In this document: piece after piece, positions 1 through 64,000 of the stretch
Position numbering within the stretch: the first letter of the stretch is position 1
How the letters are laid out: each line of letters opens with the position of its first letter
Assembly (NCBI GenBank): GCA_963844965.1
Contig: CAWJQC010000008.1
Span: 64,001 to 128,000 of the forward strand
DNA: 64,000 nt
Reading direction: 5' to 3'
Origin: an uncultured bacterium
Lineage (GTDB): Bacteria; Patescibacteriota; Minisyncoccia; UBA6257; 2-01-FULL-56-20
Notes under the pieces: model-generated
Seen by the model: the letters and a program-made list of their open reading frames with translations, nothing else
Database searches by the model: none
Told to the model about the DNA's origin: nothing
Made by a program: the position numbers and the translations under genes

Positions 1-846
1 CTTCCGCATACCTTGGACGCGGGCCATGCCGCCCGGCGCTTCAAGTTTGCTCCCTTTTTTTCTGATATACGCGCGGAAACTGCCCTCGTTAATGTCGCGC
101 AATTCCAAGTCGAACACTTCCAATCCGTGCCGCACGAGAAGATTTTCCAGGGAAAGAAGCGAATAGAGCTCGAGGTGCTCGTGGCAGATGCCATCAAAGG
201 CGTTGCGCTCCAGCGCCCACGGCAGATAAGCCATCTGAACAACAAAAAGACCGTCGTTATCAAGGCATCGCACCACGTCGGCGACAAAAGCATTCGGGTC
301 TTCAAGGTCATAGAACATGGCGATTGCTGTTATGATCTTCGCTTTCCTGCCCCCAAACCCACTTCTCCATCCTTCAAACTTGAAAAAATCGGGAATAACT
401 TCCGTGAGCCCTTCACGACCGTATTTTTCCACAATATTGCGCGCCGGCTCAAAGCCGACGGTATTCAACCCAGGGATCGCGTACGAACGCAGAAGAGTTC
501 CGTCGTTAGAACCGATGTCAATCACGTAATCACCCGCGCGGAGCGGAACCTTTTTCTCGGCCGCCGATGTTATTGAGCCCAATTCATCGGTCATCGTCTT
601 GTTCATGCCGGAACGATACCAATAATTGCGATAGAGGGATTCGTGCGGAACCGTGTGCCGCAGCTGCAAGAGCCCGCAGCCGCCGTTCGCTTCGTTGCAA
701 AGCACAAGTTCAAGCGGCGCTTTTTTTCCCTGCCGCGCGTCGTCCACGAAGTCGGAAACGTACAAATCGCCCAGAGAGAGAACGGGCAGAAGGGGCGAAT
801 GGCCGCAGACGCGGCATGATTTTCTGACCGACATTTGTGGGTTCAT
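1..846 (-). CDS. SAM-dependent C-methyltransferase with N-terminal Zn-ribbon (NDP-hexose C-methyltransferase-like); 3' end lies outside the window
   Basis: Manual minus-strand translation from the ATG at 844-846 gives MNPQMSVRKSCRVCGHSPLLPVLSLGDLYVSDF...VIDIGSNDGTLL...GLFVVQMAYLPW. This is a CxxC Zn-ribbon followed by class I methyltransferase motifs. It is absent from the ORF track because no stop codon falls inside the window. The plus-strand ORF 13..576 is its antisense shadow. Confidence 0.6.
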   Translation of the reverse strand, partial: MNPQMSVRKSCRVCGHSPLLPVLSLGDLYVSDFVDDARQGKKAPLELVLCNEANGGCGLLQLRHTVPHESLYRNYWYRSGMNKTMTDELGSITSAAEKKVPLRAGDYVIDIGSNDGTLLRSYAIPGLNTVGFEPARNIVEKYGREGLTEVIPDFFKFEGWRSGFGGRKAKIITAIAMFYDLEDPNAFVADVVRCLDNDGLFVVQMAYLPWALERNAFDGICHEHLELYSLLSLENLLVRHGLEVFDLELRDINEGSFRAYIRKKGSKLEAPGGMARVQGMRK

Positions 847-930
847 AATATTCTTTGGATAATCGCACAGGTCCCGATTTTTTACAACTACAAATTCCCT
901 TATTGCCTATTGCCTATTGCCGCCAACCTC

Positions 931-2118
931 AAACATCTCTTTCGCAAATTTCTCCCAAGACATATTCTCTTTGACAAATTTCTGACTGGCGGAGGCAATT
1001 CTGTAATATTCTGCCGGACGGTTTATAAGACGCCTGATCTGCGCGGCAATTTGTCTGGCGCCAAAGGATCCACGAGAACCGCTGTTTCGTTGTCCCTAAC
1101 GGCTTCGCAAACATCGTTGGTGCGGCAAACGATCGATGGCAAGCCCGCCGCCATCGCTTCAAAAAGAACCATCTGCCAACCAAAGCCGTGCCGCGGCGGA
1201 GGAAGATAGAATCGGCAAAACTAAGAAGTCGCTTGTCGCATAAATTTCTTTGAGTTCCTTTTCTGTCGCGCCATCAAACATCAATTCTACAAAGGAAGCC
1301 AGACCGCGTTCGCCGACAAAGCGCCTGAGCTCTTCGGCATAAGCGTTCTCCTTCCAAATATTTTTGCAGACAATCGCGGCGCGAACGTCAACTCCATCGC
1401 CGCGCAGGATCTTTACGGCATCCACGATATCCTCAAAACGCCGGTACTTGTTCAAAGCTCCGACGCCGAGGAGACGAAACGTCTTTCTGCCTTCAATCTT
1501 TTTCGGCGGCGCGTAAAATTCGTTGAAATCGATCCCGGTCCAAATGATTTCGGTCCTTATGCCCCGCTCTTCCATCCATTTTTTGTTGCGCGATACAAGC
1601 GTCTTCCCGAAATCTATAAAACGGTAATACCGCCGCTCCTTGAAATCTTTAAGATAGTTGAAAATCCTGCTCAGGATATCGTACAAAAAATTATCCTTCG
1701 GCAAGTATATATAGGGCGGATCGGCCATATACCAAACGATTTTCGCCTTGCCGTTCCGCCTCCTGTAAAATTTGGCCACTTTATACGAAAAATCATGAAC
1801 GTTCACGAAGTCAAAATCGTCATCCATCGCCGCGGCAATTTGCCCGGCCATCGCGACAACCCGCCGCTCCTGTTCTATTTTTTCCACAATCCTGACAATC
1901 AAATTGTCGCTCGTGTACTGCCATTGCGCTGGTTTTCTTGGCCGCACGTTCCTTATCTCAAGCCCCTTCCGCAGTTCCGGATAGACGCCCTCGTTAAAAT
2001 CCGGAGCGTAGATAATCACCCTATGCCCTGCCCCGAGAAGCGCGTGCGCTTCTTCGTAGATAAGTCGGACCCCGCCGGCCTGCCACGATAAATTAAAACA
2101 AGTAATAGCAATTTTCAT
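931..2118 (-). CDS. Glycosyltransferase family 4 (GT4), reading frame broken twice near the 3' end
   Basis: The 319-aa ORF 1159..2118 has a GT4 N-domain. The C-terminal EX7E-region motifs (HGFGWQMVLFEAMAAGLPSIV, then AAQIRRLINRPAEYY...FSWEKFAKEMFEV) continue in two other frames down to about 931. The shifts fall at a short C/T run near 1195-1205 and near 1050. Confidence 0.55.
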
Positions 2119-2162
2119 TGGTTAGATCCGCTTGATAAAAATATCGGCGCTCTTGTTGTTTT

Positions 2163-3090
2163 TCACGGTATATCCGGAGAGCAGACATTCCGTAGAGACG
2201 GGCCCCCGACAACGCCTTTTCTATCGTCAATTTCAAAGAAGGAAAACCCCACGTTGCTCAAGGCTTCCAAATATTCGCATGGATCCGTTCCAAACATCTT
2301 GAGCCCGGCTGGCCAGAACTCCGAAACTATCTTTACCCGCGGATTTCTTTGCAGCAATTTTTTCATGCCTGCCAGCACTCCGCCCTCCGCTCCCTGCACA
2401 TCTATTTTGACAAAACTGACCGGCTTGTCGGCGAAATAATCGTCCAACGACACAGCTTTAACATCCACCGACCGGCGCCTGAGGTTCCGGGCGCCAGCTT
2501 ATCGTATAACGCCGAACCCTTATCCCAGTCCTTGGTTTTTTCATAAGGATCATAGATGCGATGGTCGCCAACATTATAATCGGAAATGAATAATTTCACC
2601 GTACCCGATCTTTCGCAAACGGCGGCCGGTATGATCTGGGTGTTATTATAACCGTTGACTTCCATGTTTTTCTTCAACAACCCCACGTTCACCGGCTCCG
2701 GTTCAAAAGCGAAAACCCTGCCCCCGGTCCCACAGCCCTTGCAAAAATCAGCGTGAAAAACCCGATATTGGCACCGACGTCGATTACCGTATCTCCCTTA
2801 GCTATATTCTCCTCCGCAACGGCAATCTCCCCGCGACTTCTTTCCGACTCCGACCATACAGATAGTTCCAAATTGTCGTAAGGATCCAAAAAAACAGTGT
2901 GGCCGCGGAATTTGACGCTCTCTGGCCTGCCGCTACGGACTGCTTCGCTCATCCATTCACGTATTGAACCGAGCGGCCATATTTTATGAAGGCCGAGGCC
3001 GCCGAAAAATCGGAGCCCGAACTTGTAAATAAAAACCAGTGGTGTTCTGATGATTTTTTTCATGTCACATATCGGTCGCGCGTTATTCAC
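2163..3090 (-). CDS. FkbM-family methyltransferase split over three frames
   Basis: ORFs 2689..3090 (DVGANIGFFTLIFA), 2402..2692 and 2163..2468 (VSFVKIDVQGAEGGVL) are the N-terminal, middle and C-terminal parts of one FkbM methyltransferase. The first shift sits in a C5/G5 run at 2721-2725. Reading through it gives GPGGRVFAFEPEP. Confidence 0.55.
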
Positions 3091-4123
3091 TGATTACTTT
3101 AAAAACAGTTTCCGCAAAATACTCCGGCATAAACCTTCTGAAGGCGGGCGATTCCAGATAACGCCGTATCGCGTTTCTGTAATCTTCCATCTCTCGCGGC
3201 GTCAAGGCACGTAGGAACGTCCTCAGTTCAGCGTAGTCTTTGAACTTCCTCATGTCTATAAAACAATCTGCAGGAACATCCTCTTCTATATCGGGAGCAC
3301 CCCAATACACCGGAATCGTGCCGGCAAAGAAACAATCAAAGATCTTTTCGGTAACATAACCTGGCCATATGGAATTTTCAAAGCAAAGAGAGAACTTATA
3401 ATCGCTTATCGTGGCCGACTTGTTCTCGGCCCTACCTCTCCAGATCTTTTTTATAAAAGGCAAACCGCTCGCTTCCCAGTGGCCGCCGTACAAATCAACC
3501 TCGCCTTCATATTTGCTGAAAAATTCCAGAGCGCGAACACGTTCGCTGTATAATTCCACTCCCCAAAAGCCTTTCGCCCGCCACCAATTGTTCATCATGA
3601 CCATAAACGATTTCCGCGGTTTCCGGAAATATTCCGAATTCAGGACCTTCAAGTTTTGGGCGTGATAGAAATGAGGGAAGCCGTCAACTTTCGGGACAAA
3701 AAGTGATTTGTCAAAACGGCTGACGATGGATGAAATGTTTCTGTAAACCCATGGGTTATTCACCGGCGATTCCCACTGCATCAGAATTTTTTTAGGGAAA
3801 TACCCAAGGATTTCCGGTAAATGTTCGTTCTTGAGCGGGAACGGTTTTTTTCTCCGCACCAGATTCATCAGACCGTACAATAATTTATAAAATCCGACCG
3901 GCGGATAGTTGAACACGATTACGACGTCGTTCGGGCTTCTGTCGTTGGCATTCAAAAAATCTATAGTATGAACCTCAATGCCACGGCCGTTAAGATAGAT
4001 TTTCAAAAAATCAAACGGCGGCGCGCTGTCGCCGTTCCTCGGCGGCAAAAAAAGCTTGTCGCCCATTTCCTGTTCTGAAAACGGCACGATATAGACCACT
4101 TTTTTCATTTTATTCATAGGCAT
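3083..4123 (-). CDS. Alpha-1,3-fucosyltransferase (GT10)
   Basis: The diagnostic FucT motif KFSLCFENSIWPGYVTEKIFDCFFAGTIPVYWG matches Helicobacter FutA-type GT10 enzymes. It is adjacent to GDP-fucose synthesis genes. Confidence 0.8.
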   Translation of the reverse strand: MPMNKMKKVVYIVPFSEQEMGDKLFLPPRNGDSAPPFDFLKIYLNGRGIEVHTIDFLNANDRSPNDVVIVFNYPPVGFYKLLYGLMNLVRRKKPFPLKNEHLPEILGYFPKKILMQWESPVNNPWVYRNISSIVSRFDKSLFVPKVDGFPHFYHAQNLKVLNSEYFRKPRKSFMVMMNNWWRAKGFWGVELYSERVRALEFFSKYEGEVDLYGGHWEASGLPFIKKIWRGRAENKSATISDYKFSLCFENSIWPGYVTEKIFDCFFAGTIPVYWGAPDIEEDVPADCFIDMRKFKDYAELRTFLRALTPREMEDYRNAIRRYLESPAFRRFMPEYFAETVFKVISE

Positions 4124-4169
4124 CGCTTATCGGGCGCACGACAATAAGTCAGCAACGACATTTGCCTCT

Positions 4170-6016
<1,847 letters not shown>

Positions 6017-6071
6017 TTTCACTGTTTTTAATAAAATAACATTGCCCCCGATTGCGGTCAACGAACCGATT

Positions 6072-6539
6072 TCAATCAAAGCCAGCCAAACCAAGCATTT
6101 CCTTAACGTACCGCGGCCAGCGCCTGTCAATCCGCGAAAACCAGCGAAGTTCGGAACTTTGACCATCGGGATGGGGTAACTTTCCGGCGCCCGCCTCCGC
6201 CAAAAACACGGAATTGACCGTGTGCACTGGCGGTCCGAACTCGCTATTATTGAAAATCGTTCCTCTCGCAGCTAGTAGTTTTTTGATCTTAATATCGCGC
6301 AAGCCGGTCTCTTCCCGTATTTTTCGTTTCACCGCGTCCTGAAGGATTTCGTTTTTCAAAATCCTGCCGCCGATGAGCCACCACTTGCCACGCATCGGCC
6401 TGTTCTTTCTTTTGCACAATAAAAATTTGCCGCGCGAGCGGACAACCGCATCCACACACGGAACCGGAACGACCTCCAAAATCTTCCTGTATAAACCGGC
6501 GGCGATCAGCCGCGGACCAAGCCTTATTTTTCTTCTCAT
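6072..6539 (-). CDS. NUDIX hydrolase, GDP-mannose mannosyl hydrolase-like
   Basis: Nudix box GGRILKNEILQDAVKRKIREETGL. It sits between fcl and gmd, as in gmd-fcl-gmm clusters. Confidence 0.55.
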   Translation of the reverse strand: MRRKIRLGPRLIAAGLYRKILEVVPVPCVDAVVRSRGKFLLCKRKNRPMRGKWWLIGGRILKNEILQDAVKRKIREETGLRDIKIKKLLAARGTIFNNSEFGPPVHTVNSVFLAEAGAGKLPHPDGQSSELRWFSRIDRRWPRYVKEMLGLAGFD

Positions 6540-6561
6540 CTCCTTCGGAAATGACGTGCGC

Positions 6562-7617
6562 TTAAAAACTCCCGGTGCGTCCGGCGAAATTCGGCAACTC
6601 GCACTTTATCTGCTCGGCGTAGCTGTGGAGATTATATTTCTCCAAATCGTATTTCAGCATGATCTTAACAATGTCCTCAAACTTGGTTCTCGCTTGCCAT
6701 CCCAACTTTTCTCTGGCTTTGCGCGTGTCCGCTATCAAATTTTCAACTTCCGTCGGCCTGTAATATCTAAGGTCAATTCCGACGTAATCATGCCAGTTCT
6801 CTATGCCGACCTCCTTAAAGGCCGCTTCTACGAAATCCTTAACGCTGTGCGAAACGCCAGTACCTATCACGTAATCTTCCGCTTTCGGCTGCCGCATCAT
6901 AAGATACATCGCCTCGCAATATTCCGGCGCGTAACCCCAGTCGCGGCGCGCGTCCAAATTACCCAAATAAATTTTTTTATCCAGACCGGCGAGAATTCTT
7001 GCGATGCCGCGCGTTATTTTTCTCGTGACAAACGTCTCGCCGCGCCGCTCCGATTCGTGATTGAAAAGTATGCCGTTCACGGCAAAAATTCCGTAGGCCT
7101 CCCTGTAATTCCTAACCGTATCAAAAGCGAACACTTTCGCGACCCCGTAAGGACTGCGCGGGTAGAAGGGAGTGTTCTCATTTTGCGGCGGCGGCGAAGC
7201 TCCAAACATCTCGGAACTCGACGCCTGATAAAATCTTATTTTTTTGCCGACGTGTTCCTCGTAGTCTTTTATCGCCTCCAACATCCTCAAAACTCCCAGA
7301 CCCGTGACATTCGCCGTATATTCCGGAATATCAAAAGAAACGCGCACATGCGACTGCGCACCTAAGTTGTAGATTTCGCCCGGTTGGATCTTATAAACAA
7401 GCCTTCTTATCGTGTTGGCGTCGGCGAGGTCGCCGAAGTGCAGAATCAGCCGCCGCCCGGATTCGTGCGGATCCTGATATATATGGTCCAATCTCCCGGT
7501 GTTAAAAGTTGAAGCCCGGCGCATGATGCCATGTACTTCATATCCCTTAGCGAGCAACAATTCGGTGAGATAAGAACCGTCCTGACCGGTTATGCCGGTG
7601 ATGAGAACCTTAAGCAT
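6562..7617 (-). CDS. gmd: GDP-mannose 4,6-dehydratase
   Basis: [31 protein letters not shown]...[37 protein letters not shown] is canonical Gmd. Confidence 0.9.
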
Positions 7618-7709
7618 AGCGTAATCTATAGCACATTGTTAAAAACAGTCAAGCCATCGCGGCTTCGCGATGCGGAACGTAAAAATGGCATCCCCAGAAT
7701 AATCGCAAG

Positions 7710-8360
7710 TTATTTATTTTTCCCCGATCCCGATGAAGAGGCCTGGCTTCGTATCTGCGCCAAATACTGATCAAGCGCCTGCGGCGTTCGCGTGTCGCTG
7801 GGCCATAGATTCATAATTTCTTGGGCGGTACTAATAGTGTCCTTCACGTCGCCCTCCATCCGGTAAACGTCAAACAGGCCGAAAAGAAACTGCGGCCGCT
7901 CGGGTCCGAGCGCCAATCCCTGACTGTAGTATTCATACGCCTCCTGAAGATATTTCACTTCATTTGTTTTGGTGTAAGCCACTTCGTTGATCGCTCCCAA
8001 AATATAAAGATTCTGCTCAAAACTCATACCCCGCCCCCGATCAACAATCGGCTTATAATAACTCTCAATGTAATCAACCATCTCCCCTATCGATTTCTGA
8101 TCGCTATTTTGCTGAACGCTTCCTAAAACTATGTTTGCGATATTTCTCACCAGTTCCTCTTGGCCGATCGGCGACCAATAATCAAGCGGCACCGATACCT
8201 TTTTCTCGAATTCCGAGAGGGAGCGGGCGGAGTTTAAATTCCTCAGGGTGTCTATAAATGTCTGCGACTTAACAAGAGGCCGAAGATTGCCTATGTAGGC
8301 GATGCACAACAAGAATGCCGAGATTAAAATCCCGATGATTTTTTTAAGCGTAGGATTCAT
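7710..8360 (-). CDS. Hypothetical membrane-anchored protein
   Basis: The ORF has an N-terminal hydrophobic segment (MNPTLKKIIGILISAFLLCIAY) and no recognisable catalytic motif. The likely start is at 8360. Confidence 0.35.
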   Translation of the reverse strand: MNPTLKKIIGILISAFLLCIAYIGNLRPLVKSQTFIDTLRNLNSARSLSEFEKKVSVPLDYWSPIGQEELVRNIANIVLGSVQQNSDQKSIGEMVDYIESYYKPIVDRGRGMSFEQNLYILGAINEVAYTKTNEVKYLQEAYEYYSQGLALGPERPQFLFGLFDVYRMEGDVKDTISTAQEIMNLWPSDTRTPQALDQYLAQIRSQASSSGSGKNK

Positions 8361-10125
8361 TATTGTGTAAATATAAATAATAATAACCAAAGGCAAAAAA
8401 CAGGAAAAGATTCACGTACATCGGCAGGACGTCAAAGATGGCAACGCCCTGAACGAGGTAGCCGATGGGCAACGATATCATGAGGGCCCTGACGATCGGC
8501 GAATGCTTCGTGGGCGACGATTCGGCTTGCCTTACGGCGTTAACCGCTTCAGCGCCATTTTTTCTGAGTGCTCCCCAAAAAACAGCGGCAAAAATACTGA
8601 GATAGCTCAACAAGCCCAAAATTCCTGTTTCGGACAAATAATCAAAGTAAATGCTGTGAGCCCGGTCAAACCATGTTTCCGAACTCGTGCCCGGAATATA
8701 GTGGCGCGGGTTGAAATACTTATCAAAAACCGAGCTGAAATTTTCCGCTCCCCAGCCCAAAACCGGCCTCTCCAAAAAACCACGCCACGCCGAACCCCAA
8801 GTCCAAAAACGAGTACTTGTTGTTGGATCGGTGAGGTTGACGCGCCCGGAACCCACCATATAAGCTCCGAGGACAACGGCGAGAACCTGAAATCCCAACA
8901 AAACCCACCAGAGATATTTCCTCTGGCGCGCAAACGCAATCAACACGGCCGTAAACATCACATAAAGAGATAGGGCGACGAGAGAGAAACCACCTAGCGG
9001 CATGTCAAACATCCGGCCGCCCGGCAGGTTCTGTACAAAAACACTGTTCCTGTAGCGCACGAGCACGCTGCCCGCGATAAGCAGAAAAGCAAGTATGCCG
9101 AGCGAGAATGGGCGGAATTTCGGCATTGCGAAACCCAAATATATGAGGAACGTCAAAATTGCCACAATAAACCCCAAAAACGCTCCGCGCGTTTGGCTGA
9201 GCATGAAGAAAAAGAACAACGCCGCAACTAACGCTATCCAGCCAATCATCACAAGTGTCTTCCTGCGTTTTGCGCTTGTCGCCCAGAGGTACGCCGCGTA
9301 GAACATCGCGAACATCAGATACGGCGCGACATATGCCGGATTTCCTAACGAACCCTGAATGCGCAAATTCGGGCTTACAATCTTGCTTAACCAACCACTT
9401 GGCGCCGTACCGCCCTGGAATGGGCTGATAAAACTATTGGCCCAGCCCAACTGGGCAAAAACGCCGTAGAGAACCAAGAGACCGGCCGCGACAAGTGAAA
9501 CCTTAAAAATGGCGCGCCAATCGTTCTCCTTTTTTAACAATAAAACGAGCAGGACGAAAAATACGTAGTAGTGAAGCATCTCAAAGCCGCCCTCACCGCG
9601 TTCGTAATTTGACCAAAAAGCCGCGTGCGGGTCGTAAGCAAAAATTGAAGAGAGAAGAAAAACAAAAACGAAAAGCGAGACGGCGATGAAAACCGGTTTC
9701 TTATAGACATCTTTTACAAGAGCTTCCACTTCTCCGTCTCTGGACTCAAACGCCCACCAGAGAACAAAAAATATGAGCGCAAGTTCAACCGAAAATCTGA
9801 AAAAGTAATCTTTTCCGCCAATGAACGGGAAAAAGGTTGAGGTCATCACGACAACCACGCTAAAAACCGCGAGATAGAGGTAATATCTCGCCACACCAAG
9901 CAATCTCGGTTTTTGCCAGAGACCAAATAAACCGATAACGCCGAATATTATTACCGAACCGGCCAAGGTCGGGATACTGCCAAAGCCCATCGCTATGAGA
10001 ACGAGGGCCGCTGCACCAATTTGGCCGTAAAGAAGATATCTTGAAGAATTGTGCATGAAAAAATTTGCGAAGTGCTTATCGCGAAGCGTTGAATGATTTG
10101 CGATTTGCGCTACGCACAATACCAA
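8344..10125 (-). CDS. O-antigen ligase/polymerase-like polytopic membrane protein (Wzy_C family)
   Basis: The protein has about 12 predicted TM helices with a periplasmic-loop motif (RIQGSLGNPAYVAPYLMFAMFYAAYLW). The start may be internal, at MHNSS near 10056. Confidence 0.5.
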   Translation of the reverse strand: MVLCVAQIANHSTLRDKHFANFFMHNSSRYLLYGQIGAAALVLIAMGFGSIPTLAGSVIIFGVIGLFGLWQKPRLLGVARYYLYLAVFSVVVVMTSTFFPFIGGKDYFFRFSVELALIFFVLWWAFESRDGEVEALVKDVYKKPVFIAVSLFVFVFLLSSIFAYDPHAAFWSNYERGEGGFEMLHYYVFFVLLVLLLKKENDWRAIFKVSLVAAGLLVLYGVFAQLGWANSFISPFQGGTAPSGWLSKIVSPNLRIQGSLGNPAYVAPYLMFAMFYAAYLWATSAKRRKTLVMIGWIALVAALFFFFMLSQTRGAFLGFIVAILTFLIYLGFAMPKFRPFSLGILAFLLIAGSVLVRYRNSVFVQNLPGGRMFDMPLGGFSLVALSLYVMFTAVLIAFARQRKYLWWVLLGFQVLAVVLGAYMVGSGRVNLTDPTTSTRFWTWGSAWRGFLERPVLGWGAENFSSVFDKYFNPRHYIPGTSSETWFDRAHSIYFDYLSETGILGLLSYLSIFAAVFWGALRKNGAEAVNAVRQAESSPTKHSPIVRALMISLPIGYLVQGVAIFDVLPMYVNLFLFFAFGYYYLYLHNNESYA

Positions 10126-10270
10126 TCTTTAGCGGGCGCACCCGGTAGTGAAAACTCGACCGAATAATTTGCCGATTTTTTCTTTATCTCCAATTGTACC
10201 ATTATGATAACTCAATTAACCAACCCTGTGAATATTTTCTCCGCCTCTTGGCGGAGCAGTCAAGTTTCTA

Positions 10271-11793
10271 CTACCGGGCGTATTCTACCGCCCTCATTTC
10301 TCTTATCACGTTTACTTTAATCTCGCCAGGGTATTTTAACTCAGATTGTATCCTATTGGCAATCTCTCGCGCAAGTTCCAGAGCCCGGAAGTCGTCGATC
10401 TTTTCAGGCACCACGAATACGCGCAACTCCCGGCCGGCAGATATGGCGTAAGCGTTTTTGACCCCGGGGAATTCCATGGCGATCTTTTCAAGGTCCGCTA
10501 GCCGTTTTATATAAGCCTCGAGTGTCCCCCTGCGGGCTCCAGGCCGCGCGGCCGAAAGAACATCCGCCGCCGCAACCACATAGGCCTCCGGCGAAGCATA
10601 TGGGTAGTCGTCGTGATGCGACTGCATCGCCTCAATAACCCGGTCATTTATACCATATTTCTTTAAAATTTTTCTTCCCAGCTCCACGTGTGTTCCCTCA
10701 ACCTCATAATCTATCGCCTTGCCGATATCGTGGAGCAATGCTCCGCGTTTGGCCACATCAACGTTCAGGCCAAGTTCGCCGGCTATCATACCGGAAAGAT
10801 AGGCCATCTCAAGCGAGTGCGTCAGAACGTTCTGGCCGTAACTGGTCCTGAAATTCAAACGCCCCAAAAGCTGCAAAATCTCCTTGGGCAGGTCAAAAAT
10901 CCCGATGTCCTGAGCCGCCGCTTCGCCAATTTCCTGAGTACGTTTTTGAAGTTCGTCCTTCGCTTCTTCCACTTTTTCCTCAATTTTCGCCGGCTGGATC
11001 CGGCCGTCTTTTATCAACTTGTCCAAAGCGATCCTGGCCACTTCCCTACGGTAGGGGTCAAAAGAAGAAATGATGACGCTGTCCGGCGTTTCGTCTATCA
11101 CGAACTCCACTCCCGTCGCGCGTTCCAATGCCCTGATGTTTCTTCCTTCGCGTCCGATTATCTTCCCTTTCAGTTCTTCGTCCGCCAAAGGATACATAGT
11201 CGTCGTAATTTCCGAAACCTGCGACCGAGAATAGCGCTGAAGAGCCGTGGTTATTATACCCACAGATTTTTTCTCAATTTCCTCGTGATTTTCTTTCTCT
11301 ATTTTTTCAAGAGAACGCGCAAGATCTTCGTTATATCTCTCCTTGATCTGACGCAAGAGCTCTTCCTTCGCTTCCCCGGAACTCAATTTCGCAACGGACT
11401 CAAGCCGTGATTGGATTAAATTCTTTGCGGACTCCAGCTCCGTCTCTTTTGTTTTTATGGATTCTTCCTTGGCCCTCAAATTGCGCTCCTCGGCGCTCAA
11501 GGCATTGAGTTTTTTGTCCAAATTCTCCTCGCGGCGCAAAAGCCGGGACTCTAAAGAGTCAATCTCTCTTTTACGGTCGCGTTCTTCGTTTTTAAGCTCA
11601 ACCAAAAGCGAGGCGGCCTTATCCTTCGCCTCCAAAACAATCTCTTTCGCTTTGGTCTCCGCCTCTTCCCAAGTTTCTTGACCCGCTCTTCTGCCGAGCC
11701 TAACTTCTTAGATACCCAAAATTTCCTACCCAAGTAACCTGCCGCAAATCCAACTAAAACGGCGGCAACCATAAGTGCCGTTGAATTTCCCAT
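10271..11793 (-). CDS. rny: Ribonuclease Y (apparent frameshift near 11660 separates the N-terminal TM segment)
   Basis: The main ORF 10271..11635 has KH and HD domains (LLHDIGKAIDYE...SHHDDY). The N-terminal TM anchor (MGNSTALMVAAVLVGFAAGYLGRKF) is in ORF 11551..11793 in another frame. The junction lies beside a cggg run. Confidence 0.85.
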
Positions 11794-12009
11794 GGTATCT
11801 TAGTCCTAAATTTTTCACGAGATAACGCGATGCCAATACGAACACGTGCCAGTGATACCAACTGAATGAATTTGTATCGCCAGTAAAACTTTTATATTGG
11901 TATCGTTCTAGAATTCTTTAGGAATTTTGATGACTTTTATAACGTACTTACATTGTAGCGCGAAATCGTAAAATTAGTCAATACCCAGAAAATCCTTTAA
12001 AATATAGGT

Positions 12010-13570
12010 ATGTCAAAACGTTCCGTTATTCTCATAATCCTGGATGGTTGGGGAATCGGCAGAGATGACGAATCCAACCCGGTTCACGTTGTAAATCCGC
12101 GGACGTTCAGGTGGCTGGCGGATAATTTCCCGATGACGAGCCTGCGGGCCTCGGGAATATCCGTCGGCCTACCCTGGGGAGAAACGGGCAACAGCGAAGT
12201 GGGGCATCTCACGCTCGGCGCCGGTAAAATCGTTTACCAGTACTACCCGAAGATAATGATGGCCATCCGCGACGGGAGTTTTTTCAAGAACGACGCGCTT
12301 CTTCAGGCTCTTCAATCACGCCAAAAAAAATAACTCGTCGGTGAACGCGGCGGGCTTGACCGAAGCCAACGTTCACGCCTCATTAGACCACGTCCAAGCG
12401 CTCATAAAAATGGCCGACACAATGAACGTCCCCATAAAACTTCACCTCTTCGCCGACGCCAAAGACAGCCCACCGCAAACCGTTCAGAAATTTTTAAAAG
12501 AACTGCCGAAAGACAAAATCGCAACCCTCATCGGCCGCTATTACGCCATGGACAGAAGCCGCGAATGGCAACTCACCAAAACCGCCTACGACAATATGAC
12601 GGGCAGTGCCGGCGCGGTAGTTGAAGACCCAACCGAAATGATCCTTGACACGTTCAAGCAAGGGCTCACGGAAGAATATCTGCCGCCGATGCGCTTCGGC
12701 TCGCCTCGCGACAACTCTGGCGAAGCGGGCGAAGATAAAACCATAAAAGACGGCGACTCCCTGATTTTTTTCAACTACCGCGAGGATTCAATCAGGCAGC
12801 TCGCCGAGTCGTTCATTCTCAAAGATTTCAACGATTTCCCGACCATAAAGTTCCGGGATCTCAAAGTTGTCACAATGACGCATTATGAAGACAAGCTTGA
12901 CGTACCGGTCGCGTTTGAAGGCGATACCGTCACCTATCCTCTGAGTAGGGTCATAAGCGACGCCGGAAAAATCCAGCTAAAACTGGCCGAAAGTTACAAA
13001 TACGCCCACGTCACCTTTTTCTTCAACGGTTACCTTGAGCCGGCGTTCAAAAACGAATACAGGGTTTTGATACCGTCAATCCAAACACCGCGACCGGAGG
13101 AACATCCGGAAATGATGGCCTCCGCGATCACCGACCGGCTTCTTGAAGCGGCGCAGGATGGAGGCTTTGATTTCATACTCGTGAACTACGCAAATTCCGA
13201 TACCATCGGCCACACCGCGAACTACGAAGCGGGATTGAAAGCTGTGGCCACGATAGACAAGGAGCTCGGCCGCCTGCTCAAAGTCGCCGTAAATCCGGAA
13301 ACGGTTCTCCTCATCACTTCCGACCACGGAAACATAGAGGAGATGATGAACCCGACGACCGGTCTTCCCGAAAGCCAGCACGACCCGAACCCGGTGCCAT
13401 TCTATCTCATTGCCCCGGAATTCAAAGGCAGAAAATTCGTGAACTCAGAAAATATGCGGAACGAAACCTTGGGAACGCTTGCCGACGTCGCACCGACGGT
13501 TCTAGAATTGATGAACTTGGAAAAGCCGGCGGATATGACGGGAAGGAACTTACTGGAGGGGTTGATGTGA
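12010..13570 (+). CDS. gpmI: 2,3-bisphosphoglycerate-independent phosphoglycerate mutase (apparent frameshift in an A8 run near 12330)
   Basis: ORF 12010..12333 has ILDGWG...GLPWGETGNSEVGHLTLGAG. ORF 12341..13570 has GRYYAMDRSREW...SDHGN. They are the two halves of iPGM, separated by ccaaaaaaaataa. Confidence 0.85.
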
Positions 13571-13661
13571 AAGCTAAATTCAAAAGTGTTCAAACTTTCA
13601 ACTTTTGAACCGAATTTTTGAAAAACCGCTTGCGGCGCAAAATGTTATAATAAGAACGATG

Positions 13662-14030
13662 AAGCTGTTGGCAAAAATAGTCATAACCATCGCCATAAAC
13701 GCCTTCGCTTTATGGGCGGCGGCGACTTATATTCCGGGGTTCAAAATCACATCCGACCTCAAACAAATCATAATCATCGCCCTTATTTTTTCTGTGTTGA
13801 ACTTCATCCTGAAGCCAATCATAAAACTCATACTCGGACCAGTGATAGTTCTCACGCTCGGCCTTGGCATCGTCCTCGTAAACGCAATCATCTTGTATCT
13901 CCTTCCCGTTTTGGCAAATCATCTTGACATCCTCAAAGGAAGCATTAGTATTGAAACCATTCCCGCGCTTATATACGGCACGATTCTCATCGGGCTCATA
14001 AATTTCGTGCTACATCTGGCAATAAAGTAA
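13662..14030 (+). CDS. Small 4-TM membrane protein (phage holin 4/DUF360-like)
   Basis: The hydrophobic pattern is MKLLAKIVITIAINAFALWAAATYIPGF...GPVIVLTLGLGIVLVNAIILYLLPVL. Confidence 0.35.
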   Translation, partial: KLLAKIVITIAINAFALWAAATYIPGFKITSDLKQIIIIALIFSVLNFILKPIIKLILGPVIVLTLGLGIVLVNAIILYLLPVLANHLDILKGSISIETIPALIYGTILIGLINFVLHLAIK

Positions 14031-14124
14031 GTTAAAAATTGAAAAATCAAAGTGCAAAGTAATGGCGTAAAGATTTTAAATCTTTAATTGTCATTTTTGA
14101 TTTTTATATTTTAAATTTTATTCC

Positions 14125-14343
14125 ATGTTCGTCGCCATTCTACAAATCATCGTTTCCGTTATTTTGGTCGTGCTTATCCTGCTCCAAGAGCGTTCCGCCG
14201 GCCTCTCGGGAATTTTCGGCGGCGAAGGCGGCGGATTTTACCAAACGAGGCGCGGCCTGGAAAAGCTTATTTTCGTGGCGACCATAGTGCTTGCCGTCAT
14301 ATTTGTTGGACTCGCCGTGTACCAGCTCGTCTACGGAAAATAG
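14125..14343 (+). CDS. secG: Preprotein translocase subunit SecG
   Basis: The 72-aa protein has two TM helices separated by a Gly-rich loop (LLQERSAGLSGIFGGEGGGFYQTRRGLEKLIF). It is preceded by an AT-rich promoter region. Confidence 0.7.
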   Translation: MFVAILQIIVSVILVVLILLQERSAGLSGIFGGEGGGFYQTRRGLEKLIFVATIVLAVIFVGLAVYQLVYGK

Positions 14344-14430
14344 CCGCGTGATGCCAATATACGAATGCATGCGAATTATTCGTATCCATTCGTATCATTA
14401 GTACAATTTGTATATTAGTATCGTAGTTCC

Positions 14431-16072
14431 ATGCTTAAAAAAATTTATTCTGTCTTTACGCGCGACGAACGGATAATATTTTGGACGGCGCTCGCAGCCG
14501 TGGCCGTGAGCGCCACGGCGCTCGCCGGTTTCGGATTTATAACCAACACGCACGACGTCCCGGCACTCGGCGGCGAATACACGGAAGGAGTTCTGGGCGA
14601 ACCTGTCTACGCAAACCCCGTCACCGCGTCAACGGAAATAGACAAGGGTCTCGTGCGGCTCCTGTTCGCGAACGTTTCCCAGCTCGCGGATAAAATTGAA
14701 CTTTCCAAAGATGGACGAACGTGGGATGTGCGCCTCAAGGAAAATCTCCACTGGCAGGACGGAGAAAAATTGACGAGCGACGACGTGATTTTCACGATAG
14801 AAAAAATACAGGACCCGGAAACATTCCTCGCCGCTTTCGGTCTTCTGGCAGGGAGTAGCGGCGGAACGCCTGAGCGAATTGGAATTTCAGTTAAGTTTGG
14901 TCACCCCGTATGCTTTCTTCTCCGACACGCTGAAGAATCTGTATGTCCTGCCGAAACATTTGTTCGCCGATACGCCGCCGGCAAACTGGCGTCTCTCCGA
15001 CTACAACCTCAAACCGGTGGGTAGCGGGCCTTATAAATTCGTGGACTACGAAAAACGTCCGGATGGCTTCATTTACTCTTATAAATTGGAGGCCTGGGAT
15101 AAATATTTCGGCGACACGCCGCACATTCAAAATTTCAATTTCCAATTTTTTTCGCAGAAGACCGATCTCATAAAAAGCTTCAACTCCGGCCAGATAGACG
15201 GTATCGCCGGCCTCGAGGCCGAGGATTTGATTCAAATTAAAAGACCCTACGAAGAAATTCCGTTCCGCTTGCCCAGTTATTACGCAGTTTTCCTCAATCA
15301 GTCCAAGAGCCTGCCGCTCAAAGATATCGCCGTGCGCGAAGCGCTGAGTTTCGCCGTTTCCAGGGAAAATTTGATAAACGAAGCGCTCGGCGGGCGCGGA
15401 AAAGAAGTGTTCGGTCCCATTCCGCCGGAAACCGAGTACTTTGACCCGGCGGTAGAGTCCGCCACAAGCTCCTTGGACGCGGCCTCAAGCACGCTTGACG
15501 CCGCCGGCTGGAAAATGGACGTGGACGGCGTGCGCAAGAAAACCGTGCAGAACGCGAAAATACCCCTAGTGCTAAATCTCGTTGTGCCGCAGGCGGATTT
15601 CCTCACCAAAACGGCCGATCTGCTCAAGGAAAGTTGGGAAAAAATCGGGTTCAAAATCAATCTGGACGTTTTGTCGCTGGAAGACGCAGACACGGTAAAG
15701 GACAATCGCGACTACGAAATGCTGCTCTTCGGAAATGTCCTTGGGCGCGGTTTGAATTTGTTCGCTTTCTGGCATTCGTCCCAAAGATTTTCCCCATTTG
15801 AAAATTTGAGCCTATACAACAACAAAACGGCGGACTCGCTCATAGAATCAATACAGCAAGATATGGACGACGATAAACGCAAAGCCGAATTCAGCCAGCT
15901 TCAGAACGTGATAATAAACGACTACCCGGCGGTTTTCCTCTACTCGCCCGACTATACCTATGTGGCAAGCAAAAATGTCCACGGAATTGACGGCGGTTTC
16001 ATAGCCGAACCGGCGGATATCTTCGCGAGCACGACCAACTGGTACCTGAAAACGGCGAGGGTGCTAAAGTAA
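14431..16072 (+). CDS. ABC transporter substrate-binding protein, family 5 (Opp/Dpp-like), apparent frameshift near 14850
   Basis: The N-terminal signal anchor and first lobe are in ORF 14431..15024. The rest is in ORF 14879..16072 (LVTPYAFFSDTLKNLYVLPKHLF...GPYKFVDYEKRPDG). The frame change lies in GGCGG/GGGAG runs. Confidence 0.7.
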
Positions 16073-16080
16073 GCGGCCTA

Positions 16081-16110
16081 TTGACATTAAAGCTCAATCT
16101 GCTATAATGG
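16081..16110 (+). promoter_or_regulatory. Sigma70-type promoter TTGACA-N16-TATAAT
   Basis: The sequence ttgacattaaagctcaatctgctataat lies about 440 nt upstream of tRNA-Leu. No ORF follows it. Confidence 0.55.
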
Positions 16111-16384
16111 AACTAACCTTAGTAATTTCTCCTTTGCCCGGTAGTAGAACTGCGACGCCCTTGGGCGAGTTGTAAACTCTGAAACTGGGAAAAAATTCAC
16201 AATCAGCATTAACTCTATTTCATGCACAATCTGCGAGAATCAATAATCGCAGTTTCACTACCGGGCTTTGATTTAATGGGATTCTCGAACACCAAGGCGA
16301 CTGCTTTTTGGCTTTAATAATCAAGCTTGTTTTTCGTCTTTTGGGCAGATGGCGGAATCCGCCGAGGGCGGACAAGTCGGCAAA

Positions 16385-16400
16385 CCTGCCGGCAGGCAGG
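16385..16400. repeat. Partial copy (16 of 20 bp) of the palindrome CCTGCCTGCCGGCAGGCAGG
   Basis: The sequence cctgccggcaggcagg has full 20-bp copies at 50201-50220 and 59284-59303. Confidence 0.6.
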
Positions 16401-16547
16401 CGCACTGGCCAATCCTACAACCTTTTACAAAATAATTATGGGCGGGCGGTGAACCCCGCACCTTAGGAAGGCAGGACCGAAACGTAATTACTTCGTGGCC
16501 TTCCTAAGGTGACGGGGCAAGCTGGCAGATTTACCCCTCACCAATTT

Positions 16548-16631
16548 GCCGCGGTGGCGGAACTGGCAGACGCGCACGTTTCAGGGGCGTGTGAGAGCAA
16601 TCTCATGTGGGTTCAACTCCCACCCGCGGCA
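16548..16631 (+). tRNA. tRNA-Leu(CAG), type II with long variable arm
   Basis: Manual fold: acceptor GCCGCGG/CCGCGGC, D arm GCG-GAACTGGCAGA-CGC, anticodon arm CACGT-TTCAGGG-GCGTG (CAG), variable arm GAGA-GCAA-TCTC, T arm GTGGG-TTCAACT-CCCAC, discriminator A. Confidence 0.85.
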
Positions 16632-16649
16632 CATATAAAATTGGTGTGG

Positions 16650-16717
16650 GGACACGTAGGCTTCAGGAGCCTATGGCCGCAAGGCCGTGAGGGTTCAAGT
16701 CCCTCCTCGCCCACAGA
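16650..16717 (+). other. tRNA-Leu-like 3' fragment (anticodon arm to acceptor 3' strand) lacking a matching 5' half
   Basis: The fragment has anticodon arm TAGGC-TTCAGGA-GCCTA (CAG again), variable arm GGCC-GCAA-GGCC, T arm GAGGG-TTCAAGT-CCCTC and 3' strand CTCGCCC-A. No GGGCGAG 5' acceptor strand lies in position. It sits 18 nt after the complete tRNA-Leu. Confidence 0.55.
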
Positions 16718-16747
16718 AATTTATCACCTAATCGGTAAGACGTTGTC

Positions 16748-17359
16748 ATGATTAAATTAACAAAAAAAGATTTAGCTGGGCTTAGGAAGTTAAAAATAAC
16801 AGAGTTTCCGATAACAATGAGTTGTTTTATGTGTATGGCCTTCCCCCGGGTTAAGATTAGTGTCAAAGATACGACAATTTGGCGACAATTGCCCAATCCA
16901 GTGCCGTCTAACAGGATGTGCTTTCATATTAAGCACGATTTGGAATGTCCTTATTGCAAAGTTGGTTCGGTTTCTGCAGAAGAAGAAAGAAAAAAGTATT
17001 ATATTGAACCGGACTTCGAAGAAAAAATATTTGAAAGAGATAATTATACATGTCGGGCTTGTGGATATAAACAAAAGGGGAAACCTAAACCGGTTCCCCG
17101 TAGAAAAGAAGGGGAAACGGCCAAAGATTATTTATATAGAAGGTTTATGGCGAGTTTAGCAAAACACGATCAGAAAAAGTCATTATTCGTTGCTCATTTT
17201 CATGCGAGATACGGCAAAGAAACATACAAAAATAGGCACGAAATAGAGAATGCGAGAACGTTGTGTGTTGATTGTCATAACACCGAAACAGCGATGCATC
17301 AGATGTTGGGATGGATAGATAAAATGAATAAATGCCCCAGGTTAAAAAAACTTGAATAG
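16748..17359 (+). CDS. HNH endonuclease
   Basis: The HNH/Zn motif is CRACGY...LFVAHFHARYGKETYKNRHEIENARTLCVDCHN. The gene lies in an AT-rich (~38% GC) segment immediately after the tRNA-Leu genes. Confidence 0.7.
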   Translation: MIKLTKKDLAGLRKLKITEFPITMSCFMCMAFPRVKISVKDTTIWRQLPNPVPSNRMCFHIKHDLECPYCKVGSVSAEEERKKYYIEPDFEEKIFERDNYTCRACGYKQKGKPKPVPRRKEGETAKDYLYRRFMASLAKHDQKKSLFVAHFHARYGKETYKNRHEIENARTLCVDCHNTETAMHQMLGWIDKMNKCPRLKKLE

Positions 17360-17438
17360 CGATGAGCCGCACCATTGTTTATGTCATAAAATTAACCCCG
17401 ACCGATGTACAATTCCGATAATAAAAAAATAAAATAAC

Positions 17439-19516
17439 ATGACACCAAAACCAGAAGAGCGGCCGCGGATAAAGCCGCCAGCGGTACCTGCCCGCCGTAG
17501 TCTTGATGAAGGAGGGAGACGTCCCGAACCGCCCGCAGTACCTGCCCGCCGGCCTGTCCGCCGAAATTTGAATGAAGGCGGAAGTTTTGACGGAGAAGGG
17601 AAACATTCCGAACCGCTTGCGGCCCGGCACCACAAATCGCCGGCAACCCACAAGAAACCCGCCGCAGGCCAGCTTCGCCCGCGAAGCGAGGCGAGCGAGG
17701 CTCGCCCGAACACAGGGGGGCGGCCCGCTGTAGGCACCGCCCGTTCATATCGCTCAAAATTCGGTGAAGCACATGGAAAAACTTCCGCTCCACACACAGA
17801 GGACACGGCCGGACTCGCGCGCCGCCGCCTCGGAGAAGAAACGGAAGAAAACGGCACGCCGCTCCGTTTTGTGCCGCTTGGGGGACTGGAAGAAATCGGC
17901 CGCAACTGCATGTTCTACGAGTACAAGAACGAAATCGTCATTCTTGACATGGGATTGCAATTTCCTGAAGAAGAAACTCCGGGCATGGATTATATCATTC
18001 CGAACATTTCCTATCTGGAAAAGAAGCGGGCGAATATCCAAGCTTTAATCCTCACGCACGCGCCACTACGACCACATCGGCGCCATTCCGCACGTGATAC
18101 AGAAACTCGGCAATCCGCCGATCTATGCAACGTCCATCACCAAGGCAATCGTGGAAAAGCGGCAGGAAGATTATCCCAATAGCCCGAAGATTCACATTGA
18201 AGTCGTGAAGAACGGCGACAAGGTAAAAATTTCCAATTATTTTGACGCCGAATTCTTCGGCGTGCCGCACACCGTTCCCGAAACGACCGGCGTGGTTTTG
18301 AAAACTCCCGTCGGCAACATGGTTCACTTCGCCGATTTCCGCGTTGAATACGACGAAAACGGCGTCGCGCACGGCTTGGATGAATTTGAACGCATCGGGA
18401 AGATCGGTATCCACACCTTCACCATAGACAGCACGAACGCCGAGGAAGACGGGCAGAACGCTTTCCGAAAAAACGGTAGAAAAAAATCTTGAAGAAATTT
18501 TCCGCAAAGCCGAGGGGCGGATCATCGTCGCCACTTTCGCCTCGCTCCTCACGCGCATCGGCGAAATCATAAAAATTGCCGAAAAACTCGGAAGAAAAAT
18601 CGCGGTCTCCGGCTACTCCATGAAAACGAACGTCCAAATCGCGCAGAATCTCGGGTTCATCAAGGCGAAACCGGGCACTATCGTATCGCTGGACGAAATC
18701 CACAAGTTCCGCGACGACAAGCTGATCATTCTTTCCACCGGCGCGCAAGGTGAAGAAAACGCGAGTTTAATGAGAATCATCAACGCCGAACACCGCCAGA
18801 TCAAGATCAAACCCGGTGATACAGTAGTCCTCTCGTCCTCGGTTATCCCCGGAAACGAGCGCAGCGTGCAGGTCGTGAAGGACGACCTCTCGCGGCAGGG
18901 CGCCATCGTCTACCACTCCGCGCTCGTTGACATTCACGCCTCCGGCCACGCGCCCAAAGACGACCTGAAACTGATTATGAAATTAATAAATCCGAAATTC
19001 CTCGTCCCCGTGCACGGCTATTACTTCATGCGCGCCGCGAACGCCCAATCCGCGCGCGAAATCGGCATTCCCAAAGAAAACGCGATACTGATGGACAACG
19101 GCCAGGTGGCGGAACTGACGCCGGACAGCTTTAAGATTGCACAGGAAGCGATTCCGGCGTTCTACGTCATGGTTGACGGCTTGGGCGTCGGCGACGTGGA
19201 AGAAGTCGTCCTACGCGACCGGCGCATGCTCGCCAAAGAAGGAATGATTGTAATTATCGTCACGATCGACCGCGACAAGGGAAAACTCCTGAAAAATCCC
19301 GACATCATCTCGCGCGGCTTCATCTATCTCAAAGAGAACCAGGAAATTCTTGAGGATACGCGCAAGCGCATCCGCGGACTCATTGAGCGCCTGCCAAGCT
19401 ACCAGCCGGTGGAAGCGGATTACCTGAAAACGCTGATTCGCGACCAAATCGGCCAGTTCCTGTATAGCAAAACGAGGAGACGTCCCATGATTATACCGGT
19501 CGTCATAGAAATATAA
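17439..19516 (+). CDS. rnj: Ribonuclease J (two apparent frameshifts) with Pro/Arg-rich N-terminal repeat extension
   Basis: ORFs 17439..18182, 18094..18492 and 18620..19516 together give MBL/beta-CASP RNase J (LILTHAHYDHIGAIP read through a CC run near 18050; VHGYYFMRAANAQ). The second shift is in an A6/A7 run near 18470. The first ~130 aa are low-complexity tandem repeats (PPAVPARR). Confidence 0.85.
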
Positions 19517-19567
19517 GGCCGACTTGCCCCGCATAATCGCCGAAGGCGATTTGTGCGGGGTGATAAT

Positions 19568-19588
19568 TCCGGTGGTAATAGAAATCTA
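19568..19588 (+). repeat. Duplicate of the last 7 codons of rnj (PVVIEI*), 53 nt downstream of the real stop
   Basis: ccggtggtaatagaaatctaa compared with ccggtcgtcatagaaatataa at 19494-19514. A hairpin CCCCGCAtaATCGCC...GGCGATttgTGCGGGG lies between them. Confidence 0.6.
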
Positions 19589-19632
19589 AACACCAGGCCG
19601 CGATAAGCGGCTTTTGTGTTAAAATACTCAGT

Positions 19633-20130
19633 ATGGACGCCGAAAAAGAAAACTTTGTAAAAAGCTTAGTGAAAGGAAAAATTGCTGAGATAATTTTCGA
19701 GCAAATGTTCCGCGACTCCGGAAAATATACCATACTCCATGCCGGATATGAGTATACCCTGCCAGAACTAGCCCAATATCAACACTATGCAGAGGTTCGG
19801 GCAGTTATAGAAAACATCAGAAATGCGCCGGACTTCATTCTTATTTCTCAAGATCATAAAAAAGTATATTTGGTGGAGGTTAAGTATCAACGAGAAAGAC
19901 ACCCGGATAAACTTAGAGAAACCGCAAAAAAAATCCTAGAAACATGGAATGTTTCCTGGCTCTTTGTGGCGTCTCCTGACGGATTTTTTCTGGAACCATG
20001 CAGCAGAGTTGCGGACAATGGCGTAATGAATAAACTTTATGGGTATGGCAATAACGAAAGCGATATTTGGATAGAACCAAGTATTCAAGACGATTATCTA
20101 AAACTACTCAATCGATACGAACTAAAATGA
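19633..20130 (+). CDS. Hypothetical protein with PD-(D/E)xK nuclease-like motif
   Basis: The segment PDFILISQDHKKVYLVEVKYQ resembles a restriction-endonuclease-fold core. The region is AT-rich. The stop overlaps the trpS start (ATGA). Confidence 0.35.
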   Translation: MDAEKENFVKSLVKGKIAEIIFEQMFRDSGKYTILHAGYEYTLPELAQYQHYAEVRAVIENIRNAPDFILISQDHKKVYLVEVKYQRERHPDKLRETAKKILETWNVSWLFVASPDGFFLEPCSRVADNGVMNKLYGYGNNESDIWIEPSIQDDYLKLLNRYELK

Positions 20131-21272
20131 CATCAAAACCAATCCTCGTTTCCGGCGTCCAGCCCACGGGCCGATTGCATATCGGCAATTACCTAGGCGC
20201 CCTCAAAAATTTCGTGGAACTCCAGAACTCCGGCAAATACGAGTGCTACTTCTTTATCGCCGACCTGCATTCTTTGACGGAAGCCTACGAGCCCAAAGAA
20301 AAATCGGCGCAAATCCTGGAACTTGCGGCCGATTTCCTGGCCGTCGGCCTGGACCCGAAAAAATCCGTCATCTTCCAGCAATCGCAGATTCCGGCGCATA
20401 CAGAACTGTCTTGGATTTTAAGCACCTTAACATCTCTTGGAGAACTAGAAAGAATGAGACAATTTAAAGAAAAGGGTTATGAAAAATCGTATCTTCAGGA
20501 TCTTGAAAAAATTTTTGAGTTATTTCAGAAACATAGACAAGAGTTCGAAAGACAAGGTAATGAGCCTGTCGTTAAGTACTATCAAAATATGATCTCCCAA
20601 ATAAGAAATGTCGTAACGCATGGCATGGAATCAAAAATAGAGATAAATGTCGGACTATTGAATTACCCCGTCCTTATGGCCGCCGATATTTTGCTTTACG
20701 ACGCAAAATTCGTGCCCGTCGGTGACGACCAGGACCAACACCTGGAACTTGCGCGGACGCTGGCCCGGAAGTTCAACGCGAAGTTCGGCAAAACATTCGT
20801 TGAGCCGCAGGGACTTCACACACCGACTCCGCGCGTGATGAGTTTAACCGACCCGGAAAAGAAAATGTCCAAATCCGAGCCGTCCGGATGCCTTTTTATT
20901 GACGACTCGCCGGATGAAATCAAGAGAAAAATCGCGCGCGCAACAACCGATTCCGGCTCCGAAATCAAATATGGACCGGCGAAGTTCGGCATAAGTAATT
21001 TATTGGAAATTTACTCCGCTTTGTTGGGCGATACGATCCCGACGCTAGAGAAAAAATTCGCCGGCAAAAATTATTCGCAGTTCAAATCATCACTCGCGCA
21101 ATTGGTCGCAGACCATTTCGCTGGCTTCCGCAAAAAGAAGAAATTGCTATTGGCTAAACCCTATACTCTATCGGCTGCATTAAAATCAGGCTCAAAGCGG
21201 GCCACCAAGGTGGCGAATAAAAAAATAGACGAGGTTAAAGAAAAAATCGGGCTTCGCCTCGGACTATTCTAA
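20127..21272 (+). CDS. trpS: Tryptophan--tRNA ligase with a ~50-aa AT-rich in-frame insertion
   Basis: PTGRLHIGNYLGAL (HIGH) and KMSKS are present. An insertion lies between QFKEKG and GLLNYPVLMAADILLY, relative to canonical TrpRS. Confidence 0.85.
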   Translation: MTSKPILVSGVQPTGRLHIGNYLGALKNFVELQNSGKYECYFFIADLHSLTEAYEPKEKSAQILELAADFLAVGLDPKKSVIFQQSQIPAHTELSWILSTLTSLGELERMRQFKEKGYEKSYLQDLEKIFELFQKHRQEFERQGNEPVVKYYQNMISQIRNVVTHGMESKIEINVGLLNYPVLMAADILLYDAKFVPVGDDQDQHLELARTLARKFNAKFGKTFVEPQGLHTPTPRVMSLTDPEKKMSKSEPSGCLFIDDSPDEIKRKIARATTDSGSEIKYGPAKFGISNLLEIYSALLGDTIPTLEKKFAGKNYSQFKSSLAQLVADHFAGFRKKKKLLLAKPYTLSAALKSGSKRATKVANKKIDEVKEKIGLRLGLF

Positions 21273-21292
21273 GATTTCTGGCCAGCTGCTTT

Positions 21293-22183
21293 CTAATCAA
21301 TAGCTTCTAACCACTCGACGGGCGTTTTCATATCAAGTCCCATGTGCGGCCGTTCGGTATTGTAGTAGTGAAGAAAATCGGGAATCTCCTTGCGCCACGC
21401 GGCAAGAGTGTTAGGGATACGTCGTAAACAGTCCCGCTGAAGCGTTTGGATGAACCGTTCCACATGGCTGTTATCTGTTGGCGTCCGTACGCGCGAGTGG
21501 CGATGTGAAAATCCCTGATGCTCGATGACCTTGGTAAACCATTTTGAAAACTCCCCGCCACGGTCGGATTGGATTGTGACGAAAGGAAACGGAGCTGCCG
21601 CTTGCGCTTGCTGGACGAACCGTGCGCTTAAGCGGCTTGAGACCTGGGCGGCTGGCCATGCCCACGCCCAACGGGAACATACGTCGATCAAGGCGTACGC
21701 ATGGAGGTGGTCCATGGCAATACCTTCTTGCATTGAATCGATCTCAACCAATATGCCTGGCTTTGTGGGCATGGGACGCGGAAGATACTGGTGCCACTTC
21801 TTCCATTTTGAATATCGCGTGATACCGTGGCGTTTGAGTGTACGCTTCACGGACGAAAGGCTAACGGCAATCTTTTCCTCTTCTAGCCGGTGATGGACGA
21901 TCTCCGCGCATTGGTCCCGTTCGCTGCGAAGTGCAAGGATGCGGCCAATGACCGCTCGGTCGAGTTCGCGTGGATGATGGTGCGGCCGCGATGAAAGCGT
22001 CGGGATGACAAGATGACCGCCTTCGCCATATTCCGTGCCCCGCTTCACCCATAACCGGACCGTACAATGGCTGAACCCATACTTCCGAGCGGCCTTGCGG
22101 ATACTCCACCCGGACTGCGTGAGCGCGACTGCTTCCGCCCGTACCCGGGGCAGATGGGGATTCTTGGTGTATGCCATGTACAT
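21293..22183 (-). CDS. IS481-family DDE transposase (rve integrase core)
   Basis: MYMAYTKNPHLPRVRAEAVALTQSGWSIRKAARKYG (HTH) ... IQSDRGGEFS ... TPTDNSHVERF (DDE). The ORF track extends the N-terminus spuriously. Confidence 0.8.
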   Translation of the reverse strand: MYMAYTKNPHLPRVRAEAVALTQSGWSIRKAARKYGFSHCTVRLWVKRGTEYGEGGHLVIPTLSSRPHHHPRELDRAVIGRILALRSERDQCAEIVHHRLEEEKIAVSLSSVKRTLKRHGITRYSKWKKWHQYLPRPMPTKPGILVEIDSMQEGIAMDHLHAYALIDVCSRWAWAWPAAQVSSRLSARFVQQAQAAAPFPFVTIQSDRGGEFSKWFTKVIEHQGFSHRHSRVRTPTDNSHVERFIQTLQRDCLRRIPNTLAAWRKEIPDFLHYYNTERPHMGLDMKTPVEWLEAID

Positions 22184-22219
22184 AGCTTTGCAAATTCTTG
22201 GGTGGTTACAAGCTATTGA
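21293..22219. mobile_element. IS481-family insertion sequence, ~925 bp, 18-bp imperfect terminal inverted repeats
   Basis: Left TIR tcaatagcttctaaccac at 21297-21314. Right TIR gtggttacaagctattga at 22202-22219 (17/18 match). It encloses a DDE transposase gene. Confidence 0.7.
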
Positions 22220-22448
22220 ACCACGACACAGTCTTGACAATCCGGATGGGTTAGAAAGGAAATTCCAAGATTTAAATAGATTTGTTAAGGGCAAAGGGGA
22301 AAGAGATCTAGAATTAATTACGACATTCCATTTCTTATCAAAAACAGAGGGGAGCGCAAAAGCGAAAGAGAGACTCAAGGAGTTGAAGGGGGCGACACCT
22401 GAAGAAATAAAATACGCCACGGAAGCAATTAAGCAAATTCCATCATAA
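22176..22448 (+). CDS. Hypothetical small protein, start uncertain (would begin inside the IS right end)
   Basis: The only in-frame ATG is at 22176, inside the IS terminal repeat. The product ends ...KELKGATPEEIKYATEAIKQIPS. It is AT-rich, and its stop overlaps the next start (ATGA). Confidence 0.2.
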   Translation: MYIALQILGWLQAIEPRHSLDNPDGLERKFQDLNRFVKGKGERDLELITTFHFLSKTEGSAKAKERLKELKGATPEEIKYATEAIKQIPS

Positions 22449-22642
22449 TGGGTCCAGCAATCACATTAGAAGAAGCCAAGGTATTGGGAGATAGAGACGT
22501 CCTTAATGCAGTGAGAAACCCTGATTCTAATGAGGGGGGTGTTTTTAAGATTGAGAAGGGGGCGGAAATCCACAACGACCCGCTTGTCGAAATAGGAATT
22601 GCTATAAGAAAAGTGGAGAGGCTAAGTTCGTCAAAAGACTAG
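22448..22642 (+). CDS. Hypothetical small protein (64 aa)
   Basis: MGPAITLEEAKVLGDRDVLNAVRNPDSNEGG... It is translationally coupled to the preceding small ORF. Confidence 0.3.
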   Translation: MGPAITLEEAKVLGDRDVLNAVRNPDSNEGGVFKIEKGAEIHNDPLVEIGIAIRKVERLSSSKD

Positions 22643-22713
22643 CCGATAATCCGAGCAAGCAACTCGAGTTATCTCAAGAAAATTGCTGAAATAAAAAAGA
22701 TAGATATCATTGT

Positions 22714-25700
22714 TTAAACCTTCCTCACCGCCAGCCAGATTTCTTTGTCTTCAAATTTCGTTGTTTCTTCCGCGTCAAATTTTTCGGATTTTTTATATTC
22801 TATTTCGCGCGCGCCGGTTTCTTTTTTCAGCAACTCCTCCTTCTTGCCCAAGACAAGACGGATTTCCGCAGGGAATACGGCCGACAAAATCATTTCGTCT
22901 TTGGGCTTCAGGCCCGCTCTCTGCCGCAGTTCCTGGACCATGCGCACCACCTCGCGCAAAATCCCCTCTTCGCGCAATTCCGGCGTGATCGCTGCGTCCA
23001 ACTCAATCTCGCCCTTCATCTTTGAGTCCACAACAACTTCCTTGACATTCACCTCTTCCGCCAAAACCGCAAGTAAATCTTTGTTTGTTTTTAATTTTTG
23101 ATTCTTAATTTTTAATTTTTGCAATGGCTGGCGGACCTTGATTCCCGCCTCCGCCCGCTTTGCAAGTCCCAAGCTCGCGAGCCGCCGCACCTCGGCCATA
23201 GCCTTCAACAATTTTGAATTTTCAATTTTCAATTTTGCACTGGCAGGCCAATCGTGCAGGTGCACGGAATTTTTATAACCGAAGCTTTCGTGTAAATATT
23301 CCGCAAAGAACGGCATGAACGGTGCGGTCAACTTGGTTGTTTCACGCAAAACAAATCCCAATGTCGCCGAAGCCACCTTGAAATCCGCCTGACTTTGGGG
23401 CTTTTGCAGTCGCCTCCGCGAACGTCTTATATACCAGCGCGACAGGTCATCAACGAATTTTTCTATCGAAAGCGCCGCCTCGCGAATTTCATATCTGTCA
23501 AGATTTTTCGTTACACTAGCGACGGTTTGGTTGAGGCGCACAAGGATCCAATTATCCAAAACGTTTTTACTCGCCGTCGGCAGCTTTCCAACTTTAGCCG
23601 CTGACTCCGCATACGTCCGATAGAATACGAATGAATTCCAAAGAAGGAGGTGGAAGCGGCGATATGCCTTAAGAATTTCTGCCTCGTCAAAACTTTTCGG
23701 CTCGCCCAGGGGGGTTACGGTATAAAAATACCAACGCACCGCATCGATTCCGTATTTCCGTATTACTTCCCAAGGATCAACCACATTACCCCTGGATTTA
23801 GCCATTTTCTGCCCGTTCTTGTCGTTTATAAGCCCGAGCGATACAACATTCTTATATGGCGATTCGTGCCCCAAGGCGGTCGCGATGGCAAGCAACGTGT
23901 AAAACCAGCCGCGCGTCTGGTCCATCCCTTCGGCGATGTAATCGGCTGGATAATCCAAACCACGAGGCACGTATCCCACAACACGACCAACTTTTGTGTT
24001 GCGTGTCACGTGCTTTGTGCTTTGTGCGAACGGATAGTGAGCCTGAGCGAACGGCATCGCCCCCGAGTCGTACCACACGTCGGCAACTTCCTTCACCCGT
24101 GAAATTCTCTTGCCGCATCTGGGGCATTTTATGGAAATCATGTCGGCGTAGGGGCGGTGCAGGTCAACCTCGCCGGTGTCGTTCCTCGGAATTATCTTCA
24201 GTTCCAATTTGTGGCACTCCGCAGGCGCGACGAAATCGCTTCCACGGCTCACTTTTTCCACGACCGCTTTCTTTTCGCTCCAGCCAAGCGCTACCTGGTT
24301 CAGCATCCAAACCGGATATTCGTGCGTTACTAAAAGTATGTTCCTGCCCTTGTACTTTTTTTCCAGGTCCCGCAGCAGATCCCAGAGGCGCACGCGGAGA
24401 TCACGCAACGATTCGCCCCCTTCCGGCCCTTTTTCAAATCTTTCCGCATGCGTAGGGAAAAGTTCCCTGTACCTACCTTCGGGCTGCCCCTCCAGTACAC
24501 CCATATTTATCTCATGGAGCCGCCTGTCAAAAATAATCTTCTCCACACCAAGCGTCCGCGCGACAATCCTTGCGGTTTCTTGCGTTCTCAGAATATCGGA
24601 GGCGATAACCAAATTCATTTTATTTCCGGTCTCCTCAAGCGCATCCTTAAGTTTTTTGGCCGATTCTTCAGCCTCACTCTTGCCTTGCGGCGTAAGGTGA
24701 TACTCGCCCCGACCGCTGTCTATCACGTGAGCAAGAAGCGTCTCGGAAAATCCGTGGCGCATCACCCAATAATTATTTTTCGGGCCGCCGGCCAACCGAT
24801 CCAGTTCATCCAAACCGCCCACGACTTCCACATTCCCGCAACTTTTGCATTCCCAGATCGGCAACGGCGTTCCCCAATAACGCTCGCGGGAAAGATTCCA
24901 GTCCTTAACTTCTCTCAGCCACTCGCCGAAGCGACCGTCTTTTAGATGCTCCGGAACCCAGTTGATTTTTTTATTGTTTGCGAGGAGTTTATCGCGCAAC
25001 TTGCCCATGGCGATGAACCAAGAACTGCGCGCGTAATAAAGCACCGGCGTTTCGCAGCGCCAGCAATAAGGATATTCGTGCGTGTAATTTTCTATTTTGA
25101 AAAGATTGCCGTTCTTGCGGAGATGTTCAAAAATTTTCTCGTCTGTTTCTTCGGTTTTGACTGGCAAGCCACCAAGTTCCGGCACGTCGCGCGTGAATTT
25201 TCCTTCCTCATCAACAGTGTGCTTCTGCGGCAAGCCCACCTTAACGCCCAACCGGTAATCGTCTTCGCCGTACATAACGGCGGTATGCACAACGCCAGTT
25301 CCCTCGTCGGTCGCCACGAAATCCGCGGCGTAAACTTTATACGCGGCGGGGGTGCGGAGCGGCTTTATTTCAAACAGCGGCTTATAGTTCAGGCCAACCA
25401 GATCTTTGCCGCTCAGAACCTCACGCACGTCGGACTCCGTCCCGAACGGATTACCCTCTTTTTTGATTATCTCCTCGGCGACAATCCAGCGCTCAATTTT
25501 GCCGCCAACCATTTTCTTCACCAAGGCGTAATTTATTTTCTCCCCGACCGCCAGTGCAACGTTTCCCGGCAACGTCCATGGCGTCGTCGTCCATGACAAA
25601 ATATAGGTATCTTCGTCCGTGTGAATATCCTCGCCGATTCTCTGTCCGCGCTTTAATCTGAATTTAAGATAAACCGACTGCTCCGTTGTTTCTTTGTAGC

Positions 25701-26277
25701 CCATGGCAAGTTCGTGCGAAGAAAGTGCCGTGCCACATCTCGAGCACCAAGGAACAACTTTGTGGCCCTTGTACAAAAGCCGGCGCTTCGCGATCTGCGC
25801 AATCGTCCACCACAACGTTTCAATATATTCCGGATCGTAGGTAACGTAAGCGTCTCTAAGGTCAAGCCAGTAACCGATGCGGCGCGTCATTTCTTCCCAC
25901 TCATCCTTATGAAGCCAAACCTGCTCCTTCGCTTTTTTATTGAAAGCCGCGATGCCGAATTTTTCTATGTCTTTTTTGGATTTCAAGCCGAGCGCTTTTT
26001 CGGTGGCCATCTCCACCGGCAAGCCGTGTGTGTCCCAGCCGGCGCGGCGCGGCACAAAATAGCCGCGCATGGATTTGTAGCGCAAAATGATGTCCTTAAC
26101 TATCCGCGCGAGAATATGATGAATTCCCGGCTTGCCGTTCGCATAAGGAGGGCCTTCGTAAAACACGAATTTCCGCTTGCCACGCCGCTCGGCAAGCGTC
26201 TTTTCAAAAACATGATTTTCTTCCCAAAATTTCAGGACTTTCTCTTCTATTTTCGGGAGGTTGAATTCTTCGGGCAT
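22714..26277 (-). CDS. ileS: Isoleucine--tRNA ligase (type 2) carrying a ~200-aa histidine-phosphatase-like insertion
   Basis: PYANGKPGIHHILARIVKDI (HIGH region), the CP1 editing domain and KMAKSRGN are present. The true start is MPEEFNLPK at 26277. An extra segment NNYWVMRHGFSE...ILLVTHEYPVWM is inserted between WGTPLPIW and DLHRPYADM. Confidence 0.9.
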   Translation of the reverse strand: MPEEFNLPKIEEKVLKFWEENHVFEKTLAERRGKRKFVFYEGPPYANGKPGIHHILARIVKDIILRYKSMRGYFVPRRAGWDTHGLPVEMATEKALGLKSKKDIEKFGIAAFNKKAKEQVWLHKDEWEEMTRRIGYWLDLRDAYVTYDPEYIETLWWTIAQIAKRRLLYKGHKVVPWCSRCGTALSSHELAMGYKETTEQSVYLKFRLKRGQRIGEDIHTDEDTYILSWTTTPWTLPGNVALAVGEKINYALVKKMVGGKIERWIVAEEIIKKEGNPFGTESDVREVLSGKDLVGLNYKPLFEIKPLRTPAAYKVYAADFVATDEGTGVVHTAVMYGEDDYRLGVKVGLPQKHTVDEEGKFTRDVPELGGLPVKTEETDEKIFEHLRKNGNLFKIENYTHEYPYCWRCETPVLYYARSSWFIAMGKLRDKLLANNKKINWVPEHLKDGRFGEWLREVKDWNLSRERYWGTPLPIWECKSCGNVEVVGGLDELDRLAGGPKNNYWVMRHGFSETLLAHVIDSGRGEYHLTPQGKSEAEESAKKLKDALEETGNKMNLVIASDILRTQETARIVARTLGVEKIIFDRRLHEINMGVLEGQPEGRYRELFPTHAERFEKGPEGGESLRDLRVRLWDLLRDLEKKYKGRNILLVTHEYPVWMLNQVALGWSEKKAVVEKVSRGSDFVAPAECHKLELKIIPRNDTGEVDLHRPYADMISIKCPRCGKRISRVKEVADVWYDSGAMPFAQAHYPFAQSTKHVTRNTKVGRVVGYVPRGLDYPADYIAEGMDQTRGWFYTLLAIATALGHESPYKNVVSLGLINDKNGQKMAKSRGNVVDPWEVIRKYGIDAVRWYFYTVTPLGEPKSFDEAEILKAYRRFHLLLWNSFVFYRTYAESAAKVGKLPTASKNVLDNWILVRLNQTVASVTKNLDRYEIREAALSIEKFVDDLSRWYIRRSRRRLQKPQSQADFKVASATLGFVLRETTKLTAPFMPFFAEYLHESFGYKNSVHLHDWPASAKLKIENSKLLKAMAEVRRLASLGLAKRAEAGIKVRQPLQKLKIKNQKLKTNKDLLAVLAEEVNVKEVVVDSKMKGEIELDAAITPELREEGILREVVRMVQELRQRAGLKPKDEMILSAVFPAEIRLVLGKKEELLKKETGAREIEYKKSEKFDAEETTKFEDKEIWLAVRKV
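24166..24777 (-). other. Histidine phosphatase (PGAM-like, RHG motif) domain inserted within ileS
   Basis: The RHG catalytic motif (VMRHGFSE) and the distal His (LLVTHEYP) are spaced as in histidine phosphatase superfamily branch 1. The segment is in frame inside the IleS catalytic core. Confidence 0.55.
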
Positions 26278-26452
26278 TAGATTAAAAATATCAAATTTTT
26301 GACACATTTCCAAGCGAAAAATCCGCCAAGCATTTCCACGTACCGGACGGGACGGTCGCAGAGACGACAACACACGATTGACGTCTTTGTGCATATTTGA
26401 TAGTCTGAACCACAGAAACGTTGACAAAAATCTACCGAGATGGAGGTGTTAT

Positions 26453-27220
26453 GTGCCGAAAAACAACGTTATAAATCTAGAAAGCGGGGTGGAAAGCATT
26501 ACCCTCGTCGGTCTAATCAAAAAAGCTGCCCGCCTTAAAGGACTGGTTTATTGGGACGGCTGCGAACGCGCTTGTTCGAAACCGATTGCGACTTATGCCC
26601 TGGACAACGAAACGCTTGCTTTCCTTGCGAAGCACGGGGTTAAACAAAATCCCCGACCGGACGGAATTTTTACCTTATCCGACACGACAGAGCGGCCTGA
26701 ACCTCGTGGCGACACGGTAGAAACGGCATTTTGGAATTTCCGGCGCCGCAAAGATCGCAAAGATGAAAAAATAGACGAGCTCGAAATCGCTCTCTCCGTC
26801 GGATTTGGTATCACGATGGAAAAGAGGGGGATTATTCTACTTCCGCAGGCATATGGGACATTTCTCTCGCCCGGCTATAATGGCGCGCATCGCCACATGT
26901 TCAAGTTGCTTGTGGAATACCACCAAGACGCTCCAGCGGTAGCTCAGGAAATTGCCGCGAGCGACGACACCTTCGTTGTCGGATTCACCGAATTGGGGCT
27001 CGGCGGCATTCGCAGGCTCTCCGATCTTTTCGAAGAATTCGCGAGGGGGAACCATACGATCAAACAACTCGCCAACCATCAGGAGGTTTTTAATCCGATG
27101 CCGTATCCTTATTACCAGAATCCAGGCGATGAACTTTTTATTATTGAGCCGGCGCAGCCGAAGGTAATCGGAGTGTGGCGGGCGCAATTAACAGAGTATC
27201 GCTCAAATCTCGTCGCCTAA
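26453..27220 (+). CDS. Hypothetical protein (GTG start 6 nt after GGAGGTG)
   Basis: The 255-aa ORF has no recognisable motif. It is followed by a strong terminator. It lies between the real ileS start and a duplicated argS-end fragment. Confidence 0.4.
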   Translation: MPKNNVINLESGVESITLVGLIKKAARLKGLVYWDGCERACSKPIATYALDNETLAFLAKHGVKQNPRPDGIFTLSDTTERPEPRGDTVETAFWNFRRRKDRKDEKIDELEIALSVGFGITMEKRGIILLPQAYGTFLSPGYNGAHRHMFKLLVEYHQDAPAVAQEIAASDDTFVVGFTELGLGGIRRLSDLFEEFARGNHTIKQLANHQEVFNPMPYPYYQNPGDELFIIEPAQPKVIGVWRAQLTEYRSNLVA

Positions 27221-27242
27221 CAAGCAAAAATGTTCAGCCCAA

Positions 27243-27280
27243 ACCGCGGGGTCTGCCTAAACCTCGCGGCTTTTTATTGA
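27243..27280 (+). terminator. Rho-independent terminator
   Basis: ccgcggggtctgcctaaacctcgcgg followed by ctttttatt. Confidence 0.6.
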
Positions 27281-27304
27281 TTCGGTGCCGAGTATTTCAA
27301 TTTC

Positions 27305-27399
27305 TCAAATCTCCTCCAGCACCTTGATTCCCAAAAGGCCGAGCTCTTTTCAAAACCATTCTCGTCCCAAAATTTCGGCAGATTGAATTCCTCAGGCAT
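27305..27399 (-). repeat. Duplicated aaRS junction: copy of the argS 3' end (27305-27343) fused to a copy of the ileS 5' end (27351-27399)
   Basis: On the minus strand it reads ATG-PEEFNLPKFWDENGFEKS-SALLGIKVLEEI*. The first half matches the ileS start (MPEEFNLPKIEEKVLKFWEEN) with a small deletion. The last 13 codons match the argS C-terminus (GLGLLGIKVLEEI) with one synonymous change. Confidence 0.7.
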
Positions 27400-27479
27400 T
27401 ATGAAAATTTTACTATTTTTTCTTTCTACTTACAAAACCCGGAATAAAAAAGGGCCGCACTTGGCGGCCGAGAAACGAT

Positions 27480-27890
27480 TCACTCCTTTTCTTTCTTCCC
27501 CTTCGGATGCGTGGATAAATAAGATCTCTTTTCAATGGTCCCTACATACTTAAGAGGAATGAGGTTGTTTTTACCTCCGTTTCTGTTCTTTCCATTCCCG
27601 TTTCCATTCTCATCTTCCAAAGAAAGACGCACATACTCCTCACCCGCTTCGTCCACGAATATGTCAACAAGGCAATTCCCCTCCAAGAGCAGGGTGAAAA
27701 AAGATCTTTTGGATATTCCTTGCGGCGTTTCAAGGGTCAACCCGCTACAAAATTTCCCATCCACCACTCGCTCGCCAACCCTGCAAGACCCGTTTGGCAT
27801 CATCTCAATCTTGCAATCCAAATTTACGCGAAAATAGATTAGCCATCTGTAGGTTCTCTCTACAAGAACCTTCTTTTCTTTAGCGTCCAT
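27480..27890 (-). CDS. Hypothetical protein with Asn/Gly-rich segment
   Basis: The 136-aa ORF contains ENGNGNGKNRNGGKNN. It lies between the duplicated ileS start and the real argS end. Confidence 0.3.
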   Translation of the reverse strand: MDAKEKKVLVERTYRWLIYFRVNLDCKIEMMPNGSCRVGERVVDGKFCSGLTLETPQGISKRSFFTLLLEGNCLVDIFVDEAGEEYVRLSLEDENGNGNGKNRNGGKNNLIPLKYVGTIEKRSYLSTHPKGKKEKE

Positions 27891-27947
27891 GAACCCCCCC
27901 TCTAAGGCAATAGCTTAGAAGAGTTTATCAAGCAATAATTTGCCCTG

Positions 27948-29672
27948 TCAAATCTCCTCCAGCACTTTGATTCCCAAAAGGCCGAGGCCTTTTTTTAGCA
28001 CGAGCGCCGCTGTTACAACAAGAATCAGAAGCGCATCGCGGCGGTATGCGTTCTCTTCCTTTATGACCGGCGTTGTTTCGTAAAGCCGGTTCGCGAGGAC
28101 GGCGAGCTTGTAGAGATAGGCGGCAAGATTTGACGTCCCTAAGTCCTTCGCGCTCCGCAAAACCTCGTCGGGAAATTCCGTTATTTTCCTTATGAGCCGC
28201 AGTTCCGTTTCGCCGCGGAGCTCGCGCAGGTCAACTTCGCCAATCTCTCCGGCTTTCTTTTTAATGCTCATAAGGCGCGCGTAAGTATATTGGAGATATG
28301 GCGCGCTGTCGCCCGTCAAGTCCAGCATTTTTTTCCAGTCAAAAACGATATCCGTCATGCGGTTTTCTTTGAGGTCGTTGTACTTCAGGGCGCCAACGCC
28401 GACCACTTCCGCGATCTTCCGTTTTTCCTCATCGGACGGGCCCTCGGCGGCTTTTTCATAACGCTTGAGGGATTTCTCGTCCACAACGTCGCGCGCAAGC
28501 GTAATCGCTTTCTCCAAGACGTCCGCAAGTAAAATCGTTTTGCCCTCGCGCGTCGCCAATTTTTTGCCAGCTTCGCCGAGAACCAAGCCGTATTTAACGT
28601 GCATTAACTCGGCCCCGTCCAACCCCACGATCTTCGCTATCGCGAAAAGCTGTTCAAAGTGCAGCGACTGTTCGTTTCCTACGACATACAAAATCTTGGC
28701 CGGCTTGTATTTCGTCAGGCGGTAATTAAGGTTAGCGATGTCGCGCGTGAGATATAGGCTTGCCCCGTCCGACTTCCGCACCAGCGCCGTCGGCAGGTGA
28801 AAACTTTCCAGATTGACGATTAAGGCGCCCGCACTTTCCTGCGCGATGCCCCGCTCCTCCAGATTCTCAAGGAGCGGCTTCAAATCCTTCTCAAAAAAGC
28901 TCTCGCCGATCCACTCGTCAAATTCAATTCCAAGGACTTTATACGTCTTCTTGAGCTCCTTTATGGATTCTTCCCGGAACAGTTCCCACAATTTCCTGTT
29001 TTCATTGTCGCCCTCCTCAAGTTTCTTGAATTCTTCCTGCCCGCGTTTTTCCAGATCCAAATTATTTCCCAGTTCTTCGTGAAAACGGACATAAAGTTTT
29101 TGCAATTCCTCAATCGGCCTTGTTCCCATCGCTCTCGCATCGCCCCACAATTTATAGGCGGCGATGATCTTGCCGAACTGCGTGCCCCAATCGCCCAGGT
29201 AGTTCCAGCGGACAACTTTGTAGCCCAAAAATTCAAAAATATTAGCGAGAGCGTCGCCGATGATCGTCGTCCTCAAATGCCCCACGTGCATTAGCTTCGC
29301 GATATTCGGCTGCGAATATTCCGCGATAACCGTTTTCCATCCACCAATGGAACTTCTGCCGAACCTCTCAGCGTTCTCGTGGATGCTTCCGAGCTCGTCC
29401 TGAAGCGCCTCGTTGCTTATCCAAAAATTCACGAACCCCGGCGGTGCCGTATCTGTTCTCTCAAAAAATCCCCGCGGTGCGCCGTTCCAAACGTTAATGG
29501 CGATTTCCCTAGCCAAATCAATTGCATTCCTGCCGTTTTTTTTCGCGAGCCGCAGAGCCAAATTAGTGGAATAGTGGCCAAATTCTTCCCTCTCCGGGAC
29601 AAAAACGTCAATAACCTCGGCGTCGGTGCCGGCAACCGCTCCTTTTATAATTTCCACGATTTTTTCCTTCAT
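27948..29672 (-). CDS. argS: Arginine--tRNA ligase
   Basis: The class I signature is PNIAKLMHVGHLRTTIIGDALANI. The anticodon-binding C-terminal domain is present. Confidence 0.9.
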   Translation of the reverse strand: MKEKIVEIIKGAVAGTDAEVIDVFVPEREEFGHYSTNLALRLAKKNGRNAIDLAREIAINVWNGAPRGFFERTDTAPPGFVNFWISNEALQDELGSIHENAERFGRSSIGGWKTVIAEYSQPNIAKLMHVGHLRTTIIGDALANIFEFLGYKVVRWNYLGDWGTQFGKIIAAYKLWGDARAMGTRPIEELQKLYVRFHEELGNNLDLEKRGQEEFKKLEEGDNENRKLWELFREESIKELKKTYKVLGIEFDEWIGESFFEKDLKPLLENLEERGIAQESAGALIVNLESFHLPTALVRKSDGASLYLTRDIANLNYRLTKYKPAKILYVVGNEQSLHFEQLFAIAKIVGLDGAELMHVKYGLVLGEAGKKLATREGKTILLADVLEKAITLARDVVDEKSLKRYEKAAEGPSDEEKRKIAEVVGVGALKYNDLKENRMTDIVFDWKKMLDLTGDSAPYLQYTYARLMSIKKKAGEIGEVDLRELRGETELRLIRKITEFPDEVLRSAKDLGTSNLAAYLYKLAVLANRLYETTPVIKEENAYRRDALLILVVTAALVLKKGLGLLGIKVLEEI

Positions 29673-29783
29673 TTCCGGTCAATCCAACTCATTACAATAC
29701 TTATTCTAACCGACAACCGCCAAAAAAAACACCACCGACAGGACGGCCTAGAACAGCGCCGTCCCTGCCACGGCACGGACAAA

Positions 29784-30581
29784 CTATATTTTCACGGCGA
29801 CCAATGCCCTTTCCCTAAAAAATTCGTCGTTATTTTTATTAGCTTTCTGCAGCAGCGTCATAGCGGCATAAATTTTTTTCTTATCAAACGAGAAAAGTGC
29901 CTTCCGGAATCCGAGGTCGGACAAATACATCTCAAACCCGTCGGTCGCGAGCAGATAGACGGCATTTTTTCTCAAGTTCGCTTTTCCATAGCGAACGTAA
30001 ATTTCGGCCGCCCTCTCGCCCGTGACGACGCCATATCCCTTTTTCTCTCCCCGCGCTCCGACCGCGTTTCTGAAAACCGTGCGCAAAAGGAAGGTTCTAT
30101 CCATCTCGGAGTAGCGGGACAAGTCAAATCCGTGGTGGTGAGTGTGGTCGCGATTCCAAAATAATAACCTTCCATCGGGGCCGATCGCAGCGACGCCGGC
30201 ATCGCAGATATTTCCATATTCAACCCGACGACTGCAAATCCGAAGGAAAGCCGCCGTCGCGGCGTAGTAGCAACTCGCGTTTTGGAAAACGGAATATTTA
30301 TCACGATTTTTATTGAAAATAAACACGCTGCGGTTTGCCTTTCTGAACGCGTTTTTTAACATTCCGCGCCTAGCGTTGCGGACAAACACGTCACAAAATT
30401 TCTGCGCGAGTTTTCCCGCCGGCGACGGACGGGGATATTTCTTCTTGTATTCGATTCCCTTGTATAGGTGAACTCCGTCCGCCACAGCAAAAATTTTATT
30501 CTTGGCGTCAACTACCCAAGCGTCTTCTTTCGGAAGGCGTGGTCGATGAGTATGCGGAAAATAAAGTTGAATAATTTTCAT
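29784..30581 (-). CDS. PPM-type (PP2C/SpoIIE-like) phosphatase, putative
   Basis: Motifs FAVADGV, CDAGVAAIGPDGRLLFW and LLATDGFEMYL resemble PPM metal-binding blocks. The match is weak. Confidence 0.4.
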   Translation of the reverse strand: MKIIQLYFPHTHRPRLPKEDAWVVDAKNKIFAVADGVHLYKGIEYKKKYPRPSPAGKLAQKFCDVFVRNARRGMLKNAFRKANRSVFIFNKNRDKYSVFQNASCYYAATAAFLRICSRRVEYGNICDAGVAAIGPDGRLLFWNRDHTHHHGFDLSRYSEMDRTFLLRTVFRNAVGARGEKKGYGVVTGERAAEIYVRYGKANLRKNAVYLLATDGFEMYLSDLGFRKALFSFDKKKIYAAMTLLQKANKNNDEFFRERALVAVKI

Positions 30582-31213
30582 TTGCGCCGTTTATAAAGAT
30601 AATGTCCCAAAGCCCAGGCTCTCGTGCCAGGAGGCTTAATTTTGGTAATACGTTTCCCATCTTTAAACATTTCTTTCTGGACTATAAATTTTTTACGCAA
30701 CGCCTCTTTCCATGCGCGTGTTGGCCCTTTTCCCCAGTTGAACCAGGGAGTAAGGTCATCAATCACAATCAGAGAATCTTTGTCGCAAAGCAGCCTGAAA
30801 TTAGTGATGTCGGATTTGGCCACTACGTAATCATGTCCGCCGTCTATAAAAACTAAGTCGAAATGAGCATGAGGGTGCTTCTTTTTAAACTGGGATATGG
30901 TTTTTTTAGAGTCCCCATAAATTAACGTGTGTCGTCCGGGAAACTTTCTGTCAACAAATGCCTTGGCGGTTTTTGTATATGGATGATCTCCGGTATCGAA
31001 TGAGATTACCTTGGCGTTGGGTTTTGCCCCTAGGAAGGCATAACTAGAGAAACCAGCATTGAATCCAGTTTCTCCGATAAAGCGCACATTGTATCGCCGC
31101 ACCAATCCTATAAGGTAATTGAGTTCTTGTGGGGAGGTAGACCCCTCTGTTACTACATACCCTTTTTTCTTTAAATAGCCAACGATTTTTTTGATCTCTT
31201 TTTTGATAGACAT
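30578..31213 (-). CDS. Class I SAM-dependent methyltransferase
   Basis: VRFIGETGFNAGFSSYAFL ... LVFIDGGHDY is typical of TylF/MycF-type O-methyltransferases. Confidence 0.55.
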   Translation of the reverse strand: MSIKKEIKKIVGYLKKKGYVVTEGSTSPQELNYLIGLVRRYNVRFIGETGFNAGFSSYAFLGAKPNAKVISFDTGDHPYTKTAKAFVDRKFPGRHTLIYGDSKKTISQFKKKHPHAHFDLVFIDGGHDYVVAKSDITNFRLLCDKDSLIVIDDLTPWFNWGKGPTRAWKEALRKKFIVQKEMFKDGKRITKIKPPGTRAWALGHYLYKRRK

Positions 31214-31216
31214 GTT

Positions 31217-32110
31217 TCAGTCATGAGAAATCTTATCGGGATTTTGTTGGCCACCGTTGTTTAACTTATAGAAATTTTCAAATACTTTGGCGACCAGAAT
31301 CGGGCCGGTGCCGCCCGGAGTGGGAGTGTAAAACGACAATGACGATAATAATGACGAAGACACATCCAGATCGCCGACCAATTTGCCTTTTTCCGCGTCG
31401 GTCTGCGTCAAGTCCGCGTTTGTCTGCGACGGCGCGGGCGCCGTATCATAGCCGAAATCAATCACGCCCGCGCCGGATTTGAGCATTTCCGGTTTTATAA
31501 GGCCGGCTTTTCCGACCCCCGTTATTACAAGGTCCGCGTTTTTGAGCAAAGAAAAATCGCTGCCACGATGCAAAAGATGAAGTCCCTTAACTTTTCTCAT
31601 TAGCCATGTTGAGATCGGTTTCCCCACAAGCGGGCCGAGGCCGACAATGGCAACGGTGGCAGTTGAAAGTTGAAGGTTGAAAGTTGAAAGGATTTTTTCA
31701 ACGACGCCGACAGCCGGCGGCACGACAGGATTCCGGTCAGCGTAGAAGGCACCTAGGGCACGCTCGCCCAAAATGTCAACGTCCTTCTCGCGCGGAATGA
31801 CATTCAAGATGTACTGGGCATTCACGTGTTCCGGCAAAGGCAGCTGCACGATCACTCCGCCGCAGGTTTTGTGTTCGGAAATTTTCTGGACCTCATCGCG
31901 CAATTCGTCGTTTTTGATATCGGGCGGAAATTTATACAAACGGAAATCAACGCCGAGCTCTTTAGCCGCTTTTTCCTTTTGTTTTATGAAACTTGCGGAG
32001 CTCAGATCGTCGCCGACCAAAAATACTGCCAAGAATTTTTTTGGCGCTGTCTGGGACTTCAATTTTGTCAAAATCTCCGAAGCGATTTTTTTACCATCAA
32101 TCACAATCAT
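31217..32110 (-). CDS. folD: Bifunctional methylenetetrahydrofolate dehydrogenase/cyclohydrolase
   Basis: MIVIDGKKIASEILTKLK...GVIVQLPLPEHV...GKAGLIKPEMLKSGAGVIDFG ... TPTPGGTGP. The true start is at 32110. A ~30-aa insertion precedes the C-terminal motif. Confidence 0.85.
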   Translation of the reverse strand: MIVIDGKKIASEILTKLKSQTAPKKFLAVFLVGDDLSSASFIKQKEKAAKELGVDFRLYKFPPDIKNDELRDEVQKISEHKTCGGVIVQLPLPEHVNAQYILNVIPREKDVDILGERALGAFYADRNPVVPPAVGVVEKILSTFNLQLSTATVAIVGLGPLVGKPISTWLMRKVKGLHLLHRGSDFSLLKNADLVITGVGKAGLIKPEMLKSGAGVIDFGYDTAPAPSQTNADLTQTDAEKGKLVGDLDVSSSLLSSLSFYTPTPGGTGPILVAKVFENFYKLNNGGQQNPDKISHD

Positions 32111-32299
32111 CAATTTATTATAACAATAAATAATAGAGGCCGGATCAAGAATCCGGCCCTGGCACCGTGTGGGCTTGTTTGGCCAGACACAACACAACTC
32201 TATCCAAAAGCATCTTAGCTTTCGGTTCTTTCCCCTTCTTTGACTGGAAATCCGTTGAGTAAAGATTGAGAAAATTGCCAGGCCAGCCGTCAATGCAAA

Positions 32300-32663
32300 G
32301 TCGCGCTACTATCCATTTTCCCGGAAGATCTTTCGTCCATAACAACGGCCTGCTCGCGTTCTTCGCCGAATTCCTCTTCCACCTCAACATCTCCCTCCTC
32401 TGTTTCCTCGGGCCCCGCAAAAAATAAATCTGTTTCGTAGTTAGTGAACTTGTGCAAAATACCGTTGAGGGACCATTACGAATATAGGCGCTGAAAAGCT
32501 CCCGGCCGTCGGCGCGCCTGAACTTATTTGAAAGAGAAAGGCACAGATCTTTGAACCCGGAAATGAAACGCTGCAGTTCCGGCGATGGATTCGTAAAATC
32601 GGCCGGAATAATGTCTGGGACCTCTATTATTACTTTCAAAACGACCTCCGCTTGATGGAACAA
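32300..32663 (-). CDS. Hypothetical protein with acidic C-terminal tail (apparent frameshift at a C3/C4 run near 32470)
   Basis: Reading through the shift gives ...IRNGPLNGILHKFTNYETDLFFAGPEETEEGDVEVEEEFGEEREQAVVMDERSSGKMDSSATLH*. The 172-aa ORF in the track runs into antisense folD sequence. Confidence 0.35.
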
Positions 32664-32720
32664 GATTCTGGAAACAAGAATACAAAATTTACCGGATTAT
32701 TTCAAGTTGGTTTCTAAGGA

Positions 32721-33960
32721 TCAATGTTTTAATGGGAATTTCCTGCAGAGTTTTTTCACCGCGCCGTTCACATTCCTGTTTTGCGCCAAAACTTCGTCTA
32801 TCAGCCGCGCGACCTCCTTCATCTCTTTTTCTTTCATGCCGCGTGTCGTGAGAGACGGCGTGCCGATTCTTATTCCCGACGGGTCAAAGGGCGGCCTGGT
32901 GTCGTAAGGCACCGTATTTCTGTTCACAATAATGCTATTCCGCTCCAGACGATCCTGCGCTTCGCGGCCGGAAATTCCGAAATTCGTGAGGTCAATAAGC
33001 ATCAGGTGATTTTCCGTACCGCCAGAGACAAGATTGAAACCACGATGGACGAGTTCACGGGCAAGAGTGCCGGCGTTTTTAACTATCTGCCTACCGTACT
33101 TTTTGAAGGACGGCTGCATAGCTTCGTAGAGGCACGCAGCGATGGCGGCGGTTTGGTTGTCGTGCGGTCCGCCCTGAAGCGCCGGGAACACCGCCCTGTC
33201 AATTTCCTTGCCGATGTCAATTTTCTTCTTAAGGGCAAGCGGCGATACTCTGATTGGCGAAAATCAGCGCGCCGCGCGGTCCGCGCAGGGTCTTGTGCGT
33301 AGTCGTGGTCACGACATCGGCGTAAGGAAACGGCGAGGGATGCGCACCAGCGGCGACGAGACCGGCAATGTGAGCCACGTCCACGAGAAGATAAGCGCCA
33401 ACCTCGCGGGCTATCTTCCCGAATTTTTTGAAATCAAACTTTCTTGTATAAGCGGTCGCGCCGGCAACGATAATCTGCGGACGCTCTTTGCGCGCCATTT
33501 TTCTCACTACTTCGTAATCAATGAAGCCGTTGCGGTCAACGGAATACTGCGCGGACTTGTAAAATCGCGCGGAAAAATTCACCTTCCAGCCGTGCGTCAA
33601 GTGACCGCCGAAGGGAAGCGACATTCCCATGATTTTTTCTCCCGGCCGGAGCAGGGCGTAATAGACAGCCATATTCGCCGGCGAACCGGAATACGGCTGA
33701 ACGTTCACATGCCAATTTTTACCAAGATGGAAAACTTTCCTTGCCCTCTCCTGCGCCAATAACTCAATCTCATCAATCACCGAATTGCCCGCGTAGTATC
33801 TCTTACCCGGGTAACCCTCGGAATATTTGTTGGTTAGCGCGGACCCCAGTGCCCCGAGCACTCCGGCCGAAACGATATTCTCCGAGGGAATCAAGTCCAG
33901 AGTGTCGTTCTGACGCCGCGTTTCTTTTTTGATTAAATTTTCCACAATCTTGTCGCGCAT
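32721..33960 (-). CDS. glyA: Serine hydroxymethyltransferase (apparent frameshift around 33200-33240)
   Basis: ORF 33229..33960 has LIPSENIVS...[13 protein letters not shown] 32721..33191 has [11 protein letters not shown] ... The halves are joined through a different frame ([16 protein letters not shown]). Confidence 0.9.
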
Positions 33961-34037
33961 TCGTTAATTTTACACTTTTGCGCGCAGGAAAACAAAACAG
34001 CGCACGCGGTGGCGTGCGCCAATTCTCAAATATCCCC

Positions 34038-34403
34038 CTATTCATCACATGCGACAAGGCCCACGAAGAAAAGAAATGTAATCATTATGGAATAAGCGGC
34101 TATTCCGATGAGAATGGAATAAAGAAGTGACAGCGGCGGCGCGGCGGAGGATATTTTAGAAAAAGCCATGCCGCTTGCGATCGCCGGCGCGAGCATCGTC
34201 GTGGCCAAGAGTCCAAGAACTGCCGATGTCTCAATGTCTTCCATCAGCAATCCACCAAAGGTGAATGCCCCATGAATCATTTTATACATAAATCTGGCTC
34301 CACGGATATTTAGCAGGTCCACGGCGAATACCAGGACGAAGGGAGCAATGACGCAAAGAGGAATTACCCACCTTAGCGCAACAAAAAAATTAAGCCAGAA
34401 CAT
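34038..34403 (-). CDS. Hypothetical membrane protein
   Basis: The 121-aa ORF has 3-4 predicted TM helices. Confidence 0.35.
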   Translation of the reverse strand: MFWLNFFVALRWVIPLCVIAPFVLVFAVDLLNIRGARFMYKMIHGAFTFGGLLMEDIETSAVLGLLATTMLAPAIASGMAFSKISSAAPPLSLLYSILIGIAAYSIMITFLFFVGLVACDE

Positions 34404-34556
34404 AGCAATGCCTCCACTTAGCTAATAATCAAGCTAAAAACTAAGTAGTATGATAATCGCCTTGCGTAAAAATGTCAAGTACGCCACGAAAGCCAACTGA
34501 TACCGCGACATAATTGTGATGCGGCATTGGTTTGATGACGGTTCGGACAGCTTCGC

Positions 34557-35084
34557 CTAGGCGATATTCACTTCGCCCTCGTTCACGCGCTCCGGTATCT
34601 CCTCGGAAAACGTCCGGAACAATTCACCGCGCCATTCTGGCTTCTCTTTATATTCCACAACTTCCACTCCGGCCGCCCGTAACATATCCAACGTTTTGGA
34701 ATTGCGGTAAATCTTCCCAACGACCATCCGCTTCACGCCGCAAGCGATGGCATACTTGGCGCAATGGATGCATGGAGCATATTTGCTGTACATGACGGAG
34801 CCGACGGTATCTATATTGCCCTGGATCGCCGCCTGCAGAAGCACGTTATGCTCGCCGTGTATGGTGCGGACACAGTGGCCTTCTTCCATGAGATGACCGA
34901 CGTCGTTGCAGTGCGGCAAACCGGGCGGAGCACCGTTGTAACCGGTGGCTATAATCCGGTTGTTTTTGATAAGTATCGCACCCGAATAAAGGCGATCGCA
35001 GGTGCCGCGCGTGGCCACCAGCTTCGCGATGGCCATAAAATAATCATCCCAGGACGGCCGATAATGTTTTCTTTCTTCCGGCAT
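34557..35084 (-). CDS. dCMP deaminase (ComEB-like cytidine/deoxycytidylate deaminase)
   Basis: Zinc-binding motifs are HGEHNVLLQA and PCIHCAKYA. Confidence 0.8.
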   Translation of the reverse strand: MPEERKHYRPSWDDYFMAIAKLVATRGTCDRLYSGAILIKNNRIIATGYNGAPPGLPHCNDVGHLMEEGHCVRTIHGEHNVLLQAAIQGNIDTVGSVMYSKYAPCIHCAKYAIACGVKRMVVGKIYRNSKTLDMLRAAGVEVVEYKEKPEWRGELFRTFSEEIPERVNEGEVNIA

Positions 35085-35284
35085 GGTTTTTTTTGTAGTG
35101 GATTTTAATTATTTTACTTTGTCAGATCCTGAACCGCAATGCCAACCCCGCCTGCGCTGCTTTTAACGGAACGGAATCCGGTCGCTCAACGAAAGCATTG
35201 GCCTATCCTACGATTCTACAATCTTTCGCGGGAAAACAAAACCCGCTTCTCAAATTTGAGAAACGGGGTCGGAGGTGGCCGGTT

Positions 35285-35533
35285 TTAGCCGATAATACCC
35301 GCGCCGAAGATCGGCGCCTTGGGATTGCCCAGCCAGACCGCAAGCATGAAGACAGTGAGTAGGATGGCAATAAGCAGAAGCAGCAAGCTTGTGGTAGCGG
35401 AGCCTGTGGTAGTGGGTTCCGACTTCAAAATCGGCATCGGTGGTATACGAAAAGACAAGAAGGCAAAAATGAGGGAAGCCAACACTATGATCGCGATGCG
35501 CACCAAGATTGACGGGCAAAACAAATCCTCCAT
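35285..35533 (-). CDS. Hypothetical small membrane protein
   Basis: The 82-aa ORF has two hydrophobic helices. Confidence 0.3.
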   Translation of the reverse strand: MEDLFCPSILVRIAIIVLASLIFAFLSFRIPPMPILKSEPTTTGSATTSLLLLLIAILLTVFMLAVWLGNPKAPIFGAGIIG

Positions 35534-35600
35534 CGGTCACCTCGCCTACAGAATTCAACCACGGAACTAGTTTGACTATAAAGCGGTAAGTTGCGTCGTG

Positions 35601-36530
35601 TCAAATGCAACCGCCGAAAGTGAAGGCATACGCCCGCAGTCCACGGTCTTTCGCGAAAATTATGAGCTCGCCGCGCGGGGGAGCCGCCAACGGTCCGCCA
35701 CCGAAGTCCTTCGCGTTCGCGAGATTGTACATTTTAGTTTCACTTACCTCCAATTCCTTCAAAAGTTTTCCGTCAAGCTCCACGCGGACCTTTGCAGCGC
35801 GCTCGCCATCCGCTCCCATCACGAGATTAATTTCCATCGCTTCAAAATTGAGCGACAGATAATCAACGAATTCTTCGGTTTTCCTTTCGTACTCAATATA
35901 TTCCGGATAAACTTTCCAATCACCGGAGAAATTCCAGGTTTTTCCGGCGCGGCCGCGCATCGTACCGAGATAGGTTTCCGGCGTGGTTGGATAACAAACC
36001 CCGCCTTCGCCCTCCGTGGCCTTGACAACGGAGGGCAACTTCTCCCCCGGGTTAATTTCCGAAAGCGCCTTTCGGATTGCCTCTTCGGTCTCCGCATAAG
36101 CTCCCTCTCCGGCATGCTCGTATACTGCTTGGCCATCTTTATTTATCAAAAATTTATGCGGCCAGGAGTTATTGGAATATAAACTCCAAATTTGATAGTC
36201 GCTATCCATCACGACAGGATATTCAATTCCGAATTCCTTTATGGCCCTCGCGACGTTTTCAACATTCTTCTCAAATTCAAATTCTGGAGTATGCACGCCA
36301 ACGATCACGAGACCGAATTTTGCGTATTTATCGTGCCAGCTTCTTATGTGCGGCAGGGTACGGATGCAGTTCACGCAGGAATAGGTCCAAAAATCCACAA
36401 GCACGACATGCTTGCCGCGCAAATCTTTCATACTAAGGCGCTGTTCGCCGCCCAATCCCCCGCCGCTGGGCAAAAGGCCGGCGGGTAAGTTGAACCAGCG
36501 CAAATTTGGAGGAAACTCCGGTGAATGCAT
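35601..36530 (-). CDS. Thioredoxin-fold protein (CxxC, TlpA/redoxin-like) with C-terminal extension
   Basis: VVLVDFWTYSCVNCIRTLPHI is a CxxC redoxin motif. An uncharacterised domain of about 150 aa follows it. Confidence 0.55.
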   Translation of the reverse strand: MHSPEFPPNLRWFNLPAGLLPSGGGLGGEQRLSMKDLRGKHVVLVDFWTYSCVNCIRTLPHIRSWHDKYAKFGLVIVGVHTPEFEFEKNVENVARAIKEFGIEYPVVMDSDYQIWSLYSNNSWPHKFLINKDGQAVYEHAGEGAYAETEEAIRKALSEINPGEKLPSVVKATEGEGGVCYPTTPETYLGTMRGRAGKTWNFSGDWKVYPEYIEYERKTEEFVDYLSLNFEAMEINLVMGADGERAAKVRVELDGKLLKELEVSETKMYNLANAKDFGGGPLAAPPRGELIIFAKDRGLRAYAFTFGGCI

Positions 36531-36586
36531 TGTTTAAATATTAATTTGAACCGCGAAAAAAAACAAACACCCCTGCGCGCTACGCG

Positions 36587-37096
36587 TCAGGGGTGAAACT
36601 TCCTGATGATTCTCACCGAAAAGTCGGCCGCAAAAAATTCCTTGTCCCTCGGGCACTTTTTCCCATATGCCTCGGGGTTGGTTTGATAATCCACGATGTG
36701 GCCGACTTCATGGAACAAATCGCCCACCGTCGCGTCCTCCTGAAGGATAATCTCATTAGTGTCGGGCCAGCAGAACGATGTGCTTGATTCTTCAATGCCA
36801 ACGCGGTAGCAGAGATACAGGTACGGCCGTAAAAATGTCTTTCGCATGTCCTTCGGCAGAATATAAACGCGCGGGACATCCAGGTTGCCAAGGCCGGCGC
36901 GCGTCAAACCACCGTGAGCGATAAATTCCTTCGTGCTGTCGCGACGCAAGAGAAAACCCGGATTGGAAATAATGCTGAAGCCGACAGTGACGTAAAAAAA
37001 GGCAAAGATTATGCACGCGTAGACCGGACCGCGAAACAAATCGGGCAGCGGCTTGGCCAAAAAATCAAACCAGAGCCAGCGCAGGGATTTTTTCAT
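36587..37096 (-). CDS. Membrane-anchored putative zinc metallopeptidase (HExxH)
   Basis: The ORF has an N-terminal TM helix and a DLFHEVGHIVDY motif. Confidence 0.4.
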   Translation of the reverse strand: MKKSLRWLWFDFLAKPLPDLFRGPVYACIIFAFFYVTVGFSIISNPGFLLRRDSTKEFIAHGGLTRAGLGNLDVPRVYILPKDMRKTFLRPYLYLCYRVGIEESSTSFCWPDTNEIILQEDATVGDLFHEVGHIVDYQTNPEAYGKKCPRDKEFFAADFSVRIIRKFHP

Positions 37097-37270
37097 GAAC
37101 CACCTCGGTTTATATGTCCTCAGGATCCTATTCTTAGATTACCACTATTTGAAACAAAATCTACCGCACGGCTCCATGGTCCGTGCCTGTATATCACATG
37201 GCAGATACTGCGCAAAAATCAAAAATCTTGTACAATACAGGTCAGCAACTATAAAAACAAGGAGGTGTTT

Positions 37271-37601
37271 CGTGGCGGAGGAAAAAAATAATAAGCAGAA
37301 ACTCGCTGCTATCATCGCGTATGTAAGAAAACGGCGGAGGGAATCCAGAATAAAAATCGGCGTACCCCAGCCGCAAACCTCATGCTGGGGCGGTGGCATA
37401 GGAGAATTCGGCAATCTTGTTGAACTTAGTTTACCGTACAGACACGAAGAAGAATGGGATGAGCTCAAGGACCAGGAAACCCTTGACGGCGTACACCGGT
37501 ATGTTTCCTATAAACCGCCAAAAAAACCAGAAAAAATGAAGGGAGCCGCAATTAGCGGCCCTTTTTATTTTTTTTGGAGGTGCCTCACCCGAGGACGTTA
37601 G
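37271..37601 (+). CDS. Hypothetical protein (GTG start after AAGGAGGTG)
   Basis: About 110 aa. Its 3' end overlaps the repeated GGTGCCTCAC motif. Confidence 0.3.
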
Positions 37602-37672
37602 AACCTGTTTTACAGAAATGGCCAGCAAATTGTGAGTCCGGCAGGTTCGAATCCTGTAGGGGTGTCTGCTCC

Positions 37673-37701
37673 AGAACTGTGTTTGAGAGGAAAAACGATA
37701 C
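37673..37701 (+). promoter_or_regulatory. Promoter module TTGAGA-N17-TATATA with conserved spacer (copy 1)
   Basis: ttgagaggaaaaacgatacgacgtatatat. It is near-identical to a second copy at 38924-38953. The spacer contains the palindrome ATACGACGTAT. Confidence 0.5.
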
Positions 37702-37840
37702 GACGTATATATTCCGGGCCTAGGGCCAACCAACGAGTCGGCTGCCCGTCCTTGACGATTACCAGCTCCTTGTGCTTTCATCTAAATGGCTGGCGAGCCG
37801 CAAGCGAGCCAGACTACTTGACAAAGGAGGAAGTGGCCCA

Positions 37841-38134
37841 ATGAGAAACGGGAAACTTCTGCAAATTCCAGGTACTGAACTTTGGAACGGTTTGGAGGCT
37901 CTGCAGGTGGGGGGTGTCACGCCCAACCTGTGGCAGCGTCTCCGCTTAGATCTTTATTTTAGACGATATGCTGTCGAGATGATGGTCCAAGAGAACATAC
38001 GCCACCCCGGCCTTTCCGAAGCGGTGGAAGGTTTCCATTACGACACCCCTCGCTCCAAACTCGCTAACGGACTTCGGGAAAGGGGTTTCTATGTTGTGAA
38101 AGGTGAGATACGTAGAGGCCCTCGAGCCACATAG
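37841..38134 (+). CDS. Hypothetical protein
   Basis: The ORF starts at an ATG 10 nt after AAGGAGG. It has no recognisable motif and lies downstream of promoter module copy 1. Confidence 0.35.
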   Translation: MRNGKLLQIPGTELWNGLEALQVGGVTPNLWQRLRLDLYFRRYAVEMMVQENIRHPGLSEAVEGFHYDTPRSKLANGLRERGFYVVKGEIRRGPRAT

Positions 38135-38471
38135 CACGTGGCCAGTACACGCAATGGACATCGTTTTCTACCCAATACAGCCATTCCGCGCTCTTAATCA
38201 GGAAGAGGCCAGAGCTGAGCTCGACGAACGCAAGGTCCGTCCTGCTTACACCGAGGAATTTCTGCGTTTTTGCATGACCAAGCTTGCATTGGATACCACC
38301 TGTAGCCGACAAATCGGCGGGGTGGTAGCTCTGAATGCCTACCGAGATGATTGCGGAGTTCGCGAATATCTTTGTCTGGATCGCCGCCTTGACGGCAATC
38401 CGGCATTGGGTTTCTGGCACCCCGAGCCGACTTTCCCTGGGACGTGGGCGTTTCTGGGAGTCAGGCCATAG
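38103..38471 (+). CDS. Hypothetical protein (possibly the continuation of 37841..38134 through a frameshift)
   Basis: It overlaps the preceding ORF by 32 nt in a different frame. It starts at GTG. Confidence 0.3.
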   Translation: MRYVEALEPHSTWPVHAMDIVFYPIQPFRALNQEEARAELDERKVRPAYTEEFLRFCMTKLALDTTCSRQIGGVVALNAYRDDCGVREYLCLDRRLDGNPALGFWHPEPTFPGTWAFLGVRP

Positions 38472-38677
38472 GTTCAATCTTGCAGATCGAGCAACTGCTC
38501 GTCGCCACGACAAAAAAATCGTGGCGCTTTTTTACGAAAAACACCAGGGTGCCTCACTAAAGGACGTCAGAACCAGAATAATCGGGGCGTTACTGAAAAA
38601 TCGGTATATTTACATACCGGATTTAACTTTGCCAATAACTGCGAGGTAAAGGAATCTATCAGATTTGATAAGCTTCT

Positions 38678-38866
38678 TTACTTTCCGGCCTTGTCTAAAA
38701 TCTTTGAACCTATGTTTATTGAACCGACCAAGACAACACCCGCCAGAATTGCATAAATAAGAGAAAATCCTATCGTATCAATCAAGTATAACGAGAACAT
38801 AAAAGAAATGCAGACGATTATAATAGCCGGAATCCAAATCAACAAGTAGCCGAGGAGTTTTTTCAT
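38678..38866 (-). CDS. Small 2-TM membrane protein
   Basis: MKKLLGYLLIWIPAIIIVCISFMFSLYLIDTIGFSLIYAILAGVVLVGSINIG. Confidence 0.4.
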   Translation of the reverse strand: MKKLLGYLLIWIPAIIIVCISFMFSLYLIDTIGFSLIYAILAGVVLVGSINIGSKILDKAGK

Positions 38867-38923
38867 AGATTTATTTTACCTTATTTTACCCCACCCCACC
38901 ACTCACCGTATCTCCAGGCATAT

Positions 38924-38953
38924 TTGAGCGGAAAAACGATATGACGATATATA
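38924..38953 (+). promoter_or_regulatory. Promoter module TTGAGC-N18-TATATA (copy 2)
   Basis: ttgagcggaaaaacgatatgacgatatatat. It lies about 145 nt upstream of the secreted-protein gene at 39096. Confidence 0.5.
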
Positions 38954-39095
38954 TTCCGGATGTAAAATCGCAAAATATTCCAGGCCATAGGCAGTATCGA
39001 CAATTTTTCTCATCTGTTATATAAGGGATATAGGCCCGCCAGCAAGTATGCGGCGGATGAGGCAGTTTACATCATAAAACAAGGAGGCGAACGCA

Positions 39096-39500
39096 ATGCG
39101 ACGATTTGGATTTCTGGCACTCTTTTTGGGAATGACCATTCTGGGGACGTCTGCGCTGGCGGGATCCGCCAAAGACGGCGAATATGTTCTTGAAAAAAAT
39201 CAAATACAACCCATGGGTGAAGATAAGAGCTGCGGTCCATATTTTATCCTGACCACATATGGCGGGCGTTCTGCGGAGAGGATTGTCTTTCATTTCGTTG
39301 ACGATGATGGAAAGATTCAGGCCGACGCAATCAAGATTTCGATGGTTTCGGTCGTCGGCGACAAAGACAAAAAAGTCCCAACCGTTCAGTTCGAAAAAAA
39401 CGAGGACGAGAGGACAATGATTTTGCGAATTAGCCCGGAGGACAGGCAAGAGGCAACCTGCCTTAAAGCCAAGAGCGACGATACCAAAGGAGGCCGCTGA
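39096..39500 (+). CDS. Secreted hypothetical protein with signal peptide
   Basis: A strong RBS (aaggagg) precedes MRRFGFLALFLGMTILGTSALAGSAKDG. Confidence 0.5.
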   Translation: MRRFGFLALFLGMTILGTSALAGSAKDGEYVLEKNQIQPMGEDKSCGPYFILTTYGGRSAERIVFHFVDDDGKIQADAIKISMVSVVGDKDKKVPTVQFEKNEDERTMILRISPEDRQEATCLKAKSDDTKGGR

Positions 39501-39649
39501 ATCTAAACGGCCCCTTTTTCTTTTCTCGACGCCCTAAAAATATCAACATTTTTCGCCGGGTGCCTCACTTGAGGATGTTATTGTTTCGAAAAGAAAAAAC
39601 CGCCTCGGAAAACCAAGACGGTCGATGCACGTTTCCAGTACATTGGCTT

Positions 39650-39680
39650 GAGTGAACGGACGGCGAGGGGTATAATGAAG
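39650..39680 (+). promoter_or_regulatory. Promoter TTGAGT-N17-TATAAT
   Basis: ttgagtgaacggacggcgaggggtataat. A 33-codon basic mini-ORF at 39700..39801 follows it. Confidence 0.45.
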
Positions 39681-39948
39681 TTACTAAAGAAGAAATAGCA
39701 TGGCTCATCGCGGAGGCAAGAGAACGAAAAATAAGAGGAACCGAAAAGCACGGCGAAAGTTTAATAGTCGGGTTATTTTCCCGTCAGAAAGAAGGAGATG
39801 ATATCGTGGGCAGTCCGGTCGCGCCGACATGGTAGCCGTATCTGTCCCTCGATAATAAAAATACTTGGGGTGCCTTGTTGGATGTGTTTAGAACCGTGAA
39901 TTGGAATGAATTACGGGAAGGTATGGCGAATTTAAGCTTTGTGGGCGG

Positions 39949-40365
39949 TTAATAAACCCAGATTCCAATAGCAAGCAGGATAATCCGCACGAGCATAAAG
40001 GCAATTAAGTGGAGCATATAAAATATACCCTTTTCGAACATATCAATGCCCCAAATTTTGAAACAGATAAGAATGACGGCGGAGTGGACGATAAGGTAAG
40101 AGAAACTGCCAATTATCCGGTTGACAGATGGAGGAAGGCCGTTGGATTGGCGCATCCTTCCGAAAGTCATTGCGGTAAAAACGACAGAAACCAACACGAG
40201 GAAGATACCGATTACGATCGTTGGGATGAGGGGTGAAATAAACGATTGCCACAATTGCACGAAAGGCGCATCAAGGGCGTTAAATATCGGCTGGAGCATT
40301 TGGGTCGCCGAGGCGACAGCGCTGGAGGAATACACTGGGAAGATAACCGGCGGTGTAGATGTCAT
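39949..40365 (-). CDS. Hypothetical membrane protein
   Basis: The 138-aa ORF has 3 predicted TM helices. Confidence 0.4.
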   Translation of the reverse strand: MTSTPPVIFPVYSSSAVASATQMLQPIFNALDAPFVQLWQSFISPLIPTIVIGIFLVLVSVVFTAMTFGRMRQSNGLPPSVNRIIGSFSYLIVHSAVILICFKIWGIDMFEKGIFYMLHLIAFMLVRIILLAIGIWVY

Positions 40366-40431
40366 CCCAGCAACATACAGCAGTTATGGCGGGCTGGTCA
40401 ATTGGTGGCCGCGGGTTATATAATATCTTTA

Positions 40432-41667
40432 ATGAAAATCGAGAGCCAAAAACTCAACGTAACCGAGGCGTTTAAAAACTTCTATTACATCGTCCCGCCG
40501 TATCAGCGGGAGTATGTTTGGAAGGAGAGAAACGTTGCCCAGTTATTTAACGATATTTACGACGAATATACCAACGATAAAAACTCCGAATACTTTATCG
40601 GCAGTATCGTCGTAAATAAGCGTGAGGATGGCACATACGAAGTGATCGACGGCCAACAGCGATTAACCACTTTATTTATTAGTCTTTGTGCGCTTAAACG
40701 TGTGTTCAAAAATTCCCAAGATCATTTAAGCGTTATAGAAAATCTGCTCACTTCCCCGACGACGAACGATAAAGGCGAAATCATCCGCAGCTCCCATCTT
40801 GAACTGCAATATGAAGGCACAGCAGACATTTTACGCGATATTTTGAATGACAAGGAATTAAGCAAAAAAACGTCTGGTTCGGCAGAACACATCAAAGAAG
40901 CCCTCGAAACCATCCTCGAATACCTGAACGCAAACTTCAAAACAGAAAATGACCGAACGCGGTTTTATGGATATTTTATGCACAAGGTAAATTTTGTGCA
41001 GATTGAAACGCCGAGCGTGAGCGACGCTTTGAAAATTTTTGAAACGATCAATGAGCGCGGCGTTGGCCTGAATCCGATGGATTTGCTCAAAAATTTGATA
41101 TTTCAGCAATTGCCACGCGACGAGTTTCAAAAGGTTAATGTCGAATGGAAGAAAATAACGAGGACGTTGGAAAAGAATGGGCAGAAGCCACTCCGCTTTT
41201 TACGCTACTTCATAATGGCCAACTATCAGGTCAAGGATACTAAAGACGTCGAGGTTGTGCGTGAGGACGAGATTTACGACTGGGTGGTAAGACACGCCGA
41301 GGTTTGCGGCTATAGGAAAGATCCATTCGGGTTTGTGGGAAAAATCGCCACAGATGCCGAAGCCTACGTTTCATTTTTCAACGGTATGACGCTGGAGGGC
41401 AAGAATAGCGTCGAATTGGAAAACATCAGGAGCTTGGGCGGCGGTGCATTCAGCCAACATTTAGTTATGCTGCTTGCGGCCAAAGAGTTGCCCGAAGACC
41501 TTTTTCTTCATCTCGTTCGACAGGTGGAAAGCTTATCTTTTACTACTTCATTACGAAAACTCCCGCGAAAGCACTGGAAGCCCGTTTTTCCCGATGGGCG
41601 GATGATTTGCGTGATGTAGCGGGCGATGCAGATCAAAAAGCCGCCCTCAATAAATTCATAATGTAAA
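40432..41667 (+). CDS. DUF262 (ParB/Srx-fold, GmrSD N-terminal type) domain protein; apparent frameshift near 41550
   Basis: VPPYQREYVWKERNVAQLFNDIYDEY ... IDGQQRLTTLFISL are DUF262 hallmarks. The C-terminus continues in another frame (...KTPAKALEARFSRWADDLRDVAGDADQKAALNKFIM*). No DUF1524/HNH partner domain is present. Confidence 0.6.
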
Positions 41668-41718
41668 GGATAGGTTTCTTTAGACAGTGATTCGACGGCT
41701 TTTTGCCGTTTTTTTTCG

Positions 41719-42501
41719 TTAAGCCGCAATCTTCTCGGCAAACACGGACGGCGGCATCTTGAGGGCGGAGTGGATCCGCGTGTGGTTGTACTGCCACAAG
41801 GTGCTGTAGATCTCCGCCACGAGCTCGCCGAAGGTCCCGAACCGGTTGGGATCACCGAGGTCAATCTTGAACTTGTCATAGAACGATTCCTGGTAGCCGT
41901 TTTCCCATGGGGCACCGGGCCGCGACCGCGAGATCGTGATGCCACAGTCCCCCAGTGTATCGGTGAACGCTCGTGCCTTGTACTCGCTGCCGTTGTCCGA
42001 ATGGAAGATGACCGGATGCGGATGGTGGAAAAGCGCGTTGGCCAGGGTCTGTATCGTGAGGGGCGATCCTTTCCGCAACGCCACATGGACGCCCATCAAT
42101 CGTCTCGTGAAAAGATCGAGTATCGTGGACACGTACACTTTCTTGCCGCGATACAGGAACTCCGTGAAATCGGTTGCCCAGACGTGGTTCGCGTACGAGG
42201 GCATGATGGCAAGTAAGAGGTTCGGAAAGGCCCGCGATGCCTTTGATTTCCGGTATTTCCTGCCTCGCCTCCGGTACGGCCTTATGCCGAAGATTCGCAT
42301 GACGCGCTGCGCTCGCGGACGGCTCACGCCCAGAGCTTGTCCCAAGCGCCGGGAACCGTATGCCGGATGGCGCTGCAATTCTTCTTCCATGCGGATCTTG
42401 AGCGCCCAATCTTTCTTGTCCTGCCGTGATACGTAGTAGAGCGATGCCCGCGAGACGCCCATGGCCCGCGCCATGGCGGACTTGTTCCGCTTTTCCGTCA
42501 A
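41719..42501 (-). CDS. IS3-family transposase OrfB (DDE integrase core)
   Basis: HSDNGSEYKARAFTDTL ... PGAPWENGYQESFYDKFK. Confidence 0.85.
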   Translation of the reverse strand: MTEKRNKSAMARAMGVSRASLYYVSRQDKKDWALKIRMEEELQRHPAYGSRRLGQALGVSRPRAQRVMRIFGIRPYRRRGRKYRKSKASRAFPNLLLAIMPSYANHVWATDFTEFLYRGKKVYVSTILDLFTRRLMGVHVALRKGSPLTIQTLANALFHHPHPVIFHSDNGSEYKARAFTDTLGDCGITISRSRPGAPWENGYQESFYDKFKIDLGDPNRFGTFGELVAEIYSTLWQYNHTRIHSALKMPPSVFAEKIAA

Positions 42502-42761
42502 TTCTTTTTTTGGGCCTGGGAGAGCTTCACGGTGAGCTCGCCCACCACTTCAAACAGCTCCCTGTTCTGCTTCTGGAGACGGCTGAACTCGCCCCAGGAA
42601 GGGACGCCCGATGCTCCTGCGCCTAGCCAATTGTAGATGGTGGACTCGTGCAAACCGTGGTCCTTCGCAGCCTGCGCTACGGGGACTCCTTCTTCCTTCA
42701 CCCGGCGGAGGATGTCCGCCTTCACTTCCTTCGCAATCCGATGCCCTTTTTTGTTGCTCAT
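42498..42761 (-). CDS. IS3-family transposase OrfA (HTH)
   Basis: HTH and leucine zipper (ELTVKLSQAQKKN). The ORF ends at the AAAAAAG frameshift window. Confidence 0.8.
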   Translation of the reverse strand: MSNKKGHRIAKEVKADILRRVKEEGVPVAQAAKDHGLHESTIYNWLGAGASGVPSWGEFSRLQKQNRELFEVVGELTVKLSQAQKKN

Positions 42762-42903
42762 GACACAATGGTAGTTTGTTTCGACCTTTGTGTCTAAATT
42801 ATCCTATCCGGGTCAGTTGAACTCAAAACAGTTTGCCATCAATGCGGATTATTGTTATAAACAAGGCAGCATGACGCCACCCAAAGCGAAACAAGGAGAG
42901 GGA

Positions 42904-43611
42904 ATGAATTTGAAGCTCGGCTTTTCTACCGGCTGTTTACATAGGGCACAATTGCATATTCGTGAGAAGCTGGCCATCATTCAAAAAATGGGCTGTCGCG
43001 CCGTGGAGCTCGGATATGTCAGACTGAAGGATTTCAATTCCGGCGAGCTTGAAACGATAACGACCGAGAATCTCCACGATTTTGATCATGTCAGCTTACA
43101 CGCACCAAAGTTCGATTATGGCAACAACGATGGAACTATCGGGATATTCGAACGAATACGAAAACTGAACAGGGTAAGAAAATTGGACCTGGTTGTTTTT
43201 CACCCCGACACCATCGTCGATCTAGACGTTTTTACGAGAGCCGATTTCAATGTGGCTCTTGAGAACACGGACAACAGAAAAGAATTTTGTCGGCGCCCAG
43301 AAGAGTTAGAACGATTACTTGCTGGCAACAACTTCGGATTTGTCCTCGATGTAAACCATGTATACAGCAATGATGCCTCGATGAGGATGGCTGCCGAGTT
43401 TTATAAAAAGCTTGGCGGTAGGATTTCCGAGGTTCATCTGAGTGGTTATCGTGGTTACCACGAGCCGCTTTTTGAAACGAAGCAAGTCGAAATTGTACAG
43501 TCAATAATAGATTTCGGCGTGCCGATAATCGTGGAGGGAGAACTGACCCCGGAAAATATCCAAAGTGAACAAGAATATATTCTGGGCATCATCGGCGGGC
43601 TTGAACAATAG
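42904..43611 (+). CDS. TIM-barrel protein, xylose isomerase-like/sugar phosphate isomerase-epimerase family (putative)
   Basis: The RBS aaggagaggg precedes MNLKLGFSTGCLH...AVELGY...LHAP... The family assignment is tentative. Confidence 0.4.
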   Translation: MNLKLGFSTGCLHRAQLHIREKLAIIQKMGCRAVELGYVRLKDFNSGELETITTENLHDFDHVSLHAPKFDYGNNDGTIGIFERIRKLNRVRKLDLVVFHPDTIVDLDVFTRADFNVALENTDNRKEFCRRPEELERLLAGNNFGFVLDVNHVYSNDASMRMAAEFYKKLGGRISEVHLSGYRGYHEPLFETKQVEIVQSIIDFGVPIIVEGELTPENIQSEQEYILGIIGGLEQ

Positions 43612-43790
43612 GTCCGCTTTTTGTTTTTCCCACTTCTGACAAATGAACTTTGTGTACGTCGTGTACGTCCTACGGGACCGGGGTAATTGCCCCGTTCAGC
43701 AGTCCTGGCAGTTTTTGCAAGTATTCCCCGAGTCCCAATAATGTCCACTATTTCCACCAAAAATAAAACGTCCCATTATAACGGGACGTT

Positions 43791-44438
43791 TTATTTTTGT
43801 ACATTCTGCACTCTCTCCACGTTGGCGCGGCGCAAAAGTTCGTCGCGGATCTTTTCGGCAACATCCTTGTCCAGGGCCGGCAAAATTCCTTCCGCTTCGC
43901 CGGTCTCTCCGGCTTCCTCGTGGCCGGCGGTCAAAATCGTAAGCCTACTCAAGCCGAACATCTGGTAAGACAAGTCGCGTTCGATCGTCGCATCCTGAAT
44001 CTGCCTATAAGGTACGGCGATTTCCTCCTTGTTGAATATTCCCCTCTTAATTTTCAAAGCGTTGTCGCCGAGGCAAAATTTATAATTCACGTACACAAGC
44101 CAGCCGACGAACGCAGTCACAAGGAAGACCGCAACAAATAAAGCGAACCCGAAAAAACATATCACATACATGTTCAAAGTAAACAAATTAAAAACATTCA
44201 GGGGCCCTGTTCCCTTTCCGACAAAAAACAACCCTAGAGAAACGAGCAAGACAATCATCGCGAGCCAGCTGCGGTCAAAAATAAAAAGCCAAAGCGTTTT
44301 GCTTCCCAAATTTTCATATTTTTCGGCGCTTGCGACCTCCGGTGTGTCGGGCATAAATTTATTATACCAAATACCAACTGAAACCAGAAATAAAAACGCC
44401 CCGAGTCTGATCGGGGCGCAGGTATCAGACAATAACAT
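43791..44438 (-). CDS. bPH_2 (YdbT-like) PH-domain membrane protein
   Basis: TM helices are followed by KIKRGIFNKEEIAVPYRQIQDATIERDLSYQMFGLSRLTIL. Confidence 0.5.
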   Translation of the reverse strand: MLLSDTCAPIRLGAFLFLVSVGIWYNKFMPDTPEVASAEKYENLGSKTLWLFIFDRSWLAMIVLLVSLGLFFVGKGTGPLNVFNLFTLNMYVICFFGFALFVAVFLVTAFVGWLVYVNYKFCLGDNALKIKRGIFNKEEIAVPYRQIQDATIERDLSYQMFGLSRLTILTAGHEEAGETGEAEGILPALDKDVAEKIRDELLRRANVERVQNVQK

Positions 44439-45498
44439 CTCTTAGCTCTTTGGCCGCGATTTCCGGCGGCACCGGATTGATGTACATCTCGGTGTTAATC
44501 TCAAAACCGGCCAATTTGGTCATCCTCGGCTTGATCTCAAAATGCCAATGGAAATCATGCTCAATGGTGGATCCATTAGAACGCTCGTCATTATGGAACC
44601 AGGGAGCGGTGTGTAACACGATATTGAAATTGGCATCATTCGTAGCCGATCTGAGTTTCGTAAGTAATTGCACAAACGCCTCCGCGAGTTCTTCCACTCT
44701 CCCCCGAATCTGCATATATTGCTCGAAACAATGATGATGGAGGTCCCGCTTCGGCGCAAGCCATAATTCGTAGGGAAGCTCGCCGGCGAAATAACACCAG
44801 GCGACGAGAGATTTGTTTTCCCAAACAATTCTTTCCTGTGCCGCGTATTCGTCGTCAATAATCCGGCACAACAGGCAGCATCTTTTCTTGCTGTAATAGT
44901 GGCGGGAGTTGTCCAGCTTCTGCATGATGCTGGGTGGCACGATCGGCATGACGATCAATTGCGAATGCGGATGCTCCAACGAAGTGCCGGCTTCTTTGCC
45001 GTGATTCTTGAACAAGACCGGGTATTTAAACCTGTCGTCCACCGAAAACGCGAGCATGCGCAATTTCCACGCCGTGATCAGGACCTTCCAGTCATTTGCC
45101 GTAAAATCCGCAGGGTGACGGTGGTCTTCGTAGGGATGGTCAACTATCACTTCATGCGCACCAACGCCGTTTTCTATCCAAAATTCGCTGAAGCCGACTC
45201 TTCTCAATTCCGCGTAATACTCAAGCACATTGAACATATTTGGAGTCACTCTCACGTGCCAATCCGTGCCCTGCGTTTCGGAAAGATCGGCTTTCAGTGC
45301 CAAGATCGTTGAAGGCGTCTTGTGTTCGTTACCGCGGCAAAAAACGCATACATCTTTATCGCCCAAACCATGCGGCCTCCCCGCTCTCCTTTTATCCATG
45401 GCCACAACAACCCAGTTCCCGCTCATCGGGTCTGACCGAAACTTATGAGTAGGATCCAACATTGTGGTTCCCTCCTTTGTAAAAAAGCTGATGCTCAA
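44425..45498 (-). CDS. galT: Galactose-1-phosphate uridylyltransferase (HIT family)
   Basis: VCVFCRGNE (Zn site) and EHPHSQLIVMP (HxHxQ active site). Confidence 0.7.
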   Translation of the reverse strand: MSISFFTKEGTTMLDPTHKFRSDPMSGNWVVVAMDKRRAGRPHGLGDKDVCVFCRGNEHKTPSTILALKADLSETQGTDWHVRVTPNMFNVLEYYAELRRVGFSEFWIENGVGAHEVIVDHPYEDHRHPADFTANDWKVLITAWKLRMLAFSVDDRFKYPVLFKNHGKEAGTSLEHPHSQLIVMPIVPPSIMQKLDNSRHYYSKKRCCLLCRIIDDEYAAQERIVWENKSLVAWCYFAGELPYELWLAPKRDLHHHCFEQYMQIRGRVEELAEAFVQLLTKLRSATNDANFNIVLHTAPWFHNDERSNGSTIEHDFHWHFEIKPRMTKLAGFEINTEMYINPVPPEIAAKELRDVIV

Positions 45499-45634
45499 CT
45501 GTTAGTTATTATAATTCCCATTCACCGCCGATGTCCACCGCCCTTCTCCGCAATTTTGACAAATTGCTGACCGTCGCGTAGTATTAAGAAGATTGCGCAG
45601 TCAAAAGAGGGTTCAAAAGCCCCATTAAAAAGCC

Positions 45635-46139
45635 ATAATCAAGCCCAGAATAAACAGCCAAATAATCGCGCAGGAATTGCGCGTGATAGACGAAAGCGGG
45701 AAGAACCTCGGCGTATTGAAGCGGGAGGAGGCGCTTGCCTTGGTGAGGCCCGGGTCGGGAATCGATTTGATAGAAATCTCGCCGAACGCGAAGCCGCCGG
45801 TCGCGCGGCTCATGAGCTACGACAAATATCGTTACGAGGCGGAGAAGAAAGAAAAAGGAGCGCCTCGCGCAAAAAGGCGCCGGTACAAAACAGGTGCAAA
45901 TAAGCGCCCGCGCCGCCACGAATGATCTCCTGATAAAAATCCGCCAGCTGGAAAAATTCCTTGCCGAAGGCCACCAAGTTGAGGTGCATATGCGCCTCAG
46001 GGGGCGCGAAAAATATAATAAGGACTGGGCACGGAAGAAACTTAACGATTTTATGAAGATGATAACAACCGAATATAAGGTGGTAAGCGAACCGAAATTC
46101 GGCGGGAGAGGAATGATAATGCAAATAACCAAAAAATAA
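45635..46139 (+). CDS. infC: Translation initiation factor IF-3 (non-ATG ATA/ATC start; apparent frameshift in an A5 run near 45888)
   Basis: KPRINSQIIAQELRVIDESGKNLGVL...DLIEISPNAKPPVARLMSYDKYRYE is in ORF 45677..45925. VQISARAATNDLLIKIRQ...RLRGREKY is in ORF 45894..46139. No in-frame ATG precedes the conserved N-terminus, as is usual for infC. Confidence 0.8.
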
Positions 46140-46146
46140 ACCATGA

Positions 46147-46263
46147 ATCCCGTTAGAAGCCACGGTCGCGTTGCGGAAAACACCTATCGGGATAAAAATA
46201 AGGATTGCGAATTATAAATATAACCATCAGCAGGCGCCGACCGCGACCTGCTTCTAACGGGAT
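46147..46263. repeat. Inverted-repeat mini-element with 14-bp perfect TIRs ATCCCGTTAGAAGC/GCTTCTAACGGGAT
   Basis: The arms are at 46147-46160 and 46250-46263, with a nested stem GGTCGCG/CGCGACC. The right arm overlaps the rpmI start codon. The same CCCGTTAGAA arms recur at 50107/50221. Confidence 0.6.
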
Positions 46264-46429
46264 GAAAAAAAGTGTTTCCAAAAGAATCAGAATCACGAGG
46301 AACGGCAAAATGATGCGGCGGCCGATGGCCACCGATCATTTTCGCACGCGCCACACGCAAAAAAATATAAGGCGTAAATCAAAAACGCTCGGAGTTGACT
46401 ATCCGAGGAAAAAAATCGTAAACTACTAA
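46262..46429 (+). CDS. rpmI: 50S ribosomal protein L35
   Basis: The 55-aa basic protein MKKSVSKRIRITRNGKMMRRPMATDHFRTRHTQKNIRRKSK lies between infC and rplT. Confidence 0.7.
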   Translation: MKKSVSKRIRITRNGKMMRRPMATDHFRTRHTQKNIRRKSKTLGVDYPRKKIVNY

Positions 46430-46432
46430 GCA

Positions 46433-46777
46433 ATGCCAAGGGTTAAGAGAGGAGTAAACGCGACAAAAAAACGGGAGCGGCTTCTCCGATACACGAAGGG
46501 TTTCCGCTGGGGAAGAAAATCAAAGGAGCGTGCGGCGAAAGAAGCTCTGCTTCACGCATGGACACACGCTTTCCGGGGGCGGAAAGAAAAAAAGCGGGAT
46601 TACCGCGGGCTTTGGAATGTCCGCATCAACGCCGCTGCCCGCGCCGAAGGCACAAAATACAGCAAACTTATTGCCGATCTCAAAAAGAAAAACGTGAGGC
46701 TCGATCGGAAAATCCTGGCGGAACTCGCCGCTAACGAACCGGCAGTGTTCAAAAAAATTGTGGAATTCGCGAAATAA
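46433..46777 (+). CDS. rplT: 50S ribosomal protein L20
   Basis: MPRVKRGVNATKKRERLLRYTKGFRWGRK... is canonical bL20. Confidence 0.9.
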   Translation: MPRVKRGVNATKKRERLLRYTKGFRWGRKSKERAAKEALLHAWTHAFRGRKEKKRDYRGLWNVRINAAARAEGTKYSKLIADLKKKNVRLDRKILAELAANEPAVFKKIVEFAK

Positions 46778-46810
46778 AAGCTCCGGAATTGCGCCGGAGC
46801 TTTTTGATTC

Positions 46811-47143
46811 TTAGTTGATCCATCGGTTCACGCTTCCACTGCGCGCTGTAAAGGACGCATCTTTGGAAATTTTCGGATTTGGATGTTCAATAAGATAAAT
46901 AACGGCAAATACAAGTATATAGGCAAAGGCCGCCACGAGGCCGAAGAGCCAGAAAAATAAACTTCCCGTTCCAAGTTGGCGGTCAAGTTTCATTCCCTCA
47001 ACAAATGCGTTTGCCGTAACAAGCGAAGCGAGTAACACAAAAAGAAAAAAGGCAGAAACTGGACGTCCACGGCCGCGTGGACCCCGGAAAAAATTTCTCC
47101 ATACCAGAAGCATCGCCCAGTAGTATTTCGGTACTATTCGCAT
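46811..47143 (-). CDS. Hypothetical membrane protein
   Basis: The 110-aa ORF has two TM helices. Confidence 0.35.
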   Translation of the reverse strand: MRIVPKYYWAMLLVWRNFFRGPRGRGRPVSAFFLFVLLASLVTANAFVEGMKLDRQLGTGSLFFWLFGLVAAFAYILVFAVIYLIEHPNPKISKDASFTARSGSVNRWIN

Positions 47144-47204
47144 CGCAAGTCTCCTCTCAATATGCCGGAGGTAATGTTAACAAACCAGACAGAAGAAATC
47201 AATG

Positions 47205-47711
47205 CTAACGAACAGCGCCGTGATGATGCCGCCGACTCCTTGCCAAAAGAAAGTCATGCGCCTGTTTTAAAATCCGCTTTACGCCTTGATACTTTTTCCC
47301 AACGGTCTTTACGGCGTCTTCGTAAGTGAACCAACCAAACCCGCTATGCTCGCGTGTCGATATTTTCACTTCCGCCTTGTGGGTTTCCGCAAGATAGAGA
47401 ATAACTGTGTCGTGTATCTTTTCCTCGCCGCGCTGGAAATAAAATTTTTCGTACGCGCGGAATCCCTGCATCATCCGGAGTTCGGATTTCCTGATCCCCG
47501 TTTCCTCCTCAACTTCCCGCAGAGCAGCCTCCAAACTTGTTTCGCCGACCTCAAAATGCCCCTTGGGAAAATTCCAGTATGAACCACGGCGGTATAAAAG
47601 TAAAAACTTTATGCCTTCGTGGGTACGCCTGTAAATCACAAAACCGGCGACAAACTGCCGCCGTGCTCGCACTTCATTGCGCCTAAGATATGTACGGAGA
47701 TTTGTTGTCAT
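47205..47711 (-). CDS. NUDIX hydrolase
   Basis: Nudix box GHFEVGETSLEAALREVEEETGI. Confidence 0.7.
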   Translation of the reverse strand: MTTNLRTYLRRNEVRARRQFVAGFVIYRRTHEGIKFLLLYRRGSYWNFPKGHFEVGETSLEAALREVEEETGIRKSELRMMQGFRAYEKFYFQRGEEKIHDTVILYLAETHKAEVKISTREHSGFGWFTYEDAVKTVGKKYQGVKRILKQAHDFLLARSRRHHHGAVR

Positions 47712-47714
47712 TGG

Positions 47715-49448
47715 TTATTTAAGAAACTTTAACATCTTTTCAATTGGCCAGGAATTAATTATATCTTTTTTCCCAGCCCAGCCGCGGCGTGCCTGCGCGA
47801 TGCCGTACTCCAAACATCCACAATGCGCCGGCGAATGGGCGTCGGAGTCAATCGCCAATTTAACACCAGCATCCACGCATTTTTTTATGTATTCGTCTTT
47901 GAGGTCAAGCCGGTCGGGAAAGGCGTCTATTTCCATTATCGTCCCGGTCTGCTTTGCGGTTTTTATAAGTTCATCCACGTCAACTTCGTAAGGAGGGCGG
48001 CGGTTGATGATACGCCCCGTCGGATGGAAAATTATGTCCACATTCGGATTCCGCATCGCTTTCCTAATCCGCTCTGTCTGCTCCTCGCGCGGCAGATTGA
48101 AATATGAATGGACTGACGCGCCGACAACATCAAGCTTGGCCAAAATATCGTCAGGCAAGTCAAGCGAACCATCTTTCAAAATATCGCATTCGCTGCCCTT
48201 TAAAATTTTAATTTTACCGCCGAACTTTTTATTGAGCCGGTCAATTTCGGTCATTTGTTTCAAAATTCCCTTTTCATCCAAACCATGGGTCATCGCCAGA
48301 CGTTTTGTGTGATCCGTGATAGCGATATATTCCAATCCGGCCTCGCTCGCGATCTTGGCCATTGTTTCTATGGAATCCGAGCCGTCTGTCCAGTCCGTCT
48401 GCACCTGTAAGTCGCCAAGCAAATCGTCATAGCCGATTAATTTCGGGAGTGTGTGGTTCTGCGCCAATTCTATCTCGCCCGTATTTTCTCTCATCTCCGG
48501 CTCTATATAATCCATTCCCAGTGCTTTATATAATTCTTCCTCTGTTTTCCCAGCGATTTGCACTTCGCGCTTCGCGCCCTGCTTAAACAACCCATACTCG
48601 TTGAGTTTATATCCTTTTTTAATGGCAATCTGCCGCAGGGCAACATTATGGTCTTTGGAACCCGTAAAGTAGTTAAGGGCCGCGCCGTAGGAATCGCTCT
48701 CAACGACGCGCAGATCAACATTAATGCCGGATTTGAGTTTAATTGCCGATCTCGTTTCGCCGTGCGCATTAACTAGGGCAACTTCCGGCATTTTCACGAA
48801 GTAATTCATGACCGGTCCTGGGTTTTTGGAAATCGCTAGGATATCTGCATCGCCAATCGTCTCTTTCATCCGCCTTACCGAGCCGGCGACAACGACGCGC
48901 TCAATACCACCAAACTCCCGCAGGCGTTTTTCTATCATCCGTATCTCCGGCATGACAAAGCCTAAAACGAAACGCCCGCCGGATTTTTTGGTGAACTCTA
49001 TGCCTTGCAGAATTTTCTCCTCGCTTTTTTTGCCGAAGCCCTCAAGCTTGGCAATCTTTCCGGCCTTGGCCGCCTTTTCCAAATCGGCGATATTCCTGAT
49101 TCCCAATTTTTGATAAAGTTTTCTGACGGATTTCGGTCCCAGCCCTTCAATCGCCCCGAGCGAAGCAAGGTCAACTGGCGTTTTCTTTTTCAAATTTTCG
49201 TAGTCCTTTATCCGTCCGGTTGTGAGCAATTCTTCTATCCGTTCAGCTATTCCCCTGCCGACCCCGGGAATTCCTTCAAGCGCCTTCACGCCGCCCTTCC
49301 TGTATATTTCTTCCACTTCTTCTTCCAGACCAGCGATCACGCCCGCGACTTTCTCGTAAGCGCGTGGCTTGAACGGCACATCATACATCTCCAGATATTC
49401 GGCGATCTCCTTCAAAATTTCCGCGATTGATTGGTTAGAAATATTCAT
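47715..49448 (-). CDS. polX: DNA polymerase X family protein with C-terminal PHP domain
   Basis: HhH motifs (GIPGVGRGIAERI) and the Pol beta palm (VVAGSVRRMKETIGDADILAI) are present. The PHP domain has ITDHTKRL ... IDSDAHS. Confidence 0.85.
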   Translation of the reverse strand: MNISNQSIAEILKEIAEYLEMYDVPFKPRAYEKVAGVIAGLEEEVEEIYRKGGVKALEGIPGVGRGIAERIEELLTTGRIKDYENLKKKTPVDLASLGAIEGLGPKSVRKLYQKLGIRNIADLEKAAKAGKIAKLEGFGKKSEEKILQGIEFTKKSGGRFVLGFVMPEIRMIEKRLREFGGIERVVVAGSVRRMKETIGDADILAISKNPGPVMNYFVKMPEVALVNAHGETRSAIKLKSGINVDLRVVESDSYGAALNYFTGSKDHNVALRQIAIKKGYKLNEYGLFKQGAKREVQIAGKTEEELYKALGMDYIEPEMRENTGEIELAQNHTLPKLIGYDDLLGDLQVQTDWTDGSDSIETMAKIASEAGLEYIAITDHTKRLAMTHGLDEKGILKQMTEIDRLNKKFGGKIKILKGSECDILKDGSLDLPDDILAKLDVVGASVHSYFNLPREEQTERIRKAMRNPNVDIIFHPTGRIINRRPPYEVDVDELIKTAKQTGTIMEIDAFPDRLDLKDEYIKKCVDAGVKLAIDSDAHSPAHCGCLEYGIAQARRGWAGKKDIINSWPIEKMLKFLK

Positions 49449-49465
49449 CTATGGCGTGCAATTTT

Positions 49466-50128
49466 CTATGGCAAAGTAATTCGCGGAGGCGACGATTTTC
49501 TCTCCATCCTCGAACCATCCAATTTCGGAAAAAGCATGAGAAGAAGTGAGGATGCGATCAAATTTAGAATTGCCGCCACGGCAAAAGTCGTTCTAAAGCC
49601 ATAAGCATCGGCAATTATCCCGCCAATCGCGCCGCCGACGGCAGTGGAAACGGTCAGACCGAAAACGCTGAATATGCTCCACTCAACACCCTCGGAAACC
49701 TTGTCAACGTGATGCGCGAAGATCGTATAGTAAGCAGCCATAAGACAAGCATCGCCGACCCCGCAGACGGCTTCCATTACGTATAACTGCCAGGTAAACT
49801 TTATGAACATTAAGGTTAAGGGATAAACAACGCCTATCGCGCAGCCCAAAAGCATCACGCGGAAATCGTCTTTTTCCCCGGATTTTCTGTCTATTCTTCT
49901 CGCAATCGGTATCTGGAGAATTGATTTCACTATCGCGTAGATGGCGATCGCGAAACCAGCCGTTCTTAGGCTCGCCCCGACGAGCGTGCCCGTGATGAAA
50001 ACCGCGAAAAGCGGCGCGAAAAGTCCGCCGCTCGCGTTCAGGATAAACAGGAAAAAAAGCAGGAGTTCAATTACCCTATTTATGGAAATGTTCAGTTTTA
50101 TTCTCATCCCGTTAGAAATAGGGCGCAA
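49466..50128 (-). CDS. MFS transporter, 6-TM N-terminal half only (truncated or half-size)
   Basis: Six TM helices with motif A (IARRIDRKSGEKD) after TM2. No second half lies downstream, because polX starts 18 nt later. Confidence 0.45.
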   Translation of the reverse strand: MRPISNGMRIKLNISINRVIELLLFFLFILNASGGLFAPLFAVFITGTLVGASLRTAGFAIAIYAIVKSILQIPIARRIDRKSGEKDDFRVMLLGCAIGVVYPLTLMFIKFTWQLYVMEAVCGVGDACLMAAYYTIFAHHVDKVSEGVEWSIFSVFGLTVSTAVGGAIGGIIADAYGFRTTFAVAAILNLIASSLLLMLFPKLDGSRMERKSSPPRITLP

Positions 50129-50233
50129 CGCCGCCGCTCGTCCTCTTTATTATTTAATATTCGGCCATTTTGTTGATGTAATATCCGCAAAGCGTCCGCG
50201 CCTGCCTGCCGGCAGGCAGGATTTCTAACGGGA
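50107..50233. repeat. Inverted-repeat mini-element: 13-bp TIRs TCCCGTTAGAAAT/ATTTCTAACGGGA enclosing the 20-bp palindrome CCTGCCTGCCGGCAGGCAGG
   Basis: The arms are at 50107-50119 and 50221-50233. The palindrome is at 50201-50220. The element lies between the half-MFS and the clp-like gene. Confidence 0.6.
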
Positions 50234-50237
50234 CCCA

Positions 50238-52813
50238 TTACTGTTTTACTATCTGATCTCCCAGTTCCACAAAACCGACCTCGTCGCCCTGCGTCGTGAG
50301 TTTTATATGGCTCCCGTGCTCAACTTTTTTCTCCAAAATTTTCTGCGCGAGCGGCGCGCGCAATTTTTCTTCTATCACGCGCCGCAGAGGTCTCGCGCCG
50401 AACGCGGGATCATATCCGATCCGCGCGAAAAGTTTTATAACCGCCGGATCAATTTCCATCTTTATCCCCTGCTCGCTCACCAACTCTGCGACATCCTTAA
50501 GATTCAGCGCGACTATTTTTTCCAAATCCGCCGGCTCTAAATTTTTGAACACGACAATCCGCGAGAACCTGTTCAAAAGTTCTGGTTTGAAAATGTCGGT
50601 CAGTTTTCTCTTCAGATAGTCGGCGATCTGCGCCACCGATTGACCCTGGCTCAGGGCGTCATTGATGATATCCGAATGGGCATTAGAGGTGGCGATTATA
50701 ATCGTGTTCTCAAAATCAACCGTGCGGCCGAGATTATCCGTGAGCCGGCCATCGTCAAACACCTGCAAAAATAAATTCAAGATATCAGGGAAGGCCTTCT
50801 CAAATTCATCCAAAAGGATCAAACTATACGGCTTTTGCAGAATCGCGTCCGTCAAAGCTCCGCTTACCTGGCCATCGGGCGTTCCGATAAACCTGAAAAA
50901 ACTCTGCTTATCCTGATATTCCGTCATGTCAAACCTCACCATTTCCTTATCCGAACCGAATTGGACCTTCGCCAAGATTTTGGCGAGTTCGGTTTTGCCG
51001 ACGCCGGTCGGACCGACGAAAAGAAAACTGGCGATCGGTCCGCCTGGCCGCGCGAGCCCGCTCCTGTACTCGCGCAGGGCATCCGCCACGACCCCCACCG
51101 CCTCCTCCTGGTCGATCATCCGTTCGTGTATTGTCTCCTCCAACTTGAGAAGTTTTTGCGCCTCGGCTTCGGTTGCCTCGTGCAGCGGAATATTTACCTT
51201 TGCTTCGGCCACGCTTACCACCCTGTCCGGCCCCACGTACTTTTCCCCGCGCCTTTGGGCGTCAACCAAAGCGCTCTTCAATATCTCCTCGGCGCTTGAA
51301 GGCAGAAATTTACTGCGCAAATATTTTTTTGCGAGCACAACCGCCTTCTTTATCGCGCCGAAACTTATGGTTACCCTGAACTGACGCTCGAGTATCAGAC
51401 TCTCGTAGGTTAAAATTTTTTCCGCGTCGGCGACGCTCACTTCGCTCACCCTGATTATTTCAAACGCGCCAGCAAAATCGCTACGCGGCTCTATGAACTG
51501 CTTGAAGTCGCGCGGAAAAGTGAGCCGATCACCGGAAAGGCATTGTTTGTTATTATCGGCATCAAGGCATCAGCGGCGGAAATGTACGCGGCGCCGGAGG
51601 TGCGCACCAAGTTGTGTATGTTCGGGATGTAAATGATGATGTTCCCGGCGATGGTGATTTCTTCAATTATGTCTTTGAGCCGCGCGGTCAGTACTTCGGG
51701 CGGCGCGCCCGCCACAAGACTTTCAAGCTCAAGCGACACCAACCGCTTGTCAAACAACGCCGGCGGAACTTCGTCCTTAACAAGTTCCGCGGCGAGGTGA
51801 GAAATTATGGTTTCCTTGCCGATGCCGGCCTCCCCGACCAAAATAGCGTTGGGATTTATCGGCCGCGCCAACACTTCCACCAGCCGTTCAAACTCCTCTT
51901 TGTGACCGATCAAAAAACCGGTCTGATTCTGGCGGGCAAGATCGGTAAAGTCGGTTGAATATTTATCAAGGGTAGGCGTCGGCCGCGACGTCCACGCCCT
52001 ATTCATTATGCGGTGTCGTATTTTCGGAGCACCAAACACAAAAAAGCCGCCGAGCGTCACTGGAATGCGGCGACTCATACTATGACCCAGGGAACTGAAG
52101 ATCATAGCGCGCTCAAGGTCGCCTACCTCGATCCCAAAAATGTTGAAAAGTCGGCTCATGGCTTCGTTTTTGACGAGAGGCATCGCCGAAAACAGGTCAC
52201 TTGATTCTATGAAGTTGTGGCTCGCGCCCATGGCCTGTTCCAAGGCCAAAAGCACGAGCGTTTCCGCGTTCGCCAATCTATCTTCTTTGGAAATCGCGGA
52301 CCACTCCCCGCTTTTTGAACTCTCGCCGAGAAACGCTTCTGTTTTCTGTTTGAATTCCTCTGGTTTTACATCAAGACGCTTTAACCCCTCTTCTATGTCG
52401 GACAAATTTAGAAGCTGATGCGCCGTTTCCAGAAAGAAATTCTGCTTGGTGATCATGCTCCGGTCAAATGCCCTCTCCAGGGCGGCGAACGCCTTCGGCC
52501 GCAGATAACTCGCCATATTAACTCTGCCTCTTTTCGGCAACTCTATAAGCGGCTTGTCGCCCTCGTTCAGGTGGAGAAAGCGGTCAAACAGGAACAAAGC
52601 GAGAAATATTCCCGCATAGCGCAGTCCCCAGACCCCGGAGAGAAGAAACGAAGCCGCCGTAGCCGCAGTCACGAGGTACATCACATAACTTAGAACTCTT
52701 ACGAATAATCTGCCCGGAAACGTCATCAAGAGTCGCGGGTCCTTATAACAGAAAACCGGACCCTCTCCAGCGACGCCCGCTGACGCTGTTCCTTTACTAT
52801 TTTCTTCGCTCAT
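50238..52813 (-). CDS. Clp-family double-AAA+ ATPase with N-terminal transmembrane helices (apparent frameshift near 51470)
   Basis: ORF 51491..52813 has two TM helices, a Clp_N-like region and AAA-1 (VGEAGIGKET). ORF 50238..51449 has AAA-2 (FLFVGPTGVGKTELAK ... sensor motifs). The frames are joined through a T4 run. Confidence 0.7.
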
Positions 52814-53172
52814 GGAGAATAGGAATGGAAATTAGTAGCGGCGAGAATAATAATAACCGGCGGAATCAAAACCCAAACAAGGTAAATAACAAGGAACACC
52901 AATCCCAAGAATAAATAGAGAACGCCGCCGATAAGTATCCTCCCTAAACGAAAGATCACGCCGAGAACTCTCCCGACTATCGTGTAATCCTTGTATAACG
53001 GCTGGAAGAAATATTTTATGGTAAGGCGAATCGCCAAAGACTTGTCCACCTCCTCCAAGATGGAAACAAACTTATGCGCCAAAAGACGCGAGCCGTCCAC
53101 GTACCAGTGATGGAAAAAATCCAAAATCCTGTAAATGGCGCGATTGATTAAATAAACCAAGGCGAAGTTCAT
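52810..53172 (-). CDS. Hypothetical membrane protein
   Basis: 120 aa. Its stop overlaps the clp-like gene start. Confidence 0.35.
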   Translation of the reverse strand: MNFALVYLINRAIYRILDFFHHWYVDGSRLLAHKFVSILEEVDKSLAIRLTIKYFFQPLYKDYTIVGRVLGVIFRLGRILIGGVLYLFLGLVFLVIYLVWVLIPPVIIILAATNFHSYSP

Positions 53173-53303
53173 TTATTTAAATTATACCCGTTTGAGCCCA
53201 AGAGAACAAAAGATGCGCACGAAGGACGAAAATAAAAAAACCCGCGCATTGGTGCAAGCAATGGCGAGTATTCATATGAACACCGACTATCTCCACGGAC
53301 CAA

Positions 53304-53705
53304 TCACTGTCTTTTCAGTTTGTGTTTTTCGCAACGCTTCACGAAAAGACTTGTCGCGCAAATCGCGCCATCGGGTAGCCGTACCAAAAATGGGAGAGAT
53401 TCGGTAAAATAGAATAATCCTGTGTAATCTATCCACGAACCAAGCAAGCCGAATAGCATGTACTCAGGATCAAGCCCTTTCGTTTTGTAGAAAGCCAGAA
53501 GCTCTTCAAACGTAAACTGCGTCCAACGACCCTTTTCCTGGAAGAAACGGACCAGTGCCACGGCGGCTTCTTCCACCTCGCACTTTCCGAACGTCTCTGA
53601 AAGTCCGTCGGAGAGATCAATATCGCTTGGCCTGGTTTTTTGGCTTGGTTTGTCGGCGGATTCACTGATCACACTAAAACTAACCCCCTCTGCTGTTTTA
53701 AACAT
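53304..53705 (-). CDS. Hypothetical protein
   Basis: The 133-aa ORF has no recognisable motif. Confidence 0.3.
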   Translation of the reverse strand: MFKTAEGVSFSVISESADKPSQKTRPSDIDLSDGLSETFGKCEVEEAAVALVRFFQEKGRWTQFTFEELLAFYKTKGLDPEYMLFGLLGSWIDYTGLFYFTESLPFLVRLPDGAICATSLFVKRCEKHKLKRQ

Positions 53706-53780
53706 AACACCTCCTTCACACTACAAGCTAAGCGCAGATTAGCATATCGGCAATTTATCTGTCAAATTCGTCGCCGGGTT

Positions 53781-54422
53781 TTAAAACAACTTCGGCTGCG
53801 GCGGTTTCTTCGGCTTAGTTTCTTTCGCGGCGACGGCACCCGGCATTATGACGGTGAGCGGTGATTCTGTAAGAAATTTTCCCGAAACGATGTCCGGAAG
53901 CTTTTTGAAATCATCGCGGAGCTGATTCAAAACTTCGGTGGAGCGCAAGGCTGCTGCCGTGTGAAAAAGAGGAATGACCAGCCGACCGTCAACTTTAAAA
54001 ACCTTCCCGTGATCTCTTGAAATTTTGGCTTCGGGCAAAAAATAATTCATGGCGAACCGCCCCACGGCCGCAATGATTTTCGGGTTGATTATTTCAACCT
54101 GCTTTGTCAGATATGGCTTATATGCCTCAATTTCGTCCGGGCTAGGGTCGCGGTTCTCCGGCGGGCGGCGCTTGACAATGTTCGTGATATATACATTCCC
54201 ACGCTTCCAGCCGATTGCTCTGATAAACTCGTCCAAAAGTTGCCCGGCGCGACCGACAAACGGCCGCTTGAGGCGGTCTTCGTGAAACCCCGGTGCCTCG
54301 CCAATGAACATAACTTCGCAATCGGGATTGCCTTCGCCGAAGACCAAATTCGTCTGAAGTGGCAGGGACTTGTCGGCGGCGATTTCGGCTTCAAGTTTTT
54401 TGAGTTCGTCGTCTTTGCTCAT
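53781..54422 (-). CDS. Uracil-DNA glycosylase, family 4
   Basis: GEGNPDCEVMFIGEAPGFHEDRLKRPFVGRAGQLL and HTAAALR. The start is MSKDDELKK at 54422. Confidence 0.8.
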   Translation of the reverse strand: MSKDDELKKLEAEIAADKSLPLQTNLVFGEGNPDCEVMFIGEAPGFHEDRLKRPFVGRAGQLLDEFIRAIGWKRGNVYITNIVKRRPPENRDPSPDEIEAYKPYLTKQVEIINPKIIAAVGRFAMNYFLPEAKISRDHGKVFKVDGRLVIPLFHTAAALRSTEVLNQLRDDFKKLPDIVSGKFLTESPLTVIMPGAVAAKETKPKKPPQPKLF

Positions 54423-54573
54423 ATCAGAAATTATACACGAGTTCATTTTTTGTAGTAATACCGGAAAATTATCGTGACACTGAAACGAAAGATGGCAACG
54501 TAAATCTTCCCAACGTAAAAAGCCGGTCGCCTGAGGCGACCGGCTTTTTATTTGCTGTCGCGACAGCAAATCG

Positions 54574-54855
54574 TTAGAGTATCGCTTCCTTCGCGGCTTT
54601 GGCAACGCGGAATTTCACAACCGTCTTCGCCTTGATCTGGATCTGCTCGCCGGTTGCCGGATTTCGTCCCATTCGGGCCGCGCGGTGCTTCTTCACCAGT
54701 TTTCCAAATCCAGGAAGAGAAAACTCGCCCGCGGATTTAACCTGGCCGTAAGCAATCTCAGCAAGAGTGTCCAAAAACATTCCCGCCTGCTTTTTTGACA
54801 CCTCGGCTTTCTCGGCAAGCTTCCCCAAAAGCTCCGACTTCGTCATTTTCGCCAT
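54574..54855 (-). CDS. hup: DNA-binding protein HU
   Basis: MAKMTKSELLGKLAEKAEVSKKQAGMFLDTLAEI...RMGRNPATGEQIQIKAKTVVKFR. Confidence 0.85.
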   Translation of the reverse strand: MAKMTKSELLGKLAEKAEVSKKQAGMFLDTLAEIAYGQVKSAGEFSLPGFGKLVKKHRAARMGRNPATGEQIQIKAKTVVKFRVAKAAKEAIL

Positions 54856-54981
54856 GAGTTTGGTTTTGAATTAAATTTATGCCGACCTTGTGTATATGTA
54901 TATTATATAACAAATCAGGGCTTGCACACAAAGCGGCTTATATGCTAAAACACAATCAGTAAAAATTGGCAGGAGAATAAG

Positions 54982-56187
54982 GTGAAAATCGAAATTGCCT
55001 TCAAGGATTTCAAACTGCAATCCCTGAACGCGCTCCCGGTGGGAAAACGCATCCAGCGGATATCTTTGGGGATCAAAAAGGGCATGGATTACCCCCGCGG
55101 TAAGGTTGGCAAATTCATCTTATCGCAATTCGGCACCATACACCTCGTAAGTCCGCTTCTTCCGGAAAGCATAGTCACGACAAATTACGCGCTTTGCAAT
55201 GAGGCGAGAGAACTGCTCGGCGAAATGTATGAATCCTGTGGCAAAGAAGCGCCGAAGGTGGCCTGCGGGAGTAGGGTAATTCCCGGTTCAAGCTTCGAAA
55301 AATCACGGCGTTTGGAAAGAAATGGTGTCGTTATCCCATTTTCCGGCGGGAAAGACGGCGCGCATCATTACCTGAAATCCATGAAATCCGGTCTTACCCC
55401 GCGCCTTGTCCATATTCGCAACATGAACCTCGCGTCCACTTCTGAAGAATTCGCGTGGGCGGGAAAACTTTCAAGTTTTCTTGAGGAAGATCTGGACATA
55501 ATTCATCTGCACAACGGCGTACCCAAGAACGGCTTTGACACCATGAGATTCCGCGACATGTTCCTCGTCGCTCTGATGATCCCATATAACCTCAAATACG
55601 GCGCCGAAAAAACGATCATAGAGGGCTTTGCCGACGAACTTGAGGGCAACATGGAGCTTTTCAGCGGCAAAGAAAGTGAAATGAAAAAATTTAACGAGCT
55701 GCTCAACGATTTGGGATTCCCGATAAAAATTTCGTGGTACAACATGCCGGAATGGCGAGTTTTGAAATGGCTGATCCTGAACCATCCCGATGTTCTCGCG
55801 AATACTAACAGCTGTTTCGCGTATCCACTCTTGAAACTCCAGCAGAAGGATAGGGTAAAAGAACTTTTTCCCGGCTTCCCTTTCTTTGAAAGCCAATGCG
55901 GAATGTGCTTCAAGTGTTTCATAGTGAACCTCGCGCGAATCGCTTTTGACGACGTAGATTGTCCGGCAGAAATTTTGAGAAGATATGTAATTACCGCCGA
56001 TGCGTGGCTTGCGAAGAAAATCAAGAATTTGGGCGCGTATTACAATGACCCGAGTTTTTCCCGCCTGCTCGCGCTAACCAAACAAAAGATACAGACAGTT
56101 CAGCCGCCGACCAAGGGTCCGGCGGTTTTAGTTTTCGGCCGCGCGCCAGAAATCCTCTTATTGCGCCCCGGCGGTATTCCGTGTTAA
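54982..56187 (+). CDS. PP-loop superfamily ATP pyrophosphatase (TtcA/diphthamide-synthase-like), putative
   Basis: A PP-loop (VVIPFSGGKDGAHH) is present with a C-terminal Cys cluster (SQCGMCFKCF). Confidence 0.45.
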   Translation: MKIEIAFKDFKLQSLNALPVGKRIQRISLGIKKGMDYPRGKVGKFILSQFGTIHLVSPLLPESIVTTNYALCNEARELLGEMYESCGKEAPKVACGSRVIPGSSFEKSRRLERNGVVIPFSGGKDGAHHYLKSMKSGLTPRLVHIRNMNLASTSEEFAWAGKLSSFLEEDLDIIHLHNGVPKNGFDTMRFRDMFLVALMIPYNLKYGAEKTIIEGFADELEGNMELFSGKESEMKKFNELLNDLGFPIKISWYNMPEWRVLKWLILNHPDVLANTNSCFAYPLLKLQQKDRVKELFPGFPFFESQCGMCFKCFIVNLARIAFDDVDCPAEILRRYVITADAWLAKKIKNLGAYYNDPSFSRLLALTKQKIQTVQPPTKGPAVLVFGRAPEILLLRPGGIPC

Positions 56188-56301
56188 AAATTAAGCAGCA
56201 AAATTAAAGTCGCTGGAGCGGATAATGAGCAAGAAACACCGGAAAAATAAGCGGTTATTAGGACTATCTACTGTTCAGGAAGGAAACCGCGGGAGCGTGC
56301 C

Positions 56302-56595
56302 ATGCGATGGCTGATTACACTTAAAACCGAAGATGGCCTTATCGTACCCTGCCGGCTCATGAATGCGTTCCGCTGCAAGGGATTGAAAATCGTGACCTTG
56401 GCCATGGCGGCCCGGCCGTGTGGCTATTCCATGATGGCGGTCGTGGAGCCACCGGAAGGCGCTGACGCCGACTACATCTTTAACTTCCTGCGCCGCATGG
56501 GGGGCGTTCAGAGTGTTGTTATCAACAAAAAACCACCATCAGCAGAAAAAGAGGAGTACGAAATTGTTTTTTTCGCGCCGCCTGCGCCAAAGTAG
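56302..56595 (+). CDS. Hypothetical protein
   Basis: The 97-aa ORF has no recognisable motif. Confidence 0.3.
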   Translation: MRWLITLKTEDGLIVPCRLMNAFRCKGLKIVTLAMAARPCGYSMMAVVEPPEGADADYIFNFLRRMGGVQSVVINKKPPSAEKEEYEIVFFAPPAPK

Positions 56596-56637
56596 GCGGC
56601 TTTTTGTTTTGTCGCACAAACACGCAAAAAATTAAAT

Positions 56638-56712
56638 TGGTGCCCCCGCGAGGAATTGAACCTCGACCACCTCCTTCGGAGGGAGATATTCTATCCGTTA
56701 AACTACGGGGGC
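56638..56712 (-). tRNA. tRNA-Arg(CCG) with encoded CCA
   Basis: Minus-strand fold: acceptor GCCCCCG/CGGGGGC, anticodon arm TCTCC-CTCCGAA-GGAGG (CCG), T arm CGAGG-TTCAATT-CCTCG, then A-CCA. The D stem is weak (GTTT/GAAT). Confidence 0.8.
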
Positions 56713-56730
56713 TGGCTTTGAGCTTACTTT

Positions 56731-56790
56731 ACCCCCACACCCAACAGCAAGCAAGTTTTCTGCTTACAGTTACTTGCTGTCAGGTGTGGG
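56731..56790. terminator. Long near-perfect hairpin (about 25-bp stem); likely bidirectional terminator
   Basis: ccccacacccaacagcaagcaagt / acttgctgtcaggtgtggggg. It lies between the 3' ends of tRNA-Arg and the membrane protein gene 56780..57913. Confidence 0.45.
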
Positions 56791-57913
56791 GGCTTACAAT
56801 AAAATAGTAGACCCCGTAAATTGCAGCAAGTATGAACACAAGCGAAATCACGTTCAAGAGAATTCGTTTCACGCCGCCGATCTGGAGAACTTTTTTCCCG
56901 ACCAAAATTATCAAGAGATACTGCAAGCTCAAGAACACGCCGCCGGTGAGGCCAATCACGTTAGCGAAATTATTCAAACCAAGGTAAACCAGAGCTAGCG
57001 GCAAAAGAAGCGTAATTCCAAGGCCTAATCCTCGCGACAGGCGCAGGTCGTTAACGAGCGAGTGCTTGATCTCCAAACTTATGGGTAAATGCGAGGTCCA
57101 GATCGCGAAGATGCCCATAACGGCGAGCAGGGCAATTTTGTAGCCCGGCCAGCCGATGAGCCCAGACAAAGTATCCGATGTGATCATGGACGATGAACCG
57201 AAAATTCCCACGACAAACATAAGATACAGCACCGCGACGATCGCAGTTCCCGCGGCCAGCGCCAAATACGGCTGAGCCGCCGGCGCAAGGTCGGATTTCA
57301 ATCTCCTCTCCGTGTCAAACACCGGCTCAACCGCGGTCCAGCCGGCCAATGCGAAAAGGATCGCGCCGAAAGGAAAAAAAATATTCCTGAAATTGACGGC
57401 GTGAGCGGCAGACAACGCCCCGACCGGATTTGAAGAAAAAAAGATGAAAAATATTATGGCTGCGGTTAAAATTATTCCTAAAATTTCCAAGTTAAGACCG
57501 CGGCGTTCCTTAAGTAGGAGCGGCAACGCTGTCACAAACCAAAAGATGGGTAAAGCCAGTGCCACAGGCACAAAAGGAAACAATAATCTGACGAACTGAC
57601 CTCCCAAAATCAAATAAGCGACAAGCGCCAAGATCAAGCCTCCCAATATCACGAACAATCCAACGCCAAAACCCAATCTGCCAAGGTATCCGCGCGAGAG
57701 GCCGAGCAATCTGTTCCTCTCTTTAACTTTTTCCAAGACGCGGAAATACAAAGCGTGAGCGGACACGACAATCGCCGAAAAAATCAGCAAATAAAAAAGG
57801 CCGGTAAACCATCCGGCCGCGAGAAACACGTAAGGCAGTGCGAAAACTCCCGCTCCGATAGTCGCCGCGGCCGCAAGCCCGGCTTCTTTCACGAAACTTT
57901 TTAGCGGACCCAT
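56780..57913 (-). CDS. Polytopic membrane protein (transporter-like)
   Basis: The 377-aa ORF has about 11 predicted TM helices. Confidence 0.4.
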   Translation of the reverse strand: MGPLKSFVKEAGLAAAATIGAGVFALPYVFLAAGWFTGLFYLLIFSAIVVSAHALYFRVLEKVKERNRLLGLSRGYLGRLGFGVGLFVILGGLILALVAYLILGGQFVRLLFPFVPVALALPIFWFVTALPLLLKERRGLNLEILGIILTAAIIFFIFFSSNPVGALSAAHAVNFRNIFFPFGAILFALAGWTAVEPVFDTERRLKSDLAPAAQPYLALAAGTAIVAVLYLMFVVGIFGSSSMITSDTLSGLIGWPGYKIALLAVMGIFAIWTSHLPISLEIKHSLVNDLRLSRGLGLGITLLLPLALVYLGLNNFANVIGLTGGVFLSLQYLLIILVGKKVLQIGGVKRILLNVISLVFILAAIYGVYYFIVSPHT

Positions 57914-57953
57914 TGAGGATTTACCGATTACTAATTGCCAATTTCCAAACTAG

Positions 57954-58217
57954 TTATTCCGCCCCAAAAACCTGGTCTCCTTCCCGGACCTTGCCCTCAA
58001 CTTTAATGCCGACTTCCTGGCCCTTTTTTGCTGACTCTATCGGTTTGTGGTCGTACTGCATTGATTTTATATCTTCCGTAAAATCGGTTGTCGCGCCCTT
58101 ATAGTGGAGTTTTGCGCCAACGTCAACCTTCTTATTGAATTTAACGATGGCAACCTCCAAATTGCCGAAGTAGTGGGTCACCTCCCCGATCGGTTTTGGT
58201 TCCGAAGATTTTGGCAT
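57954..58217 (-). CDS. Hypothetical small protein
   Basis: The 87-aa ORF has a beta-barrel-like composition. Confidence 0.3.
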   Translation of the reverse strand: MPKSSEPKPIGEVTHYFGNLEVAIVKFNKKVDVGAKLHYKGATTDFTEDIKSMQYDHKPIESAKKGQEVGIKVEGKVREGDQVFGAE

Positions 58218-58312
58218 TGTATTATTGTTAATCGCTCAGCGCCAAGCACGTATCACACAATTCGCAGTTCGCACTTTGCGCTTAGCCAATAAATTTTCGA
58301 CCTTTGCTCAAT

Positions 58313-58906
58313 TTATTTCTCCTTCTCCTCTTCTTCTATCAAGGTCACGACCTTGTCCAGAAGCTCCTCTGGATCACCCGAATAAACCACCTTGCCGCCG
58401 CCTTTGCGCGACTTCTCAATTATTTCCTTAATCATATCGCATACGCCACCCGTGCCGGTCAAAACCCCCTGTGGCTTCTGATCCTCAAAGCCGATGGTGA
58501 ATTCGTTCAAGGTCCCCATGCGCCCGCAAATCGTGATAATCGCGTCCGCGGAACGCGTGAGAAGTAAATTGCGCCCGGAGTATTCAAAGCCGGTATAAAC
58601 TATAAGATCGTGATAGTCGGTGGGCAAATGGTAAGAATTCACGTGAGCAAGTTTTGACGCCGCCGGAGAAAGTCCTATCACTATCCCTCCGGCTTCCTTC
58701 GCGCCCTTCGCTGCCCAGTAAGGGATGCCTGTCGTCGCGCCGGTGACCAAAATCATATTGCGCTCGGCGATTAATTTGCCGAGCCTCTCGGCCTTCTCCA
58801 CGGCGTCTTGCGAGCAAATATCGGTTTCGGCCGCTCCCGAAATGCAAATTTTATACTTAAGATGCTGTGTCCCCAATTTGGAATGATTTGCCTTCATCTT
58901 TGGCAT
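58313..58906 (-). CDS. TIGR00725/LOG-like Rossmann-fold protein
   Basis: ICISGAAETD ... ILVTGATTGIPYWAAKGAKEAGG ... ITICGRMGTLNEF. Confidence 0.55.
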   Translation of the reverse strand: MPKMKANHSKLGTQHLKYKICISGAAETDICSQDAVEKAERLGKLIAERNMILVTGATTGIPYWAAKGAKEAGGIVIGLSPAASKLAHVNSYHLPTDYHDLIVYTGFEYSGRNLLLTRSADAIITICGRMGTLNEFTIGFEDQKPQGVLTGTGGVCDMIKEIIEKSRKGGGKVVYSGDPEELLDKVVTLIEEEEKEK

Positions 58907-59230
58907 GGTCTAAGTATAACAAATATAAAAAATAATTCGAGCGTTGAACACTCTATAACTTTCCAATTTCTGTCCGGCGCGACGCGAAGCTGGCCTTTTT
59001 CGTAGATGCGTCTTATGTGGTGCTCGCAAGATTTAAAATGAACTACCGCCGCTTAAGAGCGGTGGTATTAGAACTGCCACGCCTCGCACGCAACCAGATT
59101 TTACATCACTTAGCATGCGGTAGTTCACCCCGCCCCCACTTTTACTTATGACACTTGCGATTCTTTTTCCGTGTTGATGGCACAAACCTATACATTTTTC
59201 TCCTGACGTTTTAAGTAAAAGTGAGGCGGG

Positions 59231-59328
59231 GTTTATGTTTTCCATTCCGCAATCCTGCCCCGCTCTACTGGCGGGGGGGTATTCCTGCCTGCCGGCAGGC
59301 AGGCTTGCGGGGAAAACATAAAACAAAT
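59231..59328. repeat. Inverted-repeat mini-element enclosing the 20-bp palindrome CCTGCCTGCCGGCAGGCAGG (59284-59303)
   Basis: The arms are gtttatgttttcc (59231-59243) and ggaaaacataaaac (59311-59324), with an inner CCCCGC/GCGGGGG stem. It sits in the 300-bp spacer between the MBL RNase and the LOG-like gene. Confidence 0.5.
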
Positions 59329-60709
59329 TAAGTCAGTTCAACTTCTTCTCCTGCCTTCGGCACTTCGGCGAGAACCGCGAAGTCGTCCTTGATTTTAGTG
59401 GCCAAGGCCTCGCTTGCGCCTTCCTCGCCCTGCACGACGAAAACTTTTTTAAGCGTTCTGCGCATTGGTTCAAGCCATTTCAAAAGCAACGGCTGGTCGG
59501 CGTGCGCGGAATAACCGCCGATTACCACCTTCCTGCAACGAACGGGGACTTCTTCCCCGAAAATTTTTACAGAGGTGGCGCCGTCAAGAATCTGCCTGCC
59601 GAGCGAGCCCGCCGCCTGATATCCGACAAAGAGAATCGTATTTTTCTCCCCGGGAAGGTAGCGCAATTCGTGATGCAGGATCCTTCCACTGTGCGACATG
59701 CCGGAACCGGCGACAACGACTTTCGGCGGCGGCACGTCGTTGATTTCTTTGGATTGCTCCGTGGTAAGCGTGAGCCGCAAGCCGGGGAAATTCAGGATGT
59801 CATCGCCGGAATGCGCCAATTTTTCCGTTTCGGGATTGAAATAATTCTCGTATTTTTTATAAATCGCCGTAAGTTTTATGGCTAGCGGGCTGTCAATGAA
59901 AACCGGTACTCGCGGCACTCTTTTTTCCGTAAACAACTGGTGCAGGTGGTATAGAAGCTCCTGCGTGCGTTCCATCGCGAACGTCGGTATGAGCAGCACG
60001 CCCTTCCGCCTCACGGTGTCTTCAATCGCGTCCTCAAGCATTTCCCTGCGCTTGTCTATCCCCTCGTGAACCCTGTCACCGTACGTGGACTCAATCAGAC
60101 AATAGTCGGCAGAATTTATCTTTTCCGTCGGTTGAATTATCGGCGCGGGATAATTTCCGAGGTCACCGGAGAAAACAACCGTTTTCCCCTCGGCGATAAC
60201 TTTTATTATGGCTGAACCCAGTATGTGTCCCGCGTCAAAAAGCTCAACCCGCCAGCCCGAGGCCGGTCCGCCTCCGGAGGAGAAATTGCCGATACTCAAC
60301 CGGCGTGTGGTAATCAAGTTTCCGCCACAATTTCATCAGTTCAAATATATCCTGCGTAGTGTAGAGCAACGGTTTTTTCTCCCGTTCCGCTTCCTGGGCC
60401 AATATGTGCTCCGAATCTAAAAGCAAAAGTTCTGCGAAGTCTTTTTGTCGCGGGCGTGGAATAAACCGTTCCGCGGAAACCATCTTTCCAAAGTTTGGGT
60501 AAAAGACCTATGTGGTCAATGTGCGAATGGGTTATGAAAACCGCCTCTACGTTCTTGGGATCGTAAGGAAACGGTTCAAAATTTCTGCGCTCGGCATAAT
60601 GGCCTCCCTGGTGAAGTCCGCAATCAATCATAATCTTTTTCCCACCCGACTCAAGAATATAGTTGGCGCCGGTAACCTCGCCGACGCCACCATAGAAAGT
60701 TAAACGCAT
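59328..60709 (-). CDS. MBL-fold beta-CASP ribonuclease (apparent frameshift near 60320-60340)
   Basis: ORF 60341..60709 has the HxHxDH motif (FITHSHIDHIG). ORF 59328..60317 has the beta-CASP and C-terminal parts (GYSAHADQ). Confidence 0.7.
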
Positions 60710-60771
60710 TCTTAAATTGTAAATCTCCTTAATGATAAAAACAAAGCGCGTTGACGCAAATTTGTGTGAAG

Positions 60772-62082
60772 TTATCGATGCCCGCTCTTGAGTGTCTCCT
60801 CAACGACAAGTCGTTCGTTCCAGGGAATTTTTTCGCCTTTTTCTATATGAATCCAGTCCTCGCTTCCCTTGCCGGTCAGCACAACAACGTCGCCGTTTCT
60901 GGCCACAGAAACCGCTTTCTTAATCGCCTCGCGCCGGTCGGTAAGTTCCCTTGTCGCATATCGCTTGTCACTTGTCACTCCGGATTTTATCTCCGATAAA
61001 ATCTGGCTAGGATTTTCGTCGTATGGGTCTTCGTTCGTCAGAATAATTTCATTGCAATATTCGGCGGCGATTTTTCCCATTTCCGGCCGCTTCCACCTGT
61101 CTCTGCCGCCACCCGCCGCCCCGAGAACACATATCAACTTGGACCTTGGAACTTTCAAAAAAGAATAAACTTTTTTTAATGAATCCGGCGTATGGGCGTA
61201 ATCTATAACAACCGAGAACGGGGTTCTTTGCACAAATTCCATCCTCCCCGGAACACCGCGGAAGGATCGTATCGCCTCTCTCGTCGCGTCTTCGCCGACC
61301 CCGATATCTCGCGCTACCGCAACGGCGGCGGCAATATTTTCTTTATTGAAATCTTCCAGCGGAAATTCACTGCGTGAATTGTCGGCGGCAACCCGAAGCG
61401 GACCTCGCCGCGGCAATAGCCGAGAAACATTCCCGTCATTCACCGAATACGCGGCTGGTCTGAATTTCTTGAGCGCATCAAAAAAGAAACCGGCGCTCTT
61501 ATCCTCCGCATTGATGAAAATCTTTCCGCCCTTCTCGCCCACATAGCGCAAGAAATCAAGCTTGGCCTCACGATATTTTTCAAAAGAACCGTGCGCTTCA
61601 ATGTGCTCCGGAGCGAGATTTGTCAAAATCCCCATATTCCAATTCACGAACAGATGGCGCGACAAAATCACGCCCTGCGAAGTGGCCTCAATCAACGCAT
61701 ACTGGCAATCGGCGCGGACTGCTTTACGCAAGAAGCGTTGAATGTAGGCGCGGCCTGGCATACTGTTTCCCGTTGGGTTCTTCTCGGAGCGATCGCCGAT
61801 TTTCACGCGAAGCGACGAAAGCAGGGCAGTTTTTTTGCCCGCCGCCTCTAGAATTGCGTTCAAAAGTTCAAGAGTCGTCGTCTTGCCCTTCGTGCCCGTT
61901 ACGCCGACCACAAAAATATTCCTGCTTGGAAAACCGCAAAAAACTGCGCCGAAAAAAGCCCAAAGGAAATGGTAAAGCCAAGCCGCGCCCGACAAATTAT
62001 AGAAAAACCCGACCAGGGGAAAATTTTTTATTTTCTCCATCATAAATAATGACCGGCCAATAAGATTGCTAAACTTTACCAC
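60772..62082 (-). CDS. Mur ligase family protein (MurE-like)
   Basis: VGVTGTKGKTTT P-loop, DYAHTPDSL and the C-terminal Mur ligase domain. The N-terminus is hydrophobic and short. Confidence 0.6.
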   Translation of the reverse strand: MVKFSNLIGRSLFMMEKIKNFPLVGFFYNLSGAAWLYHFLWAFFGAVFCGFPSRNIFVVGVTGTKGKTTTLELLNAILEAAGKKTALLSSLRVKIGDRSEKNPTGNSMPGRAYIQRFLRKAVRADCQYALIEATSQGVILSRHLFVNWNMGILTNLAPEHIEAHGSFEKYREAKLDFLRYVGEKGGKIFINAEDKSAGFFFDALKKFRPAAYSVNDGNVSRLLPRRGPLRVAADNSRSEFPLEDFNKENIAAAVAVARDIGVGEDATREAIRSFRGVPGRMEFVQRTPFSVVIDYAHTPDSLKKVYSFLKVPRSKLICVLGAAGGGRDRWKRPEMGKIAAEYCNEIILTNEDPYDENPSQILSEIKSGVTSDKRYATRELTDRREAIKKAVSVARNGDVVVLTGKGSEDWIHIEKGEKIPWNERLVVEETLKSGHR

Positions 62083-62650
62083 TCAGAATCTTAAGCGCAG
62101 CCTTCAACCGTTCTTCCAAATTAACAATTTTCTCGTCAACTTTTCCGAGCGCTGCCTTGGCCTGTTCGCGGCGGTAGCCCAAGCCGACGAGCGTCTCAAC
62201 GAGGTCAGCGTCAACCTCCATTTTGCCCACGGCAATCTCGGATTTTTCTGATTGTACTTTGCTCTTCAATTCCAGAATAATCCGCTCGGCCGTTTTCCTG
62301 CCGATCCCCGACGCGCGCGTGAGCAAATCCGGTCGCCCCTCTTTGATGGCTGCCGCCAAATTTTTCAGCTCGGCAACTTCCATTATAGACAACGCCGACT
62401 TCGGCCCCACGCCGGAAACGGAAATCAATAGCTCAAAAAAGTTCAATTCGGCTTCCGTCAGAAATCCGTAGAGTTCCAGTCCGTCCTCGCGCATATGCAA
62501 ATGACAGAAAAATTTAACGGCCAAGCCAATGGGTGGTAAAGCACCCAGCGTGCGACCGCTTACAAAAACCTTGAGCCCCAATCCAGCCGCGTCCACAACC
62601 GCGAAGTGTTCGCTCTTTGACATCAGTTTGCCCGAGACGCTGTAGAGCAT
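62069..62650 (-). CDS. ruvA: Holliday junction branch migration protein RuvA
   Basis: MLYSVSGKL...GLGLKVFVS...LISVSGVGPKSALSIM...ASGIGRKTAERI. Confidence 0.85.
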   Translation of the reverse strand: MLYSVSGKLMSKSEHFAVVDAAGLGLKVFVSGRTLGALPPIGLAVKFFCHLHMREDGLELYGFLTEAELNFFELLISVSGVGPKSALSIMEVAELKNLAAAIKEGRPDLLTRASGIGRKTAERIILELKSKVQSEKSEIAVGKMEVDADLVETLVGLGYRREQAKAALGKVDEKIVNLEERLKAALKILSGKV

Positions 62651-62844
62651 ACCCAGTAGAGGAATTTCGAATTATAACTTTCGGCTTTCTCGACTAAGCC
62701 GTTGACTTGTTCCCGTTGCGCTGATGGTGAAATTGTCCATAAAATAGGTGTTCGGCAGTAGGCGTTCGAAATTCTCCTACTGGGCATAATTCAATTATAC
62801 GGCTACTTGCACTTTTTTTCATATGCCATATACTGAAACCTAAC

Positions 62845-63120
62845 ATGCCCATCACCCAGTCCGCAAAAAAAGCCATGCGCCAGACGAGAAGGCGGTACGC
62901 AAGGAACCTCATCAAAAAAGAGGCCTATAAAAAAGCGGTAAAAAATTTCAGGAAACTGGTCGTAGAAAAGAAAGTGGAGGAAGCAAAAAAAATACTGCCT
63001 GCGGTTTATAAAGCACTGGACAAAGCAGCTAAAACAAACGTTATCGCGAAGAATAAAGCTTCGCGGCTCAAGTCGCGGCTTTCTCATCTGATAGCCAAAT
63101 CAACCAAGACCTCCTCGTAA
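62845..63120 (+). CDS. rpsT: 30S ribosomal protein S20
   Basis: MPITQSAKKAMRQTRRRYARNLIKK... Confidence 0.85.
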   Translation: MPITQSAKKAMRQTRRRYARNLIKKEAYKKAVKNFRKLVVEKKVEEAKKILPAVYKALDKAAKTNVIAKNKASRLKSRLSHLIAKSTKTSS

Positions 63121-63905
63121 TCCAATTTCCCGGATTTTACCTTAAGATCATATTCCGCCATCTGCGGAACTCTCTCGCGCCAGCCGGAAGCCAAAATATT
63201 AAATATCTTGGGCGGCGGGTCGCCAATCGCAAAAAGTTTTTCAAGCGCTGCGATACGGGTTTTCAAATCCTGGCTTTTCAGTCCGCCGAATAACGCCCAG
63301 TAGTCGGGCGCTATTTCCAAATCCAAGTCGGCCAAGTCCTTCTTGTCAATAATGCCGCTTTTTAAGTTTCTGATTTTTTCAAGCTCGGTCACGAGTCCCC
63401 AGGTGTTATTCTGATAAACCGCGGCAAGGAATTTAAACGCGAAATCCGAAAATTCCAACCCAAGTTTTTTCGCCCGTCCCCTCGCGAATATTTCCCATTC
63501 ATAGCCGGTCAAAAATTCAAATTTCTCCGCTGTCGCGGTCGGCTTTTCAATCAAAAAATCCAGGGCCTTGTTGGGCTTCCCTTTTTCCGAGCACAGAACA
63601 ATTGTATCTTTTTTTGCGACAATTTCGTGGAGCACATCCTTTATTTTTTCCTCGTCCGCCTCATAAAGATTTTCCAAAATTGCCAGTTTCTTGCTCTCTC
63701 CTCCGGAGGCGGATCCGCCTACGGCGGAAAAAAGTGGCTGCGCGCGAGCGAACCCCCTGAATTCCTCAAGTGTATCTTTTCCCTCCTCGGCAAAATCAAA
63801 TGTCCGCACGCTCAGGGCGGAGTATTTTTTCTCAAACTCCTTTATATACCATCTCTTTTTTTCTTCCCGGCGATAATCGTCCGGGCCGTAGAGGAAAATT
63901 ATCAT
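63084..63905 (-). CDS. holA: DNA polymerase III subunit delta
   Basis: The N-terminus is [11 protein letters not shown]. The length and helical C-terminal domain fit HolA. Confidence 0.65.
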
Positions 63906-64000
63906 TTTTTGATTGCCACTTTGATAAATTCTTTAAATAATGGATGCGGGCTAAGAGGGCGTGATTTCAATTCTGGATGAAATTGCGTTCCGACAAAGAA
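63902..64000 (-). CDS. Class I glutamine amidotransferase, C-terminal end (partial; start outside window)
   Basis: The minus-strand translation ends [31 protein letters not shown]. The QFHPE active-site His/Glu block is present. The stop overlaps the holA start. Confidence 0.4.

What the first reader, a model, noticed from the sequence alone, without database searches (positions are those of the whole stretch)
40432..43611. Stand-alone DUF262 (GmrSD-N-type) gene flanked by an IS3 element: possible defence-island fragment
The 410-aa protein has clear DUF262 motifs (PPYQREYVW, IDGQQRLTT) but no DUF1524/HNH domain. This is the arrangement seen when GmrSD-like type IV restriction or other DUF262-containing defence systems lose or separate their nuclease partner. 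An IS3-family element is inserted 1 bp after its stop codon. The neighbourhood is accessory, with small ORFs, promoters and a TIM-barrel gene of uncertain family. The partner nuclease may be missing, relocated or novel.
Basis: partly seen in the sequence, partly recalled or inferred. Interest (0 to 1): 0.5.

Follow-up and report, generated by a model that had tools for sequence, protein, structure and literature searches.

The report
IS-truncated GmrSD restriction gene remnant
The "stand-alone DUF262" gene is the front two-thirds of an ordinary one-protein GmrSD-type anti-phage restriction enzyme: a mobile IS3 element cut off its nuclease domain, so it is a dead defence gene and not a new system.

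Summary
The DUF262 motifs are real (Pfam GmrSD_N, E=2e-42), and an intact IS3-family element lies beside the gene. Every close relative (72-86% identical) is about 592 aa and carries DUF262 plus DUF1524 (the HNH-type nuclease) in one polypeptide. The window copy aligns with them only to codon 410. There the conserved IS terminus TGTAAAGGATAGG begins at 41662 and itself supplies the TAA stop. The last 182 codons, which include the EHILP nuclease motif, are absent from the window and from the protein database. The "410-aa protein" also needs a 1-nt repair after codon 368, because the deposited ORF is 395 aa. An independent assembly shows the same frameshift and the same gene/IS junction. The downstream TIM-barrel gene belongs to a separate family of solitary genes, mostly in Patescibacteria, with an endonuclease-IV-like metal-site pattern. 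None of 29 distinct relative loci carries a DUF262 gene, and none of three distinct GmrSD contexts carries the TIM gene, so it is not a partner nuclease. The flanking genes are housekeeping or orphan genes. The only other PADLOC hit nearby is the TIM gene's match to the unvalidated candidate PDC-M70B. Verdict: an IS-inactivated pseudogene of a known family (PADLOC Orf5 / HEC-06, GmrSD-like). Low interest.

The parts
40395..40424 (+). Sigma-70-like promoter match (TGGTCA-18-TATAAT) ending 7 nt before the gene's ATG. No Shine-Dalgarno sequence is visible, so the transcript may be leaderless.
   Evidence: Consensus scan, (10 of 12 matches). This is a pattern match only, not evidence of function.
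40432..41661 (+). 5' remnant (codons 1-410 of about 592) of a single-polypeptide GmrSD-family gene. It keeps the DUF262 NTPase domain (DGQQR at aa 73) and most of the helical linker. It lacks the DUF1524/HNH nuclease domain.
   Evidence: Pfam PF03235, E=2.3e-42. PADLOC Orf5 PDLC02688, E=1.5e-71, covering model positions 3-397 of 554; HEC-06 covering 4-400 of 562. The 86%-identical 592-aa relative P0002 covers the same models end to end. DNA homology to three relatives ends at 41661.
41533..41535 (+). One-nucleotide deletion (frameshift) after codon 368. As deposited, the reading frame ends at TAG 41617-41619.
   Evidence: Alignment with L001, L007 and L009: 'GAAAGCTT-ATCTTT' in the window against 'GAAAGTTTGATTTT' in relatives. 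The same frameshift appears in the deposited protein P0001 and in the independent Logan contig L134 / P0334. Caveat: this assembly has other apparent indel errors.
41662..42815 (-). Complete 1154-bp IS3-family insertion sequence. It has imperfect terminal inverted repeats of about 25 bp (TGTAAAGGATAGGTTTCTTTAGACA / TGACCCGGATAGGATAATTTAGACA). Its left terminus supplies the TAA stop (41663-41665) of the repaired reading frame.
   Evidence: Inverted repeat I1. Fourteen or more metagenome contigs align over positions 1-1154 at 70-79% identity, with conserved termini and unrelated flanks. Only one copy is present in the window.
42498..42761 (-). IS orfA (87 aa, HTH). It ends in an A AAA AAG -1 frameshift site at about 42504-42511.
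   Evidence: Pfam HTH_Tnp_1, E=4e-9. Slippery heptamer read from the sequence.
41719..42501 (-). IS orfB (260 aa, DDE/rve integrase core).
   Evidence: Pfam rve, E=1.4e-20. NCBIfam NF033516 IS3 family transposase, 189.8 bits against a cutoff of 160.
42904..43611 (+). Unrelated neighbour: a 235-aa xylose-isomerase-like TIM-barrel protein with an endonuclease-IV-like set of invariant His/Glu/Asp residues. It has a strong RBS (GGAGAGGG) and a terminator-like hairpin at 43594-43618. The ORF that looks open from 42790 merely reads out of the IS end.
   Evidence: PADLOC PDC-M70B, E=2e-32. Pfam AP_endonuc_2, E=5.8e-6, below the gathering score. 93 homologues; the named ones are mostly Patescibacteria. 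Invariant H66, H100, E120, D149, H178, H186, E211. Profile hit to endonuclease IV 5zhz, E=0.036. AF2 model pLDDT 97. Foldseek TM 0.6-0.7 to sugar epimerases, Endo IV and MbnB.

Best explanation
The region 40432-41661 is the inactivated remnant of a single-gene, single-polypeptide GmrSD-family type IV restriction / antiphage nuclease. The intact protein has three parts: a DUF262 NTPase domain, a helical linker and a DUF1524 His-Me (HNH-type) nuclease domain. It falls in the subgroup that PADLOC models as 'Orf5' / HEC-06.

How intact relatives work (taken from the family, not shown here): the DGQQR NTPase domain controls a C-terminal HNH-type nuclease that cuts invading phage DNA, which is modified DNA in the classical GmrSD and BrxU cases.

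What happened here (shown): a 1154-bp IS3-family element sits at codon 410 of about 592. Its terminal TGTAA provides a stop codon, and the 182 C-terminal codons carrying the EHILP nuclease motif are gone. A 1-nt deletion after codon 368 additionally breaks the frame.

Because the DNA to the right of the IS is not the rest of the gene, there was more than a simple insertion (inferred). The possibilities are an IS-adjacent deletion, recombination between two IS copies, or a mis-join at the repeat.

The product, at most a 367-410-aa NTPase-plus-linker fragment, cannot cleave DNA. The locus is best read as a decaying defence pseudogene. The TIM-barrel gene that now lies 88 bp beyond the IS is an unrelated gene, solitary in its relatives, brought next to the remnant by that event.
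For: 1. The best full-length hits are about 586-613 aa and carry PF03235 + PF07510. The closest full-length relative, P0002 (86% identity), aligns over residues 1-410 and then continues TRSF... for 182 more residues, with EHILP at 477.
2. PADLOC models are covered only to about position 400 of about 555 by the window protein, but end to end by P0002.
3. Nucleotide homology to L001, L007 and L009 ends at ...TTCATA|A, immediately before TGTAAAGG.
4. The IS termini are defined by 14 or more related copies with unrelated flanks. The IS is an intact IS3 family member.
5. No DUF1524-type sequence exists anywhere in the 64-kb window by tblastn or HMM. No fragment more than 73% identical to the missing C-terminus is in the 5.8-billion-cluster protein database.
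6. An independent assembly (Logan contig, run ERR10755942, L134) is 99.94% identical over 35316-41691. It shares the frameshift and ends 30 nt inside the IS.
7. Mutation of the HNH motif (E471A, H472A) or of DGQQR abolished defence in HEC-06 (bioRxiv 10.1101/2024.01.29.577857). Loss of the whole domain should therefore be inactivating.
8. Full-length relatives sit as single genes in variable defence or mobile contexts: a type IIG RM enzyme, Fic and a resolvase in L001; Eco57I, T5orf172-ResIII and DpnI in L007/L008.
Against: - The frameshift could be a sequencing artefact. The same assembly splits the SHMT gene by a frameshift and differs from L134 by indels at three sites.
- The right-hand junction (IS | TIM gene) could not be checked in an independent assembly. 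A mis-join at the repeat is therefore not excluded, and the 3' part might exist elsewhere in the 156-kb contig or in the genome. Only 64 kb are visible, and the genome is not in the genome collection.
- The absence of a target-site duplication is uninformative, because no related IS copy shows one.
- No expression or activity data exist. A residual role for the NTPase fragment cannot be ruled out from sequence.
Confidence: 0.88

Rival explanations
1. The DUF262 gene is a functional stand-alone NTPase/sensor. Its nuclease partner is encoded separately, and the adjacent endonuclease-IV-like TIM-barrel protein is the candidate. Together they would form a novel two-gene defence system, possibly equivalent to PADLOC candidate PDC-M70.
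For: The TIM-barrel protein matches PADLOC PDC-M70B over its full length (E=2e-32). It has an Endo-IV-like set of invariant metal ligands. It lies directly downstream on the same strand.
Against: - The two genes are separated by an IS that cuts the DUF262 gene mid-protein.
- None of the 31 retrieved TIM-barrel loci (392 kb; 29 distinct, since L005/L012 and L003/L004 are duplicates) contains a GmrSD HMM hit or a DGQQR motif.
- None of the five retrieved GmrSD loci (three distinct contexts) contains the TIM gene.
- TIM relatives sit among housekeeping genes such as ClpB, DsbA/VKOR and FtsEX/RF2.
- No neighbour tested matches any PDC-M70 component.
- PDC-M70 is an unvalidated candidate. No paper mentions it.
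Confidence: 0.03
2. The gene is interrupted by a simple IS insertion, or only in part of the population. The apparent loss of the 3' part is an assembly artefact: the assembler joined the left flank of one IS copy to the right flank of another. The DUF1524-encoding part would then survive next to another IS end elsewhere in the genome, or an intact allele would coexist in the population.
For: The IS belongs to a group that is abundant in environmental metagenomes (97 matching stretches). The independent Logan contig breaks 30 nt inside the IS, as expected at a repeat. The assembly shows other errors. The right junction is unverified.
Against: Only one IS copy is present in the 64-kb window. 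No close C-terminal fragment (>73% identity) was called on any contig in the protein database. A 156-kb contig with indel-type errors suggests long reads, which would span a 1.15-kb IS (inference). Even under this reading the gene is still disrupted at codon 410.
Confidence: 0.08
3. The truncated protein is a conserved housekeeping ParB-like protein.
For: The DUF262 fold is related to ParB/sulfiredoxin NTPases (family knowledge).
Against: All close relatives listed are two-domain DUF262-DUF1524 proteins, apart from a few shorter entries that carry PF03235 only. They sit in variable, mobile, defence-rich contexts and share no neighbours with the window. The best PADLOC hits are GmrSD-like defence models.
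Confidence: 0.01

Closest known systems
HEC-06 / PADLOC 'Orf5' group of GmrSD-like single-protein defences (Payne et al., bioRxiv 10.1101/2024.01.29.577857)
   Same: These are the best-scoring models: Orf5 PDLC02688 at E=1.5e-71 and HEC-06 PDLC04155 at E=4.3e-57. The DGQQR motif is conserved at aa 73. The full-length relative P0002 covers these models end to end and has an EHILP motif where HEC-06 has EHICP.
   Different: The window copy stops at about model position 400 of about 555. It lacks the whole DUF1524 domain and has a frameshift. In HEC-06, mutating the nuclease motif abolished defence. I could not establish which system PADLOC's name 'Orf5' refers to.
EcoCT GmrSD / BrxU / SspE (classical DUF262-DUF1524 type IV restriction enzymes)
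   Same: Same two-domain architecture in the intact relatives (PF03235 + PF07510). Weak hits to SspE, mREase_IV and HEC-05 (=BrxU) models through the DUF262 domain. By sequence, P0002 matches the PDB entries 9jfl (a DUF262 protein, E=2.9e-10) and SspE 6jiv (E=0.0015).
   Different: Only distantly related, with similarity confined to about the first 100 aa of DUF262 for SspE and BrxU. Substrate specificity is unknown. The window copy is truncated.
IS3-family insertion sequences
   Same: The orfA (HTH) / orfB (DDE rve) arrangement, an A AAA AAG -1 frameshift site, TG...CA termini, and an NF033516 score above cutoff.
   Different: It is short for the family at 1154 bp. No target-site duplication is detectable in the window or in 11 related copies. 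IS3 members usually make duplications of 3-5 bp (family knowledge).
Endonuclease IV (Nfo) / xylose-isomerase-like TIM barrels (for the neighbouring gene only)
   Same: TIM-barrel fold, with TM about 0.69 to T. thermophilus Endo IV 3aam. In the profile alignment to M. tuberculosis Endo IV, invariant HAP, HP, EN, D..H, H.S, H and E motifs line up with the Endo IV metal-ligand motifs. The residue roles come from family knowledge.
   Different: Statistical support is weak: E=0.036 by sequence, and Pfam and NCBIfam hits fall below their cutoffs. Sugar epimerases and MbnB score equally well by fold. It is about 50 aa shorter than Endo IV. Function is untested.

Membership tests
GmrSD family (DUF262-DUF1524 type IV restriction / HEC-06-like) | N-terminal DUF262 (PF03235) domain with the DGQQR NTPase motif | tested here: met
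   PF03235, E=2.3e-42, aa 14-224. DGQQR at aa 73.
GmrSD family (DUF262-DUF1524 type IV restriction / HEC-06-like) | C-terminal DUF1524 (PF07510) His-Me/HNH nuclease domain with the (D/E)H motif | tested here: not met
   No PF07510 hit. PADLOC models are covered only to about position 400 of 555. The EHILP motif at 477 of P0002 has no counterpart, and none exists in the window. Relatives have the domain. The window sequence is therefore a remnant by descent, not a functional member.
GmrSD family (DUF262-DUF1524 type IV restriction / HEC-06-like) | Orthology to full-length members over the shared part (descent from the family) | tested here: met
   86% amino-acid and 80% nucleotide identity to the 592-aa P0002 over codons 1-410.
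GmrSD family (DUF262-DUF1524 type IV restriction / HEC-06-like) | Restriction of (modified) phage DNA / antiphage activity | not testable with these tools
   Needs plaque assays. Loss is predicted from the HEC-06 nuclease-motif mutants.
IS3 family insertion sequence | DDE (rve) transposase matching the IS3 equivalog model above cutoff | tested here: met
   NF033516, 189.8 bits against a cutoff of 160 for OrfB. rve, E=1.4e-20.
IS3 family insertion sequence | Two overlapping ORFs joined by a -1 programmed frameshift (A AAA AAG) | tested here: met
   orfA ends ...CAA AAA AAG AAT TGA. The -1 frame reads KKELTEKRNK, which is the orfB N-terminus (sequence, ORFs). Frameshifting itself was not tested.
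IS3 family insertion sequence | Terminal inverted repeats ending 5'-TG...CA-3' | tested here: met
IS3 family insertion sequence | 3-5 bp target-site duplication | tested here: not met
   No duplication at any offset in the window copy or in 11 related copies.
Endonuclease IV / AP_endonuc_2 (neighbouring TIM-barrel gene) | Match to the family model above the curated threshold | tested here: not met
   PF01261, 26.6 bits against a gathering score of 31.1. NF002198, 18.9 bits against 244. Some homologues do carry a precomputed PF01261 hit.
Endonuclease IV / AP_endonuc_2 (neighbouring TIM-barrel gene) | TIM-barrel fold with conserved metal-binding His/Asp/Glu | tested here: met
   AF2 model pLDDT 97. 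Foldseek hits to the superfamily. Invariant H66, H100, E120, D149, H178, H186, E211.
PADLOC candidate PDC-M70 (two-gene candidate) | Presence of both the A and B components | tested here: inconclusive
   The B component matches (E=2e-32). No A-component match appears among the listed hits for the tested neighbours. Eleven weaker PADLOC hits of the DUF262 protein were not listed. The identity of PDC-M70A is unknown to me, and no paper mentions it.

The most novel reading that the evidence does not exclude
The NTPase-plus-linker fragment left by the IS might still be expressed from its own promoter. It could keep a biological role, for example as a nuclease-free sensor/NTPase or as a dominant-negative regulator. 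Alternatively it could cooperate with the adjacent Endo-IV-like TIM-barrel protein, so that the IS event created a new split defence module. A separate possibility is that the TIM-barrel family is an unrecognised minimal AP-endonuclease or defence-associated nuclease of Patescibacteria and DPANN.
Probability: 0.03. Interest if true: 0.55.

Novelty: new member of a known kind. Interest (0 to 1): 0.12.

Why it matters
This is mainly a correction. A gene that looked like a nuclease-less DUF262 system is an IS-truncated copy of a well-known single-protein restriction family, so no missing or novel partner needs to be sought. It is one more case of a defence gene knocked out by a mobile element, here probably in a small-genome Patescibacteria-type organism (inferred from the TIM-barrel relatives). 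It also illustrates two annotation traps: an IS terminus that supplies an in-frame stop codon, and assembly indels that mimic or mask pseudogenes.

Tried and rejected
1. Search for the missing DUF1524 part.
- tblastn of the P0002 C-terminus against the window gave only noise.
- An HMM of 111 full-length relatives against six-frame ORFs found only the two frames of the known gene.
- A protein-database search with the C-terminal 182 aa found no fragment above 73% identity and none from the 156-kb contig.

2. Search for other IS copies or the pre-insertion locus.
- The exact IS-end pattern in genome contigs gave 0 hits, so this genome is not in that collection.
- A right-flank 26-mer in metagenome contigs gave 0 hits.
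- The degenerate inverted-repeat pattern found 97 stretches. These defined the IS ends, but none carried the window's flanks.

3. Target-site duplication as evidence for or against a deletion. I rejected this test because related copies show no duplication either.

4. Independent check of the IS|TIM junction. Exact-protein look-ups of P0121, the 235-aa TIM protein, the bPH protein and L20 all returned nothing, and the look-ups are now exhausted.

5. TIM barrel as a partner or as part of a defence pair.
- Co-occurrence tests were negative.
- A UDG neighbour was seen in only one genome.
- PADLOC scans of TIM neighbours in other genomes gave nothing relevant.
- 'PDC-M70' appears in no paper, and the meaning of PADLOC 'Orf5' was not resolved.

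6. Shared synteny between the window and GmrSD relatives. There is none beyond the gene itself.

7. Rfam and tRNA scans found nothing in or near the region.

8. Pfam and PADLOC scans of the small ORFs at 37-40 kb gave no hits.
Full report
**What is at the coordinates.**
The interval 40432-43611 holds three separate things.
- A + strand ORF starts at ATG 40432 and carries the quoted motifs, PPYQREYVW at aa 22 and DGQQR at aa 73.
- A two-ORF transposase unit lies on the - strand: orfA at 42498-42761 and orfB at 41719-42501.
- A + strand TIM-barrel ORF has its real start at ATG 42904, preceded by GGAGAGGG. The ORF listed from 42790 simply reads out of the IS end.

Pfam gives GmrSD_N (PF03235) at E=2.3e-42 for aa 14-224 of the first protein and nothing for DUF1524. 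It gives rve and HTH_Tnp_1 for the transposase ORFs, and a sub-threshold AP_endonuc_2 hit for the TIM barrel. NCBIfam places orfB in the IS3 family above its cutoff (189.8 against 160 bits).

**The gene is truncated, not stand-alone.**
A database search with the repaired protein returned more than 5000 hits. The best full-length hits are about 586-613 aa and carry both PF03235 and PF07510.
- The nearest full-length relative is P0002 (86% identity, 592 aa). Its sequence reads ...DQKATLNEFI-TRSFVAEKK... and continues for 182 more residues, with the His-Me/HNH motif EHILP at 477. The window protein reads ...DQKAALNKFI-M-stop.
- A codon-level DNA alignment with three relatives shows homology up to ...TTCATA|A. 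It then breaks off into TGTAAAGGATAGG....
- PADLOC tells the same story. The window protein covers positions 3-397 of 554 of its best model (Orf5 PDLC02688, E=1.5e-71) and 4-400 of 562 of HEC-06. P0002 covers the same models end to end.

**The IS boundary.**
A degenerate search with the terminal inverted repeat found 97 stretches in public metagenomes. At least 14 contigs align with the window element over exactly positions 1-1154 (41662-42815) at 70-79% identity. Their termini, TGTAAAGGATAGG...CCTATCCGGGTCA, are conserved while the flanks are unrelated.

The IS therefore begins at 41662. The TAA at 41663-41665 that ends the "410-aa protein" is IS sequence.

The element looks intact. It has orfA and orfB, a canonical A AAA AAG -1 slippery site at the overlap, and TG...CA ends. 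Neither this copy nor 11 related copies show a target-site duplication at any offset. The lack of one here therefore says nothing about a deletion.

**The frameshift.**
The 410-aa reading needs a 1-nt repair after codon 368 (GAAAGCTT-ATC against GAAAGTTTGATT in relatives). The deposited protein (P0001, 395 aa) is the unrepaired ORF.

A second, independent assembly exists: a Logan contig of run ERR10755942 (L134). It is 99.94% identical over 35316-41691, has the same frameshift and ends 30 nt inside the IS. This supports both the frameshift and the left junction.

There is a caveat. The window assembly differs from L134 by indels at three sites, and it splits the normally essential SHMT gene by a frameshift near 33230-33260. 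Indel errors evidently occur in this assembly. I treat the GmrSD frameshift as probable, not certain. The truncation does not depend on it.

**Where is the rest of the gene?**
It is not directly after the IS. Only 88 bp separate the IS end from the TIM-barrel start, and that DNA has no similarity to relatives.
- It is not elsewhere in the window by tblastn or HMM.
- It is not among called proteins. The best match to the missing 182 aa is 73% identical and sits on an unrelated 1.7-kb contig.
- The genome is not in the genome collection.
- I could not retrieve an independent contig across the right junction.

The most likely history is an insertion followed by an IS-adjacent deletion, or recombination between two IS copies. 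A mis-join at the repeat remains possible; I give it about 8%.

**Is the TIM-barrel gene the missing partner?**
No. Its family has 93 database homologues, and 26 genome loci were retrieved. The named members are mainly Patescibacteria: Paceibacteria, Yanofskybacteria, Tagabacteria, Saccharibacteria and Woesebacteria. A few are DPANN archaea, and Sorangium has distant relatives.
- In the loci inspected it sits alone among housekeeping genes: ClpB; DsbA/VKOR; FtsEX, RF2 and, in one genome, a UDG.
- None of the 31 retrieved TIM loci (392 kb; 29 distinct, since L005/L012 and L003/L004 are duplicates) has a GmrSD HMM hit or a DGQQR motif. None of the five retrieved GmrSD loci (three distinct contexts, since L007/L008 and L009/L010 overlap) has the TIM gene.

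The protein itself is a confident TIM barrel (pLDDT 97) of the xylose-isomerase-like superfamily. By fold, sugar epimerases, Endo IV, MbnB and UVDE all score TM 0.6-0.7.

Its invariant H66, H100, E120, D149, H178, H186 and E211, with the nearly invariant H152, line up in a weak profile match (E=0.036) with the metal-ligand motifs of endonuclease IV. That reading is suggestive and not established.

It also matches the PADLOC candidate model PDC-M70B (E=2e-32). That candidate is unvalidated and appears in no paper I could search. No A-component match was listed for any neighbour tested.

**Context.**
- Full-length GmrSD relatives are single genes embedded in variable defence or mobile neighbourhoods. 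L001 has Fic, a type IIG RM enzyme and a serine recombinase. L007/L008 have Eco57I, T5orf172-ResIII, DpnI and DUF3800. L009 has a recombinase. They share no neighbours with the window. This fits a horizontally mobile single-gene defence and rules out a housekeeping ParB.
- In the window, the left side has about 3.3 kb of orphan small genes and then AhpC-like, dCMP deaminase, SHMT, FolD, ArgRS and IleRS genes. The right side has the TIM gene, a bPH membrane protein, a GalT-like gene, infC-rpmI-rplT, a NUDIX-like ORF (assigned by eye, not scanned) and PolX.
- No neighbour scanned has a PADLOC hit apart from the TIM gene's PDC-M70B match. "Defence island" overstates the case. This is a lone, broken defence gene.

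**Mechanism and comparison.**
For HEC-06, a validated GmrSD-like defence that matches this protein at E=4e-57, mutating DGQQR (Q79A, R80A) or the HNH motif (E471A, H472A) abolished phage resistance (bioRxiv 10.1101/2024.01.29.577857). By inference, the ancestor here was an NTP-dependent HNH-type nuclease acting on phage DNA. The remnant keeps the NTPase domain and linker, lacks the catalytic nuclease, and should be inactive. A promoter-like site lies just upstream, so a truncated product may still be made. Nothing suggests that such a product has a function.

**Verdict.**
The feature is an IS3-truncated, probably also frameshifted, pseudogene of a known single-polypeptide GmrSD-like restriction family. 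Its unrelated TIM-barrel neighbour is not a partner. Interest is low at 0.12.

Noticed in passing
window 42904-43611; relatives in L002-L006 and L011-L036: A compact (~235 aa) TIM-barrel family, found mostly in Patescibacteria and DPANN. It has an invariant His/Glu/Asp set resembling the endonuclease IV metal centre (H66, H100, E120, D149, H178, H186, E211) and a full-length match to the PADLOC candidate PDC-M70B. It always occurs as a solitary gene in changing neighbourhoods. In Sorangium the domain lies in a ~495-aa open frame that extends upstream. It might be a minimal AP endonuclease.
   Followed up: partly
window 33229-33960 and 32721-33260 (- strand): The serine hydroxymethyltransferase (SHMT/glyA) gene is split by a frameshift shortly after the PLP-lysine motif [11 protein letters not shown]. 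Because this gene is normally essential, the split suggests indel errors in the assembly rather than a pseudogene.
   Followed up: partly
window 37586-37588, 38110, 38421 (compared with L134): The independent Logan contig L134 differs from the window only by indels and one substitution at these sites. With L134's version a single 239-aa ORF (L134 2525-3244) replaces several short overlapping ORFs in the window. That protein and its 120-aa neighbour have no Pfam or PADLOC match.
   Followed up: partly
window 37100-40400: About 3.3 kb upstream of the GmrSD remnant contains only short orphan ORFs: a 62-aa transmembrane protein, a 134-aa secreted-looking protein and a 138-aa membrane protein. None has a Pfam or PADLOC hit (the 62-aa ORF was scanned with Pfam only). 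Rfam and tRNA scans found nothing here. This could be the rest of a degraded island.
   Followed up: partly
window 41662-42815; L043, L059, L066, L074, L077, L079, L081, L082, L084, L093, L106, L114, L119: The 1154-bp IS3-family element belongs to a group that is widespread in groundwater, peat and soil metagenomes, with near-identical 25-bp termini at 70-79% overall identity. None of the 11 flanked copies examined shows a target-site duplication, which is unusual for IS3-family elements.
   Followed up: partly
window 22714-26427 (- strand): The isoleucyl-tRNA synthetase ORF (1237 aa) has a histidine-phosphatase (His_Phos_1) domain inserted at aa 554-719, between the halves of its catalytic domain. 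This is an unusual fusion or insertion.
   Followed up: no
L001 12428-16454; L007 3946-11652: The closest full-length GmrSD relatives lie in compact defence islands. L001 has a type IIG RM enzyme with an S subunit next to a serine recombinase. L007 has Eco57I-like, T5orf172-ResIII, DUF3800 and DpnI genes.
   Followed up: no

Follow-up and report, generated by a model that had tools for sequence, protein, structure and literature searches.

The stretch of DNA analysed here (the window) comprises 64,000 nucleotides of contig CAWJQC010000008.1 from an uncultured member of the Patescibacteriota. Two short units bounded by inverted repeats, A1 and A2, occupy gaps between its protein-coding genes: A1 separates infC from rpmI, and A2 lies between a ClpB-like gene and an MFS gene. 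The features at these two sites are as follows.

46143–46217, plus strand: leader mini-ORF of A1, opened by the upstream ATG (ATG1); translation MNPVRSHGRVAENTYRDKNKDCEL, then a stop
46144–46147, plus strand: left TGAA copy of the 4-bp target duplication, which together with A46143 makes up ATG1
46148–46262, plus strand: unit A1, 115 nt, TCCCGTTAGAAGC…GCTTCTAACGGGA, in the infC–rpmI gap; it ends with the A of the rpmI start codon
46263–46266, plus strand: right TGAA copy; terminal A46262 plus its TG is the functional rpmI (L35) start
50104–50238, minus strand: leader mini-ORF of A2, covering the whole unit; translation MGPVRNPACRQAGADALRILHQQNGRILNNKEDERRRCALFLTG, then a stop
50107–50233, minus strand: unit A2, 127 nt, from the ClpB-like stop (50238–50240) to the MFS ATG (50107–50105), with a 20-bp palindrome (PAL) as putative secondary insertion

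The arm pairs reported in the initial annotation are perfect, with 13 nt at 50107–50119/50221–50233 and 14 nt at 46147–46160/46250–46263. Exact copies of the 10-mer CCCGTTAGAA occur in the window solely at the four arm positions of these two units, and by our own arithmetic approximately 0.12 exact matches would be expected in 128 kb; with one mismatch allowed, the count (6 in the window versus 4.9 by chance) is not above chance. In both units, the distal arm begins 4–8 nt past the stop codon of the upstream gene. The description of all copies as intergenic is correct in general, except that the gene-proximal arm of both CCCGTTAGAA units takes in the A of the downstream gene's start codon (position 46262 for rpmI and 50107 for the MFS gene). 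The Pfam Ribosomal_L35p match begins at residue 2 of the rpmI product, and the rpmI homologue of a relative (L036) reads MKKSVTKRI from the equivalent ATG. The mini-ORF of A2 is interlocked with both neighbours, its ATG overlapping the Clp stop (TAATG) and its TGA overlapping the MFS start (ATGA), and the repeats flanking this unit, TGGG and TGAG, are alike at three of four positions. Covariance model R1 scored A1 at 69.1 bits on the plus strand versus 37.4 bits on the minus strand, and A2 at 50.9 bits on the minus strand versus 37.0 bits on the plus strand.

Scanning metagenomes for exact arms at unit spacing identified at least 120 stretches, which yielded 127 distinct units. The arm termini were required by this search, and the counts given below concern exact-arm units among the matches listed; these units are not phylogenetically independent, and the family statistics are therefore inflated. 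Among the matches listed, the 127 units measure 84–136 nt (mostly 117–120 nt), well below the approximately 600 bp taken as the upper size of MITEs, and encode short leader ORFs at most, with no transposase ORF. Terminal repeats of 11–13 nt, TCCCGTTAGAA(RY), are common to all 127 listed units, and CCCGTTAGAG arm variants turned up without being required by the search. A start-codon junction (…CGGGA/TG) was found at exactly one end in 116 of 127 cases (91%), with an ORF of median length 186 codons behind it; we estimate the chance rate of such a junction at approximately 12%. The 4-mers flanking the listed units were identical in 78 of 115 cases (68%) and matched at three of four positions in a further 16, the commonest pair among the matches listed being TGAA/TGAA (52/115). 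Even where units were not flush with an ATG, 9 of 11 had flanking duplications (TAAA, TCAA, TTGA, CATG and others). The target duplication is read here as 4 bp, with a 5-bp reading, ATGAA, being compatible too. Polarity of the interior agreed with gene direction in 65 units and was opposed in two, and R1 scored the gene orientation 14–32 bits above the opposite one.

The units are built alike: the 13-bp terminal helix P1 (TCCCGTTAGAA-RY) leads, past four bases (NYCT) that bulge out of the gene-proximal strand, into the 7-bp helix P2 (CGCGRWC/GWYCGCG), above which the A/T-rich top is variable. Base pairs covary in P2 and in the inner part of P1 (GC/AT, TA/AT). No RNA-specific structure was seen when coding and reverse strands were compared, fold energies and G-U counts being indistinguishable, and no unit matched Rfam at gathering thresholds or at E values up to 5. 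The genes behind 99 units represent 121 Pfam families, none occurring more than twice. Tandem units exist (L121); otherwise, units are single and located at housekeeping genes. Since the downstream genes are unrelated housekeeping genes, the earlier idea that a dedicated regulator binds such sites is not favoured where the arms are concerned. Interiors 78–86% identical were found at sites with unrelated flanks, while the median interior identity between units was 0.56 versus 0.55 for shuffles. The coexistence of near-random interiors and perfectly conserved arms in part reflects the way in which units were ascertained, by exact arms, and the arm conservation may also point to a host-level function of the arms. 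Such a combination is unusual for decaying MITE copies.

Several of the sites exist in both occupied and empty states among relatives. The infC–rpmI site is occupied in the window and in L286, and empty in L036, L281 and L285; the two occupied genomes are diverged, and their units have kept the arms and differ in the interiors. The Clp–MFS site is occupied in the window alone (empty in L036, L037, L281, L284 and L286), and a NUDIX site, empty in the window, is occupied in L037–L040 and L286. Empty sites of close relatives have an intact ATGAA and appear to be precise. The excision footprint ATGNN-TA-TGNN was no commoner than versions with control dinucleotides; a single anecdotal footprint-like case, ATGAAT-ATGAG, was seen in L037. 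An L20 leader, or operator of the infC-rpmI-rplT operon, was considered for A1 and rejected, as Rfam gave no match, L036, L281 and L285 lack the 115-nt insert, and the same element also stands at unrelated genes. The initial annotation had suggested that arm-bounded units form a small non-autonomous TIR family, and this is borne out by many further copies, flanking target-site duplications and presence/absence polymorphism with empty-site alleles; these were the checks proposed there, and all of them turned out positive for the arm units.

Searches for a mobilising enzyme or a described relative of the arm element were negative. The arm pattern had no matches in viral contigs, a literature search by sequence string and topic found nothing relevant, and neither an autonomous copy nor a transposase with arm termini was found in the window or in the approximately 1 Mb of CPR loci that were fetched. 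As had been noted earlier, no transposase of the window adjoins matching arms: the sole rve-type transposase found (21293–22420) has no arm motif near it. A long arm pair (2.7 kb) in L132 was rejected as an insertion sequence, as it encloses methionine aminopeptidase and adenylate kinase, and is thus regarded as two solo arms. With no autonomous copy or transposase found, the mobility of the element is read from its products only.

On integration, the element would duplicate 4 bp that follow an A and conform to TGRR (TGAA in most cases); its orientation would be constant and its target nearly always a start codon. As it ends in A and duplicates TGNN, the ATG of the gene would be rebuilt. The bias towards start codons and towards one orientation could stem from selection after insertion instead of targeting. 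The original ATG remains, with its native upstream context, 5 nt ahead of the hairpin and opens a leader M-N/G-P-V-R…. In 40 of 84 units, the frame of ATG1 runs through the interior without a stop, compared with 14% for the other frames (p = 3e-13). When broken down by where the frame ends, it was stop-free in 25 of 41 units with an end at the arm TAA and in 12 of 28 with an end at the overlapping TGA, and in just 3 of 15 in which it would be fused to the protein. From sequence comparison, the leader frame thus appears to be selectively open only where it ends at, or just before, the real ATG. However, early stops in approximately half of the units, including the 46-kb unit (codon 25) and that of L286 (codon 11), imply that a full-length leader ORF is not required. 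No Shine-Dalgarno motifs were shown in this genome, and initiation should therefore depend on unstructured sequence around the ATG. Ribosomes would start at ATG1 and translate the short leader (M-N/G-P-V-R-S/N…), which would melt P1. Termination would follow either at the 3'-arm TAA, which precedes the real ATG by 7 nt, or at the TGA overlapping that ATG, and the ribosomes would then re-initiate. Re-initiation at the real ATG would keep essential genes expressed, so that the insertion would be tolerated. We infer that the arm element is selfish, MITE-like DNA that the host tolerates thanks to translational coupling, and it may have gained a regulatory role after insertion.

It is quite unlikely, in our opinion, that the arm hairpins are instead cis-regulatory RNAs of the host, i.e. 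immobile translational operators that hide the start codon, are kept by selection and unfold when an upstream ribosome or a trans-acting protein or RNA opens them. Operators of this kind would account for the strong conservation of the start-codon A within P1, the covariation in P2, the gene-relative orientation fixed at 65:2, the selective openness of the leader ORF and the retention of arms over diverged interiors at infC–rpmI in two diverged genomes. They would not account for 4-bp flanking duplications, including those that are not part of an ATG, for empty sites with an intact ATGAA in close relatives, for related copies at unrelated genes, for as many as 121 different gene families downstream or for tandem units (L121); the lack of an Rfam match also speaks against them.

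Another alternative, unlikely though less so, is that a folded or circular intermediate of the arm units undergoes site-specific recombination, with no DDE transposase involved in their movement. The joined ends, TTCTAACGGG-ATGAAT-CCCGTTAGAA, would constitute a dif/lox-like site with inverted repeats in a 10-6-10 arrangement; its asymmetric core, (A)TGAA, would set the orientation and reappear at both ends. Both the fixed orientation and a flanking repeat that is nearly always the same short asymmetric sequence, with A at −5 conserved like the TG, agree with this; yet the repeats do vary (TGAA, TGGA, TGCG, TAAA, TCAA and others), as from a staggered cut, and outside ATGRR nothing resembling the arms as binding sites is conserved in the target flanks. 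In their succession of P1, bulge, P2 and variable top, the units furthermore resemble the folded attC substrate of integron integrases, down to a conserved extrahelical NYCT bulge on one strand only, although the order GTTAGAA…TTCTAAC reverses that of the attC core sites and no integrase was found beside arm units in the window, nor a cassette array or intI. The apparently precise empty sites and the transposase not found in the fetched CPR loci (approximately 1 Mb) and the window are also in favour of recombination.

The palindrome within A2 proved to have a distribution of its own. Its occurrences in the window are listed here.

16385–16400, no strand assigned: 16-nt PAL variant with one CCTG fewer, in a structured leader 148 nt upstream of tRNA-Leu
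50201–50220, no strand assigned: PAL copy 1, between helices P1 and P2 of A2 (compare the consensus …GAAAT/CGCGGAC…)
59231–59324, no strand assigned: hairpin hosting the 59-kb copy; outer stem GTTTATGTTTTCC/GGAAAACATAAAAC with a one-base bulge, inner CCGCAA/TTGCGG, G/C hairpin
59284–59303, no strand assigned: PAL copy 2, exact, within this unrelated local hairpin

Both 20-bp copies of PAL, CCTGCCTGCCGGCAGGCAGG, a perfect dyad, and the 16-nt version are located exactly as first reported. The 12-nt core CCTGCCGGCAGG occurs three times in the window versus 0.12 in shuffles, and none of 100 shuffles reached three copies; the mirror image of the 16-nt variant is found in relative L037 at 18728. Without PAL, A2 is a canonical unit, the 20-mer sitting between its two helices. 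The 59-kb hairpin begins 3 nt past the stop of a minus-strand beta-CASP RNase gene. Its arms, reported to differ from those at 50 kb, are real, though imperfect owing to the one-base bulge, and it lies outside the arm family: R1 gave no match, and the arms are not repeated in other fetched loci. The 59-kb and 16-kb loci have the palindrome alone in common with the arm family. All four units fold far more stably than shuffles (z = −3.7 to −6.7); the 16-kb site, at z of approximately −2, is unremarkable. The idea of a palindrome-centred family, with four loci sharing arms around modular cores, had to be abandoned, as PAL is present in just 1 of the 127 arm units among the matches listed; the loci are better described as two unrelated kinds of insertion, nested by chance at 50 kb.

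Genome stretches with PAL number at least 120 and come from Patescibacteria, Omnitrophota, Planctomycetota, Bacteroidota (cultured isolates too, Winogradskyella echinorum KCTC 22026 and Flagellimonas yonaguniensis 334s03 among them), Proteobacteria and others. PAL was also detected in 35 viral stretches, compared with none for two composition-matched control palindromes. Mere coincidence of local hairpins without any shared origin at the four loci is an extremely remote prospect, as exact arm pairs with shared anatomy recur at least 120 times in metagenomes and PAL at least 155 times elsewhere, against zero for controls; what coincidence would explain is the uniqueness of the 59-kb arms and of the 16-kb context, along with the chance-level frequency of the one-mismatch arm 10-mer in the window.

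Genome stretches carry one to few copies of PAL each; some phage contigs have many, and one has a 10-copy tandem array of a variant. The flanks are unrelated, with no conserved base except a weak A at −1. In tRNA-fragment duplicates, PAL is an exact 20-nt indel relative to the intact tRNA, and at some loci it is nested in itself. It is depleted in long ORFs (45% versus 84% of random sites), and its placement is co-directional in 46 cases, convergent in 11, divergent in 5 and inside called ORFs in 14. Predicted hairpin loops hold 25% of copies versus 13%, an only twofold enrichment. PAL would be a module of exactly 20 bp whose insertion leaves no target duplication and often hits a loop or junction in an existing hairpin; at 50 kb, it would have landed inside an arm-type unit. 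When the 3577 ORFs lying less than 3 kb from PAL were compared all against all, no protein family was linked to more than 6 of 155 loci; the six-locus family is a small GIY-YIG gene adjoining tRNA genes. An intrinsic terminator was rejected, as no T-run follows PAL; no T-run follows arm units either, which end in a start codon. PAL is unlikely to be an artefact of sequencing or assembly, given its presence in isolate genomes and in the output of different assemblers, its avoidance of coding sequence and the clean indel in contiguous sequence.

Cross-phylum palindromes such as parS and CIRCE are operators or binding sites in their own right, and PAL might likewise be immobile, either a conserved site for a widely transferred DNA-binding protein or a favoured stabilising hairpin. 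We regard this as rather doubtful. The perfect dyad, the one to few copies per stretch, the position mostly outside genes and the multi-copy phage contigs are compatible with it, and the 10-copy variant array would fit a protein-binding site; an exact 20-nt indel within tRNA-fragment duplicates, self-nesting and insertion into another repeat element are not what such a site would produce, and no shared neighbour gene was found at 155 loci. Also against an immobile PAL are the missing T-run, which excludes an intrinsic terminator, and the absence of equally stable control palindromes, which argues against a generic hairpin.

Taken together, it is likely that two independent classes of small palindromic insertions are superimposed here, in a Parcubacteria-like genome: a mobile MITE-type arm element and the separate 20-bp PAL. 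A bolder joint reading, which we put forward only tentatively and hold to be somewhat improbable, would combine two undescribed forms of mobility. In one, the arm element would be integrated in a set orientation at start codons throughout Parcubacteria genomes, perhaps by a recombinase that recognises a folded single strand or the 10-6-10 site of joined ends, and would bring with it both the A of the new ATG and a leader passing ribosomes to the gene. In the other, PAL would be a minimal module mobilised by an enzyme in trans, entering the loops of tRNA-like fragments, of other repeats and of its own copies with no target duplication, and would have spread unchanged across phyla and phages.

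Three further foldback units in the window were overlooked in the initial annotation.

10141–10278, no strand assigned: second-family unit, arms CCCGGTAGTGAAAACTCGAC / GTCAAGTTTCTACTACCGGG, with RNase Y on one side and a Wzy-like gene on the other
16136–16266, no strand assigned: second-family copy, arms GCCCGGTAGTAGAACTGCGA / TCGCAGTTTCACTACCGGGC, with CTTTG on both sides, just downstream of a sigma-70-like promoter
62649–62787, minus strand: unit with arms ATACCCAGTAGAGGAATTTCGAA / TTCGAAATTCTCCTACTGGGCAT, abutting the RuvA start codon (62650–62648), with TATG on both sides

The RNase Y stop codon lies within an arm of the first of these, and the RuvA_N match runs from residue 1 of the RuvA gene product. 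The unit at RuvA has the layout of the arm family in a different sequence; all three units, which have GGTAG arms, are treated here as separate foldback units, since R1 does not detect them.

Genomes of CPR/Patescibacteria are tiny and densely packed, and their mobile DNA has been little studied. If our reading is true, harmless colonisation of start codons, a position present in every gene, with a rebuilt ATG and a ribosome-feeding leader would be a new strategy of selfish DNA in compact genomes, and the element would show how translation starts without Shine-Dalgarno signals. In annotation, gene callers will place N-termini too far upstream, within the arms, with artefacts such as ISNGM… or MNPVR…, or will call spurious small ORFs, while the units offer presence/absence markers for strain tracking in groundwater metagenomes. 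PAL, if mobile, would be among the smallest mobile sequences known, and its identity across phyla would then imply a broadly transferred enzyme.

Among known systems, Correia/NEMIS of Neisseria, ERIC/IRU of Enterobacteria and RUP of Streptococcus pneumoniae are bacterial MITEs in transcribed intergenic regions, which are co-transcribed with neighbouring genes and can affect their expression. Like the arm element, they are dispersed, non-coding foldback sequences of 100–160 bp with TIRs and short target duplications. They differ in duplicating TA and in having no fixed position at start codons, whereas the arm element duplicates TGAA-type 4-mers and sits on a start codon in 91% of cases, and its own terminal A, rebuilding the ATG, its fixed orientation and its selectively open leader ORF have no counterpart in them. 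We know of no cognate IS of the arm element. Rickettsia palindromic elements (RPE) are also palindromic, of approximately 100–150 bp, in a reduced genome and with no known transposase; they are tolerated in expressed genes through being translated. RPE, however, lie in frame within coding sequence and become part of the protein, whereas the arm element stays outside the mature protein, and its RPE-like class of in-frame fusions shows no enrichment of open frames (3/15).

PAL has several traits of REP/BIME elements, which are mobilised by RAYT (Y1 HUH) transposases: it is short, palindromic, G+C-rich and extragenic, and most of its sites lie between genes that are co-directional or convergent. 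REPs are species-specific, begin with 5' GTAG and reach hundreds of copies beside a RAYT gene; PAL differs in having the same sequence in different phyla, no GTAG, few copies and no RAYT gene nearby. GTAG is present in some arm variants.

Integron attC sites and arm units are alike in architecture: heptamers similar to GTTAGAA/TTCTAAC lie in a conserved basal helix, one strand has extrahelical bases, and a second helix leads to a variable top. Both have a total length of approximately 60–140 nt and a position just upstream of the next ORF. Identity with attC was rejected, as the units read GTTAGAA…TTCTAAC on either strand and attC reads RYYYAAC…GTTRRRY; furthermore, unlike attC, arm units have housekeeping neighbours and flanking duplications, with no intI or cassette array. 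Finally, byp elements of Magnusiomyces mitochondria and the hop of T4 gene 60 are, like the arm element, structured insertions in which a short flanking direct repeat provides paired decoding sites, which renders the insertion harmless to translation. There, the ribosome hops within an ORF, whereas in the arm element the repeat is the initiation codon, and the stop positions, as read from the sequences, point to termination and re-initiation, not hopping.

All sequences described in the initial annotation are present in the window at the coordinates it gave. The 12-nt core of the perfect 20-bp palindrome (PAL; 50201-50220 and 59284-59303, with a 16-nt version at 16385-16400) occurs three times against 0.12 expected. 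The exact 10-mer CCCGTTAGAA occupies four arm positions and is found nowhere else in the window, the arm inverted repeats are perfect over 13 and 14 nt, and the 46-kb, 50-kb and 59-kb units fold with z = -3.7 to -6.7 relative to shuffled sequence. The earlier reading of four loci as one palindrome-centred element family holds only in part: units bounded by CCCGTTAGAA-type arms (the arm element) do form a real, non-autonomous inverted-repeat family, but this family is not centred on PAL, which is present in 1 of 127 units among the matches listed, and the four loci do not form a single family. The 59-kb arms had no second occurrence in the fetched data. The gene-proximal arm of each CCCGTTAGAA unit extends into a start codon and reads TTCTAACGGGATG, and the distal arm starts a few bases past the stop of the upstream co-directional gene (infC and a ClpB-like ATPase gene, respectively):

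46-kb unit, plus strand: start codon of rpmI (ribosomal protein L35)
50-kb unit, minus strand: start codon of an MFS transporter gene

The initial annotation had proposed to look for further copies, target-site duplications and empty sites, and each was found. When metagenomes were scanned for the two exact arms at the distance expected of a unit, at least 120 stretches matched; in these, among the matches listed, 127 distinct units of 84-136 nt (modes 117 and 120 nt) were distinguished. Exactly one end reads CGGGA/TG and is followed by an ORF in 116 of these 127 units, compared with approx. 12% by chance according to our own estimate; the ORFs have a median length of 186 codons (both among the matches listed). 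Of 115 units, 78 have the same 4-mer on both sides and 16 others differ there at one position only, with counts of 52 for TGAA, 12 for TGGA, 5 for TGAG and 4 for TGCG, again among the matches listed. As units not flush with an ATG also carry flanking duplications (TAAA, TCAA, TTGA, CATG and others), these are target-site duplications and not just two start codons. The window flanks agree with the family (TGAA/TGAA at 46 kb, TGGG/TGAG at 50 kb). The genes downstream of 99 units, among the matches listed, represent 121 Pfam families with a maximum of two occurrences each, including SecY, DNA polymerase A, aminoacyl-tRNA synthetases, PGK and MurJ; the units are not a regulon. Units with interiors 78-86% identical have unrelated flanks, which points to dispersal. 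A CCCGTTAGAG variant was detected in the same setting in a named Parcubacteria MAG (L161). Further arm variants were also seen. The arm element is probably a mobile element.

Based on its L20 protein, the window was placed in the Patescibacteria/CPR, near ‘Candidatus Liptonbacteria’ and other Parcubacteria. Its relatives, taken as fetched contigs with L20 homologues at 85-90% identity, keep the gene order infC-rpmI-rplT / NUDIX-PolX-MFS-Clp and vary in which sites are occupied:

infC-rpmI: occupied in the window and in L286 (own unit flanked by ATGAA…TGAA); empty in L036 and L281 (19-nt spacer) and in L285 (ATGA overlap); different in L037 (unrelated filler)
Clp-MFS: occupied in the window only; empty in five of five relatives (genes overlap or lie 3-6 nt apart)
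NUDIX start: occupied in L037-L040 and L286 by a 113-nt unit, CCCGTTAGAAGC…GCTTCTAACGGG; empty in the window

The infC-rpmI interval of L037 (9742-9835) holds an 85-nt filler rich in CCCGAAT/ATTCGGG repeats, then ATGAAT-ATGAG right before rpmI. The latter resembles what excision of the arm element might leave behind (duplication, T, A, duplication); overall enrichment of this pattern was looked for and none was found. The ClpB/ClpC-like ATPase gene of the window (50238-52813, minus strand) is split into ORFs 51491-52813 and 50238-51449. It is one gene of 823-857 aa in the relatives, no repeat element lies at the break, and the split reflects a frameshift, pseudogene formation or an assembly error.

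In the orientation of the downstream gene, the consensus of the arm element is ATGAA-TCCCGTTAGAA-RY-CGCGRWC…GWYCGCG-NYCT-RY-TTCTAACGGGA-TGAA. The outer helix, P1, has 13 bp with covariation in two inner pairs; the second helix, P2, has 7 bp with two covarying positions (GC/AT, TA/AT) and can be recognised clearly in 48 of 116 units among the matches listed. A 4-nt bulge (ACCT, TCCT or ATCT) is found on the gene-proximal strand only, its polarity agreeing with gene direction by 65:2 among the matches listed, and our covariance model of the family, R1, gives both window units 14-32 bits more in gene orientation than in the opposite one. This fixed orientation, together with the constant asymmetric duplication, makes an orientation-specific integration mechanism plausible. 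The remaining interior is A/T-rich, with between-unit similarity barely above that of shuffled sequence. Coding-strand folds had no stability advantage over reverse-strand folds, so the structure could act as DNA or RNA. Between convergent genes at 43758-43799, the window also has a 21-nt near-perfect palindrome (a weak R1 match, 12 bits), the centre of which, TCCCATTA/TAACGGGA, looks from its sequence like arms of this family joined without an interior.

Because the terminal A of the element joins the duplicated TGNN, the gene retains an ATG; homology from residue 1-2 identifies this downstream ATG as the true start in L35, RuvA and the MFS gene. The 91% association with start codons may reflect targeting, or survival of harmless insertions. 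The other copy of the duplication has an A before it in 80% of units among the matches listed, which leaves an upstream ATG 5 nt ahead of P1, with a frame that reads M-N/G-P-V-R-S/N…. Its frame is stop-free across the interior in 40 of 84 units versus 14% for the other two frames (p = 3e-13; among the matches listed), and the enrichment varies with the predicted frame end: among the matches listed, 25 of 41 frames are open where they end at the TAA of the 3' arm, 7 nt ahead of the gene ATG, 12 of 28 where they end at the ATG-overlapping TGA, and 3 of 15, equal to background, where they would fuse in frame to the protein. The leader of the 50-kb unit stays open over 44 codons; its start overlaps the end of Clp as TAATG, and its stop overlaps the beginning of the MFS gene as ATGA. 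That of the 46-kb unit meets a stop after 24 codons. Shine-Dalgarno-like motifs are almost absent before window start codons (~59 long ORFs). Many adjacent window genes have ATGA or TAATG overlaps. Ribosomes would enter at the upstream ATG, where the native context is unstructured, melt P1 while translating, terminate at or beside the real ATG and then re-initiate; termination and re-initiation would keep essential genes expressed, making start codons a safe harbour. We lean slightly towards such translational coupling of leader to gene.

No transposase for the arm element was found in the window or the fetched loci. The sole long arm pair, considered as an autonomous element, encloses ordinary genes. 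The rve-family (IS481/IS3-like) transposase gene at 21293-22420 has no such arms in its vicinity, and the initial annotation likewise saw no matching termini; neither this gene nor the GmrSD-type restriction endonuclease gene at 40246-41619 is associated with the studied repeats. A live alternative is a recombinase acting on joined ends of the element, which would form a 10-6-10 site (TTCTAACGGG-ATGAAT-CCCGTTAGAA); the layout of P1, bulge, P2 and variable top recalls folded attC sites. The core sites follow each other in the opposite order to those of attC, and an integron context is absent.

Three further foldback units of the window, none of them detected by R1, resemble the arm family in layout:

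10141-10278: second foldback family, arms GCCCGGTAGTAGAA…TTTCACTACCGGGC; an arm contains the stop codon of RNase Y (TAG, 10271-10273)
16136-16266: second foldback family, same arms
62649-62787, minus strand: arms ACCCAGTAGAGGAATTTCGAA, abutting the RuvA start codon, TATG on both sides; layout as in the arm family, sequence different

The second family had no copies among the other fetched CPR loci. Its 16-kb unit belongs to an unusually long, structured tRNA-Leu leader (16082-17359), where the promoter is followed by the foldback unit, the 16-nt PAL variant, a 19-nt hairpin (16454-16516) and the tRNA:

16082-16110: strong promoter, TTGACA-17-TATAAT
16548-16632: tRNA-Leu, bracketed by a 14-nt inverted repeat (16534-47 / 16638-51)
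16748-17359: HNH endonuclease ORF, after the tRNA-Leu

Elsewhere, a 21-nt sequence, GGGTGCCTCACTAAAGGACGT, has three copies (37578, 38547 and 39558; 81-100% identical, ~1 kb spacing), and another pair of repeats is found at 37682 and 38923.

PAL is distinct from the arm family; at 50 kb the 20-mer is an insertion in a canonical …GAAAT/CGCGGAC… unit, where it separates P1 from P2. Exact PAL was found in 35 viral-contig stretches (G+C 38 to 68%, flanks unrelated), two control palindromes of the same composition giving zero matches, and in at least 120 stretches of species-representative genomes. Among the matches listed, the hosts are many Patescibacteria lineages, Omnitrophota, Planctomycetota, Bacteroidota, Gamma- and Deltaproteobacteria, Bdellovibrionales, Thermodesulfovibrio and Chloroflexi; cultured Bacteroidota with PAL are Winogradskyella echinorum, Flagellimonas yonaguniensis, Flavivirga sp. 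and Longitalea luteola. It is also present in three more CPR loci fetched without PAL selection. An artefact is unlikely.

PAL sites are under-represented in long ORFs (45% versus 84% for random sites) and lie mainly between co-directional or convergent genes, and 25% are in a predicted hairpin loop versus 13% at control positions (approximately twofold). The commonest junction is A/T (24%), and the flanks in the fetched loci have no target duplication. In L243, L190 and L175, PAL is an exact 20-nt indel in partial 5' tRNA-gene duplicates, which directly precede the intact tRNA without a nuclease; six loci have a small GIY-YIG nuclease gene separating PAL from the tRNA. Stretches with a tRNA 5' fragment carrying PAL (in the D-loop or anticodon arm), a GIY-YIG ORF and an intact tRNA include:

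L197: 2095-2485
L266: 3680-4065
L032: 485-880

PAL is located within the centre of a second PAL (CCTGCCTGCCG-PAL-GCAGGCAGG) in L178 (~1058-1100) and L202 (~455-497), and exact copies are far more numerous than variants with 1-3 mismatches. Viral contig IMGVR_UViG_3300025106_000007 (L034, 3916-4125) has the variant CATGCCTACCGGCAGGCAGG ten times in tandem, once every 21 nt; 6-7 PAL or PAL-like copies are present in each of L023 and the contig to which L021/L028/L029 belong. PAL is often seen between units of 7-9-nt tandem repeats such as AATTACG, TCTAAAA, CCTCACC and GTGAGAG (e.g. L261, L242, L240, L205, L001, L210 and L009), which results in apparent 7-14-nt direct repeats on both sides. It is possibly a minimal mobile hairpin mobilised in trans, and a linked enzyme was looked for and none found; another possibility is a conserved protein-binding dyad. 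An intrinsic terminator was rejected because no T-run follows. The nature of PAL is possibly the more novel question.

Searches of the literature by sequence string and topic, incomplete in coverage so that an earlier description is possible, returned no description of the arm element or PAL. In distribution PAL is like REPs, but it is without the features that define them, namely GTAG, RAYT linkage and species specificity. The arm element is of the MITE-like foldback kind, closest to Correia, ERIC and RUP elements, and, like the Rickettsia RPEs, would be tolerated through translation; it differs from them in four linked features, which are its start-codon position, the regeneration of the ATG, the fixed orientation and the selected leader ORF.
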